This document shows positions 1-27,508 of a stretch of 27,508 nt of DNA, piece after piece (position 1 is the first letter of the stretch; each line of letters starts with the position of its first letter). Below the pieces are notes generated by a model that ran no database searches, was not told where the DNA came from, and was given only the letters and a program-made list of their open reading frames with translations. The position numbers were made by a program, and so were the translations under genes. The DNA is taken from assembly GCA_964623795.1 (NCBI GenBank), contig CAZUVI010000001.1, forward strand, positions 8,315 to 35,822. Reading direction: 5' to 3'. The DNA comes from an uncultured Candidatus Saccharibacteria bacterium. Lineage in GTDB: Bacteria; Patescibacteriota; Minisyncoccia; UBA6257; CAYSDW01.

Positions 1-90
1 GAGACTGCGGATAGGAGCACGGCGGCCCACTTCGAGCACACGGTGCTTGTGGGCAAAGACGGGCCGGAGATCCTTACGCTCGAGATATAA
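1..90 (+). CDS. map: Methionine aminopeptidase, C-terminal end (partial)
   Basis: Frame 1 reads ETADRSTAAHFEHTVLVGKDGPEILTLEI*, matching the type I MetAP C-terminal motif (A/S)AHFEHTxxxTxxGxEILT. Not in the ORF track. Confidence 0.85.
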   Translation, partial: ETADRSTAAHFEHTVLVGKDGPEILTLEI

Positions 91-106
91 TAGAAGCACC
101 CGCTCA

Positions 107-868
107 ATGGCTAAACCGTTCCTCTCGGTGGTGATACCGGCGTACAACGAGGCGAAGCGCATCCCGCTTACGCTCATAGACATAGACAAGCATCTGCACG
201 CGTGCGATTTCAGCTACGAGATCATCGTGGTTGACGACGGCTCGAAGGACGCGACTGCCGAGATCGTGAACCGTTTCATTCCGCTCGTGAGGAATCTCAA
301 GCTCATCGACAACAAGGTGAACCGCGGCAAGGGCGCGGTGGTGCGGCAGGGGATGCTCGCCGCGAAGGGCGCCCTCCGGCTCTTCACCGACGCGGACAAC
401 TCCACGTCCATCGACCAGTTCAATAAAATGCTGCCGCACTTCAAGGAGGGGTATGACATCGTGATCGGTTCGCGCGATGTCGAAGGCGCGCGTCTCGAAC
501 CGCCGCAACCCTGGCATAAGCGGCTTCTGGGCAACCTCGGCAACCTCTTCATTCAGACCGTGCTCCTCCCGGGCATATGGGACACGCAGTGCGGCTTTAA
601 GGCGTTCCGCGAGGAGGCGGTTGAGGAGATCTTCCCCATGCTCACGATCGATCGGTGGGGGTTCGACATCGAGATCCTCTCGCTCGCGCGGGCGCAGGGC
701 TACCGCATCAAGGAGGTCCCTGTGGTCTGGGTGAACGACCCCCACTCCCATGTGAAGCCGACGGCTTATTTGCAAGTGCTCTGGGAAACCATTACAATCC
801 GCTGGCGGCTTTATCGCGGCAGATACCCGCTTCGCCACCCGGCACTTCCGGAAAACGCGGGAGTATAA
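107..868 (+). CDS. GT2 glycosyltransferase, polyprenyl/dolichyl-phosphate hexose synthase-like (ALG5/DPM1 type)
   Basis: LSVVIPAYNEAKRI, IIVVDDGSKD, NRGKGAVVR, FTDAD (DxD), DTQCGFKAF, WGFDIEIL. The ATG at 107 is preferred over the ORF-track start at 47, which overlaps map. Confidence 0.9.
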   Translation: MAKPFLSVVIPAYNEAKRIPLTLIDIDKHLHACDFSYEIIVVDDGSKDATAEIVNRFIPLVRNLKLIDNKVNRGKGAVVRQGMLAAKGALRLFTDADNSTSIDQFNKMLPHFKEGYDIVIGSRDVEGARLEPPQPWHKRLLGNLGNLFIQTVLLPGIWDTQCGFKAFREEAVEEIFPMLTIDRWGFDIEILSLARAQGYRIKEVPVVWVNDPHSHVKPTAYLQVLWETITIRWRLYRGRYPLRHPALPENAGV

Positions 869-880
869 AATTCTTATTTT

Positions 881-1345
881 ATGACGGACAATAAATTTTA
901 CGTGACCAAGGAGCGTCTCGAGGAGCTGCAGAAGGAGCTTGAGACGCTGAAGACCGAAAAACAGATCGAGGTGGCGGAGCGGCTGAAGCGCGCCAAGGAG
1001 TTCGGCGATCTTTCCGAGAATTCCGAGTACTCGGAGGCAAAAGAGGAGCAGGCGCAAGTGGCGGGCCGCGTCTTCGAGCTTGAGAACATGATCAAGAACG
1101 TGGCCATCATCAAAAAGGCCGCGGGCAAGGAAACGGTTCAGATCGGCTCGACTTTTACGGTGAAGAAGGACGGCCGGGAGTTCCGCTACACTCTGGTGGG
1201 TTCGGAAGAGGCCCATCCTGCCGAAGGCAAGATCTCGAACGAATCGCCCCTGGGACGGGCGTTCCTGGACAAGAAAGCGGGCGCGTCGGTGATGGTGGAG
1301 ACGCCGGGCGGCAAGGTGGAGTATCTTCTCGTTTCGATCGAGTAG
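881..1345 (+). CDS. greA: Transcription elongation factor GreA
   Basis: AKEFGDLSENSEYSEAKEEQ and ISNESPLGRA motifs; 154 aa. Confidence 0.97.
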   Translation: MTDNKFYVTKERLEELQKELETLKTEKQIEVAERLKRAKEFGDLSENSEYSEAKEEQAQVAGRVFELENMIKNVAIIKKAAGKETVQIGSTFTVKKDGREFRYTLVGSEEAHPAEGKISNESPLGRAFLDKKAGASVMVETPGGKVEYLLVSIE

Positions 1346-1350
1346 GGGTG

Positions 1351-1515
1351 AGCACTCCTGATGTTGTACGAAAACACGTTGTCTATTTTCCCAGCGCGAA
1401 AATAGCAACTCGCTCTCGGCCGCACTCACGCTGTCGCTTGCGCTCGTCTGGCTTTGCCAGACACCGTGCCCGCTCGGCCTCCGAGACGGTTTTCTTAACA
1501 ACAGTCAGGAGTGCT
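1351..1515. repeat. Nested palindromic intergenic element A (MITE/REP-like)
   Basis: AGCACTCCTGA (1351-1361) is the perfect inverted repeat of TCAGGAGTGCT (1505-1515). Further pairings: TGTTGT/ACAACA, AAAAC/GTTTT. Inner hairpins: CTATTTTC/GAAAATAG, TCTCGG/CCGAGA, GTCTGGC-TTT-GCCAGAC. Confidence 0.7.
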
Positions 1516-1566
1516 TTTTATGGGTAGTAAAGCCGGCAAACTTGGGCGATAATAAAAGGCATATCC

Positions 1567-3000
1567 ATGCTCGACGACCTGCGGCAAGAGCGCGAACACA
1601 AGCTCGAACGACTCGCGGACCCCTATCCGGCGCGGGTGCGCCGCACGCATACCGTTGCCGAATGCCAAAAAAGGTTCGGCATGCTTTCTTTCCTCAAACG
1701 GCCCGTCGCCGTCGTTGGCCGCATCCACGGTCTCCGCGACCAGGGCAACATCATCTTTGCCGATCTTCGGGACGGAACGGGCGATATCCAGCTCGTGCTC
1801 CAAAAGAAGGGGCTTTCCAACTTTGCGGAATTCAAGGCAGCGCTCGACATCGGGGATTTTGTTGCGGCGGAAGGGGTGCTCTTCAAAACCAAGAAAGGCG
1901 AGAAGAGCGTGCGCGCGAAGAGCGCGGGGATCACCGCAAAATCGCTCCGGCCCCTGCCATCCGACTGGTACGGTCTCAAAGATCCGGAGGAACGGATGCG
2001 CCGCCGTTATCTTGATTTCGCGCTGAACGGCGAACAGCGCTGGCTTCTCGAGGCGCGCGCGGAGATCATAAGCGACCTGCGCGGCTTTTTGCGCGCGGAG
2101 GGATTTCTCGAAGTGGAAACGCCGGTACTCCAACCGATCCCCGGCGGCGCCCGAGCAAAGCCTTTTAAAACCCATTACAACGCACTGGGCCAGGATTTTT
2201 ATCTGCGCGTCGCGCCCGAACTTTACCTCAAGAGGCTCCTCGTGGGCGGTTTCGAGAAGGTGTTCGAGATCGGCAAGGTGTTCAGGAACGAAGGCATTGA
2301 CCGCGATCACAATCCGGAGTTCACGGAGCTCGAACTCTATTGGGCGTATCAGGACTATGAAGGACTGATGGGATTTGTGGAGAAGATGCTCAAGCGGTAC
2401 ATCCCGGGGAACTGGGAAAGAATTTCGTTCGCGGAACTTTTCAGGAAACATGCCGGCAAGGAGTGGTACGAAGTGCCCGAGGCCGAGCTCGACGACATCT
2501 ATAAGAGGAAGATTCGCTCGGCCGGAGCAATTGAGCGCACGACTTTTGTGACCGACTACCCGGAACGCATCATGGCGCTTGCGAAGTACAAACAGGACGG
2601 GAATGGGGGCGGCAATCCGTCTGCTGACGGAGTGAATGCTCCCGCTCGCCGCCTCACGGAGAGCTTCCAGCTTATTCCGGGGCACGAATACGTGAAGGGC
2701 GGGCCCGAGCTCGTGAAGGGGTTCTCCGAGATGAACGACCCCCGGCTCCAGCGAGCGCAGATGGAAGAACAAGAGGCGCGATTCAGGAAAGGCGATGAGG
2801 AGGAAGCGCGTCTCGACAAGGACTTCCTCGAAGCGCTCGAGTACGGCATGCCGCCGGCCGCAGGCATGGGTCTCGGCATAGACCGGCTTGTCCTTCTCGC
2901 GGTGAGGCGTCGTTTCAAAGAGAAGTTCGGGCGCGAACCGGAGGAGGTGAACGGCGTCCGCGACATTATTGCCTTTCCGACGCTTCGGCAGAAAGATTAG
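1567..3000 (+). CDS. lysS: Lysine--tRNA ligase (class II)
   Basis: OB-fold (GRI...FADLRD), EVETPVLQPIPGGARAKPF, YLRVAPELYLKRL, FRNEGID, ALEYGMPPAAGMGLGIDRL. Carries short lineage-specific insertions. Confidence 0.97.
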   Translation: MLDDLRQEREHKLERLADPYPARVRRTHTVAECQKRFGMLSFLKRPVAVVGRIHGLRDQGNIIFADLRDGTGDIQLVLQKKGLSNFAEFKAALDIGDFVAAEGVLFKTKKGEKSVRAKSAGITAKSLRPLPSDWYGLKDPEERMRRRYLDFALNGEQRWLLEARAEIISDLRGFLRAEGFLEVETPVLQPIPGGARAKPFKTHYNALGQDFYLRVAPELYLKRLLVGGFEKVFEIGKVFRNEGIDRDHNPEFTELELYWAYQDYEGLMGFVEKMLKRYIPGNWERISFAELFRKHAGKEWYEVPEAELDDIYKRKIRSAGAIERTTFVTDYPERIMALAKYKQDGNGGGNPSADGVNAPARRLTESFQLIPGHEYVKGGPELVKGFSEMNDPRLQRAQMEEQEARFRKGDEEEARLDKDFLEALEYGMPPAAGMGLGIDRLVLLAVRRRFKEKFGREPEEVNGVRDIIAFPTLRQKD

Positions 3001-3004
3001 AACC

Positions 3005-4324
3005 ATGATCGACGTCGAACTCATACGGAACGAGCCGGACCACATCCGCCAAGGCCTCAAGAACAAACAGGCCGACCCCGCGCTGGTTGATCGTTTTTTG
3101 GCGCTCGACGGCGAGTGGCGGGAAGGGGTAAAAAAGCTTGACGAGCTTCGTCACGAGCAGAAGAAGCTCGGCGAGGAGCGCAAGATCGAGGAGGCAAAGA
3201 CACTCAAGACCGCTATCAAGGAGCTTGGGGGGCGCGTTGCGGAGCTTGAAGCGAAGCGGAAGGAAACACTGCTCCTCATTCCAAACCCCCCGGACGAAAC
3301 GGTGCCGGTAGGGAAGGACGACACAGGGAACGAGGTGCTCCGTGAAGCGGGGGAGCGGCCGCAGTTCTCATTCGCGCCCAGGTCTTACGTCGAGCTCTCG
3401 GAAAAACTCGGGCTCGTGGATACCGAGCGAGCCGGCAAGGTTTCGGGCGCGCGGTTCGGCTATCTCCTCTCCGACGCGGCGCGGCTCGAGTTCGCGCTCG
3501 TGAAGCTCGCGATGGATTTCACGACAAAGCGCGAGAATCTGGAGGCGATCATCGCCGAGAAGAACCTTTCGCTCGACCCGAGGCCGTTCGTTCCCGTGGT
3601 GCCGCCGGTCCTCATCCGGCCCGAGGCGATGCGCGCGATGGGCTATGTGGAGCGCGGCGGCGATGAGATCTATTACCTCGAGAAGGACGGCCTCTACCTC
3701 GTCGGAACCTCCGAGCAGTCGGTGGGGCCGATGCATATGGATGAGGTCTTCGAAGAGCGGGACCTGCCGCGCCGTTATATCGCCTTTTCGACCTGCTTCC
3801 GCCGCGAGGCCGGCTCCTACGGCAAGGACACGAAGGGCATCCTCCGCGTGCACCAGTTCGACAAAGTGGAGATGTTCTCGACGACGACGCCGGAGGCCTC
3901 GCGTGAGGAGCACCAACTGCTCCTGGGCGTCGAGGAGAAGCTGACGCAGCTCCTCGGCATCCCGTACCACGTCCTCGCTATCTGCACCGGCGACCTCGGT
4001 GATCCTGCCGCGGCGAAGTTCGACATCGAGGCCTGGCTGCCAGGCCAGAACGAGGGGAAGGGGGAATACCGCGAGACGCATTCCACCTCGAACACCACCG
4101 ACTTTCAGGCGCGCCGGTTGAACATCCGCTACCGGAGCGCGAAGGACCGCGAGCTGCGGTTCGTGCACATGTTGAACGGGACGGCGTTCGCGATAGGCCG
4201 CATGCTCATCGCGATTATGGAGAACTATCAGACCGAGCAGGGGACTATTCGAGTCCCCGAGGCGCTCCGGTCGTATGTCGGGAAGGACGAGATCAAAGGC
4301 GAGCATGACGCGGAGCGATCCTAA
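3005..4324 (+). CDS. serS: Serine--tRNA ligase
   Basis: MIDVELIRNEPD N-terminus, LVGTSEQ, STCFRREAG, GILRVHQFDKVE, HMLNGT, ENYQ. Start ATG at 3005. Confidence 0.97.
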   Translation: MIDVELIRNEPDHIRQGLKNKQADPALVDRFLALDGEWREGVKKLDELRHEQKKLGEERKIEEAKTLKTAIKELGGRVAELEAKRKETLLLIPNPPDETVPVGKDDTGNEVLREAGERPQFSFAPRSYVELSEKLGLVDTERAGKVSGARFGYLLSDAARLEFALVKLAMDFTTKRENLEAIIAEKNLSLDPRPFVPVVPPVLIRPEAMRAMGYVERGGDEIYYLEKDGLYLVGTSEQSVGPMHMDEVFEERDLPRRYIAFSTCFRREAGSYGKDTKGILRVHQFDKVEMFSTTTPEASREEHQLLLGVEEKLTQLLGIPYHVLAICTGDLGDPAAAKFDIEAWLPGQNEGKGEYRETHSTSNTTDFQARRLNIRYRSAKDRELRFVHMLNGTAFAIGRMLIAIMENYQTEQGTIRVPEALRSYVGKDEIKGEHDAERS

Positions 4325-5417
4325 CCAGCGCAAAGGCCTCCGGACCTGGATCGAGCTCGACCGCGAAGCGGCGCGGCACAACGTGCAAGCGATGCGGGGC
4401 CTTCTCGCGCGGAAGACGCGGCTTATGGCGGTCGTGAAGTCGAACGCCTATGGCCACGGCCTGTACGTCTTCGCCAAGGTGCTCGATCGCCTGGGCGTCC
4501 ACGGCTTCTGCGTGGATTCGGTCCTCGAGGGGTTCCGCCTCCGGAAAGAGGGGATCACGAAACCCATACTCGTTCTGGGGAGCACGCTTCCCGAGCATTT
4601 CGTGGCGGCTGCGGACTCGCGCATCACGCTCACGCTCTCGACCTTCGAGGGCATCAAGGCCTACCTGAGGACCGCCCGGAAGCCGGACGTGCATCTCAAA
4701 ATAGACACCGGAATGCACCGCCAGGGATTTTTTCCCAAGGACGCTCACCGTGCGGCGGAGCTTCTCGCGCGCGACAACGTCCGCGATCGAGTTACGGGGC
4801 TCTACACCCACTTCGCTTCGGCGAAGGACGTCACGTATCCGGCGTTCACGGAGCAGCAGTTCGCGAAGTTTCTCGAAGCGGAGCGGGCGCTCCAGCGGGC
4901 CGGGTTCCGGGACCTCGTCCGTCACGCTGCGGCGACCGCGGGTACGATGCTGGGGCGTCGCTATCATCTGGATTGGGTGCGGAGCGGCATCGCGCTCTAT
5001 GGTTATTACCCATCCCGCGAGCTTGAGGTCCAGCTTCCGGAGGTGAAACTTCGGCCGGTGCTCTCGTGGCACGCGGTTGCGAGCGAAGTGAAACGCCTGC
5101 CCCGCGGCGCTTTTGTTGGCTACGATCTTACGGAGCGGTTGGGGCGGCCGACGAGTGCGGCGGTGCTTCCCGTCGGCTACTGGCACGGCATTCCGCGCGC
5201 CCTTTCGGGCACGGGGCGCTTCGTCCTCGGCCGCGTTCCCGCCCGCATCCTCGGCCGCGTATCGATGGACATGACGGTGATCGACGCGACCGACGCGCAC
5301 GCTAAGGTCGGCAGCGTCGCAACGCTCGACATGCACGACGCCATCGCGAAGAGCGGCACGACCTCGTATGAATTTCTTACGCGCATTAATCCCCTGATCG
5401 AGAGGATCGTGGTTTAG
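4305..5417 (+). CDS. alr: Alanine racemase
   Basis: PLP-lysine motif AVVKSNAYGHG, HLKIDTGMHRQG, RSGIALYG, GRVSMD. ATG 4305 overlaps the serS end by 20 nt. Confidence 0.95.
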   Translation: MTRSDPNQRKGLRTWIELDREAARHNVQAMRGLLARKTRLMAVVKSNAYGHGLYVFAKVLDRLGVHGFCVDSVLEGFRLRKEGITKPILVLGSTLPEHFVAAADSRITLTLSTFEGIKAYLRTARKPDVHLKIDTGMHRQGFFPKDAHRAAELLARDNVRDRVTGLYTHFASAKDVTYPAFTEQQFAKFLEAERALQRAGFRDLVRHAAATAGTMLGRRYHLDWVRSGIALYGYYPSRELEVQLPEVKLRPVLSWHAVASEVKRLPRGAFVGYDLTERLGRPTSAAVLPVGYWHGIPRALSGTGRFVLGRVPARILGRVSMDMTVIDATDAHAKVGSVATLDMHDAIAKSGTTSYEFLTRINPLIERIVV

Positions 5418-5422
5418 AACCC

Positions 5423-6160
5423 ATGACTGTTTCCGTACGCACCATCTACGAGAAAAAAAAGAGGGTCCGTCTCAAACTGAAGCTTACGATGCTGGCTGCG
5501 GGACTGCTCGCCGTCCTCGGCGCGTTTTCATATCTAAACTGGGAAAAGAACCTGTTCGAATTCAAGGAAGTGGTGCTGTCGGGCGCGGGTTCCCTTTCTC
5601 GTGAGGAGCTTTTGGGCGGCTTGCCCGGCCAGGGCACGGGGCCCGTCTCGTTCTTCTCGCCGGTACGCGTTTCGCATCCCGCGATCGCCGGCGCGGCGAT
5701 CCATCGCGATTATTTTAATAGAATTTTACGGATCGATATCACGGAGCGCGAACGATACGGCGTTTGGTGCGCTGACGCGTGCTTTTGGTTCGACCGCGAA
5801 GGGATGCTCTTTTCGCCGGCGCCGCGCGCCGAGGGCGCGCTCGTGCGCCGCGTTCGCGACACGACCGGCCGTTCTCTCGCATTGGGCGGGCAGGCGCTTC
5901 CCGGGGACCAGCTCCGTTCGCTCGTGATCGCCTTTGACATGCTGGAACGCGCCCGGCTCACCGTAGAGGAGGTCGTCCTTGAAGACCTCTCGCGCGCGGA
6001 GGCAACCGCCCAGCTTCTCCTCGGCCCGCGCGTCTTGTTCAGCTTGCGCAACGACCCCGCATTTGCCTATGAACCTCTCCTGAACCTTGCCGGAGAGTTG
6101 GAAAAATTGGCCTATATCGATCTCCGGACGGACCAGCGCATCTTCCTCAAATACCGCTGA
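5423..6160 (+). CDS. ftsQ: Cell division protein FtsQ/DivIB-like
   Basis: Basic N-terminus, single TM helix, POTRA-like segment (VVLSGAGSLSREEL...RIDITER), C-terminal YIDLRxxxRIFLK. Confidence 0.7.
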   Translation: MTVSVRTIYEKKKRVRLKLKLTMLAAGLLAVLGAFSYLNWEKNLFEFKEVVLSGAGSLSREELLGGLPGQGTGPVSFFSPVRVSHPAIAGAAIHRDYFNRILRIDITERERYGVWCADACFWFDREGMLFSPAPRAEGALVRRVRDTTGRSLALGGQALPGDQLRSLVIAFDMLERARLTVEEVVLEDLSRAEATAQLLLGPRVLFSLRNDPAFAYEPLLNLAGELEKLAYIDLRTDQRIFLKYR

Positions 6161-6168
6161 ATCGCGGC

Positions 6169-6189
6169 CCTGCCTGCCGGGAGGCATGG
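6169..6189. repeat. Short REP-like hairpin CCTGCCTGCCGGGAGGCATGG
   Basis: TGCCT/AGGCA stem extended by CC/GG, 8 nt after the ftsQ stop. Looks like a variant of a CCTGCCTGCCGGCAGGCAGG-type palindrome. Confidence 0.45.
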
Positions 6190-6214
6190 CCTGCTTGTTC
6201 GCGAGGGCTGTGGA

Positions 6215-6244
6215 TTGCGCCCTGAGGGGGTCGTTTGCTATACT
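6215..6244 (+). promoter_or_regulatory. Sigma70-type promoter for the downstream ncRNA
   Basis: TTGCGC (6215-6220), 18-nt spacer, TG-c-TATACT extended -10 (6239-6244). The structured RNA begins 7 nt downstream. Confidence 0.65.
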
Positions 6245-6251
6245 TACGGTA

Positions 6252-6424
6252 CGACGCGGAGAGACGGCGTCGGTGCTGGGGGCGGGCGACAGGACGCCCG
6301 GCACGGGCTGCCCTAGGAGGAGCAACACGCGGTCGACCGCACTACGGACTACCGACTCCTCCCTCGAACGGAACTGCTCGCTCCCGCACACGATCCACGT
6401 CCCGAACGCCGTCTCTCCCCGTCG
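6252..6424 (+). ncRNA. Structured ~173-nt non-coding RNA, 6S RNA-like rod (identity unconfirmed)
   Basis: Ends pair: GGAGAGACGGCGT (6258-6270) with ACGCCGTCTCTCC (6406-6418), plus CGACG/CGTCG. Then GTGC/GCAC, GGGGGCGGGC/GCTCGCTCCC and GGAGGAG/CTCCTCC. G-U pairs favour the + strand; promoter upstream, terminator downstream. Confidence 0.65.
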
Positions 6425-6479
6425 CTCCTCGCCCTTTTACACCCCAAACTACGGAGCTACTGGCTCCGCTCGCACTTTT

Positions 6480-6512
6480 GAAGCCCCGCCTCGCGGGGCT
6501 TCTCCTTATTTT
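6480..6512 (+). terminator. Intrinsic terminator
   Basis: GAAGCCCCGC-CTC-GCGGGGCTTC followed by TCCTTATTTT. Confidence 0.75.
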
Positions 6513-8410
6513 AATTTGTAGATAAAGATCGACGTGCCGGCGCGCGCGTAGGGCTTATAGGGATCCTGGATCGCGGCGAGCCAGCGATATTCATCCTCGG
6601 GTTTACGCACGAATCCAGGGGCCGTTTTCCCGAACGCGCTCTGGAGCGTGTTCACGGACACCGCAAGCCACCCGATGCCTTCTTCGCGAGGATCATTTTT
6701 TGCCGACCACCACGGAACGAAGGCGGCGCCGAGCTCGTAGCCGGGACTTCCTCCGCCAAAGTAATCCACGGCGATCGTTTCGATATTGTGCCCGCGCGCC
6801 CAGTCGCGAAGCCGATACATGTCCTGGCCCCAGTCATAGTTCGAATCAACCGCGAACCGGTAGCCGTTTTGGACGCCGCCGCCCAACTGGTTGGAATACG
6901 AGAGATAGAAGGGCCAAGCGGCCGCGACTTCGATGAGAAACGCGACGACGAGAGCCGAGAGCGCGAGTGATTTTAGAGAGAGGACGAAGAACGAGCGGAG
7001 CCGGAGCAGGAATTGCACAAAGAGCGTTCGCGGCGAGACCGCCTGCCGCTCGAGCCAACGCCGTACGGCGCCGGTCGCGAGGATATACATGAACGGCAAC
7101 GTTGGCAGGATGTGCCGCACGCCGATGTTCAGATTGCTCCTCACGCTCCATGTCCAGTAGATGAGCACAAAGAGCAGCATCGCGAATTCATAGAAGTTGA
7201 TGGTCAGGTAGTCGCCGAAGCGCGCAGTGCGGCGTGCGATCGCCCGCATGACGCCGATCATGCCAAGAAGCGTTCCGAGCGCGACGAAAACGAGGACGGC
7301 AAGCGGTTCCTTGAGCGCATAGGTTACGGGGAAGTAGTACCAAGAGCCAACGGAGGAAACTTCGCCCAAGAAGTAGCCCGTGTTCCCGCCCGCGGAACGC
7401 TGCACCACCATAAGAACGCCCAAGGCATATTCCGCAAGAGGGCGGAGATAACTTTGCCCCGCCATCCGTATCACAAGATCGGCCGGGCATCGCGCGATGC
7501 GGCACGAGGCCCCCTCCGGCGTCGGCCCGCCGGCATAGGATTCAAGAATGGAGACGGTATCCGAAAGCTGCCGTTCCGCCGGATAGTTCATGCTCACCAT
7601 GGCGTAGACGCCATAGATGAGGATGCCCCCTAAGGCCATAACCATGAGCGTGCGGGACACAAGACGAATGCCGCGGATAAAGAAGGTGGAAATGCGGGTG
7701 AGGGGGGAGATCGCATGCCAATCCCGCCACACGCCGGAGGCATAGAAGACGGCGACCAGCAGGAAGAAATAAGGGACGAGTAGGACGGCGGAGAATTTCA
7801 AGAGCTGGGCGATGCCGAAGCAGGCGCCTGCGAGGAGCAGGCGGCTCGTTTTTTGCTTATAGAGAAAGGCAACGAAGCTCCAGGTAGCGATGAAAACACC
7901 GAATGCGGCGCCGACGTCGGTCGTCACATAATGGCCGTGGGCGAGAAAAGAGGGCGAAAGGGCGACGAAGAGAGCAGGGAAGAATGCCCACCAACGGCCC
8001 ACAAGTTGGGCGGCAAGCAGGTAGATCGAGAGCACGAGGAGGAGCGTGATGGCGATCGGCGCGAGTCGGGACCAGCGGATTATCTTGTGAGCGTCGTTGC
8101 TCGATTCGTAGAGGAACTGCGTACCTATGGTCCACTGGCCGTTCACGTCGCTCTGCCACGAGGGCTTGTCGGTCGGGAAGTTGAGATCGAGCGCGAGAAG
8201 GGGGAGCGCCGAGAGTGCCTTAAGGAGCGGCGGATGTTCGGGGTTCAGGCGATCATCGAGATACTTGACGTAGCTGTAGCCCGCCGGGATGTGCGCGAGC
8301 TCGTCCATGATGGCGGAGTCGTTCACGGCGCCGTAATACAGCAGAGAGCCGGAGGCAAAAAGAAGGGCGCCGAGGAGCATCCATCGCAGAAAGGAAGCGG
8401 CAAAGGGCAT
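6506..8410 (-). CDS. Multi-pass GT-C glycosyltransferase (ArnT/PMT, GT39/GT83-like)
   Basis: DELAHIPAGYSY, RLNPEHPPLLK, SFLAHGHYVTTD, LNIGVRHILP, DSNYDWGQD; many TM helices. Confidence 0.85.
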   Translation of the reverse strand: MPFAASFLRWMLLGALLFASGSLLYYGAVNDSAIMDELAHIPAGYSYVKYLDDRLNPEHPPLLKALSALPLLALDLNFPTDKPSWQSDVNGQWTIGTQFLYESSNDAHKIIRWSRLAPIAITLLLVLSIYLLAAQLVGRWWAFFPALFVALSPSFLAHGHYVTTDVGAAFGVFIATWSFVAFLYKQKTSRLLLAGACFGIAQLLKFSAVLLVPYFFLLVAVFYASGVWRDWHAISPLTRISTFFIRGIRLVSRTLMVMALGGILIYGVYAMVSMNYPAERQLSDTVSILESYAGGPTPEGASCRIARCPADLVIRMAGQSYLRPLAEYALGVLMVVQRSAGGNTGYFLGEVSSVGSWYYFPVTYALKEPLAVLVFVALGTLLGMIGVMRAIARRTARFGDYLTINFYEFAMLLFVLIYWTWSVRSNLNIGVRHILPTLPFMYILATGAVRRWLERQAVSPRTLFVQFLLRLRSFFVLSLKSLALSALVVAFLIEVAAAWPFYLSYSNQLGGGVQNGYRFAVDSNYDWGQDMYRLRDWARGHNIETIAVDYFGGGSPGYELGAAFVPWWSAKNDPREEGIGWLAVSVNTLQSAFGKTAPGFVRKPEDEYRWLAAIQDPYKPYARAGTSIFIYKLK

Positions 8411-8439
8411 ATGATTTCAGTATATCGTTTATAATCAAG

Positions 8440-8781
8440 ATGATGAAGCTTGCTCTTAAGAAACAAAAACCGCTGCACTGGACGCATCACTCGCAAAGCA
8501 AGATGCGCTACTACCGCCTCTCCGAGGCGCGCGTGAAGCGCGTGCTCCGAACGCCGTTCCGCATCGAGGAGGGCATTGTGCCGAAGACGGTCGCCTACAT
8601 GCAGTTGGCCGGCTCCGTAAAGCATCCCTCGGAGATCTGGGCGATGGTGCTCGATGAACCGCAACGGCGGAACGTGATCACCGCATGGCGCTACCCGGGT
8701 AAAAGCCCGGTGCGCAACCCCGTCCCGTTCGCCATCCTCCAAGAGGTTTCGGAATTCATACGCGCCGATCGTGAGGCATAA
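8440..8781 (+). CDS. Conserved hypothetical protein, DUF4258/BrnT-RelE-like pattern
   Basis: WTHHSQSKMRYYRLSEARVKRVLRTP...VITAWRYPG resembles the DUF4258 pattern. TATAAT lies at 8430-8435; the true start may be ATG 8443. Confidence 0.6.
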   Translation: MMKLALKKQKPLHWTHHSQSKMRYYRLSEARVKRVLRTPFRIEEGIVPKTVAYMQLAGSVKHPSEIWAMVLDEPQRRNVITAWRYPGKSPVRNPVPFAILQEVSEFIRADREA

Positions 8782-9385
8782 GGTTTTGCCGCGGTCATGG
8801 TTCGCGCGGTCCGCGCTCATCGTTGCGCGAGAACTTTTGGGAAAGTATCTCGTACGCCGCTATCGCGGCAGGACGATCGCGGCCATGATCACGGAGGTCG
8901 AGGCCTATACCGGCCCCGAGGACCTTGCCTCGCATGCGGCCCGTGGCCGGAGGACGGCGCGCACGGCGGTCATGTTCGGACCGGCGGGACGCTGGTACGT
9001 CTACTTCACCTATGGGATGCACTGGCTCGTGAACATCGTTGCCGGGCGCGAAGGCCATCCCGCGGCCGTGCTCATCCGCGGCGTAGAGGGCGTTTCCGGC
9101 CCCGCCCGCGTCGCCAGAACTTTTCGCATAGCCGGTTCGTTTACTGATATGCCAGCCAACCGGCGCTCCGGCCTCTGGATCGAGGACCGGGGCGTACGCG
9201 TTTCCCGGATAGTCCGTGGTCCGCGGGTGGGAGTGGGATATGCCGGTGCCGTCTGGGCCAAGAAACCGTATCGGTTTATGGTGAGCAGTGTCGAAAGCGA
9301 TAGCGCGAGTGCACCATTTTTCTTCGATGCAGAAAGCAAAAAGAACAACACATTATCTCGAAGGCGCGCGCATTCTCGTTCGTAA
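8771..9385 (+). CDS. mpg: 3-methyladenine DNA glycosylase (AAG/MPG family)
   Basis: VARELLGKYL, ITEVEAYTGPEDLASHA, YVYFTYGMHW, AVLIRG, GPRVGVGYAG...PYRF. GTG start. Confidence 0.92.
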   Translation: MRHKVLPRSWFARSALIVARELLGKYLVRRYRGRTIAAMITEVEAYTGPEDLASHAARGRRTARTAVMFGPAGRWYVYFTYGMHWLVNIVAGREGHPAAVLIRGVEGVSGPARVARTFRIAGSFTDMPANRRSGLWIEDRGVRVSRIVRGPRVGVGYAGAVWAKKPYRFMVSSVESDSASAPFFFDAESKKNNTLSRRRAHSRS

Positions 9386-11081
9386 CATCCGCGAGTATCG
9401 CCGCGCCATCGCGTTCTTGAGCGTGCTCGCGGTGGCTTCCGCGCTCGCCAACTCGTTCGTCCCGTACATAAGCGGGCGTCTTATCGACTCCCTGATATCG
9501 CTCGACCGCGATGCGGTCACGGCGCTTCTTGCGGTCTGGCTCGGCATCAAAATTGTAGCGGATATCATCGATTGGCAGATCGGCATTCGGAGCGACCGCT
9601 TCGAGACGGAGATCGAGGGAAATTACACCGCCAAGGGATACTCTCGGCTTCTTCTTCTGCCCGCCTCCTTCCATAAGTCCCAGAAGATGGGAGAGATCTT
9701 CGACCGCATCAACCGCGCCGCGAGCCACATGAGCGCCATCACGAGCCGAATACTGGTGACCCTCGCGCCGGAGTTTTTGAGCATCTTCTTTGCGCTTGCC
9801 ATCATGTTCTCGATCAATGCGAAGCTCGCGTTTGTCCTTTTGGGCGCCGTCACGGTCTACGCGCTTATTATCGCGCTTGCGACGCCGGGCATGGCGCGTC
9901 TTTTTCGCGCAATGCACGCCGCCTATAATCGGGCGTACGGCGACGCCTACGACGTGGTGATGAACGCCTTGACCGTAAAACAGGCCGGCGCGGAGGCCCA
10001 CGAGAGCCGCAAGATCTTCCAGAGTTTGTGCGTCAAAGCGGCGGAGTTCTGGTATCGCATCGTCGGCATCCAGCAGGGGTTGAGGGTTTCCCAGCGCATG
10101 CTGATAACGACGACGCAACTCACGATCTTCGTCTACTCGTTTTTTCTCATCTCGCGCGGCGAGCTCACCATCGGAGAGCTCGTGATGTTCAACGGCTATG
10201 CGGCGATGCTCTTCGGGCCGTTCTCGATCCTGGCGCGCAACTGGCATCTCATCCAGAACGGCCTTACCGCCATCATGCGCGCGGACAAGATCCTGGCTAC
10301 GGCGCCCGAGGTCTACGTGCCGGAGCACGCCGTGATGCCGGGGGAGATAAGGGGCGAGGTGCGATTCGAGGGAGTGTCGTTCGCCTACGGCGAAAAAGGG
10401 GCGCGGATCCTGCGGGATATCACGTTTTCGGCGCGTCCCGGCGAGACGGTCGCCTTGGTCGGCGAGTCGGGGGTGGGCAAGTCCACGCTCGTCGACCTCA
10501 TCTCGCGTTACTATGCTCCGGCGAAGGGCAGGGTGCTCGTGGACGGCCACGACGTGGCGTCGCTCGATCTGCGCGTTCTGCGGTCCCTGATCGGCATCGT
10601 TCCGCAGGAGGTGACGCTCTTCAACGATACGGTGAAGAACAACATCCGGTACGGCCGGTTCGGCGCCACTGACGAGGAGATCGCTGCGGCCGCCAAGGAG
10701 GCGCATGCGCACGATTTCATCGAACGGTTTCCCAAGAAATATGCCCAGGTGGTGGGCGAGCGGGGCATCAAGCTCTCGGTGGGCCAGAAACAGCGCATCG
10801 CGATCGCCCGGGCCATCCTCCGGGATCCGCGCATCCTCATCCTCGACGAGCCGACCTCGGCGCTCGATGCACGTTCCGAGGCGCTTATCAAAGGCTCGCT
10901 CGAGCGGCTCATGAAAGACAAGACCACCTTCATCATCGCGCATCGCTTGAGCACGGTCCGCAAAGCGGATATGATCCTGGTGCTCGAGAACGGACGGATC
11001 GCCGAGCGCGGCACGCACGAGGAGCTCCTCGCGAAGGGCGGCATCTATGCCAGTCTCTACGCGATCCAATTCGCAAAATGA
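9327..11081 (+). CDS. ABC exporter, fused TMD-NBD (MsbA/MdlA-like)
   Basis: About six TM helices, Walker A GESGVGKST, Q-loop VPQE, signature LSVGQKQR, Walker B ILILDEPTSALD, H-loop IAHRLST. The start (9327 vs 9288) is uncertain. Confidence 0.92.
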   Translation: MQKAKRTTHYLEGARILVRNIREYRRAIAFLSVLAVASALANSFVPYISGRLIDSLISLDRDAVTALLAVWLGIKIVADIIDWQIGIRSDRFETEIEGNYTAKGYSRLLLLPASFHKSQKMGEIFDRINRAASHMSAITSRILVTLAPEFLSIFFALAIMFSINAKLAFVLLGAVTVYALIIALATPGMARLFRAMHAAYNRAYGDAYDVVMNALTVKQAGAEAHESRKIFQSLCVKAAEFWYRIVGIQQGLRVSQRMLITTTQLTIFVYSFFLISRGELTIGELVMFNGYAAMLFGPFSILARNWHLIQNGLTAIMRADKILATAPEVYVPEHAVMPGEIRGEVRFEGVSFAYGEKGARILRDITFSARPGETVALVGESGVGKSTLVDLISRYYAPAKGRVLVDGHDVASLDLRVLRSLIGIVPQEVTLFNDTVKNNIRYGRFGATDEEIAAAAKEAHAHDFIERFPKKYAQVVGERGIKLSVGQKQRIAIARAILRDPRILILDEPTSALDARSEALIKGSLERLMKDKTTFIIAHRLSTVRKADMILVLENGRIAERGTHEELLAKGGIYASLYAIQFAK

Positions 11082-12073
11082 AATTATCCATCGGCATCGT
11101 AGGCCTTCCGAACGTGGGGAAATCCACGCTTTTTCGACTGCTCACGAAGCAGGCCGTGAACGTGGCGAACTATCCCTTCGCGACCATCGACCCGAACGTG
11201 GGCATCGTGCCCGTGCCGGACGAGCGCCTCCTAAAGCTCACCGAACTCTCGAAGTCGAAAAAGACGATCCCTGCCGTCGTGGAGTTTTATGACATTGCCG
11301 GCCTGGTGCGAGGCGCCTCGAAAGGCGAGGGGCTGGGCAACCAGTTCCTTTCGCACATCAAGGAGGTGAACGCCATCGTGCACCTCCTGCGTTGTTTTCC
11401 GGGGAGCGACATCGTCCATATCGAGAACCGCGTCGATCCGATCGCTGACCTCGAGATCATCCACGCCGAGCTTTCGCTCAAGGACCTTGAGGCGGTGGAG
11501 AAGGCGATCGGCCGCGCCGAGTCCGACGCGCGGGGCGGCAAGAAGGAGGCGCTCACGGCCCTCCCCGTCCTTGCGCGCGCGAAGGAGGCCTTGGAGCAGG
11601 GCAGGCAGATCGTCGAGTATGCGAACGATCCCGCCGTACAACCCCTGAACCTCCTTATGGCAAAAAAGCAGCTCTATCTTTTGAACGGTTCAGCGGCGGA
11701 TGTTCCCGAGGCGCTTGCGGCGCGCATCAAAGCGCTCGGCGGCGAACATATCATCGCCGACCTTGCGCACACGGACGCCGTGCCGGAGCTTATTCGCGCG
11801 GCTTACCGCATCCTCGATCTCATCAGCTTCTTTACGACCGGCGAAGATGAGACGCGCGCGTGGACGACGGTTCGCGGCGCCTTGGCGCCAAAAGCCGCCG
11901 GCGAGATCCACTCCGATTTCGAAGAGAAATTCATCCGTGCGGAGGTTATCGAGTGGGAAAAGCTCGTCGAGGCGGGAGGATGGAGCGCCGCGAAGGCCAA
12001 GGGTTGGCTGCGGATCGAAGGCAAGGACTATGCGGTCAAGGACGGCGACGTGATGGTTATACGGCACGGATAA
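11078..12073 (+). CDS. ychF: Redox-regulated ATPase YchF (Obg family)
   Basis: GIVGLPNVGKST, NYPFATIDPN, DIAGLVRGAS-GEGLGNQFL, TGS domain (AAGEIHSDF, VKDGDV). ATGA overlap with the ABC gene. Confidence 0.96.
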   Translation: MKLSIGIVGLPNVGKSTLFRLLTKQAVNVANYPFATIDPNVGIVPVPDERLLKLTELSKSKKTIPAVVEFYDIAGLVRGASKGEGLGNQFLSHIKEVNAIVHLLRCFPGSDIVHIENRVDPIADLEIIHAELSLKDLEAVEKAIGRAESDARGGKKEALTALPVLARAKEALEQGRQIVEYANDPAVQPLNLLMAKKQLYLLNGSAADVPEALAARIKALGGEHIIADLAHTDAVPELIRAAYRILDLISFFTTGEDETRAWTTVRGALAPKAAGEIHSDFEEKFIRAEVIEWEKLVEAGGWSAAKAKGWLRIEGKDYAVKDGDVMVIRHG

Positions 12074-12080
12074 GGGGCGC

Positions 12081-12224
12081 GAGCGCATCCATACCCCTTC
12101 GGGGGTCGGCTCGCCGCGCTCCTGCGGCGCGGCGGCCTTAGCCTCGGCGCCTGTGCTCCGCCTCCGGCGGAGACCAAGCCACAGGCGCCTCCGGAAACCC
12201 TCTCAGGGGTACGAATGCGCTCTT
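12081..12224. mobile_element. 144-bp structured dispersed element, copy B
   Basis: Aligns without gaps to 16544-16687 (18 mismatches). Terminal stem plus inner hairpins; sits 7 nt after the ychF stop between convergent genes. Confidence 0.8.
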
Positions 12225-12245
12225 GATGAGGGGGTAGAAGTTCGC

Positions 12246-13751
12246 TTATTCAATGATGAACGTAAAGGCCCCGCGCATAGTAGGTCCGTTCGGGGCGAAC
12301 GTTTGCGCCTCCGGACCCGTAAGGTAACGGATATTTTTGCGTTTTTGCTCCTCGGGCAGGAAGGAGTCGGTAAGGAACATCACGGTTTGCGCAGGCATCG
12401 GTATCCCGCGCACCAAAACGCCGTCCGCCTCCACGATCACGTTTTTTGGCGTTGTATCGGGAAGCGCGCGCATCTCGTGGCCGATCTCGACGTAATCCGC
12501 TGCGAATGCGTTCTGTACGTTCGGATCCTGTCCCCAGGTCATGAAATACGAATAGTACGCCTCGTAGAAGAGCAGGCCGAAAAAGAGAACCGCAAGGACC
12601 TCGAGATGCGTGGCGCGGGCAATAACACCGATGCGCAAAAAGCCCCAACTGTTCTCTTTCGAGAAATGAGTGTCCGCGAGCCGCTCTTTAAGCAGTTCCC
12701 AGAGCGCTATGCCGCCCCGCGCCGCGATGCCGAAGACGGGAGGGGCCATGAGAATGGCACGGAGCGCATGCGGCAGTCCTTCGTTCGAGATCGCAACAGG
12801 CAGGAGCGCGAGGCCGAACCACGTAAAGAGGACCTTGTCGTAGAGGGCGCGTTTCTTGAGACCGACCGCGATCCCGATGAGAAACAGGATGCCGACCGGC
12901 CAGAAAAGCTCGGGCTGGCCCGCGATGTTATGGCGCCAGTTCCCGTCGCCGCGGACGTTGAACATGCCGAGCGTAAGCGCGACGTTTTTCGCAAAATCCC
13001 GGAGCGGAGCGGGGGAGCTCATCACAGAGAGCTGGCCGGTGCGGCCGAGGAAATCCGCGGGGTGGAACGCGTAGTAGCCGAGGAGCGGAGCCGCAACGAG
13101 CGCGGCAACGAGAGTGACGCTCCCCGCGATCTTCCATCGTTTCGCATGCTGCCGGAGCCGCGGCACGAAACAAAGAAGGAGAAGCGGCATCACCCGGTAC
13201 GCGATGTAGGTGTGCGCGCCTAAGGCCAGCGCGGCTCCGGAGAGCGCGGCGGTCCGCACGGAGCCGGTCCGCATGGCGCGGAGCAGGAAATAGGCCGCCC
13301 AGATAAGAAAGAAGGGAGCCATAATGGCGCGGAAGCCGATGCGCGAGAAAATGATGTGCCAGACGCTCGTGGCCATAAGGAACGACCCCAGAAAACCGAT
13401 CAGGAAGTCGTTCTTGAGTTCGCTTGTCCGCGCGAGCTCCCGAAACAGATAAAACGCTCCCAGCACGCTCAGGATGCCGAAAAGCGCGGACGGGAGGCGG
13501 AGCATCCACGGCTCGCGGATGCCGGTCGCGGCAAGGAAGAGTGCCTGGATATTGATGAAGAGCCCTTCGCGGCCGTTGTTCTCGGGATAAAAGACCTTGA
13601 ACGTTCCCGTACGGATGGCTTCAAGCGCGTTATTGCCGTTCATCGCTTCGTCGGGATAGAGTCCCGGCGGCGTCGTCTCTAAATTGTAGAGGCGCAGGAA
13701 GGCGGCTATAATGAGAAGGAACAGGATCGCGCCGATCTCCTTTTTTGTCAT
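12246..13751 (-). CDS. Multi-pass GT-C glycosyltransferase (ArnT/PMT-like)
   Basis: PPGLYPDEAMNG, ENNGREGLF, WHIIFSRIGFRAI, HTYIAYR, GDGNWRHN, PHALRAIL. Confidence 0.85.
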   Translation of the reverse strand: MTKKEIGAILFLLIIAAFLRLYNLETTPPGLYPDEAMNGNNALEAIRTGTFKVFYPENNGREGLFINIQALFLAATGIREPWMLRLPSALFGILSVLGAFYLFRELARTSELKNDFLIGFLGSFLMATSVWHIIFSRIGFRAIMAPFFLIWAAYFLLRAMRTGSVRTAALSGAALALGAHTYIAYRVMPLLLLCFVPRLRQHAKRWKIAGSVTLVAALVAAPLLGYYAFHPADFLGRTGQLSVMSSPAPLRDFAKNVALTLGMFNVRGDGNWRHNIAGQPELFWPVGILFLIGIAVGLKKRALYDKVLFTWFGLALLPVAISNEGLPHALRAILMAPPVFGIAARGGIALWELLKERLADTHFSKENSWGFLRIGVIARATHLEVLAVLFFGLLFYEAYYSYFMTWGQDPNVQNAFAADYVEIGHEMRALPDTTPKNVIVEADGVLVRGIPMPAQTVMFLTDSFLPEEQKRKNIRYLTGPEAQTFAPNGPTMRGAFTFIIE

Positions 13752-13767
13752 TACATTCGATTATAGA

Positions 13768-14178
13768 ATGCCCGAAGAACTCCCGCAAAACCTGCATCCC
13801 GCGCTTGAACGCGACATCGCGCGCCTTTCCGAGCAGATCGGCAAGCATCGCGAATCTCCCGAACTCAAAGGCGCGGAGAGCAAAGAACTGATCCGCGAAT
13901 CCCTGCGGTCGCTTGCGCCTCAACCGGCAACGCCGGCGGTTCCGCAACCGCCGTCCCCGGAGGACGACGGCAGCGCCCTCCTGCCGTCCTATATGCAGGA
14001 TGAGCCGGCCGCGACCAAGCTGATGGTCGAGGAGCTTCTTGAGCTTTCGCTCCATACCGGGATCACGCAGGGCCTTAAAGAGGCGAGAAAGGCGGGGCCG
14101 TACATCCTCGACGCGTTCCACGACGCGCTTGTGGACAAGCTGTACCCCGAGCTTAAGAAGCGGGGAATCGTGGAGTAG
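13768..14178 (+). CDS. Hypothetical protein, partner of the downstream coupling-type ATPase
   Basis: 136 aa, Pro-rich linker, C-terminal helix ILDAFHDALVDKLYPELKKRG; 14 nt upstream of the ATPase. Start ATG 13768 chosen to avoid overlap with the divergent gene. Confidence 0.7.
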   Translation: MPEELPQNLHPALERDIARLSEQIGKHRESPELKGAESKELIRESLRSLAPQPATPAVPQPPSPEDDGSALLPSYMQDEPAATKLMVEELLELSLHTGITQGLKEARKAGPYILDAFHDALVDKLYPELKKRGIVE

Positions 14179-14192
14179 GCGGGGACGCTCCC

Positions 14193-16544
14193 ATGACGCT
14201 TTTTTTGATCATCATAAGTTTTCTTGCGGCCGCGCTTGTCCCGCTGGTCATTTGGTACGCGTGGAACATCCGCCGCCGGCTCTTTTTCGAGAACTTCAAG
14301 CTTCAGCTCTACCTCATCCGTATTCCGCTCGCCTCGAAAGAGGGAAAGGACCCGAAGGCGGAGGTCAACCTTTCGGAACAACTTTTTAATGCGCTCGCGT
14401 CCTTAAAGCGGCCGTTCGTGTTCGAAGCGGCGGTCTCGCACGTCGGCGAAGACATCTGCTTTTACATCGCGGTTCCCCGGGCACATGGCGGCATGGCGGC
14501 GCGACAGATCCAGGGCCTCTTTCCCGATGCGCAGGTTGAGGAAACGGGGGACTACAATCTTTTTAACCCGCACGGCGAGGCGCAGGGCGCCTCCGTAACC
14601 CAAAAACATCACTATGCACTGCCTATTCGAACGTATCAGGACATCGGCGGCGAAACGTTCGCGCCGATCTTAAGCGGTCTCTCCAAGATCAACACTGCCG
14701 GCGAAGGAGCGGCCATCCAGGTGATCGCACGGCCTGCCTCGGGAGAGGTGAAAAAAACGATAGCTGCGGCGCTGCAGCGGCTTAAGGCGGGCGAAACGCT
14801 CGAGAGGGTGCTCTCCTCGGGCGGCGGAGCCGCGCTTTCTTCGGCGCTCAAGGAGGCGTTCCCGGGCAAGCGGAAAAAGGAGGGAGAGCCGCGCGTGGTG
14901 GACGAGCAGGCCGTGCACGCGCTTGAAACGAAGCTCGCAAAGCCGCTTTTTTCGGTGAACGTCCGCGTTCTCGCTTCCGCGCCGTCGCAGTATCAGGCGG
15001 ACGCGATCCTGGACTCGATCGCGAGCGCCTTTACCCAGTTCTCCGCGCCGAACCGGAACGAGCTCAAGGCGGTCACGCCGCGCAATCTCGAGAGGTTCAT
15101 CTATCAGTATTCGTTCCGGGAGTTCGATCCTTCCCAGGCGATGACGCTCACGAGCGAGGAGCTTGCAAGCGTCTTCCATCTGCCCACGCCGTTCCTCGAG
15201 GTGCCCAAGATCAAATGGCTCAAGTCCAGGGAGGCCGCGCCGCCGACGGCTCTTTCCGCGGCGGGCGTGCCGATCGGGGAAAGCGTGTTCCGCGGAGAGC
15301 GGAAGACGGTGCGCGTGAGCGACGAGGACCGCCGCCGTCATGTCTATATCATCGGTCAGACCGGCACCGGAAAATCCGTACTGCTCGCGAACATGCTCGC
15401 GGACGACATAGAGCGGGGCAAGGGCGCCGCCATCATCGATCCGCACGGCGATCTCGTTGAGGCAGTGATGCGGCTCATCCCCGAGGAGCGGCAGAACGAC
15501 GTGATCGTGCTCGATCCAGGCGACCTCATGCGGCCCGTGGGCCTCAATATGCTCGATGTCGACCCCATGCGGCCGGAGGAGAAGACCTTCGTGGTGAACG
15601 AGTTGCAGGGAATCTTCAATAAGCTGTTCCCGCCCGAAACGATGGGTCCCATGTTCGAGCAGTACATGCGGAACGCGCTTCTGCTTCTCATGGAAGATAC
15701 GGCGGAGCCGGCGACGCTTATGGAGGTGCCGCGGGTCTTCACCGACAGCGCTTTTCGCGCCCGCAAGCTCGCGCGCATCACGAATCCGGCGGTTGTGGAC
15801 TTCTGGGAGAAAGAGGCGGTCAAAGCTGGCGGCGAGGCTTCGCTCGCGAACATCACGCCCTACGTCACCTCGAAGTTCAACAACTTCATCGCGAACGACT
15901 ATCTCCGTCCCATTATCAGCCAGCCCGCGTCCGCGTTCCGTTTCCGCGAGGTGATGGACGAGGGGAAGATACTGCTTGTGAACCTCTCGAAGGGCCGGAT
16001 AGGCGACATCAACGCGAACCTGCTTGGCATGATCATTGTCGGCAAGCTTCTCATGGCCGCGCTCTCTCGCGTGGACATCGCCGATCCGGAGAAGCGGCGC
16101 GACTTCAACCTCTACATCGACGAGTTCCAGAACTTCACGACCGACTCCATTGCCGTCATTCTTTCGGAGGCGCGGAAATATCGTCTGGACCTTGTCATCG
16201 CGCATCAGTTCATCGCGCAGCTTACGGAGAAGATCCGGGATGCGGTTTTCGGCAACGTGGGTTCGATGGTTTCATTCCGCGTCGGCGTGCAGGACGCGGA
16301 GTTCCTCGAGAAGCAGTTTACTCCGACCTTCACGAAGCAGGACCTTATCAACATCGATAACTTCAACGCCTACGCGAAGCTTCTCATAAATGGGCAGACC
16401 AGCCAGCCCTTCAATATCCGCACCATTCCTCCGCTTCGCGGCAACCCGGACCGCGTGGAGCGGATCAAGGAGCTTTCCCGCGCGCGCTACGGCCGCGACC
16501 GCCATGAAGTGGAAGCGGCGGCACTGAAGCGGATAAGGGAATAG
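14193..16544 (+). CDS. VirD4/TraD/HerA-FtsK-type ATPase with N-terminal TM anchor (DUF87/TrwB-like)
   Basis: RRRHVYIIGQTGTGKS (Walker A), IIDPHGDL, LYIDEFQNF (Walker B), EARKYRLDLVIAHQFIAQL, AVFGNVGS. Confidence 0.88.
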   Translation: MTLFLIIISFLAAALVPLVIWYAWNIRRRLFFENFKLQLYLIRIPLASKEGKDPKAEVNLSEQLFNALASLKRPFVFEAAVSHVGEDICFYIAVPRAHGGMAARQIQGLFPDAQVEETGDYNLFNPHGEAQGASVTQKHHYALPIRTYQDIGGETFAPILSGLSKINTAGEGAAIQVIARPASGEVKKTIAAALQRLKAGETLERVLSSGGGAALSSALKEAFPGKRKKEGEPRVVDEQAVHALETKLAKPLFSVNVRVLASAPSQYQADAILDSIASAFTQFSAPNRNELKAVTPRNLERFIYQYSFREFDPSQAMTLTSEELASVFHLPTPFLEVPKIKWLKSREAAPPTALSAAGVPIGESVFRGERKTVRVSDEDRRRHVYIIGQTGTGKSVLLANMLADDIERGKGAAIIDPHGDLVEAVMRLIPEERQNDVIVLDPGDLMRPVGLNMLDVDPMRPEEKTFVVNELQGIFNKLFPPETMGPMFEQYMRNALLLLMEDTAEPATLMEVPRVFTDSAFRARKLARITNPAVVDFWEKEAVKAGGEASLANITPYVTSKFNNFIANDYLRPIISQPASAFRFREVMDEGKILLVNLSKGRIGDINANLLGMIIVGKLLMAALSRVDIADPEKRRDFNLYIDEFQNFTTDSIAVILSEARKYRLDLVIAHQFIAQLTEKIRDAVFGNVGSMVSFRVGVQDAEFLEKQFTPTFTKQDLINIDNFNAYAKLLINGQTSQPFNIRTIPPLRGNPDRVERIKELSRARYGRDRHEVEAAALKRIRE

Positions 16545-16687
16545 AGCACATCCGCGCCCTTTCAGGGGTCGGCTCACCGCGCTCCTGCGGCGCGGCGGCC
16601 TTCGCCTCGACGCCTGTGCTCCGCCTCCGGCGGAGACCAAGCCACAGGCGCCTGCGGAAACCCCTTCAAGGGCGCGGACGTGCTCTT
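16544..16687. mobile_element. 144-bp structured dispersed element, copy C
   Basis: Second copy of 12081-12224. Begins in the last base of the ATPase TAG, again between convergent genes. Confidence 0.8.
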
Positions 16688-16724
16688 AGGGAGGGGGGAC
16701 GAAGAACAGAATGCCCGCCCGGTT

Positions 16725-17249
16725 TTAGCGGGTTTTGGCGAAAATTACGTCGTCGATGAGCTTATTTCCCCTTTTCACTACGTTTTTACGGATACCCTCT
16801 CGTTTATAGCCGCATTTTTCTAATACCCGCATTGATCCTCTGTTGTGGATAAAAACATGTGCGTAAATTCTCCGAAGGCCGAGTTTTCTAAAACCGAAGT
16901 CGGTAAGAAGCTTTAGGGCGTCGGTCATTATTCCTTTATTCCAGTATTTCCTTGCAAGCCAGTATCCTACTTCTGCCTTGTGGCCTTTTACCAGGTGGTG
17001 AAACCCTATGGCACCGGCAACTTCTCCGTTGATATCAACTACAAACGACATCGTCTCGGGCGTTTTCTTCCGATTTTCCTTCATACATTTCGCTATCCAC
17101 TGTCGAGCATCCCGGAGAGTATAAGGGAAAGGAACGCCTAGAGTGTTCTGGCTGATAGTCTTGTCGTTAATGTTCCCTGCAAGCGAGAGCGCGTCGCTCT
17201 TCCGGTAGGGCCGCAGAACGAACCGTCGAGATTTGATCATCGTCTTCAT
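16725..17249 (-). CDS. GNAT N-acetyltransferase, RimJ/RimL family
   Basis: LRPYRKSDA, AEVGYWLARKYWNKGIMT, NRGSMRVLEKCGYKREG. Low GC (40-48% in three sampled 60-nt lines). Confidence 0.9.
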   Translation of the reverse strand: MKTMIKSRRFVLRPYRKSDALSLAGNINDKTISQNTLGVPFPYTLRDARQWIAKCMKENRKKTPETMSFVVDINGEVAGAIGFHHLVKGHKAEVGYWLARKYWNKGIMTDALKLLTDFGFRKLGLRRIYAHVFIHNRGSMRVLEKCGYKREGIRKNVVKRGNKLIDDVIFAKTR

Positions 17250-17258
17250 GACGTTGTC

Positions 17259-18545
17259 CTAACCAAGGCGGTCGTTCTGGATGAAGATCTTGAGGCCGGC
17301 GAGCCAGGTGCGCAGGGCCTGGCCGAGCGGCATGACGGACTTGAGATAGTAGAACTCCACAAGACCCTTCAATACCCAGCCCATGAGGCCCGTGATGATC
17401 ACGGGACCGAACTTGGCGACGGCGTGCTTGCCGCCGACGGGGATGATGTAAGGATAGTTCAGGGGCCGATAGACCTTGTGGCGGATCTTCCTCGAGATGC
17501 CCTCCGCCGCCTTGATGTCCTCGACGGCGTTATGCGCCACGATGTCCGCCTGGATGAGCGCGGCGCGCGCAACGCCCGGCATGGGCCGCTTGGTCACGGG
17601 GTCGTAAAAGCAGATCGCATCGCCCAAGCCGTAGATCTCGCCGTGGAGCTTGAGGTCCGGCGTTTCGGGGAGGCATTCCATGTTCTCGGTCACCTCAATG
17701 CGTCCGCGCTTCTCGCGTTTCACGGGCAAGCCAGCGATGGTCCGCGACGCTTTAACGCCGCCAGCCCAGACAAGGACGTCGTAGAGAATGCGCCGCCCGC
17801 TTTTGAGCCGCACCTCTTTCGCGTCGACGGATTCGATGCTTTCGCCGGTCGAAAGTTCTACGCCGAGCTTCCTAAGGCGCGTTTCCACTGCCGCGGTAAC
17901 GCGGGGATCGAAGCCGCCCAAGATCGAGGGACCGATCTCGACGATCGTCACGGAGGCGGTGCATACCCTCCGCTCCTGCATCTCGCACGCCCATTCGAGG
18001 ATCTCGGCGCCGAGCTCGACGCCGGTCGAGCCGCCGCCGCCGATGACCACCCGCACCGGAGCGCCTCCCGCCCGCCGCTCCGAGAGCGCATCCCGGATCA
18101 CGCGGGCCCCTTCGAAGGTCTTGAGGTCCAGGGCGTGTTCCTTGAGGCCCGGTATGTCGAAAAAGTTCGTTTCGGAACCCAGCGCGAAGACCAGGCAGTC
18201 GAAGGTGAGCTTCCGGCCGTCCGAGAGATGCACGTCGCCTTCCTTGAGGTCGAGGAGCTCCACTTCGGCCTTGATGAAGCGGACGGGCGATCCGGCGATG
18301 AGCTCGGAGACAGGGAAGGCGACGATGGACTTGAGCTTGATGGCATCCGCCGTTTCTTTCGAGGTCGTCGCTATCTCGTAGAGCGTCGGCGTGTACGTGT
18401 GGTAGTCGTTCCGGTCCACCAGAACGACCTCATAGCGGTCGAGAAGGTCGAGGCGGCGAAGCTTTCGAGCAATGTTCCGCGCCGCACGCAACCCGCCGAA
18501 GCCGGCGCCGAGGACCAAAATTGTCTTTAGGGGTTTCGATTGCAT
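17259..18545 (-). CDS. ndh: Type II NADH dehydrogenase-like FAD/NAD oxidoreductase
   Basis: GAGFGG (FAD), HTYTPTLYE, GGGSTGVE (NAD), YGLGDA, ARAALIQA, C-terminal amphipathic membrane segment. Confidence 0.8.
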   Translation of the reverse strand: MQSKPLKTILVLGAGFGGLRAARNIARKLRRLDLLDRYEVVLVDRNDYHTYTPTLYEIATTSKETADAIKLKSIVAFPVSELIAGSPVRFIKAEVELLDLKEGDVHLSDGRKLTFDCLVFALGSETNFFDIPGLKEHALDLKTFEGARVIRDALSERRAGGAPVRVVIGGGGSTGVELGAEILEWACEMQERRVCTASVTIVEIGPSILGGFDPRVTAAVETRLRKLGVELSTGESIESVDAKEVRLKSGRRILYDVLVWAGGVKASRTIAGLPVKREKRGRIEVTENMECLPETPDLKLHGEIYGLGDAICFYDPVTKRPMPGVARAALIQADIVAHNAVEDIKAAEGISRKIRHKVYRPLNYPYIIPVGGKHAVAKFGPVIITGLMGWVLKGLVEFYYLKSVMPLGQALRTWLAGLKIFIQNDRLG

Positions 18546-18553
18546 ATATCCGT

Positions 18554-18561
18554 ATTATAAT
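18554..18561. promoter_or_regulatory. Bidirectional -10 box ATTATAAT shared by ndh and pgk
   Basis: TATAAT on both strands: 6 nt before the pgk GTG and 8 nt before the ndh ATG. Confidence 0.65.
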
Positions 18562-18567
18562 TGAAAC

Positions 18568-19653
18568 GTGCCCATTCGTTATGTTGACGAAGTAAATCCC
18601 GCAAAGCTCCGGGGCGTTGCGCTTCTCCGGCTCGATTTCAACGCCGAGGATGACTGGCGCATGCGCGCCGCGCTCCCCACGGTGCGTTTGCTCATGCGCC
18701 ATGCGCGCGCCGTGCTGGTTCTAAGCCACCGCGGCCGGCCCAAGGGACGCGACCCGAAGCTCTCCCTCCGGCGCGATGCCGTACACCTATCGCGGCTCAT
18801 CGGCGCGTCTGTTCGGTTCGCGCAAAACATGGCGTCGGCGCGGCGCATGCTCGCGGCGGGCGGCATCGTGGTCCTCGAGAACCTCCGCTTCGAGAAAGGA
18901 GAGGAGAAGAACGACCCCGTCTTCGCGAAACGTCTTGCCGCGCTGGGCGACTATTACGTGAACGACGCTTTTCCGGTCTCGCACCGCGCGAACGCCTCCG
19001 TCGCCGCCGTCACGAGGTTCCTCCCGTCCCACGGCGGGCTTTCGCTCAAAGAGGAGCTCCGAAATCTCTCGCGGGTGATGCGCCGGCCCCGGCGGCCGCT
19101 CGTGATGATCTTCGGCGGGGCGAAGATCAGCGACAAGCTCGGGATCTTCATCCGCTTCCGACGCGCCGCCGACCGTTTCCTTGTGGGCGGCGCGCTTGCG
19201 AACACCCTTCTTGCGCTTCGCGGGATGGACATGCGGGAGTCCCTGGTGGAGAAAAAGCTGCCGAAGAAGGTCCGCGCGATCCTCGGCTACCGGAACGTCC
19301 TTGTGCCCGAAGACGTGGTCTGGCATGGGAGGAGAGCGTTCGACATCGGCGGGCGGAGCATACGGTTGTTCTCGAAGGAGATCGCGAAGGCCCGCACCAT
19401 CGTCTGGAACGGCCCCATGGGCGTTTTTGAGAACCGCTCCTATGCCAAGGGCACAAAGGCGGTGGGAGCGGCGATCGCAAAGAATCGCAAGGCCTTTTCG
19501 CTCGCGGGAGGAGGAGAGACGGTGACGGCGCTCAAGAAGTTCGGGTTCGATAAACGCCTATCCTTCGTTTCGACCGGCGGCGGCGCGATGCTCGAGTTTC
19601 TCTCGGGCAAGAAGCTCCCCGGCATAGTCGCCCTCGAGAAAAATCGAAAGTAG
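18568..19653 (+). CDS. pgk: Phosphoglycerate kinase (compact, 361 aa)
   Basis: LRLDFN, SHRGRP, LENLRF, YVNDAF-VSHR, GGAKISDK, WNGPMGVFE, AGGGET, VSTGGGAMLEFL-GKKLPG. GTG start. Confidence 0.95.
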   Translation: MPIRYVDEVNPAKLRGVALLRLDFNAEDDWRMRAALPTVRLLMRHARAVLVLSHRGRPKGRDPKLSLRRDAVHLSRLIGASVRFAQNMASARRMLAAGGIVVLENLRFEKGEEKNDPVFAKRLAALGDYYVNDAFPVSHRANASVAAVTRFLPSHGGLSLKEELRNLSRVMRRPRRPLVMIFGGAKISDKLGIFIRFRRAADRFLVGGALANTLLALRGMDMRESLVEKKLPKKVRAILGYRNVLVPEDVVWHGRRAFDIGGRSIRLFSKEIAKARTIVWNGPMGVFENRSYAKGTKAVGAAIAKNRKAFSLAGGGETVTALKKFGFDKRLSFVSTGGGAMLEFLSGKKLPGIVALEKNRK

Positions 19654-19672
19654 GATATACTCCAGTATCTCC

Positions 19673-20542
19673 ATGAGCAAATTCGTTGAACGGCGCAAAC
19701 GGACGCGCGTGCCCAAAAAAGATATCGTCGTCTTCTACCATTCGAACTGCACCGACGGCTTTACTGGTGCCTGGGCGGCATGGAAGAAGTTCGGCGATAC
19801 GGCGGACTATGTGGCGTGGGTGCATCAGACGCCTCTACCTCCTCTTAAGGGCAAGGAGCTCTACTTTATCGACATCTGTCCCAGGGAGGATGAGGTAAAG
19901 CGGCTTCTCGCAGCGAACCGGCGCGTAACGGCCATTGACCATCACATTACGGCAGAAACGGCGGTCAAGATGACGGACCGTTATTCCTACGCCCTCGAGC
20001 ACTCCGGCGCCATGCTTGCCTGGCTCTATTTTCATCCCGGAAAGAAGGCGCCCAAACTTCTTCGCTACGTGGAAGACCACGACCTGTTTTTGAAAAAGAT
20101 GCCGCATACGGATGCGGTTCACGCCTATCTCGACCTTTTCAATTTTGAATTTCGCCGCTGGAGCCGCTTCGCGCGTGAGTTCGAAAAGAAATCGTTCGAG
20201 AAAAAGCATGTTGCGATCGGGAAGTTGATTTTGGAACACGAGCAGAAACTTGTGGAACGCATCGTTTCCACGACCGCGGTGCCCGTGGAGTTTTTCGGCA
20301 TCCGGACGCTCGCAGTGAACTCTCCGACTTTGGGGTCGGAAATAGCTTTCGCGCTCTACAGCAAAAAGCCGCCCATGGGCATCGTCTGGTACGAGCGCGA
20401 CGGACAGATCAAGGTGTCTCTTCGTTCGAACGGCACGGTGAACGTTGCGAAATTTGCGGAGAAGTTCGGCGGAGGAGGGCATAAGGCGGCTGCGGGATTC
20501 GCTGTTCCGGTCAATAAGGGAGTGCCGTGGAAGCGGCTCTAG
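19673..20542 (+). CDS. DHH/DHHA1 family phosphoesterase (NrnA-like)
   Basis: YHSNCTDGF, IDHH, DHDL, SLRS, GGGGHKAAAGF. Confidence 0.88.
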   Translation: MSKFVERRKRTRVPKKDIVVFYHSNCTDGFTGAWAAWKKFGDTADYVAWVHQTPLPPLKGKELYFIDICPREDEVKRLLAANRRVTAIDHHITAETAVKMTDRYSYALEHSGAMLAWLYFHPGKKAPKLLRYVEDHDLFLKKMPHTDAVHAYLDLFNFEFRRWSRFAREFEKKSFEKKHVAIGKLILEHEQKLVERIVSTTAVPVEFFGIRTLAVNSPTLGSEIAFALYSKKPPMGIVWYERDGQIKVSLRSNGTVNVAKFAEKFGGGGHKAAAGFAVPVNKGVPWKRL

Positions 20543-20549
20543 GGAACGC

Positions 20550-21200
20550 ATGAAAGCAAAAGAGCGAGCGCAGAAGAAGTATTATGCCTACGTCGTTCCC
20601 GCAAAGCATGTGCGGGGAGTCACGGGAAGCTGGACTGAATGCGAAAAGATCGTTTCCGGCGTAAGCGGTGCTCGCTATAGGGGGTTTAAGATGGAGGCGG
20701 AAGCCAGGGCATGGCTTGCGGAAGGAGCCGTCTATGCTGAACGGAAAACGCCGGTTGCGTATGGCGCAAAAAAAATAAAGAAGCCGCTCGAATCGGGGAT
20801 CTATTTCGATGCGGGGACCGGCAGGGGAGAGGGCGTCGAGATCAGCGTTACCGATGAGCGGGGTCGCGATCTTCTCGCGGATGTCCTAAAACGCGGAAAA
20901 GTAAACCGTTTTGGCAAACATCTTCTCGGCAGGGGGGTCACCAACAATTACGGCGAACTCCTCGCGTGTCGCTACGCCCTTGCTCTTGCGCGCAAAAGGA
21001 GGATCAAGAAAATTTTCGGCGACAGCAAACTCGTTATCGACTGGTGGTCCAGGGGGTTCATCCGGGAAAAGAAAGTCGCGCCGGAAACGGTGAAGCTCGC
21101 GGCGCAGGTCAAGAAGCTTCGCGAAGAGTTCGCCCGGGCGGGCGGGAAGGTGGCGCATGTCCCCGGAAGCAGGAACCCCGCAGACCTCGGCTTCCACTAA
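20550..21200 (+). CDS. rnhA: Ribonuclease HI with N-terminal hybrid-binding (Cauli_VI-like) domain
   Basis: KKYYAY...SWTECEKIVSG...YRGF...EARAWL, then YFDAG, TNNYGELLA, FGDSKLVI, HVPG...NPADLGFH. Start ATG 20550. Confidence 0.8.
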   Translation: MKAKERAQKKYYAYVVPAKHVRGVTGSWTECEKIVSGVSGARYRGFKMEAEARAWLAEGAVYAERKTPVAYGAKKIKKPLESGIYFDAGTGRGEGVEISVTDERGRDLLADVLKRGKVNRFGKHLLGRGVTNNYGELLACRYALALARKRRIKKIFGDSKLVIDWWSRGFIREKKVAPETVKLAAQVKKLREEFARAGGKVAHVPGSRNPADLGFH

Positions 21201-21203
21201 CGC

Positions 21204-21223
21204 AAAACGCCCCTCGCGGGGCG
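21204..21223 (-). terminator. Intrinsic terminator downstream of rnpB
   Basis: CGCCCC-GCGA-GGGGCG followed by TTTT on the minus strand. Confidence 0.6.
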
Positions 21224-21229
21224 CTCGCG

Positions 21230-21579
21230 GTCGGTGGCCGATACGCGGGATTCTGTCATAGTCGCGTAAAGCGACCGGGACGGCAATTTATCTGGGCTCC
21301 GCATTACTGCGGGGCTCGAGCGGCACTCCCCGTAAGGGGCGCGGCCTTGCACTCGGTAAGGATTTGGCCGTTTCACCTCCGCTTTTTTATCCCTATAGCG
21401 GAGTTGGACCTTCGAGCTTGGGATGGGGTCCTCCCGAAGGTTTCCCCTCGGGACGTCACTGTTCGCACCTCTGCATTGCTGCTGACGGCTGTTAGCCGCT
21501 ACCGTTCCCCGCCGAAGCGGGGGAGTGTCCCGACGTTCCTCCCTGCCGTGAAGGCAGAGTAGCCGTCTGGACCACCAAC
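21230..21579 (-). ncRNA. rnpB: RNase P RNA (catalytic subunit), atypical architecture
   Basis: Minus strand shows P1 GUUGGUGGU/GCCACCGAC, P2 GACGGC/GCCGUC, GAGGAACGUCGGGAC (CR-I), GUGCGAACAGUGA (CR-II), GGUGAAACGG (CR-III), AGAUAAAUUGC (CR-IV), GACAGAAUCCCGCGUA (CR-V); near-consensus promoter upstream. Confidence 0.92.
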
Positions 21580-21585
21580 GACAGA

Positions 21586-21636
21586 ATCATACCCCGCGGG
21601 CCGCATCTTGTCAAAATAGAAAAAATAGTGCATAAT
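21586..21636. promoter_or_regulatory. Back-to-back promoters for rnpB (-) and SemiSWEET (+)
   Basis: Minus strand: TTGACA (21614-21609)-17 nt-TATGAT (21591-21586). Plus strand: TTGTCA (21608-21613)-17 nt-CATAAT (21631-21636). The two -35 hexamers overlap in TTGTCAA. Confidence 0.8.
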
Positions 21637-21672
21637 TGAGCGCAGTAAATTTACGCATGGAGGAGGGGACAA

Positions 21673-21936
21673 GTGGATAAAAGGACGGAGGTTCTCGGAT
21701 TGGTTTCCGGCGCTCTCACCACCTCTTCGTTCCTGCCGCAGGTCGTTGCGGTGTGGCGGATGGCGCCGAAGCCGGCAGCGGACATTTCGATGCTGATGTA
21801 CGGCATCCTTCTCGTCGGCATAGTGGGATGGATCGTCTACGGCTTCAGGATCAAGTCATGGCCGGTGAAGATCTGGAATGTGCTTTCCCTGCTGCTCGCT
21901 CTCGCCGTCTTCAGCTACAAGCTGATCTACGGGTAA
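21673..21936 (+). CDS. SemiSWEET (PQ-loop/MtN3) sugar transporter
   Basis: 87 aa with 3 TM helices; LTTSSFLPQ, DISMLMY, GWIVYG, IWN. GTG start with GGAGG SD. Confidence 0.88.
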   Translation: MDKRTEVLGLVSGALTTSSFLPQVVAVWRMAPKPAADISMLMYGILLVGIVGWIVYGFRIKSWPVKIWNVLSLLLALAVFSYKLIYG

Positions 21937-21958
21937 CGGAAGAGAGGAGGGAACCGTC

Positions 21959-22210
21959 TTGGCACAAGGAATTCGTGTCATCGCAGTTGCCAGGGACGAC
22001 GGCGGAGTTGCCGTAAGCGTGCTCCTTGGATTCGAGGAGATCGAGGTCAGGTTTCGCAAGGGGAACGGCCGCCTCGAGGAGATATCGCGCGTCTTCCACG
22101 GAAAGGGCGCGGGTACCAGCCACTGGATCCCCCGCGGACTCTATCTTCGGTTCATCCGAACCGCGTGGGGAGTGTTCGAAAACAGCCCCAAGGAAGGAGC
22201 CGTTCCATGA
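21959..22210 (+). CDS. Small hypothetical protein (83 aa)
   Basis: TTG start preceded by GAGGAGG; its stop overlaps the next ATG (ATGA). Confidence 0.6.
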   Translation: MAQGIRVIAVARDDGGVAVSVLLGFEEIEVRFRKGNGRLEEISRVFHGKGAGTSHWIPRGLYLRFIRTAWGVFENSPKEGAVP

Positions 22211-22362
22211 CGAAGCGCAGGCCTCTCTGTTACCCGTACTCCCGATGGTGGCAAAAGCTGTGGATGTTTCTCCATGGCTGTGGCCGCCGGAACATCAGAC
22301 ACGATGGGATGGGAGGCGCGGATTGCGGCACGTGCGGCCGGATGCTGTGGGTTGGGTTGTAG
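22207..22362 (+). CDS. Small Cys/His/Trp-rich hypothetical protein (51 aa) with a CxxC
   Basis: MTKRRPLCYPYSRWWQKLWMFLHGCGRRNIRHDGMGGADCGTCGRMLWVGL; AAGGAG upstream, ATGA coupling, terminator hairpin downstream. Confidence 0.55.
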   Translation: MTKRRPLCYPYSRWWQKLWMFLHGCGRRNIRHDGMGGADCGTCGRMLWVGL

Positions 22363-22394
22363 TGCCTGTCGGTCTCGGCATCGAGTAGATGTCC

Positions 22395-22419
22395 GGCGCC
22401 CCGCATCATGCGGGGCGCC
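22395..22419. terminator. Terminator-like hairpin between convergent units
   Basis: GGCGCCCCGCAT-C-ATGCGGGGCGCC, a perfect 12-bp inverted repeat followed by AAAACTTTT. Confidence 0.65.
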
Positions 22420-22464
22420 AAAACTTTTACCGTACTTTTATCGCATCCGCTTGCTCTTTCTGCA

Positions 22465-22502
22465 GTTACATTATAATACGCCATGGCGTATTATAATGTA
22501 AC
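22465..22502. repeat. Perfect 38-bp AT-rich palindrome
   Basis: GTTACATTATAATACGCCA|TGGCGTATTATAATGTAAC, with no spacer and no mismatch. Confidence 0.9.
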
Positions 22503-22540
22503 GCCAATAACTAGACTCAGGTTACGAATGTAATTTGATT

Positions 22541-23215
22541 TTATTTTGGTAAGAGGCCCTTCTTTTTAAGCGCGAGCGTGATGGGGCACTTCGCATGGTC
22601 GTGGGGCCTCGCGGGGCAGTACTTCCTCCCGTAGTCGATGAGGCGATAGGTGAGTTTGAACCATTCTTTCTTCGGGTAGAGCGCCATCAGATCACGCTCT
22701 ATCTTTACCGGATCGTCGTGGGTCGTGAGGCCGTATTTCTTGGCAAGGCGGCGTACGTGCGTGTCGACGGCGATGCCCAGGACGACGCCGTAGGCGTTCC
22801 CCAGGACCACGTTCGCGGTCTTGCGCGCCACGCCGGGAATGGTGAGCATCTCCGGCATCGTTTTCGGAAGCTTGCCGCCGAACTTTTCCTTGACGAGTTT
22901 CGCCGCCGCGAGGATGTTCTTCGTTTTTGCGCGGTAGAATCCGGCGGAGTGGATATCGCGCTCAAACTCTTGCCGGTCAGCGCGTACGTAGTCGTCGAGG
23001 GAGCGGTACTTTCTGAAAAGCTTCGCTGTAATCTCATTCACCTTTTTGTCGGTGCATTGGGCGGAAAGGATGACGGCGACCAAAAGCTGCCAGTTGTTCC
23101 CGTAGCGGAGCGAGATCCGCGCCTGCGGGAGGATCTTTTTAAGCACGGATAGCGTCACCCGGGCGCGCTTCTTGACAAGAGGAAGATGTGGCGTGTTTTG
23201 AGCGGTTTTCCACAT
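22541..23215 (-). CDS. nth: Endonuclease III (HhH-GPD), degenerate Fe-S motif
   Basis: QLLVAVILSAQCTDKKVN, GFYRAK, HhH IPGVARKTANVV, AVDTHVRR. Confidence 0.93.
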   Translation of the reverse strand: MWKTAQNTPHLPLVKKRARVTLSVLKKILPQARISLRYGNNWQLLVAVILSAQCTDKKVNEITAKLFRKYRSLDDYVRADRQEFERDIHSAGFYRAKTKNILAAAKLVKEKFGGKLPKTMPEMLTIPGVARKTANVVLGNAYGVVLGIAVDTHVRRLAKKYGLTTHDDPVKIERDLMALYPKKEWFKLTYRLIDYGRKYCPARPHDHAKCPITLALKKKGLLPK

Positions 23216-23266
23216 GGGGTCGGGGTCGGATGTTATGAGGATATGCTTTATGGTACTATGGAACCC

Positions 23267-24058
23267 ATGAGATCAATAACCAAATTAATAGTTTCGGGGT
23301 CGACGGCCTTCGCCCTCATGGGCGCCGTCGTGATCCCCGCCGTCGCGCAAACGGGGAGCGCAACGACGAGTCCGCGAGATCTCCGTGATCAGCGGCGTAC
23401 AGAGGTGCGCGAGATGCGGGAGGCGCAGAAGGTCGATTTTGAGGCGCGCCGCGAAGAGTTGAAGAAGCAGATCGAGGAACAGCGCAACGCGGTCAAAGAG
23501 AACTTTCAGGCGGTCCGGGAAGCGACGCGCGTGAAGGTAGAGGAGAAGCGTGAGGAGTTTAAAACCAGGGTTCAGGCGATTAAGGATGAGCGCAAGAAGG
23601 AACGCGCGCTCCGTGTCGACGACCAGCTGAGCAAGCTGAACGAGCGCTGGACCACGCACTTCATAAACGTGCTTGACCAACTAAACAACGTGCTCGGCAA
23701 GGTCCAGCTCCGCATGGAGAAGGCGGAGGCGAACGGGGCAGACGTTCTCCGCGTGAAGACCGCGATCGAGGCGGCAAAGACCGCGATCGGCACGGCTCGC
23801 CAAGCGGTCGAGGCGCAGGCGAAGAAGTCGTACTCTGTGACGTTCACGTCGGAAGACGCCCTGAAGCAGGCGATGCGGAACGCCCGCCAACTGCTCCACC
23901 GCGACCTTACGGCGCTCCGCGACGGCGCGATGAAGAACGCCCGCCAGGCGGTGCAGAACGCCATCCAGTCGCTCCGCGACATCCCGCGCGTGGATGAGGA
24001 GTCGGCAACTTCGACGCCCCCCGTGGCGACGTCGACGGCGACGACATCAGCTCAATAA
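23267..24058 (+). CDS. Exported long coiled-coil protein of unknown function
   Basis: Signal-peptide-like N-terminus ending IPAVA-Q, E/K/R/Q-rich heptads, Thr/Ser-rich ends. Start ATG 23267 lies 7 nt after TACTAT; 23258 is an alternative. Confidence 0.7.
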   Translation: MRSITKLIVSGSTAFALMGAVVIPAVAQTGSATTSPRDLRDQRRTEVREMREAQKVDFEARREELKKQIEEQRNAVKENFQAVREATRVKVEEKREEFKTRVQAIKDERKKERALRVDDQLSKLNERWTTHFINVLDQLNNVLGKVQLRMEKAEANGADVLRVKTAIEAAKTAIGTARQAVEAQAKKSYSVTFTSEDALKQAMRNARQLLHRDLTALRDGAMKNARQAVQNAIQSLRDIPRVDEESATSTPPVATSTATTSAQ

Positions 24059-24076
24059 GGCAAACTCGTCATTACC

Positions 24077-24319
24077 ATGGAAAACAAAAACAAGATGATG
24101 TGGGTCTGGGTGGTCGTAGGCGCACTTGTGGTCGCCGGTCTCTGGTGGTACGCCTACTACCAGCCGTGGTATCAGGCACCTGGAGCGCAACCGCAGGCGG
24201 CTGAGCCGCTCTCCGGCGGCGACACAACTGCGGATATCACCGAGGACTTCAACGCCGTCGATCTCGGCGACATCGACAAGGACCTCCAGCAGCTCGACGC
24301 CGACATAGAACAGCTCTAA
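24077..24319 (+). CDS. Small single-pass membrane protein (80 aa) with acidic amphipathic tail
   Basis: KNK-TM-YYQPWY...DLGDIDKDLQQLDADIEQL; followed by a terminator. Confidence 0.7.
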   Translation: MENKNKMMWVWVVVGALVVAGLWWYAYYQPWYQAPGAQPQAAEPLSGGDTTADITEDFNAVDLGDIDKDLQQLDADIEQL

Positions 24320-24334
24320 GCCGTTCTCCACTGC

Positions 24335-24361
24335 AAAATACCGCCTTCTGGGCGGTATTTT
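24335..24361. terminator. Bidirectional intrinsic terminator
   Basis: AAAATACCGCC-TTCTG-GGCGGTATTTT between the convergent 24319 and msrB stops. Confidence 0.8.
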
Positions 24362-24364
24362 GTT

Positions 24365-24799
24365 TTACTTCTTATTCTCAAAACCGAGGCAGACGGAGTT
24401 GATACAGTATCTCTTTCCGGTCTTGTCTTTCGGACCGTCGTCAAAAACGTGGCCGAGGTGCGCTCCGCACTTCGCGCATACCACCTCCGTGCGGACCATG
24501 CTTGCCCGTCCGAAGCCATCAGGCGAAGGAGGGCCGCCGCTCGTGTCCTCGCGATACTCGATGCTGTCCTCGTGGGCCGGCGCCCAGAAGCTCGGCCAAC
24601 CGGTTCCGGATTCGAATTTCGTGTCGGAGGAGAAGAGCTCGTTGCCGCACCCGGCGCAGAGATACATGCCCGTTTCTTTGTTCTGCAGCAGTTTTCCCGA
24701 GAACGGCGTCTCCGTGCCTTTCTCGCGCATCACGCGATACTGTTCCGGCGCGAGCTCTTTTTCCCACTCCTTCTCGGTTTTAACAATTTTTTCGTCCAC
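24365..24799 (-). CDS. msrB: Peptide-methionine (R)-S-oxide reductase
   Basis: TETPFSG, CxxC pairs (CAGC, CAKC), [27 protein letters not shown] start; contains an in-frame insertion. Confidence 0.95.
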
Positions 24800-24811
24800 A
24801 AGGGTACCTCT

Positions 24812-25387
24812 TTAAAAAAGATTGAAAAGGCCGATCGTTCCCGTGGCATAGAGCGAGTTGAACGCGAGGTTGCCGGCAAAGGCGATGGGCAGGATCTGGA
24901 GGAACCGGTAGCCGAGGAGCCCGAGCGGCACGACGAGTATCTCGTTCGGAAGCGGCACGAAGGCGGCAAAGAGGAAAAACGCCGTGAGCGGCGCCCAGTG
25001 GTAACGTTCGCGGACACGCTCCAGCCGGAGGATGAGCCGTTCCTCGAAGGCGTAGGCAAGGACATGCCGTCCGATGCGGCCTGCAAAATAGGCGACGCTG
25101 TCCGCCAAACTCACGCCTGCCGCGATGACGAGGATCGTGGGGAGAAAGCTCAACCCGGAGGTAAGGAAGAGGGGCAGGAAAGCGATGGCCGGCACCGGGA
25201 CGACGAGATTGAAGCCGCTCACGACGGACACGACGAAGATGCCCGCGTAGCCGTAGGCCGCGACGATCTCCTGAACCGCTCCGTTCCCTTGGGCCAGGCG
25301 CGCGAGATAGAACGCGAGTGCGATGACCGCGATGAGGGCCACGCTCTGGACCGAGATGCGCAAAGTTTTTCTCCGGATGTTGTTCAT
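24812..25387 (-). CDS. DedA/VTT (SNARE-associated) family membrane protein
   Basis: YGYAGIFVVSVVSG-x-VVPVPA, SLADSVAYFAGR, FVPLPNEILVVPLGLLGY. ATGA-coupled to msrA. Confidence 0.75.
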   Translation of the reverse strand: MNNIRRKTLRISVQSVALIAVIALAFYLARLAQGNGAVQEIVAAYGYAGIFVVSVVSGFNLVVPVPAIAFLPLFLTSGLSFLPTILVIAAGVSLADSVAYFAGRIGRHVLAYAFEERLILRLERVRERYHWAPLTAFFLFAAFVPLPNEILVVPLGLLGYRFLQILPIAFAGNLAFNSLYATGTIGLFNLF

Positions 25388-25947
25388 TGCTGGCCGTGGG
25401 TCTTGAGGAGGTCCGCAAACTCCTTTTGGAGCTTCTGTACTTTCGGTTCGATGACGACCTGGCAGTAGGGCTGGTCCGGGTTCTTTTTGAAATATTCGCG
25501 GTGCTCGTCCTCGGCTGGGTAAAAAGCGTCGAGCGGCTTCACCTCCGTGACGACCGGCTTGCCGCGCGGGTCACGGGCGGAGAGCTTTTTGATGAACCTT
25601 TCCGCTTCGCGCTTCTGTTCATCGGTCGTGTAAAAGATGACGGAACGGTACTGCGTTCCCGTATCCGGCCCTTGGCGGTTCATGGTCGTGGGGTCATGGG
25701 TGGCGAAAAAGACGGTGAGAAGGTCGTGGTAGGTGATCTCGTTCGGATCGAACTCTATTTGTATGACCTCGGCGTGCCCCGTGTTGCCCGCGGATACCTG
25801 CTCGTAGGTCGGGTTCCGGGTGATGCCTCCTGCGTAGCCGGGCATCACCGAGCTGACGCCGCGGAGTTCCCTAAAGACCGCCTCCGTGCACCAAAAGCAT
25901 CCGCCTCCAAAAACTGCGACCTCCGTTTTCTCCGGCGTTAGAACCAT
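25384..25947 (-). CDS. msrA: Peptide-methionine (S)-S-oxide reductase
   Basis: GGGCFWCTE, GYAGG, TGHAE, HDPT-NRQG-D-GTQYRS, FYPAEDEHREY, PYCQVVI. Start ATG 25947. Confidence 0.96.
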   Translation of the reverse strand: MVLTPEKTEVAVFGGGCFWCTEAVFRELRGVSSVMPGYAGGITRNPTYEQVSAGNTGHAEVIQIEFDPNEITYHDLLTVFFATHDPTTMNRQGPDTGTQYRSVIFYTTDEQKREAERFIKKLSARDPRGKPVVTEVKPLDAFYPAEDEHREYFKKNPDQPYCQVVIEPKVQKLQKEFADLLKTHGQQ

Positions 25948-26150
25948 AGCGCTTGAATGGCCGGCAGTGCCGCGCCAACGATGAACCAAGGGAGCGTGGC
26001 CATGGAGAAGAGGAACGCCAGGGCCTGGCCTAAGCCGAGTTCGCGCGCCGCTTCGGGAAGGGCATCCGCAAGAGCGGTGCCGAAGAAGATGCCGGAGGCG
26101 AGAATAGGAAGGATTGCTTTCAAGTTCTGCCAATCCATTTTCTGGGTCAT
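25938..26150 (-). CDS. 70-aa membrane protein with a ZIP (ZupT)-like TM2 motif; fragment or mini-protein
   Basis: ASGIFFGTALADALPEA resembles the ZIP-family pattern A(A/S)GxxLGxAFxxLLPEA; overlaps the msrA start by 10 nt. Confidence 0.45.
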   Translation of the reverse strand: MTQKMDWQNLKAILPILASGIFFGTALADALPEAARELGLGQALAFLFSMATLPWFIVGAALPAIQALWF

Positions 26151-26257
26151 GTGCTCATTCTACCAGAAACGTTGACCATGTAAGCTGTTTTATGTTAGAA
26201 ATATCGCCAGCTCATTCCACTTCGATTAATTATCGCAGTGTACAAGGAGAAAATGGA

Positions 26258-26920
26258 ATGCGTGTCCGCACCCTACTCATGGTGCTCGCCCTCGTCTTCG
26301 CCGCCGTGCCGCAGTCTGCAGCCGCGCTCTCGAAGGACGCCAAGCAGGAGGTCGCGAATCTACAGCAGCAGCTCAACGCCCTGGGCGACGAGTACGTCGC
26401 GCTCGATGCCACGCGCGCCTCGATCGTGGCCGAGGAGCAGCGTCTCAAGGACGTCGACGAGCTCCTGAAGGGCGCCGTTGCCCGCTACCAGCGCAACACG
26501 GAGGAGCGCAACCAGCGCATCGCTGCGCAGCAGGCGGAGGTGGTAAACCACAACGGGCGCTGCTCGGGCACTTTCTCGGACCGGAACTTCGTGGCCCAGT
26601 GCAACGCCGAGGCCGCCCAGTTGAACGCCCGTAAGGCTCAGCTGATCGCCGAAGTCGAAACTGGCCGACAGATGAAGCAGGGCCTTGAGGAGCGGATCCA
26701 GGGCCTCTCCCAGGGTACGCTCGAGTGGGCGCAGAAGGTGAAGGCCCACAACGGCAAGCTCGAGGACCTGAACGGGCGGAGGCAGGTATTCCTCAACCGC
26801 ATCAACGCGGTCCTCGAGGATCTGAAGACGCGCGAGCGGATCAGCGTTTCCTGCGTTGGCATGGCCGATCTCGAATCGGCGCATCGCTGTCTCCAGCGGG
26901 TGTGGGACGGAGCGAAGTAG
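26258..26920 (+). CDS. Secreted coiled-coil protein with two Cys pairs, unknown function
   Basis: Signal peptide MRVRTLLMVLALVFAAVPQSAAA, long heptad helices, C-x10-C and C-x11-C; AAGGAG SD 8 nt upstream. Confidence 0.75.
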   Translation: MRVRTLLMVLALVFAAVPQSAAALSKDAKQEVANLQQQLNALGDEYVALDATRASIVAEEQRLKDVDELLKGAVARYQRNTEERNQRIAAQQAEVVNHNGRCSGTFSDRNFVAQCNAEAAQLNARKAQLIAEVETGRQMKQGLEERIQGLSQGTLEWAQKVKAHNGKLEDLNGRRQVFLNRINAVLEDLKTRERISVSCVGMADLESAHRCLQRVWDGAK

Positions 26921-26942
26921 CCCCATACGCAAGGCACATTAT

Positions 26943-26978
26943 ACAAGCGGACCCCCATGGGCCCGCTTGTTCCTTTTT
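26943..26978 (+). terminator. Intrinsic terminator of the 26258 gene
   Basis: ACAAGCGG...CCGCTTGT stem followed by TCCTTTTT. Confidence 0.6.
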
Positions 26979-26980
26979 AT

Positions 26981-27014
26981 GAAAAGCGAAGGCGGGCACC
27001 AAGGGGTGCCCGCC
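26981..27014 (-). terminator. Intrinsic terminator of the 27410 gene
   Basis: GGCGGGCACC-CCTT-GGTGCCCGCC followed by TTCGCTTTTC on the minus strand. Confidence 0.65.
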
Positions 27015-27020
27015 GGGTCG

Positions 27021-27410
27021 TTACGGCAGCGCCACGCGGAGCTTCCGCTCCACTTCATCGAGGGTCTGCTGTTCCTCGAAGAGCAGGGAGGCGAGGGCCG
27101 GCAGGAAGGCCTTCTCCCAGGCCTGCGCCAGCGGGAAGGTCCTCGGAAGCTCGCCGACGAAGTTGCGCGCACGAATGCGGAGCTCGTCCGGCGCGACATC
27201 GTGGAAGTAGATCGTCGCCACGAACTTGCCGTGCCGCCGGAACTCGCAGAAGAGGTCGGAGATGCTGTCGAACTTGATGCTCACGCCGCCCAGGTGCCGG
27301 TGCATGCGGAGCGCCAGGTTCCGGCAGTACTCCCAGTGGGGGAGCATGTCCCGGCTGATCCGGCATCCTTCGGCGATGATGATCGTAAGCTCCTTCTCGC
27401 GGTCGCCCAT
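27021..27410 (-). CDS. Hypothetical protein (129 aa)
   Basis: GGAGG SD 7 nt upstream, its own promoter and terminator; no family recognised. Confidence 0.7.
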   Translation of the reverse strand: MGDREKELTIIIAEGCRISRDMLPHWEYCRNLALRMHRHLGGVSIKFDSISDLFCEFRRHGKFVATIYFHDVAPDELRIRARNFVGELPRTFPLAQAWEKAFLPALASLLFEEQQTLDEVERKLRVALP

Positions 27411-27473
27411 GTGCTGCCTCCATTGCCGCTTGGGTTCGTTCCCTGCGGCTCACGGGGTGAGTTGCTGCCGAAG

Positions 27474-27502
27474 ATAATACAATAAAACTTAAGGGTTGTA
27501 AA
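27474..27502 (-). promoter_or_regulatory. Sigma70-type promoter of the 27410 gene
   Basis: TTTACA-17 nt (ending in TG)-TATTAT on the minus strand. Confidence 0.7.
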
Positions 27503-27508
27503 GAGAAG

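Follow-up and report, generated by a model that had tools for sequence, protein, structure and literature searches.

A putative structured non-coding RNA gene between two convergent genes in a Liptonbacteria-like Patescibacteria genome, assigned to an uncatalogued and narrowly distributed family

The stretch of DNA analysed here (the window, 27,508 nucleotides in length, from contig CAZUVI010000001.1 of assembly GCA_964623795.1) belongs to a 720-kb genome in 111 contigs, which is 96.5% complete, has a GC content of ~60% and has as its closest named relative an organism labelled Candidatus Liptonbacteria. Positions 6161–6505 of the window form a 345-bp gap flanked by convergent genes, with a plus-strand open reading frame on the left (5423–6160) and a minus-strand gene for a GT39/PMT_2 glycosyltransferase on the right (6506–8410). 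A Pfam search with the upstream open reading frame gave no match, and the designation "ftsQ" is simply the name used for it in an earlier note made from the sequence alone. The gene order at the locus is SerRS, Alr, upstream gene, the RNA element described below and convergent GT39. That note had described the gap as lacking any credible open reading frame, which was confirmed over the full 6161–6505: the mechanical open reading frames that cross it (96 and 144 amino acids) have no Pfam match, and indels break the frames.

A promoter could be read from the sequence on the plus strand, consisting of a -35 box TTGCGC (6215–6220), which is conserved in the congener G001, and, after an 18-nt spacer, the extended -10 element TGcTATACT (6236–6244), which had already been pointed out and is likewise present in G001. 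The promoter is missing from the list produced by a simple consensus scan because this -35 box is weak. The same layout, TTGnnn-N17/18-TAnnnT, is also found 6–8 nt before the RNase P RNA gene and many tRNA genes of the same genome. At the other end of the gap lies an intrinsic terminator on the plus strand (6480–6512), made up of a 10-bp GC-rich stem (6480–6502) and a U-tract that runs to 6512, and abutting the stop codon of the convergent GT39 gene. The geometry of promoter and terminator predicts a primary transcript of ~262 nt on the plus strand (6251–6512), which would start 7 nt past the -10 element and end at the U-tract.

The main body of the predicted transcript is a rod of 173 nt (6252–6424), in which a basal helix (P1), an internal loop, a second helix (P2), a junction that bears a side hairpin and finally an apex stem follow one another. 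P1 is formed by the 5' strand CGACG-C-GGAGAGACGGCGU (6252–6270) and its 3' partner (6406–6424), both on the plus strand, as are all parts of the RNA given here; the two strands were detected as an inverted repeat (I4) and are paired in the pair table across five homologues. The arms of P1 are 19 nt long and 95% complementary with one C.C mismatch, and they include the perfect 13-bp run that had been named as the terminal helix of a 173-nt RNA. P2 (6273–6288 with 6375–6389) contains G-U pairs, as had been proposed for the second helix, and is seen in the fold, in the comparison with G001 and in the five-homologue pair table. On the 5' strand of the junction, the hairpin GCCCG-GCA-CGGGC (6296–6308) is present both in the fold and in the comparison with G001, which agrees with the asymmetric central region described before. 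The apex (6316–6362) is closed by P3, in which GGAGGAG (6316–6322) pairs with CUCCUCC (6356–6362), and encloses CAACAC, GCGG...CCGA and small hairpins; the minimum-energy fold contains two of these hairpins, the number expected from the earlier reading. The 3' junction strand CUCGAACGGAACU (6363–6375) has, in the homologue alignment, a conserved purine-rich core ending in GAAC/GAAU. An asymmetric insertion with a mini-hairpin on the 3' side (6390–6406) is found only in the present genome and G001 and is absent from the aligned sequences of the more distant relatives L075, L076 and L077.

The rod is followed by a pyrimidine-rich tail (6425–6451) that is single-stranded in the predicted folds and contains the motif (G)YCCUUUUACA at 6432–6441. 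Next comes the hairpin CGGAGCU-ACU-GGCUCCG (6452–6468), also found in the predicted folds, then a conserved CGCAC (6471–6475) and the terminator stem at 6480–6502, so that a small hairpin followed by a terminator is indeed present as claimed. In all homologues the junction has unpaired strands on both sides, of 11–31 nt on the 5' side and 13–18 nt on the 3' side. This unpaired region lies near the tip of the rod, and the stem beyond it has only 5–7 bp. A candidate pseudoknot, in which the tail would pair with the 3' junction strand, was rejected; a perfect version (7 bp) exists in L075 alone, and the pairing is hence not conserved.

The rod folds with a minimum free energy of -96.8 kcal/mol, compared with -75.3 ± 4.3 kcal/mol for shuffled sequences (z = -5.05), and none of 200 shuffles was as good. 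For the whole 262-nt transcript the z-score was -5.69, and the homologues gave values of -3.2 to -3.6. The minus strand of the present locus folds at least as well (z = -5.3), and in all five homologues its fold is equal or better, because it is richer in G. Both strands fold well, and folding energy alone therefore cannot give the strand. P1 of L075 and L076 contains A.C mismatches on the plus strand; read on the minus strand, these positions would form G.U pairs, whereas six of the pairs changed between the present sequence and G001 would be A.C mismatches on the minus strand in one of the two species. With energy uninformative and A.C mismatches of this kind present, the assignment to the plus strand thus rests on the promoters, the U-tracts and the changes relative to G001.

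G001 is the only other species in the family and carries the RNA at the same site with 88% identity. As a reference, the 461 four-fold degenerate sites of both flanking genes are 71% identical between the two species. Against this reference the rod is more conserved (88.6% identity; Fisher p = 1.5e-6), as are the apex, in which 47 of 49 columns (6313–6361) are identical and 2 differ (Fisher p = 3e-5), and the tail (6427–6479; 88.9%, Fisher p = 0.004). The spacer upstream of the promoter is only 49% identical, below the four-fold sites (Fisher p = 0.002). Identity in the terminator is 62% (Fisher p = 0.25); the G001 stem differs in sequence, with the pairing of the hairpin kept through compensatory changes. 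All stem pairs that changed between the two species remain paired on the plus strand. These changes comprise six of G-U to G-C or A-U, one swap of A-U to G-C, which is located in P1, and one of C.C to U.G. In the side hairpin of G001, a C-G pair has become U-G and a G-C pair G-U. Indels of 2, 1 and 1 nt between the two species break every reading frame. Rod, apex and tail, unpaired letters included, are on this sequence comparison under purifying selection.

More distant, uncultured relatives were reached by a protein search with the upstream gene, at 58–63% identity; the sequencing runs from which L075–L077 derive are SRR22388212, ERR15087765 and SRR25547260. Their contigs carry SerRS, Alr, the upstream gene, a gap of 260–270 nt and a convergent GT39 gene, and within this syntenic gap homologous RNAs were located at 3798–3957 in L075, 3794–3953 in L076, 3290–3422 in L077 and from 1131 in L081, where the sequence is cut by the contig end. 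Homologues of the element downstream of "ftsQ" in CPR genomes, which the earlier note had proposed to collect, can thus be found, and they are confined to one small clade. In each of the six sequences a -35/-10 pair is located on the plus strand 6–7 nt ahead of P1. The equivalents of the -35 box are TTGCGT in L075, TTGCGC in L077 and TTGACA in L081, and those of the -10 element in the homologues are TGgTATGCT, TGgTATGAT, TATGCT and TGcTATAAT. L081 has a perfect promoter, TTGACA-N18-TGcTATAAT; a separate palindromic insertion is situated right at the -35 box of this sequence. Every homologue that is not cut by a contig end has a U-tract terminator, on the plus strand only, and on the minus strand the terminator hairpin lacks a U-tract.

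Several sequence elements are common to the homologues. The RNA begins with (A/G)CGACGNGGAGRG, and the apex reads GGAGGAG-(C/A)AACAC-GCGG...CCGA-CUCCUCC, with P3 and (C/A)AACAC...CCGA identical in L075 and L076 and with GAGGC/GCCUC in place of this stem in L077. The purine-rich 3' junction strand ending in GAAC and the tail GUCCUUUUACA are shared as well, and within the tail CCUUUUACA does not vary among the five full-length homologues. Four of the five have the GGAGC/GCUCC hairpin stem, and all five have CGCAC or CGUAC before the terminator. Other parts are kept in shape rather than in sequence. The place of the side hairpin is taken by a hairpin of different sequence in L075 and L076 and by none in L077, with the 5' junction strand carrying a hairpin of its own in four of the five, and the strands of P2 are unrelated in sequence in the lineages of L075, L076 and L077 with pairing kept.

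A resemblance was also observed between the tail and the neighbouring gene. The GT39 mRNA looks leaderless, with TATACT followed after 9 nt by ATG, and would begin AUG(U/C)CCUU, a start that resembles the tail motif of the RNA in the same sense. The variable position is C at both the tail motif and the GT39 start in the present genome and U at both in the other lineages. Only one change underlies this likeness, which may be due to chance.

Because MAFFT mis-aligned the interior of the homologues, an anchor-based alignment (all homologues) and a model-based alignment were used. The latter covers the three distant homologues and has 98.8% of its cells paired. The check for covariation that had been proposed gave a positive result: nine pairs are changed on both sides. 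Shuffles gave 3.5 ± 1.5 such pairs, and in 500 of them nine was never reached. The count of nine is to be read in the light of an alignment fitted to the model, which favours structure, and of the five or six sequences known. Slid controls were ~50% paired and contained at most one pair changed on both sides. A covariance model built solely from the three distant homologues (R3), when run on the whole 720-kb genome, matched only 6269–6406 of the window on the plus strand (27.9 bits, E = 0.0012). No match to R3 was obtained in 150 other genomes of the order.

When the rod was compared by BLASTN with 400 genomes of the order, G001 was the sole match, and the short matches that were inspected turned out to be simple repeats or coding DNA. 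A model built from the present sequence and G001 (R1) found no homologue in 150 genomes of the order or at 26 syntenic loci of other families. A pattern for the tail was run against 400 genomes of the order and one for the apex against 250 genomes of the class, and viral contigs were searched as well; the only matches fell within the genus itself. Scans of metagenomes yielded no relative when guided by protein and no match when made with a 22-mer from the apex. In a scan of genome collections the same 22-mer matched G001 and one alphaproteobacterium, where the match lies inside a coding region and was dismissed as chance. The element is present in one copy in the genome under study, as judged from a whole-genome search.

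Searches in over 30 further families of the order did not detect the RNA, and in most of these families the upstream and convergent genes abut, with a gap of 0–100 nt. Among the next tier of relatives by GT39 (54–57% identity), the flanking genes overlap in L086 and L087 and leave no gap, and L085 has a 405-nt AT-rich gap with hairpins unrelated to the RNA. As L085–L087 do not have the RNA, its origin or insertion dates to the ancestor of the small clade. On present sequences, the RNA family appears to occur only in a narrow Liptonbacteria-like clade of the Patescibacteria, always between the same convergent genes.

The RNA was compared with the catalogued families. Among the 4227 families of Rfam, none matched the RNA at the gathering score in a search of the window, and a search of 6100–6600 with lax filters and E up to 10 returned nothing beyond terminator-like noise. 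The loci of L075–L077 had no match to Rfam, 6S RNA included, at E up to 1. The cmscan comparison suggested in the earlier note (6S, 6S-Flavo, SRP and tmRNA) therefore found none of these at the locus. The 6S RNA model had no match in the whole of the present genome and, in 41 genomes that represent 32 families of the order, none above the cut-off. The view that the RNA is neither SRP RNA nor tmRNA was upheld. SRP RNA models (RF00169 and RF01854, small and large) had no match in the genome, and the protein partners Ffh and FtsY were not found in it with PF00448, PF02978 or TIGR00064, all of which were negative, nor were the motifs DTAGR or TKxDG..KGG in six-frame translations; SecY was found as a positive control. 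The same absence of Ffh and FtsY was seen in 31 genomes of the order, 61 of the class and 81 of the phylum, the single match in the phylum proving to be a Mur ligase. For many CPR bacteria, two subunits of the SRP have already been described as missing (PMC8080830). SRP RNA was ruled out because Ffh and FtsY were not found. The tmRNA is encoded on contig C14 (138.8 bits), and RNase P RNA is located at 21227–21578 of the window on the minus strand (91.3 bits).

With a promoter, an intrinsic terminator, no open reading frame and a conserved structure with compensatory changes, the locus has the general features by which small RNA genes are recognised. The explanation that we consider probable is that 6215–6512 is an independent, plus-strand gene for a structured non-coding RNA of an uncatalogued, narrowly distributed family. 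The unannotated, promoter-driven non-coding RNA put forward in the earlier note is supported in this sense by the want of a catalogued family, by purifying selection and by syntenic homologues with promoters and terminators, and calling it a new class is justified only insofar as the family is new. The other half of that proposal, a likeness to 6S RNA, fared less well. The 6S RNAs (RF00013 and 6S-Flavo RF01685) are likewise stand-alone, strongly promoted and largely double-stranded RNAs of ~170–190 nt with an unpaired region between helices, and the small hairpin on the 3' side in the present sequence and G001 adds to the resemblance. A divergent 6S-like RNA would sequester the RNA polymerase holoenzyme, with the junction as the "central bubble" and P1 plus P2 as the downstream duplex, and such a role would suit the rod shape, the strong stand-alone promoter and the unpaired junction strands on both sides in all homologues. 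The lack of a recognisable 6S RNA in this genome and in the 41 genomes of the order leaves the role unfilled, yet gives no positive evidence. In the 6S RNAs of Escherichia coli and Bacillus subtilis, the -35 region is mimicked by a long terminal stem, for which some 20 bp or more are required. The RNA described here has a long closing side (P1 and P2) but no long terminal stem, its junction being placed near the tip with only 5–7 bp and small hairpins beyond the supposed bubble, so that of the fit in size and topology that had been claimed, the size is about right and the layout is not. No 6S model matches the RNA or its homologues, even at E values of up to 10 and 1, respectively. The conserved single-stranded tail and the second hairpin outside the rod have no 6S counterpart, and the RNA is restricted to one small clade, whereas 6S RNA is usually widely conserved. 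A 6S-like function is accordingly regarded as unlikely.

The folding of both strands and the insertion of the element between genes that abut in most other families would also suit a fixed copy of a palindromic, hairpin-forming mobile repeat, with selection acting on the DNA or in favour of the element rather than for an RNA gene of the host. Palindromic mobile repeats such as the Rickettsia palindromic elements and the repeats of the present genome likewise take the form of a 140–175-bp nested palindrome behind a gene; in the window such nested palindromes follow genes at 1351–1515, 12067–12234 and 16530–16697, and the insertion at the -35 box of L081 is a further palindrome at this locus. 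The element considered here, by contrast, is a single copy with no sequence likeness to the other palindromes of the window and is absent elsewhere in the 400 order genomes, the 250 class genomes and the viral contigs. It occupies one syntenic site across relatives of ~60% identity, with its own promoter and terminator at fixed distances; conservation extends to unpaired letters and to a tail beyond the palindrome, and stem changes between the present sequence and G001 are of the G-U type on the plus strand only. A mobile repeat is therefore given only a slim chance. A similar chance, if anything a slimmer one, is given to a cis-acting hairpin barrier, an insulator or a 3'-UTR element, possibly the 3' UTR of GT39 on the minus strand. 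The constant site between the same convergent genes, with the terminator against the GT39 stop codon, is in keeping with a role in cis, and so is the very stable fold of the minus strand, on which the terminator hairpin has no U-tract, so that GT39 transcripts may enter the rod. Set against this are the conserved plus-strand promoter 6–7 nt before P1 in all six sequences and the selection on loop and tail sequences, which a mere barrier would not need, and sister lineages have abutting or overlapping genes without the element. That the locus encodes a small protein, or that its RNA is a diverged form of SRP RNA or of some other known housekeeping RNA, is given next to no chance. SRP RNA models match nowhere in the genome, and open reading frames of 96 and 144 amino acids do cross the region, but no Ffh or FtsY was found in the genome, its tmRNA and RNase P RNA are located elsewhere, frame-breaking indels are present and the start codon is not conserved.

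If the locus is an independent RNA gene, as we favour, a sigma-70-type promoter with an extended -10 element would start transcription near 6251 and the terminator would end it near 6512. The product would have two parts, the 173-nt rod, which is very stable, and a pyrimidine-rich tail that lacks structure and is followed by the small hairpin. We infer that the cell produces this RNA, that it is stable and that it acts in trans. The rod would most likely provide stability and a docking surface, and the working parts are likely to be the unpaired invariants, namely AACAC, GAAC and above all the tail GUCCUUUUACA...CGCAC. These could bind a protein, for which the rod would be the scaffold, or the pyrimidine-rich tail could pair with purine-rich sequences of the ribosome-binding-site type (AAAAGGA). 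The complement of the tail motif occurs in the genome at chance frequency only, and the duplex energies of the tail with the start regions of neighbouring genes are no better than those of shuffled tails. A look-alike of the tail, CCCUUUUACAC, on contig C54 was set aside, as it is located in an ordinary 5' leader and is probably due to chance.

Trans-acting RNAs with exposed pyrimidine-rich seeds and lengths of ~90–150 nt include RsaE/RoxS of the Firmicutes and the streptococcal csRNAs. The present RNA resembles these in having its own promoter, a Rho-independent terminator and an unpaired pyrimidine stretch beside terminal hairpins, which, as in those RNAs, could pair with purine-rich ribosome-binding sites. 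It differs from them in the 173-nt rod and in a conserved motif, UCCUUUUACA, that is not a CCCC box. A further idea, which is a long shot, is that the RNA is a mimic directed at translation, in which GGAGGAG/CUCCUCC would copy the duplex of Shine-Dalgarno and anti-Shine-Dalgarno sequences and the UCCUUU(U) of the tail would copy the 3' end of 16S rRNA, the tail resembling 16S ends of the B. subtilis type. Were this true, the RNA would titrate ribosome-binding sites or 30S subunits and act as a global translational brake specific to the clade, in a genome with very few regulators and no detectable 6S RNA. The likeness between the tail and the start of the GT39 mRNA would fit competition for one binding partner.

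The narrow distribution of the RNA limits its general importance, and calling an RNA "6S-like" from its rod shape alone is unreliable in this phylum. With a promoter, predicted ends, helices and invariant letters, the RNA is a well-defined object for tests. Patescibacteria have tiny genomes and few protein regulators, and as there are few regulators and no recognisable 6S RNA in the order, a conserved structured RNA such as this one probably does something that the cell needs.

Searches of the window's own genome (G000) together with 31 genomes of its order, 61 of its class and 81 of its phylum recovered neither Ffh nor FtsY (PF00448, PF02978 and TIGR00064) nor SRP RNA. The lone match among the 81 phylum genomes was a Mur ligase and not an SRP component. 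The DTAGR and TKxDG..KGG motifs likewise had no occurrences in six-frame translations of G000. SecY is present. As many CPR bacteria have been described as being without two SRP subunits (PMC8080830), the loss itself is already known; its extent here, 0 of ~170 sampled genomes, is striking.

The GT39/PMT_2 gene, the convergent neighbour of the structured RNA, carries TATACT ~9 nt before its ATG (window 8410-8450, minus strand), as it does in the relatives' contigs L076 (5925), L077 (5391) and L084 (1501). Because of this short distance, its mRNA is probably leaderless. The first codons, AUG-U/C-CCUU, show a same-sense likeness to the invariant tail motif of the RNA, G(U/C)CCUUUU, and the variable position agrees between the two, being C in both in the window's own organism and U in both in the other lineages. 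In L085, a relative with 57% GT39 identity, the syntenic gap is 405 nt long and AT-rich and holds a hairpin of ~78 nt (L085:3650-3735, minus strand) unrelated to the RNA. The loop of this hairpin, UUCCUCCCUCGAUAGAAC, is close to CUCCUCCCUCGAACGGAAC of the RNA, a likeness that could be due to chance or could be the remnant of a remote homologue.

At L081, a relative's contig whose copy of the RNA is cut by the contig end, an insertion of ~80 bp within L081:990-1110 separates the conserved GGCTGTGGATTGAC from the TTGACA -35 box of the RNA. Its ends form a perfect inverted pair, CCCCGTTAGAGGC...GCCTCTAAACGGGG, and TTGAC is duplicated. The arrangement resembles that of a palindromic element inserted into the -35 box, which it restored in doing so. 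Nested palindromic elements also lie directly behind genes within the window (1351-1515, 12067-12234 and 16530-16697); two are 168-nt copies with 85% identity, and none of the three is related in sequence to the RNA. From promoter to terminator, the RNA region was the same by inspection in L073 (CAYSDW010000041.1) and L084 (GCA_016182115.1, JACOYA010000046.1). The titles of the two records differ ('uncultured Candidatus Saccharibacteria bacterium' against 'Candidatus Liptonbacteria bacterium'), and probably one of these public labels is wrong.

The window also encodes an RNase P RNA (21227-21578, minus strand), which a standard Rfam scan overlooks because its 91.3 bits against RF00010 fall below the gathering score of 100. 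A TTGACA-N17-TATGAT promoter lies 7 nt upstream. Many tRNA genes in G000, for example C9 tRNA-Met, C25 tRNA-Lys and C64 tRNA-Pro, are preceded by a promoter of the form TTGnnn-N17/18-TAnnnT, with no more than 6-10 nt between its end and the mature 5' end, which implies that tRNA leaders are very short in this organism.

Follow-up and report, generated by a model that had tools for sequence, protein, structure and literature searches.

Whether a repeated, strongly folded segment is mobile DNA, a functional RNA or a signal serving neighbouring genes is the question raised by a stretch of 27,508 nt from an uncultured Candidatus Saccharibacteria bacterium (GenBank assembly GCA_964623795.1, contig CAZUVI010000001.1), the whole of which is called the window here. 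Few known genomes are as small and streamlined as those of CPR/Patescibacteria, which are thought to be poor in mobile elements. The original prediction had described two copies of a 144-nt segment, and had interpreted them as a mobile substrate of an HUH/RAYT-like enzyme or as a structured 3'-UTR RNA.

Recomparison of 12081-12224 with 16544-16687 reproduced an ungapped alignment of 144 nt with 18 mismatches (87.5% identity), and the recount returned exactly the five two-sided compensatory changes described before (element positions 5/138, 12/131, 13/130, 17/126 and 21/122). Both copies, designated A and B, adopt the predicted multibranch fold with z-scores of -7 to -10 against shuffled sequences (for copy A, -7.2 with the + strand folded and -9.8 with the - strand), and both are located, as noted previously, at + strand stops between convergent genes and without a U-tract. 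The pair is real but not solitary, given that a third copy (C) is present in the window, 5 nt past the greA stop, and nine copies were found in the genome (G000, 0.72 Mb, 96.5% complete) by covariance-model search. An ordinary family member occupies the site of copy C in the sister genome G001; the flank of G001 C37 maps to the copy C site of the window. The features are listed in Table 1.

Table 1. Coordinates of the repeat copies, their helices and adjoining features in the window
Feature	Position	Strand	Remarks
Copy A, Y-shaped element	12081..12222	+ (covariance-model orientation)	R1/R2 matches of 160.5 and 144.9 bits
Copy A, P1	12081-12098/12205-12222		
Copy A, P2	12101-12106/12197-12202		
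Copy A, P3 hairpin	12108-12137		loop 12121-12125
Copy A, P4	12142-12143/12193-12194		
Copy A, P5	12146-12155/12180-12189		
Copy A, P6 hairpin	12156-12172		
Copy A, 7-nt bulge ACCAAGC	12173-12179		unpaired
Copy A, 3-nt bulge UCC	12190-12192		unpaired
Copy B	16544..16685	+	architecture as copy A; P1 differs from A by the five compensatory pairs
Copy C, diverged member	1351..1515	+	larger P5/P6 arm; R2 match 45.8 bits, E 1.9e-9
Left flank common to A and B (CGGATAAGGG...)	12067..12080	+	overlaps ychF stop TAA 12071-12073
G-rich right flank of copy A (TTGATGAGGGGGTAGAAG...)	12223..12245	+	imperfect direct repeat of left flank
ychF GTPase gene	11078..12073	+	Pfam YchF-GTPase_C and MMR_HSR1; stop 7 nt before copy A
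PMT_2-like membrane glycosyltransferase gene	12246..13751	-	Pfam; convergent on copy A
TraG/VirD4-like coupling ATPase gene	14193..16544	+	Pfam; stop TAG 16542-16544 overlaps first base of copy B
Terminator-like small hairpin, CCCGC...GCGGG then TTTT	16714..16737	+	read from sequence
GNAT gene	16725-17249	-	Pfam; convergent on copy B

Repeat search extended the A/B similarity to 168 nt (12067-12234 and 16530-16697, 85%). The common stretch begins upstream, at CGGATAAGGG, and overlaps the stop regions of both genes; at copy B the same letters, in another frame, form the last four codons of the ATPase gene. The right flank beginning with TTGATGAGGGGGTAGAAG has similar counterparts at copy B and at G001 C29 and is not family-wide; G runs were present in the flanks of only 18 of 121 copies, and the imperfect G-rich flanking repeats were restricted to the G000/G001 subfamily. 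The terminator-like hairpin is situated 28 nt 3' of copy B and extends into the end of the GNAT gene that converges on it.

Covariance-model search of this genome and of CPR metagenome-assembled genomes bore out a widespread family with strong covariation. Within the order, 43 of 151 genomes held copies, and within the class 64 of 151 did (no copy was seen in 58%); 13 of 151 in a phylum sample and 10 genomes of other Patescibacteria classes were also positive, with 1-11 copies per element-bearing genome. Contigs of metagenome assemblies were observed to break off inside the element, so its practical effect is to break such assemblies. Rfam 15 (4227 models, both strands) returned nothing at gathering thresholds for the whole window and nothing at E ≤ 10 for 11900-16900. 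For ten other members searched at E ≤ 0.1, only tRNAs and one sub-threshold match elsewhere in a locus (Rp_sR47, scoring 30 bits where the cut-off is 60) were obtained, none on the elements, and phage and plasmid collections contained no family match. The novelty proposed for the pair held when a match to Rfam or to a described REP family was sought, as none was found in Rfam. Copies A and B are true members of an uncatalogued, widespread family of Y-shaped repeats in the ultra-small Patescibacteria/CPR bacteria.

The unit, 135-165 nt long and typically about 140 nt, comprises a variable closing stem P1 of about 18 bp, a 2x2 mismatch and a three-way junction. Its near-invariant unpaired letters form a CAGC loop, an ACCAAGC bulge and a U-N-C bulge, which read GCUG, GCUUGGU and G-N-A on the better-folding strand. 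These letters were 97-100% conserved class-wide among more than 100 diverged paralogues. Covariation was detected at 52 of the 54 pairs, and 93% of cells were paired, whereas slid controls gave about 45%. Every one of the 17 P1 pairs was variable, with 3-4 pair types each; the ends of the element were its least conserved parts and the interior loops its most conserved. The claim that selection targets a multibranch fold and not the sequence is supported by these values, as selection or maintenance.

A functional structured RNA family on the reverse strand, acting as a multicopy small RNA or a scaffold whose loops bind protein or nucleic acid and with mobility secondary, would be consistent with this covariation and with the class-wide invariance of the loops. 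Irrespective of which strand was sense, the reverse strand was the more stable one in 114 of 121 copies (mean difference 9.0 kcal/mol), and structural quality was likewise independent of the sense strand. The reverse strand also tolerates three times more wobble pairs, and on the model strand A.C mismatches reached 3.1% versus 1.0% for G.U. In the alignments, the internal loops of the reverse strand are purine-rich, with a 2x2 loop of the tandem G.A type and a bulged G-N-A, features typical of folded RNAs; on this reading, the lack of an Rfam match would make the family a new class. We nevertheless consider such an RNA unlikely. Wobble pairs were scarce in the stems (1-3%), whereas they typically make up roughly 10% in rRNA helices. 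Neither strand of the copies carried a promoter at a fixed distance, and no consistent terminator was found. All six close pairs were arranged right end to right end with a spacing of 14-28 nt, and the reverse-strand 5' ends face each other with no room for two promoters. Furthermore, eight copies are located within essential genes, more than half of the class-sample genomes have none, and sister genomes differ in occupancy.

The eight intragenic copies, about 7% of the total, are in frame in genes for MnmA (three copies), TGT, an IscS-like protein, RNase HII, PGM and Wzy. Pfam domains are split by the element and the ORF remains open through it. The insert is visible in the MnmA alignment, and MnmA of G000 itself lacks these 45-55 aa.

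The intergenic positions could point to a cis-acting module at the 3' end of the upstream mRNA, selected for terminating transcription, blocking 3' exonucleases or stalling ribosomes. Among co-oriented copies in tandem contexts, P1 started at a median of 10 nt past the stop codon, approximately 46 of the 77 tandem-context copies began -1 to +22 nt from the stop, T/C was mildly enriched directly after P1, and the stems are very stable. Liang, Rudd and Deutscher reportedly found in 2015 that E. coli REPs less than 15 nt from stop codons affect translation. Proximity to the stop is, however, largely forced because the spacers at empty sites are only 10-35 nt, and the neighbouring genes are unrelated (196 clusters among 233 ORFs). 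Inverted copies accounted for 23 of the 77 in tandem contexts (30%) with equal structural quality, and 16 copies were found between divergent genes. At least five T in the next 8 nt followed the model strand in only 25 of 121 copies and the reverse strand in 12 of 121; an intrinsic (Rho-independent) terminator was rejected on these counts and on the lack of a U-tract at A or B. A plain hairpin would suffice at a 3' end, and such a role therefore does not explain the invariant junction loop letters. Selection as a 3'-end module is accordingly improbable. The structured 3'-UTR RNA proposed originally is weakened by the inverted and intragenic copies and by the better-folding strand, which is usually antisense to the upstream gene.

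Comparison of sites among genomes supported a mobile family rather than a gene-specific signal, as had been proposed, through sister-genome occupancy, empty ychF loci and unrelated neighbour genes. Two copies of G001 occupy sites that are empty in G000, one common spacer, that of copy A, carries its copy flipped, so that the element of G001 abuts the stop of the glycosyltransferase gene, and the copy after greA has a different core. A tRNA-Glu site is filled in G080 and empty in G120, and none of the 68 ychF loci of relatives holds the element. Copies at different loci of the same genome have P1 in common, one element can be nested within another at P6, and whole helix blocks are swapped at orthologous sites with flanks 92% identical. 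The whole Y-shaped unit of about 140 bp, closing stem included, has been copied to new sites, and the helix swaps at orthologous sites demonstrate gene conversion among copies. The three filled/empty comparisons were not clean insertions, with 45-65 extra non-conserved nt on the right. No consistent direct repeat indicating target-site duplication was found in 121 flank pairs, and the flank and end profiles of the copies contained no conserved target, tag or terminal motif. A classical MITE (DDE substrate) was rejected on the sequence-variable terminal stem P1 and on the lack of a fixed-length duplication in the same flank pairs.

An enzyme that mobilises the family was sought by profile and co-occurrence. 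The window encodes none, in agreement with the original prediction, and the HUH/RAYT (Y1) partner that had been proposed failed. A REPIN- or PATE-like substrate of an HUH Y1 transposase (RAYT or IS200/IS605-type) acting in trans would fit the extragenic palindromes, which lack target duplications, and the strand asymmetry, which recalls single-strand transposition, and Y1_Tnp-like genes occur in 93 of 151 class genomes. These genes were present in 39 of 64 element-bearing versus 54 of 87 element-free genomes, so Y1 and the element are not associated. The PF01797 profile had no match in G000 (nine copies), G080 (seven copies) or G096, which carries 11 copies and is 99% complete in three contigs. 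Furthermore, the Y1 genes are not flanked by the element, and the ends of the element lack a GTAG-type 5' tetranucleotide. This explanation is largely refuted by co-occurrence and is very improbable. An IS200/IS605-derived PATE or omega-RNA remnant was also rejected, with both PF01797 and TnpB (PF07282) unmatched in G000 and no element beside Y1 genes. Reverse transcriptase (PF00078) was present in 24 of 43 element-bearing versus 51 of 108 element-free genomes of the order, and G001 has at least four copies with no reverse transcriptase found; a retroelement-dependent (SINE-like) repeat was rejected on these data.

Plasmid ssoA-type origins combine a strand-specific fold, conserved loop letters and freely covarying stems. 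The signature of the element resembles theirs, and a strand-specific host signal in single-stranded DNA (for instance a site of priming, as in the single-strand origins of rolling-circle plasmids, or one of recombination or segregation) could account for the strong preference for Watson-Crick pairs. In addition, 70% of the tandem-context copies have one orientation relative to the genes, and therefore probably also to replication. However, more than half of the related genomes searched carry no copy, sister genomes differ in the number and sites of copies, some copies are intragenic, and no plasmid or phage match was obtained. We regard a host signal of this kind as highly unlikely.

On balance, and with modest confidence, we favour a non-autonomous, structure-defined interspersed repeat, namely selfish mobile DNA of the REP/REPIN, Correia and Rickettsia-palindromic-element kind that is specific to Patescibacteria. 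Fold-level maintenance and a mobile family, as originally interpreted, are retained in this reading; the HUH/RAYT partner is not. Movement may proceed via a folded single-stranded intermediate, in which a trans-acting factor would read the invariant CAGC, ACCAAGC and U-N-C on the three-way junction, and the stems would need only to pair. The active strand is probably the reverse complement of the model orientation. As their positions show, copies persist where they are least harmful, namely in tiny post-stop spacers or in tolerant protein loops entered in frame and translated through. The scarcity of wobble pairs suggests palindrome correction at the DNA level, which together with gene conversion may keep the stems Watson-Crick and thereby yield the apparent covariation. 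By analogy, the transcript hairpin is probably a 3'-end barrier or an RNase III target, as a side effect rather than the cause of conservation. Several observations stand against the favoured reading. The 97-100% loop conservation exceeds that of usual decaying selfish repeats and would likewise be compatible with a functional RNA. Y1/RAYT, TnpB and reverse transcriptase were not found here or were not associated, target-site duplication was lacking, and filled and empty sites were not clean.

Tentatively, the invariant loops may serve for recognition or catalysis at the core of a new CPR structured nucleic-acid class, either a reverse-strand functional RNA or a mobile element moving as a folded single strand by a non-HUH mechanism. 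Both invariant motifs contain NCCA when read on one strand and UGGN when read on the opposite strand; T-box and RNase P RNAs hold tRNA 3' ends by NCCA/UGGN pairing. A comparable pairing of the motifs would be a speculative lead rather than a finding.

About 40% of the sampled Paceibacteria genomes carry up to 11 copies of a 140-bp element whose fold is highly conserved. If the element is selfish DNA, it represents a new transposition substrate independent of known transposases, remodels essential proteins (MnmA, TGT and IscS-like) through in-frame insertion, and adds a second lineage with reduced genomes to Rickettsia as a case of 'selfish DNA in coding genes'. A functional RNA would instead be an abundant new class. 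The element mimics RNA covariation, and caution is therefore required in automated ncRNA discovery.

Among known systems, integron attC sites were rejected as a candidate, because attC sites form cassette arrays with simple imperfect hairpins, whereas these copies are multibranched and scattered among housekeeping genes in either orientation. Orphan multicopy RNA motifs (HEARO, GOLLD-type) also have strong covariation, conserved loops, a function not known and a patchy distribution; the present element differs in having no Rfam match and no fixed promoter or terminator, and in its copies inside genes. Correia (CREE/NEMIS) and ERIC MITEs are similar in size (100-200 bp), long terminal stems in RNA, presence/absence among strains and in-place inversion, and RNase III processing is expected in both cases (PMC10969869). 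In Correia elements the terminal inverted repeats are conserved and a TA duplication is present, as for a DDE-transposase substrate; neither was seen here. REP/BIME/REPIN sequences are likewise extragenic palindromes behind genes, close to stops, with inverted pairs and no target duplications. REPs fold as simple hairpins, 20-40 nt long, that bear a conserved GTAG/CGTC tag (PMC3733652), and they are accompanied by a RAYT gene, whereas the present element is a tagless 140-nt Y with Y1 genes not found or not associated; a RAYT-mobilised REP/REPIN was rejected, since the element shows neither PF01797 co-occurrence nor a short tagged hairpin. Rickettsia palindromic elements (RPEs) are also palindromes that measure about 150 bp, keep a conserved fold and lack a known transposase; they lie in intergenic DNA and also, in frame, within housekeeping genes that are unrelated to one another, where translation turns them into extra loops (PMC10969869). 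The element behaves similarly in MnmA, TGT, IscS-like, RNase HII and PGM genes, which are unrelated and conserved and whose ORFs stay open through an in-frame insertion. It differs in phylum, in its small intragenic share, in its three-way junction with invariant loops and in its copy-specific closing stem. Homology is not expected because Rickettsiales and Patescibacteria are unrelated, and the likeness to RPEs is one of behaviour.

The original prediction described two related copies, and both stand: 12081-12224 and 16544-16687 align without gaps with 18 mismatches in 144 nt (87.5% identity), and exactly five outer-stem pairs (5/138, 12/131, 13/130, 17/126 and 21/122) are altered on both sides. 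Each copy folds much better than its dinucleotide shuffles: the + strand z scores are -7.2 for copy A and -8.1 for copy B, and the - strand fold gave -9.8. Convergent genes lie on both sides of copy A and likewise of copy B. The left flank CGGATAAGGG is common to the two copies and overlaps the stop region of each gene, in frames that differ; at copy B it supplies the last four codons of the ATPase gene. The sequence GGGGGTAGAA, to the right of copy A, recurs only to the right of one copy in another genome (G080, locus L081). Coordinates are collected in the table.

Location of the elements and of associated features (window positions unless a genome, contig or locus is named)
Feature	Location	Strand	Observation
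Copy A	12081-12222	+	begins 7 nt downstream of the ychF stop codon
Copy B	16544-16685	+	starts inside the TAG of the TraG/VirD4-like ATPase gene
Copy C	1351-1515	+	5 nt after greA; found with the rebuilt model R2
Extended A/B similarity	12067-12234 / 16530-16697		168 nt (repeat finder)
TraG/VirD4/HerA-like coupling ATPase gene	14193-16544		783 aa; immediately precedes copy B; encoded in a CPR genome of 0.72 Mb
GNAT acetyltransferase gene	16725-17249
Direct join in low-depth contigs (2.7-3x), two soil metagenomes	16540 to 17269		14 other letters between
Contig breaks, related soil and groundwater strains (X14/X16)	12105-12161; 16540-16635
Reverse transcriptase domain (L054)	G000:C2:20966-21493		PF00078, 77.7 bits
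Partial Y1_Tnp ORF (L140)	G181:C6:5523-5753
Partial Y1_Tnp ORF (L141)	G248:C19		simple palindromes on its flanks
Partial Y1_Tnp ORF (L142)	G197:C9
tRNA genes directly beside elements	L081 1415-1487; L082 1689-1766; L049 1222-1295 and 1647-1718		tRNA-Glu, tRNA-Asp, two tRNAs flanking one copy
MnmA HUP split near 131 without a model-confirmed element (examples)	G156:C15; G196:C2; G264:C14; G273:C102

In the genome holding the window (G000; 0.72 Mb in 111 contigs), BLAST recovered just copies A and B, and in the sole congeneric genome (G001) four copies, two of them at contig ends. A first covariance model (R1), built from four copies, detected roughly 100 copies in the same order, spread over 43 of 151 genomes with 1-11 in each. 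The model rebuilt on 35 diverse copies (R2) found nine copies in G000, including copy C, which had been flagged separately as a third nested palindrome. R2 was positive in 64 of 151 genomes in a class sample and in 13 of 151 in a phylum-wide sample, 10 of the latter belonging to other classes. A match to a described Rfam family, which by the original prediction would have refuted novelty, was not found: no Rfam 15 model matched either strand of the window or of ten further members, even at permissive thresholds. BLAST against phage and plasmid collections returned nothing similar, and a motif scan of IMG/VR yielded 14 pattern matches against about 25 expected by chance, all 14 of which were rejected by the covariance model. 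The repeat also causes contig fragmentation of metagenome-assembled genomes in this genus, with breaks inside or beside elements in three G001 contigs (C37, C82 and C85).

The fold is Y-shaped. The closing stem P1 (17-19 bp) varies in sequence from copy to copy and is separated from P2 (5-6 bp) by a 2x2 internal loop, which reads UC/UC on the model strand (the covariance-model orientation) and GA/GA on the other. P2 leads into a three-way junction. One arm is the hairpin P3 (9-12 bp), whose loop C-A-G-C is conserved at 96/82/100/97% in 80 copies; the second arm consists of P4, P5 and an optional P6, and carries a 7-nt bulge ACCAAGC (99/99/97/91/74/81/100%), a 3-nt bulge U-N-C (97/60/94%) and a 'UC' before P5 (89/94%). 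Large inserts can take the place of P6, among them a complete second element pointing the other way (G000 contigs C34 and C62, G058 locus L032 and G151 locus L063). Changes on both sides were found in 52 of the 54 modelled pairs; standard pairs filled 93.4% of cells, compared with 41-46% when partners were slid by 1-3 columns, and none of 500 shuffles reached the observed covariation score. Mutual information between loops and bulges, sought as a sign of a pseudoknot, gave only two extra P1/P2 pairs. Two P1 positions (columns 12/217 and 14/215 of the 80-copy alignment) read A.C on the model strand, that is G.U on the reverse, in 16 and 10 copies, respectively, a wobble that recurs at the same place in a stem of otherwise Watson-Crick pairs.

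The original prediction of a structure-conserved mobile family was right, and its mobility was borne out by comparison of orthologous sites. The G000 sites corresponding to the copies on G001 contigs C29 and C22 are empty, being a 12-nt overlap region upstream of a gene predicted to be miaA-like from its N-terminal P-loop peptide, and a 35-nt spacer. In the spacer between ychF and a glycosyltransferase gene the G001 element is flipped and adjoins the stop of the other gene, and the diverged copy C that follows greA in G000 corresponds in G001 to a standard member. In genus g31, the gap separating tRNA-Glu from its neighbouring gene holds a copy in G080 but is a 10-nt spacer in G120. None of 68 Patescibacteria ychF loci, checked for empty sites, carried an element. 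The three filled/empty comparisons were not clean, with 45-65 extra, non-conserved nt to the right of the filled site. P1 is often common to different loci within one genome (GACTTCCGC... in G080, AGATAAGAGAAT in G261), so the unit copied is the whole element, stem included. The possibility that P1 is an older terminator stem that received an inserted core was ruled out by this sharing and by the uniform P1 length. The direct join from 16540 to 17269 in two soil metagenomes represents a relative without copy B and without the GNAT acetyltransferase gene.

The genomic context was analysed for 121 copies with flanks, taken from BLAST and covariance-search loci and fetched regions and located by the covariance model. 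Tandem genes co-oriented with the model strand surround 54 copies and tandem genes of opposite orientation 23, while 19 copies lie between convergent and 16 between divergent genes. In the co-oriented class the median distance from stop codon to P1 was 10 nt, with at least 55 nt left before the next possible start; distances in the inverted class were 31.5 and 35.5 nt. Since empty sites are spacers of just 10-35 nt, proximity to a stop codon is largely forced. The flanks of the 121 copies showed no conserved motif and no target duplication, and the 233 neighbouring ORFs fell into 196 clusters, so the element is not associated with any particular gene. Six pairs of copies are separated by less than 200 nt, and in every one the right ends face each other. 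Some elements lie directly beside tRNA genes, an adjacency that is probably not meaningful, with about two cases expected by chance.

The two strands are not equivalent. In 114 of 121 copies the strand opposite the model strand (the reverse strand) is the more stable, by a mean of 9.0 kcal/mol. Leaving out one conserved loop-closing U.G, A.C mismatches on the model strand, which are G.U on the reverse strand, are three times as frequent as G.U (56 vs 20 in 36 copies; 128 vs 43 in an independent 80 copies). The Watson-Crick fraction was 0.863 with flanking genes running with the model strand and 0.851 against it (p=0.42), and the A.C/G.U asymmetry was likewise the same in both groups; therefore, the asymmetry is a property of the element and not of the host transcript. 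A functional RNA read from the reverse strand is a less probable but serious alternative explanation of the family; for selfish DNA, the loops are conserved to an unusual degree. A fixed-distance promoter was found on neither strand of the 121 copies, only 25 of which have a U-rich tract. The SOLiD metatranscriptomes listed for the same site, three tiny sets, shared no words and speak neither for nor against expression. A reverse-strand gene for a small peptide was ruled out because P6 varies freely.

Orthologous sites in genus g31 indicate how the helices change. With flanks 92% identical, five adjacent P1 pairs, or whole P3 or P5 helices, differ and are fully compensated, and the helices brought in match those seen in other copies of the genus. 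These blocks reflect mosaicism produced by gene conversion between paralogues rather than gradual compensation of one pair after another. Template-switch correction of quasi-palindromes is known from E. coli genetics. Because helices are converted in blocks and wobble pairs are scarce (1-3%) on either strand, we infer that much of the 'covariation' is maintained by DNA-level processes, namely inter-copy conversion and quasi-palindrome template-switch correction, and that the actual target of selection is the invariant loops.

The HUH/RAYT mechanism suggested in the original prediction did not hold. The transposase domain (PF01797) was not found in G000, in G080 or in G096, a 99% complete genome with 11 copies. 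Within the class, Y1 occurs in 93 of 151 genomes independently of the element (39/64 element-bearing vs 54/87 element-free), and the Y1 genes had no flanking element. Paceibacteria commonly, and often in several copies, carry ORFs of some 215-260 aa in which the Y1_Tnp match (30-45 bits) is confined to the C-terminal two thirds of the domain (93/151 genomes, up to 10 each); these may constitute a separate REP/RAYT-like system. In G000, neither a TnpB/Cas12f domain nor a split 'autonomous' element with a gene at the P6 position was detected. A reverse transcriptase, considered as a partner, is present in G000, yet it occurs order-wide in 24/43 element-bearing and 51/108 element-free genomes (75/151 in total) and was not found in G001. 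The reverse transcriptases of the order are unrelated to the element and probably belong to diversity-generating retroelements.

An ORF runs through the element in nine copies. In eight of them this ORF is a recognisable conserved gene with its Pfam domains interrupted by the element: MnmA (three genomes, each from a different family), TGT, a class-V aminotransferase (IscS/NifS-like), RNase HII, a phosphoglucomutase-family enzyme and a Wzy-type ligase. Of these eight, six follow the model strand and two the reverse strand. Three MnmA proteins carry a 45-55 aa insert after GHYVR, all in the same frame, which is absent from the G000 MnmA. Of 148 MnmA genes of the class, about six have a HUP domain match interrupted near profile position 131, and at least three of these hold model-confirmed elements, suggesting that the site is tolerant or preferred. 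Splits at the same place also occur in several genomes without a model-confirmed element there, and some ten other MnmA matches cover 660-740 nt where about 600 is usual; a general hot spot for insertions seems to lie in the loop after GHYVR.

Taken together, we consider it fairly probable that the element represents a new family of non-autonomous palindromic repeats, defined by their structure and spread across the Patescibacteria. It would be copied as a folded single strand, and some factor would recognise it through the three invariant unpaired motifs. Its behaviour is similar to that of REP/REPIN and Correia elements; inside genes, it resembles the Rickettsia palindromic elements (RPEs), for which the same in-gene insertion has been described (PMC10969869).
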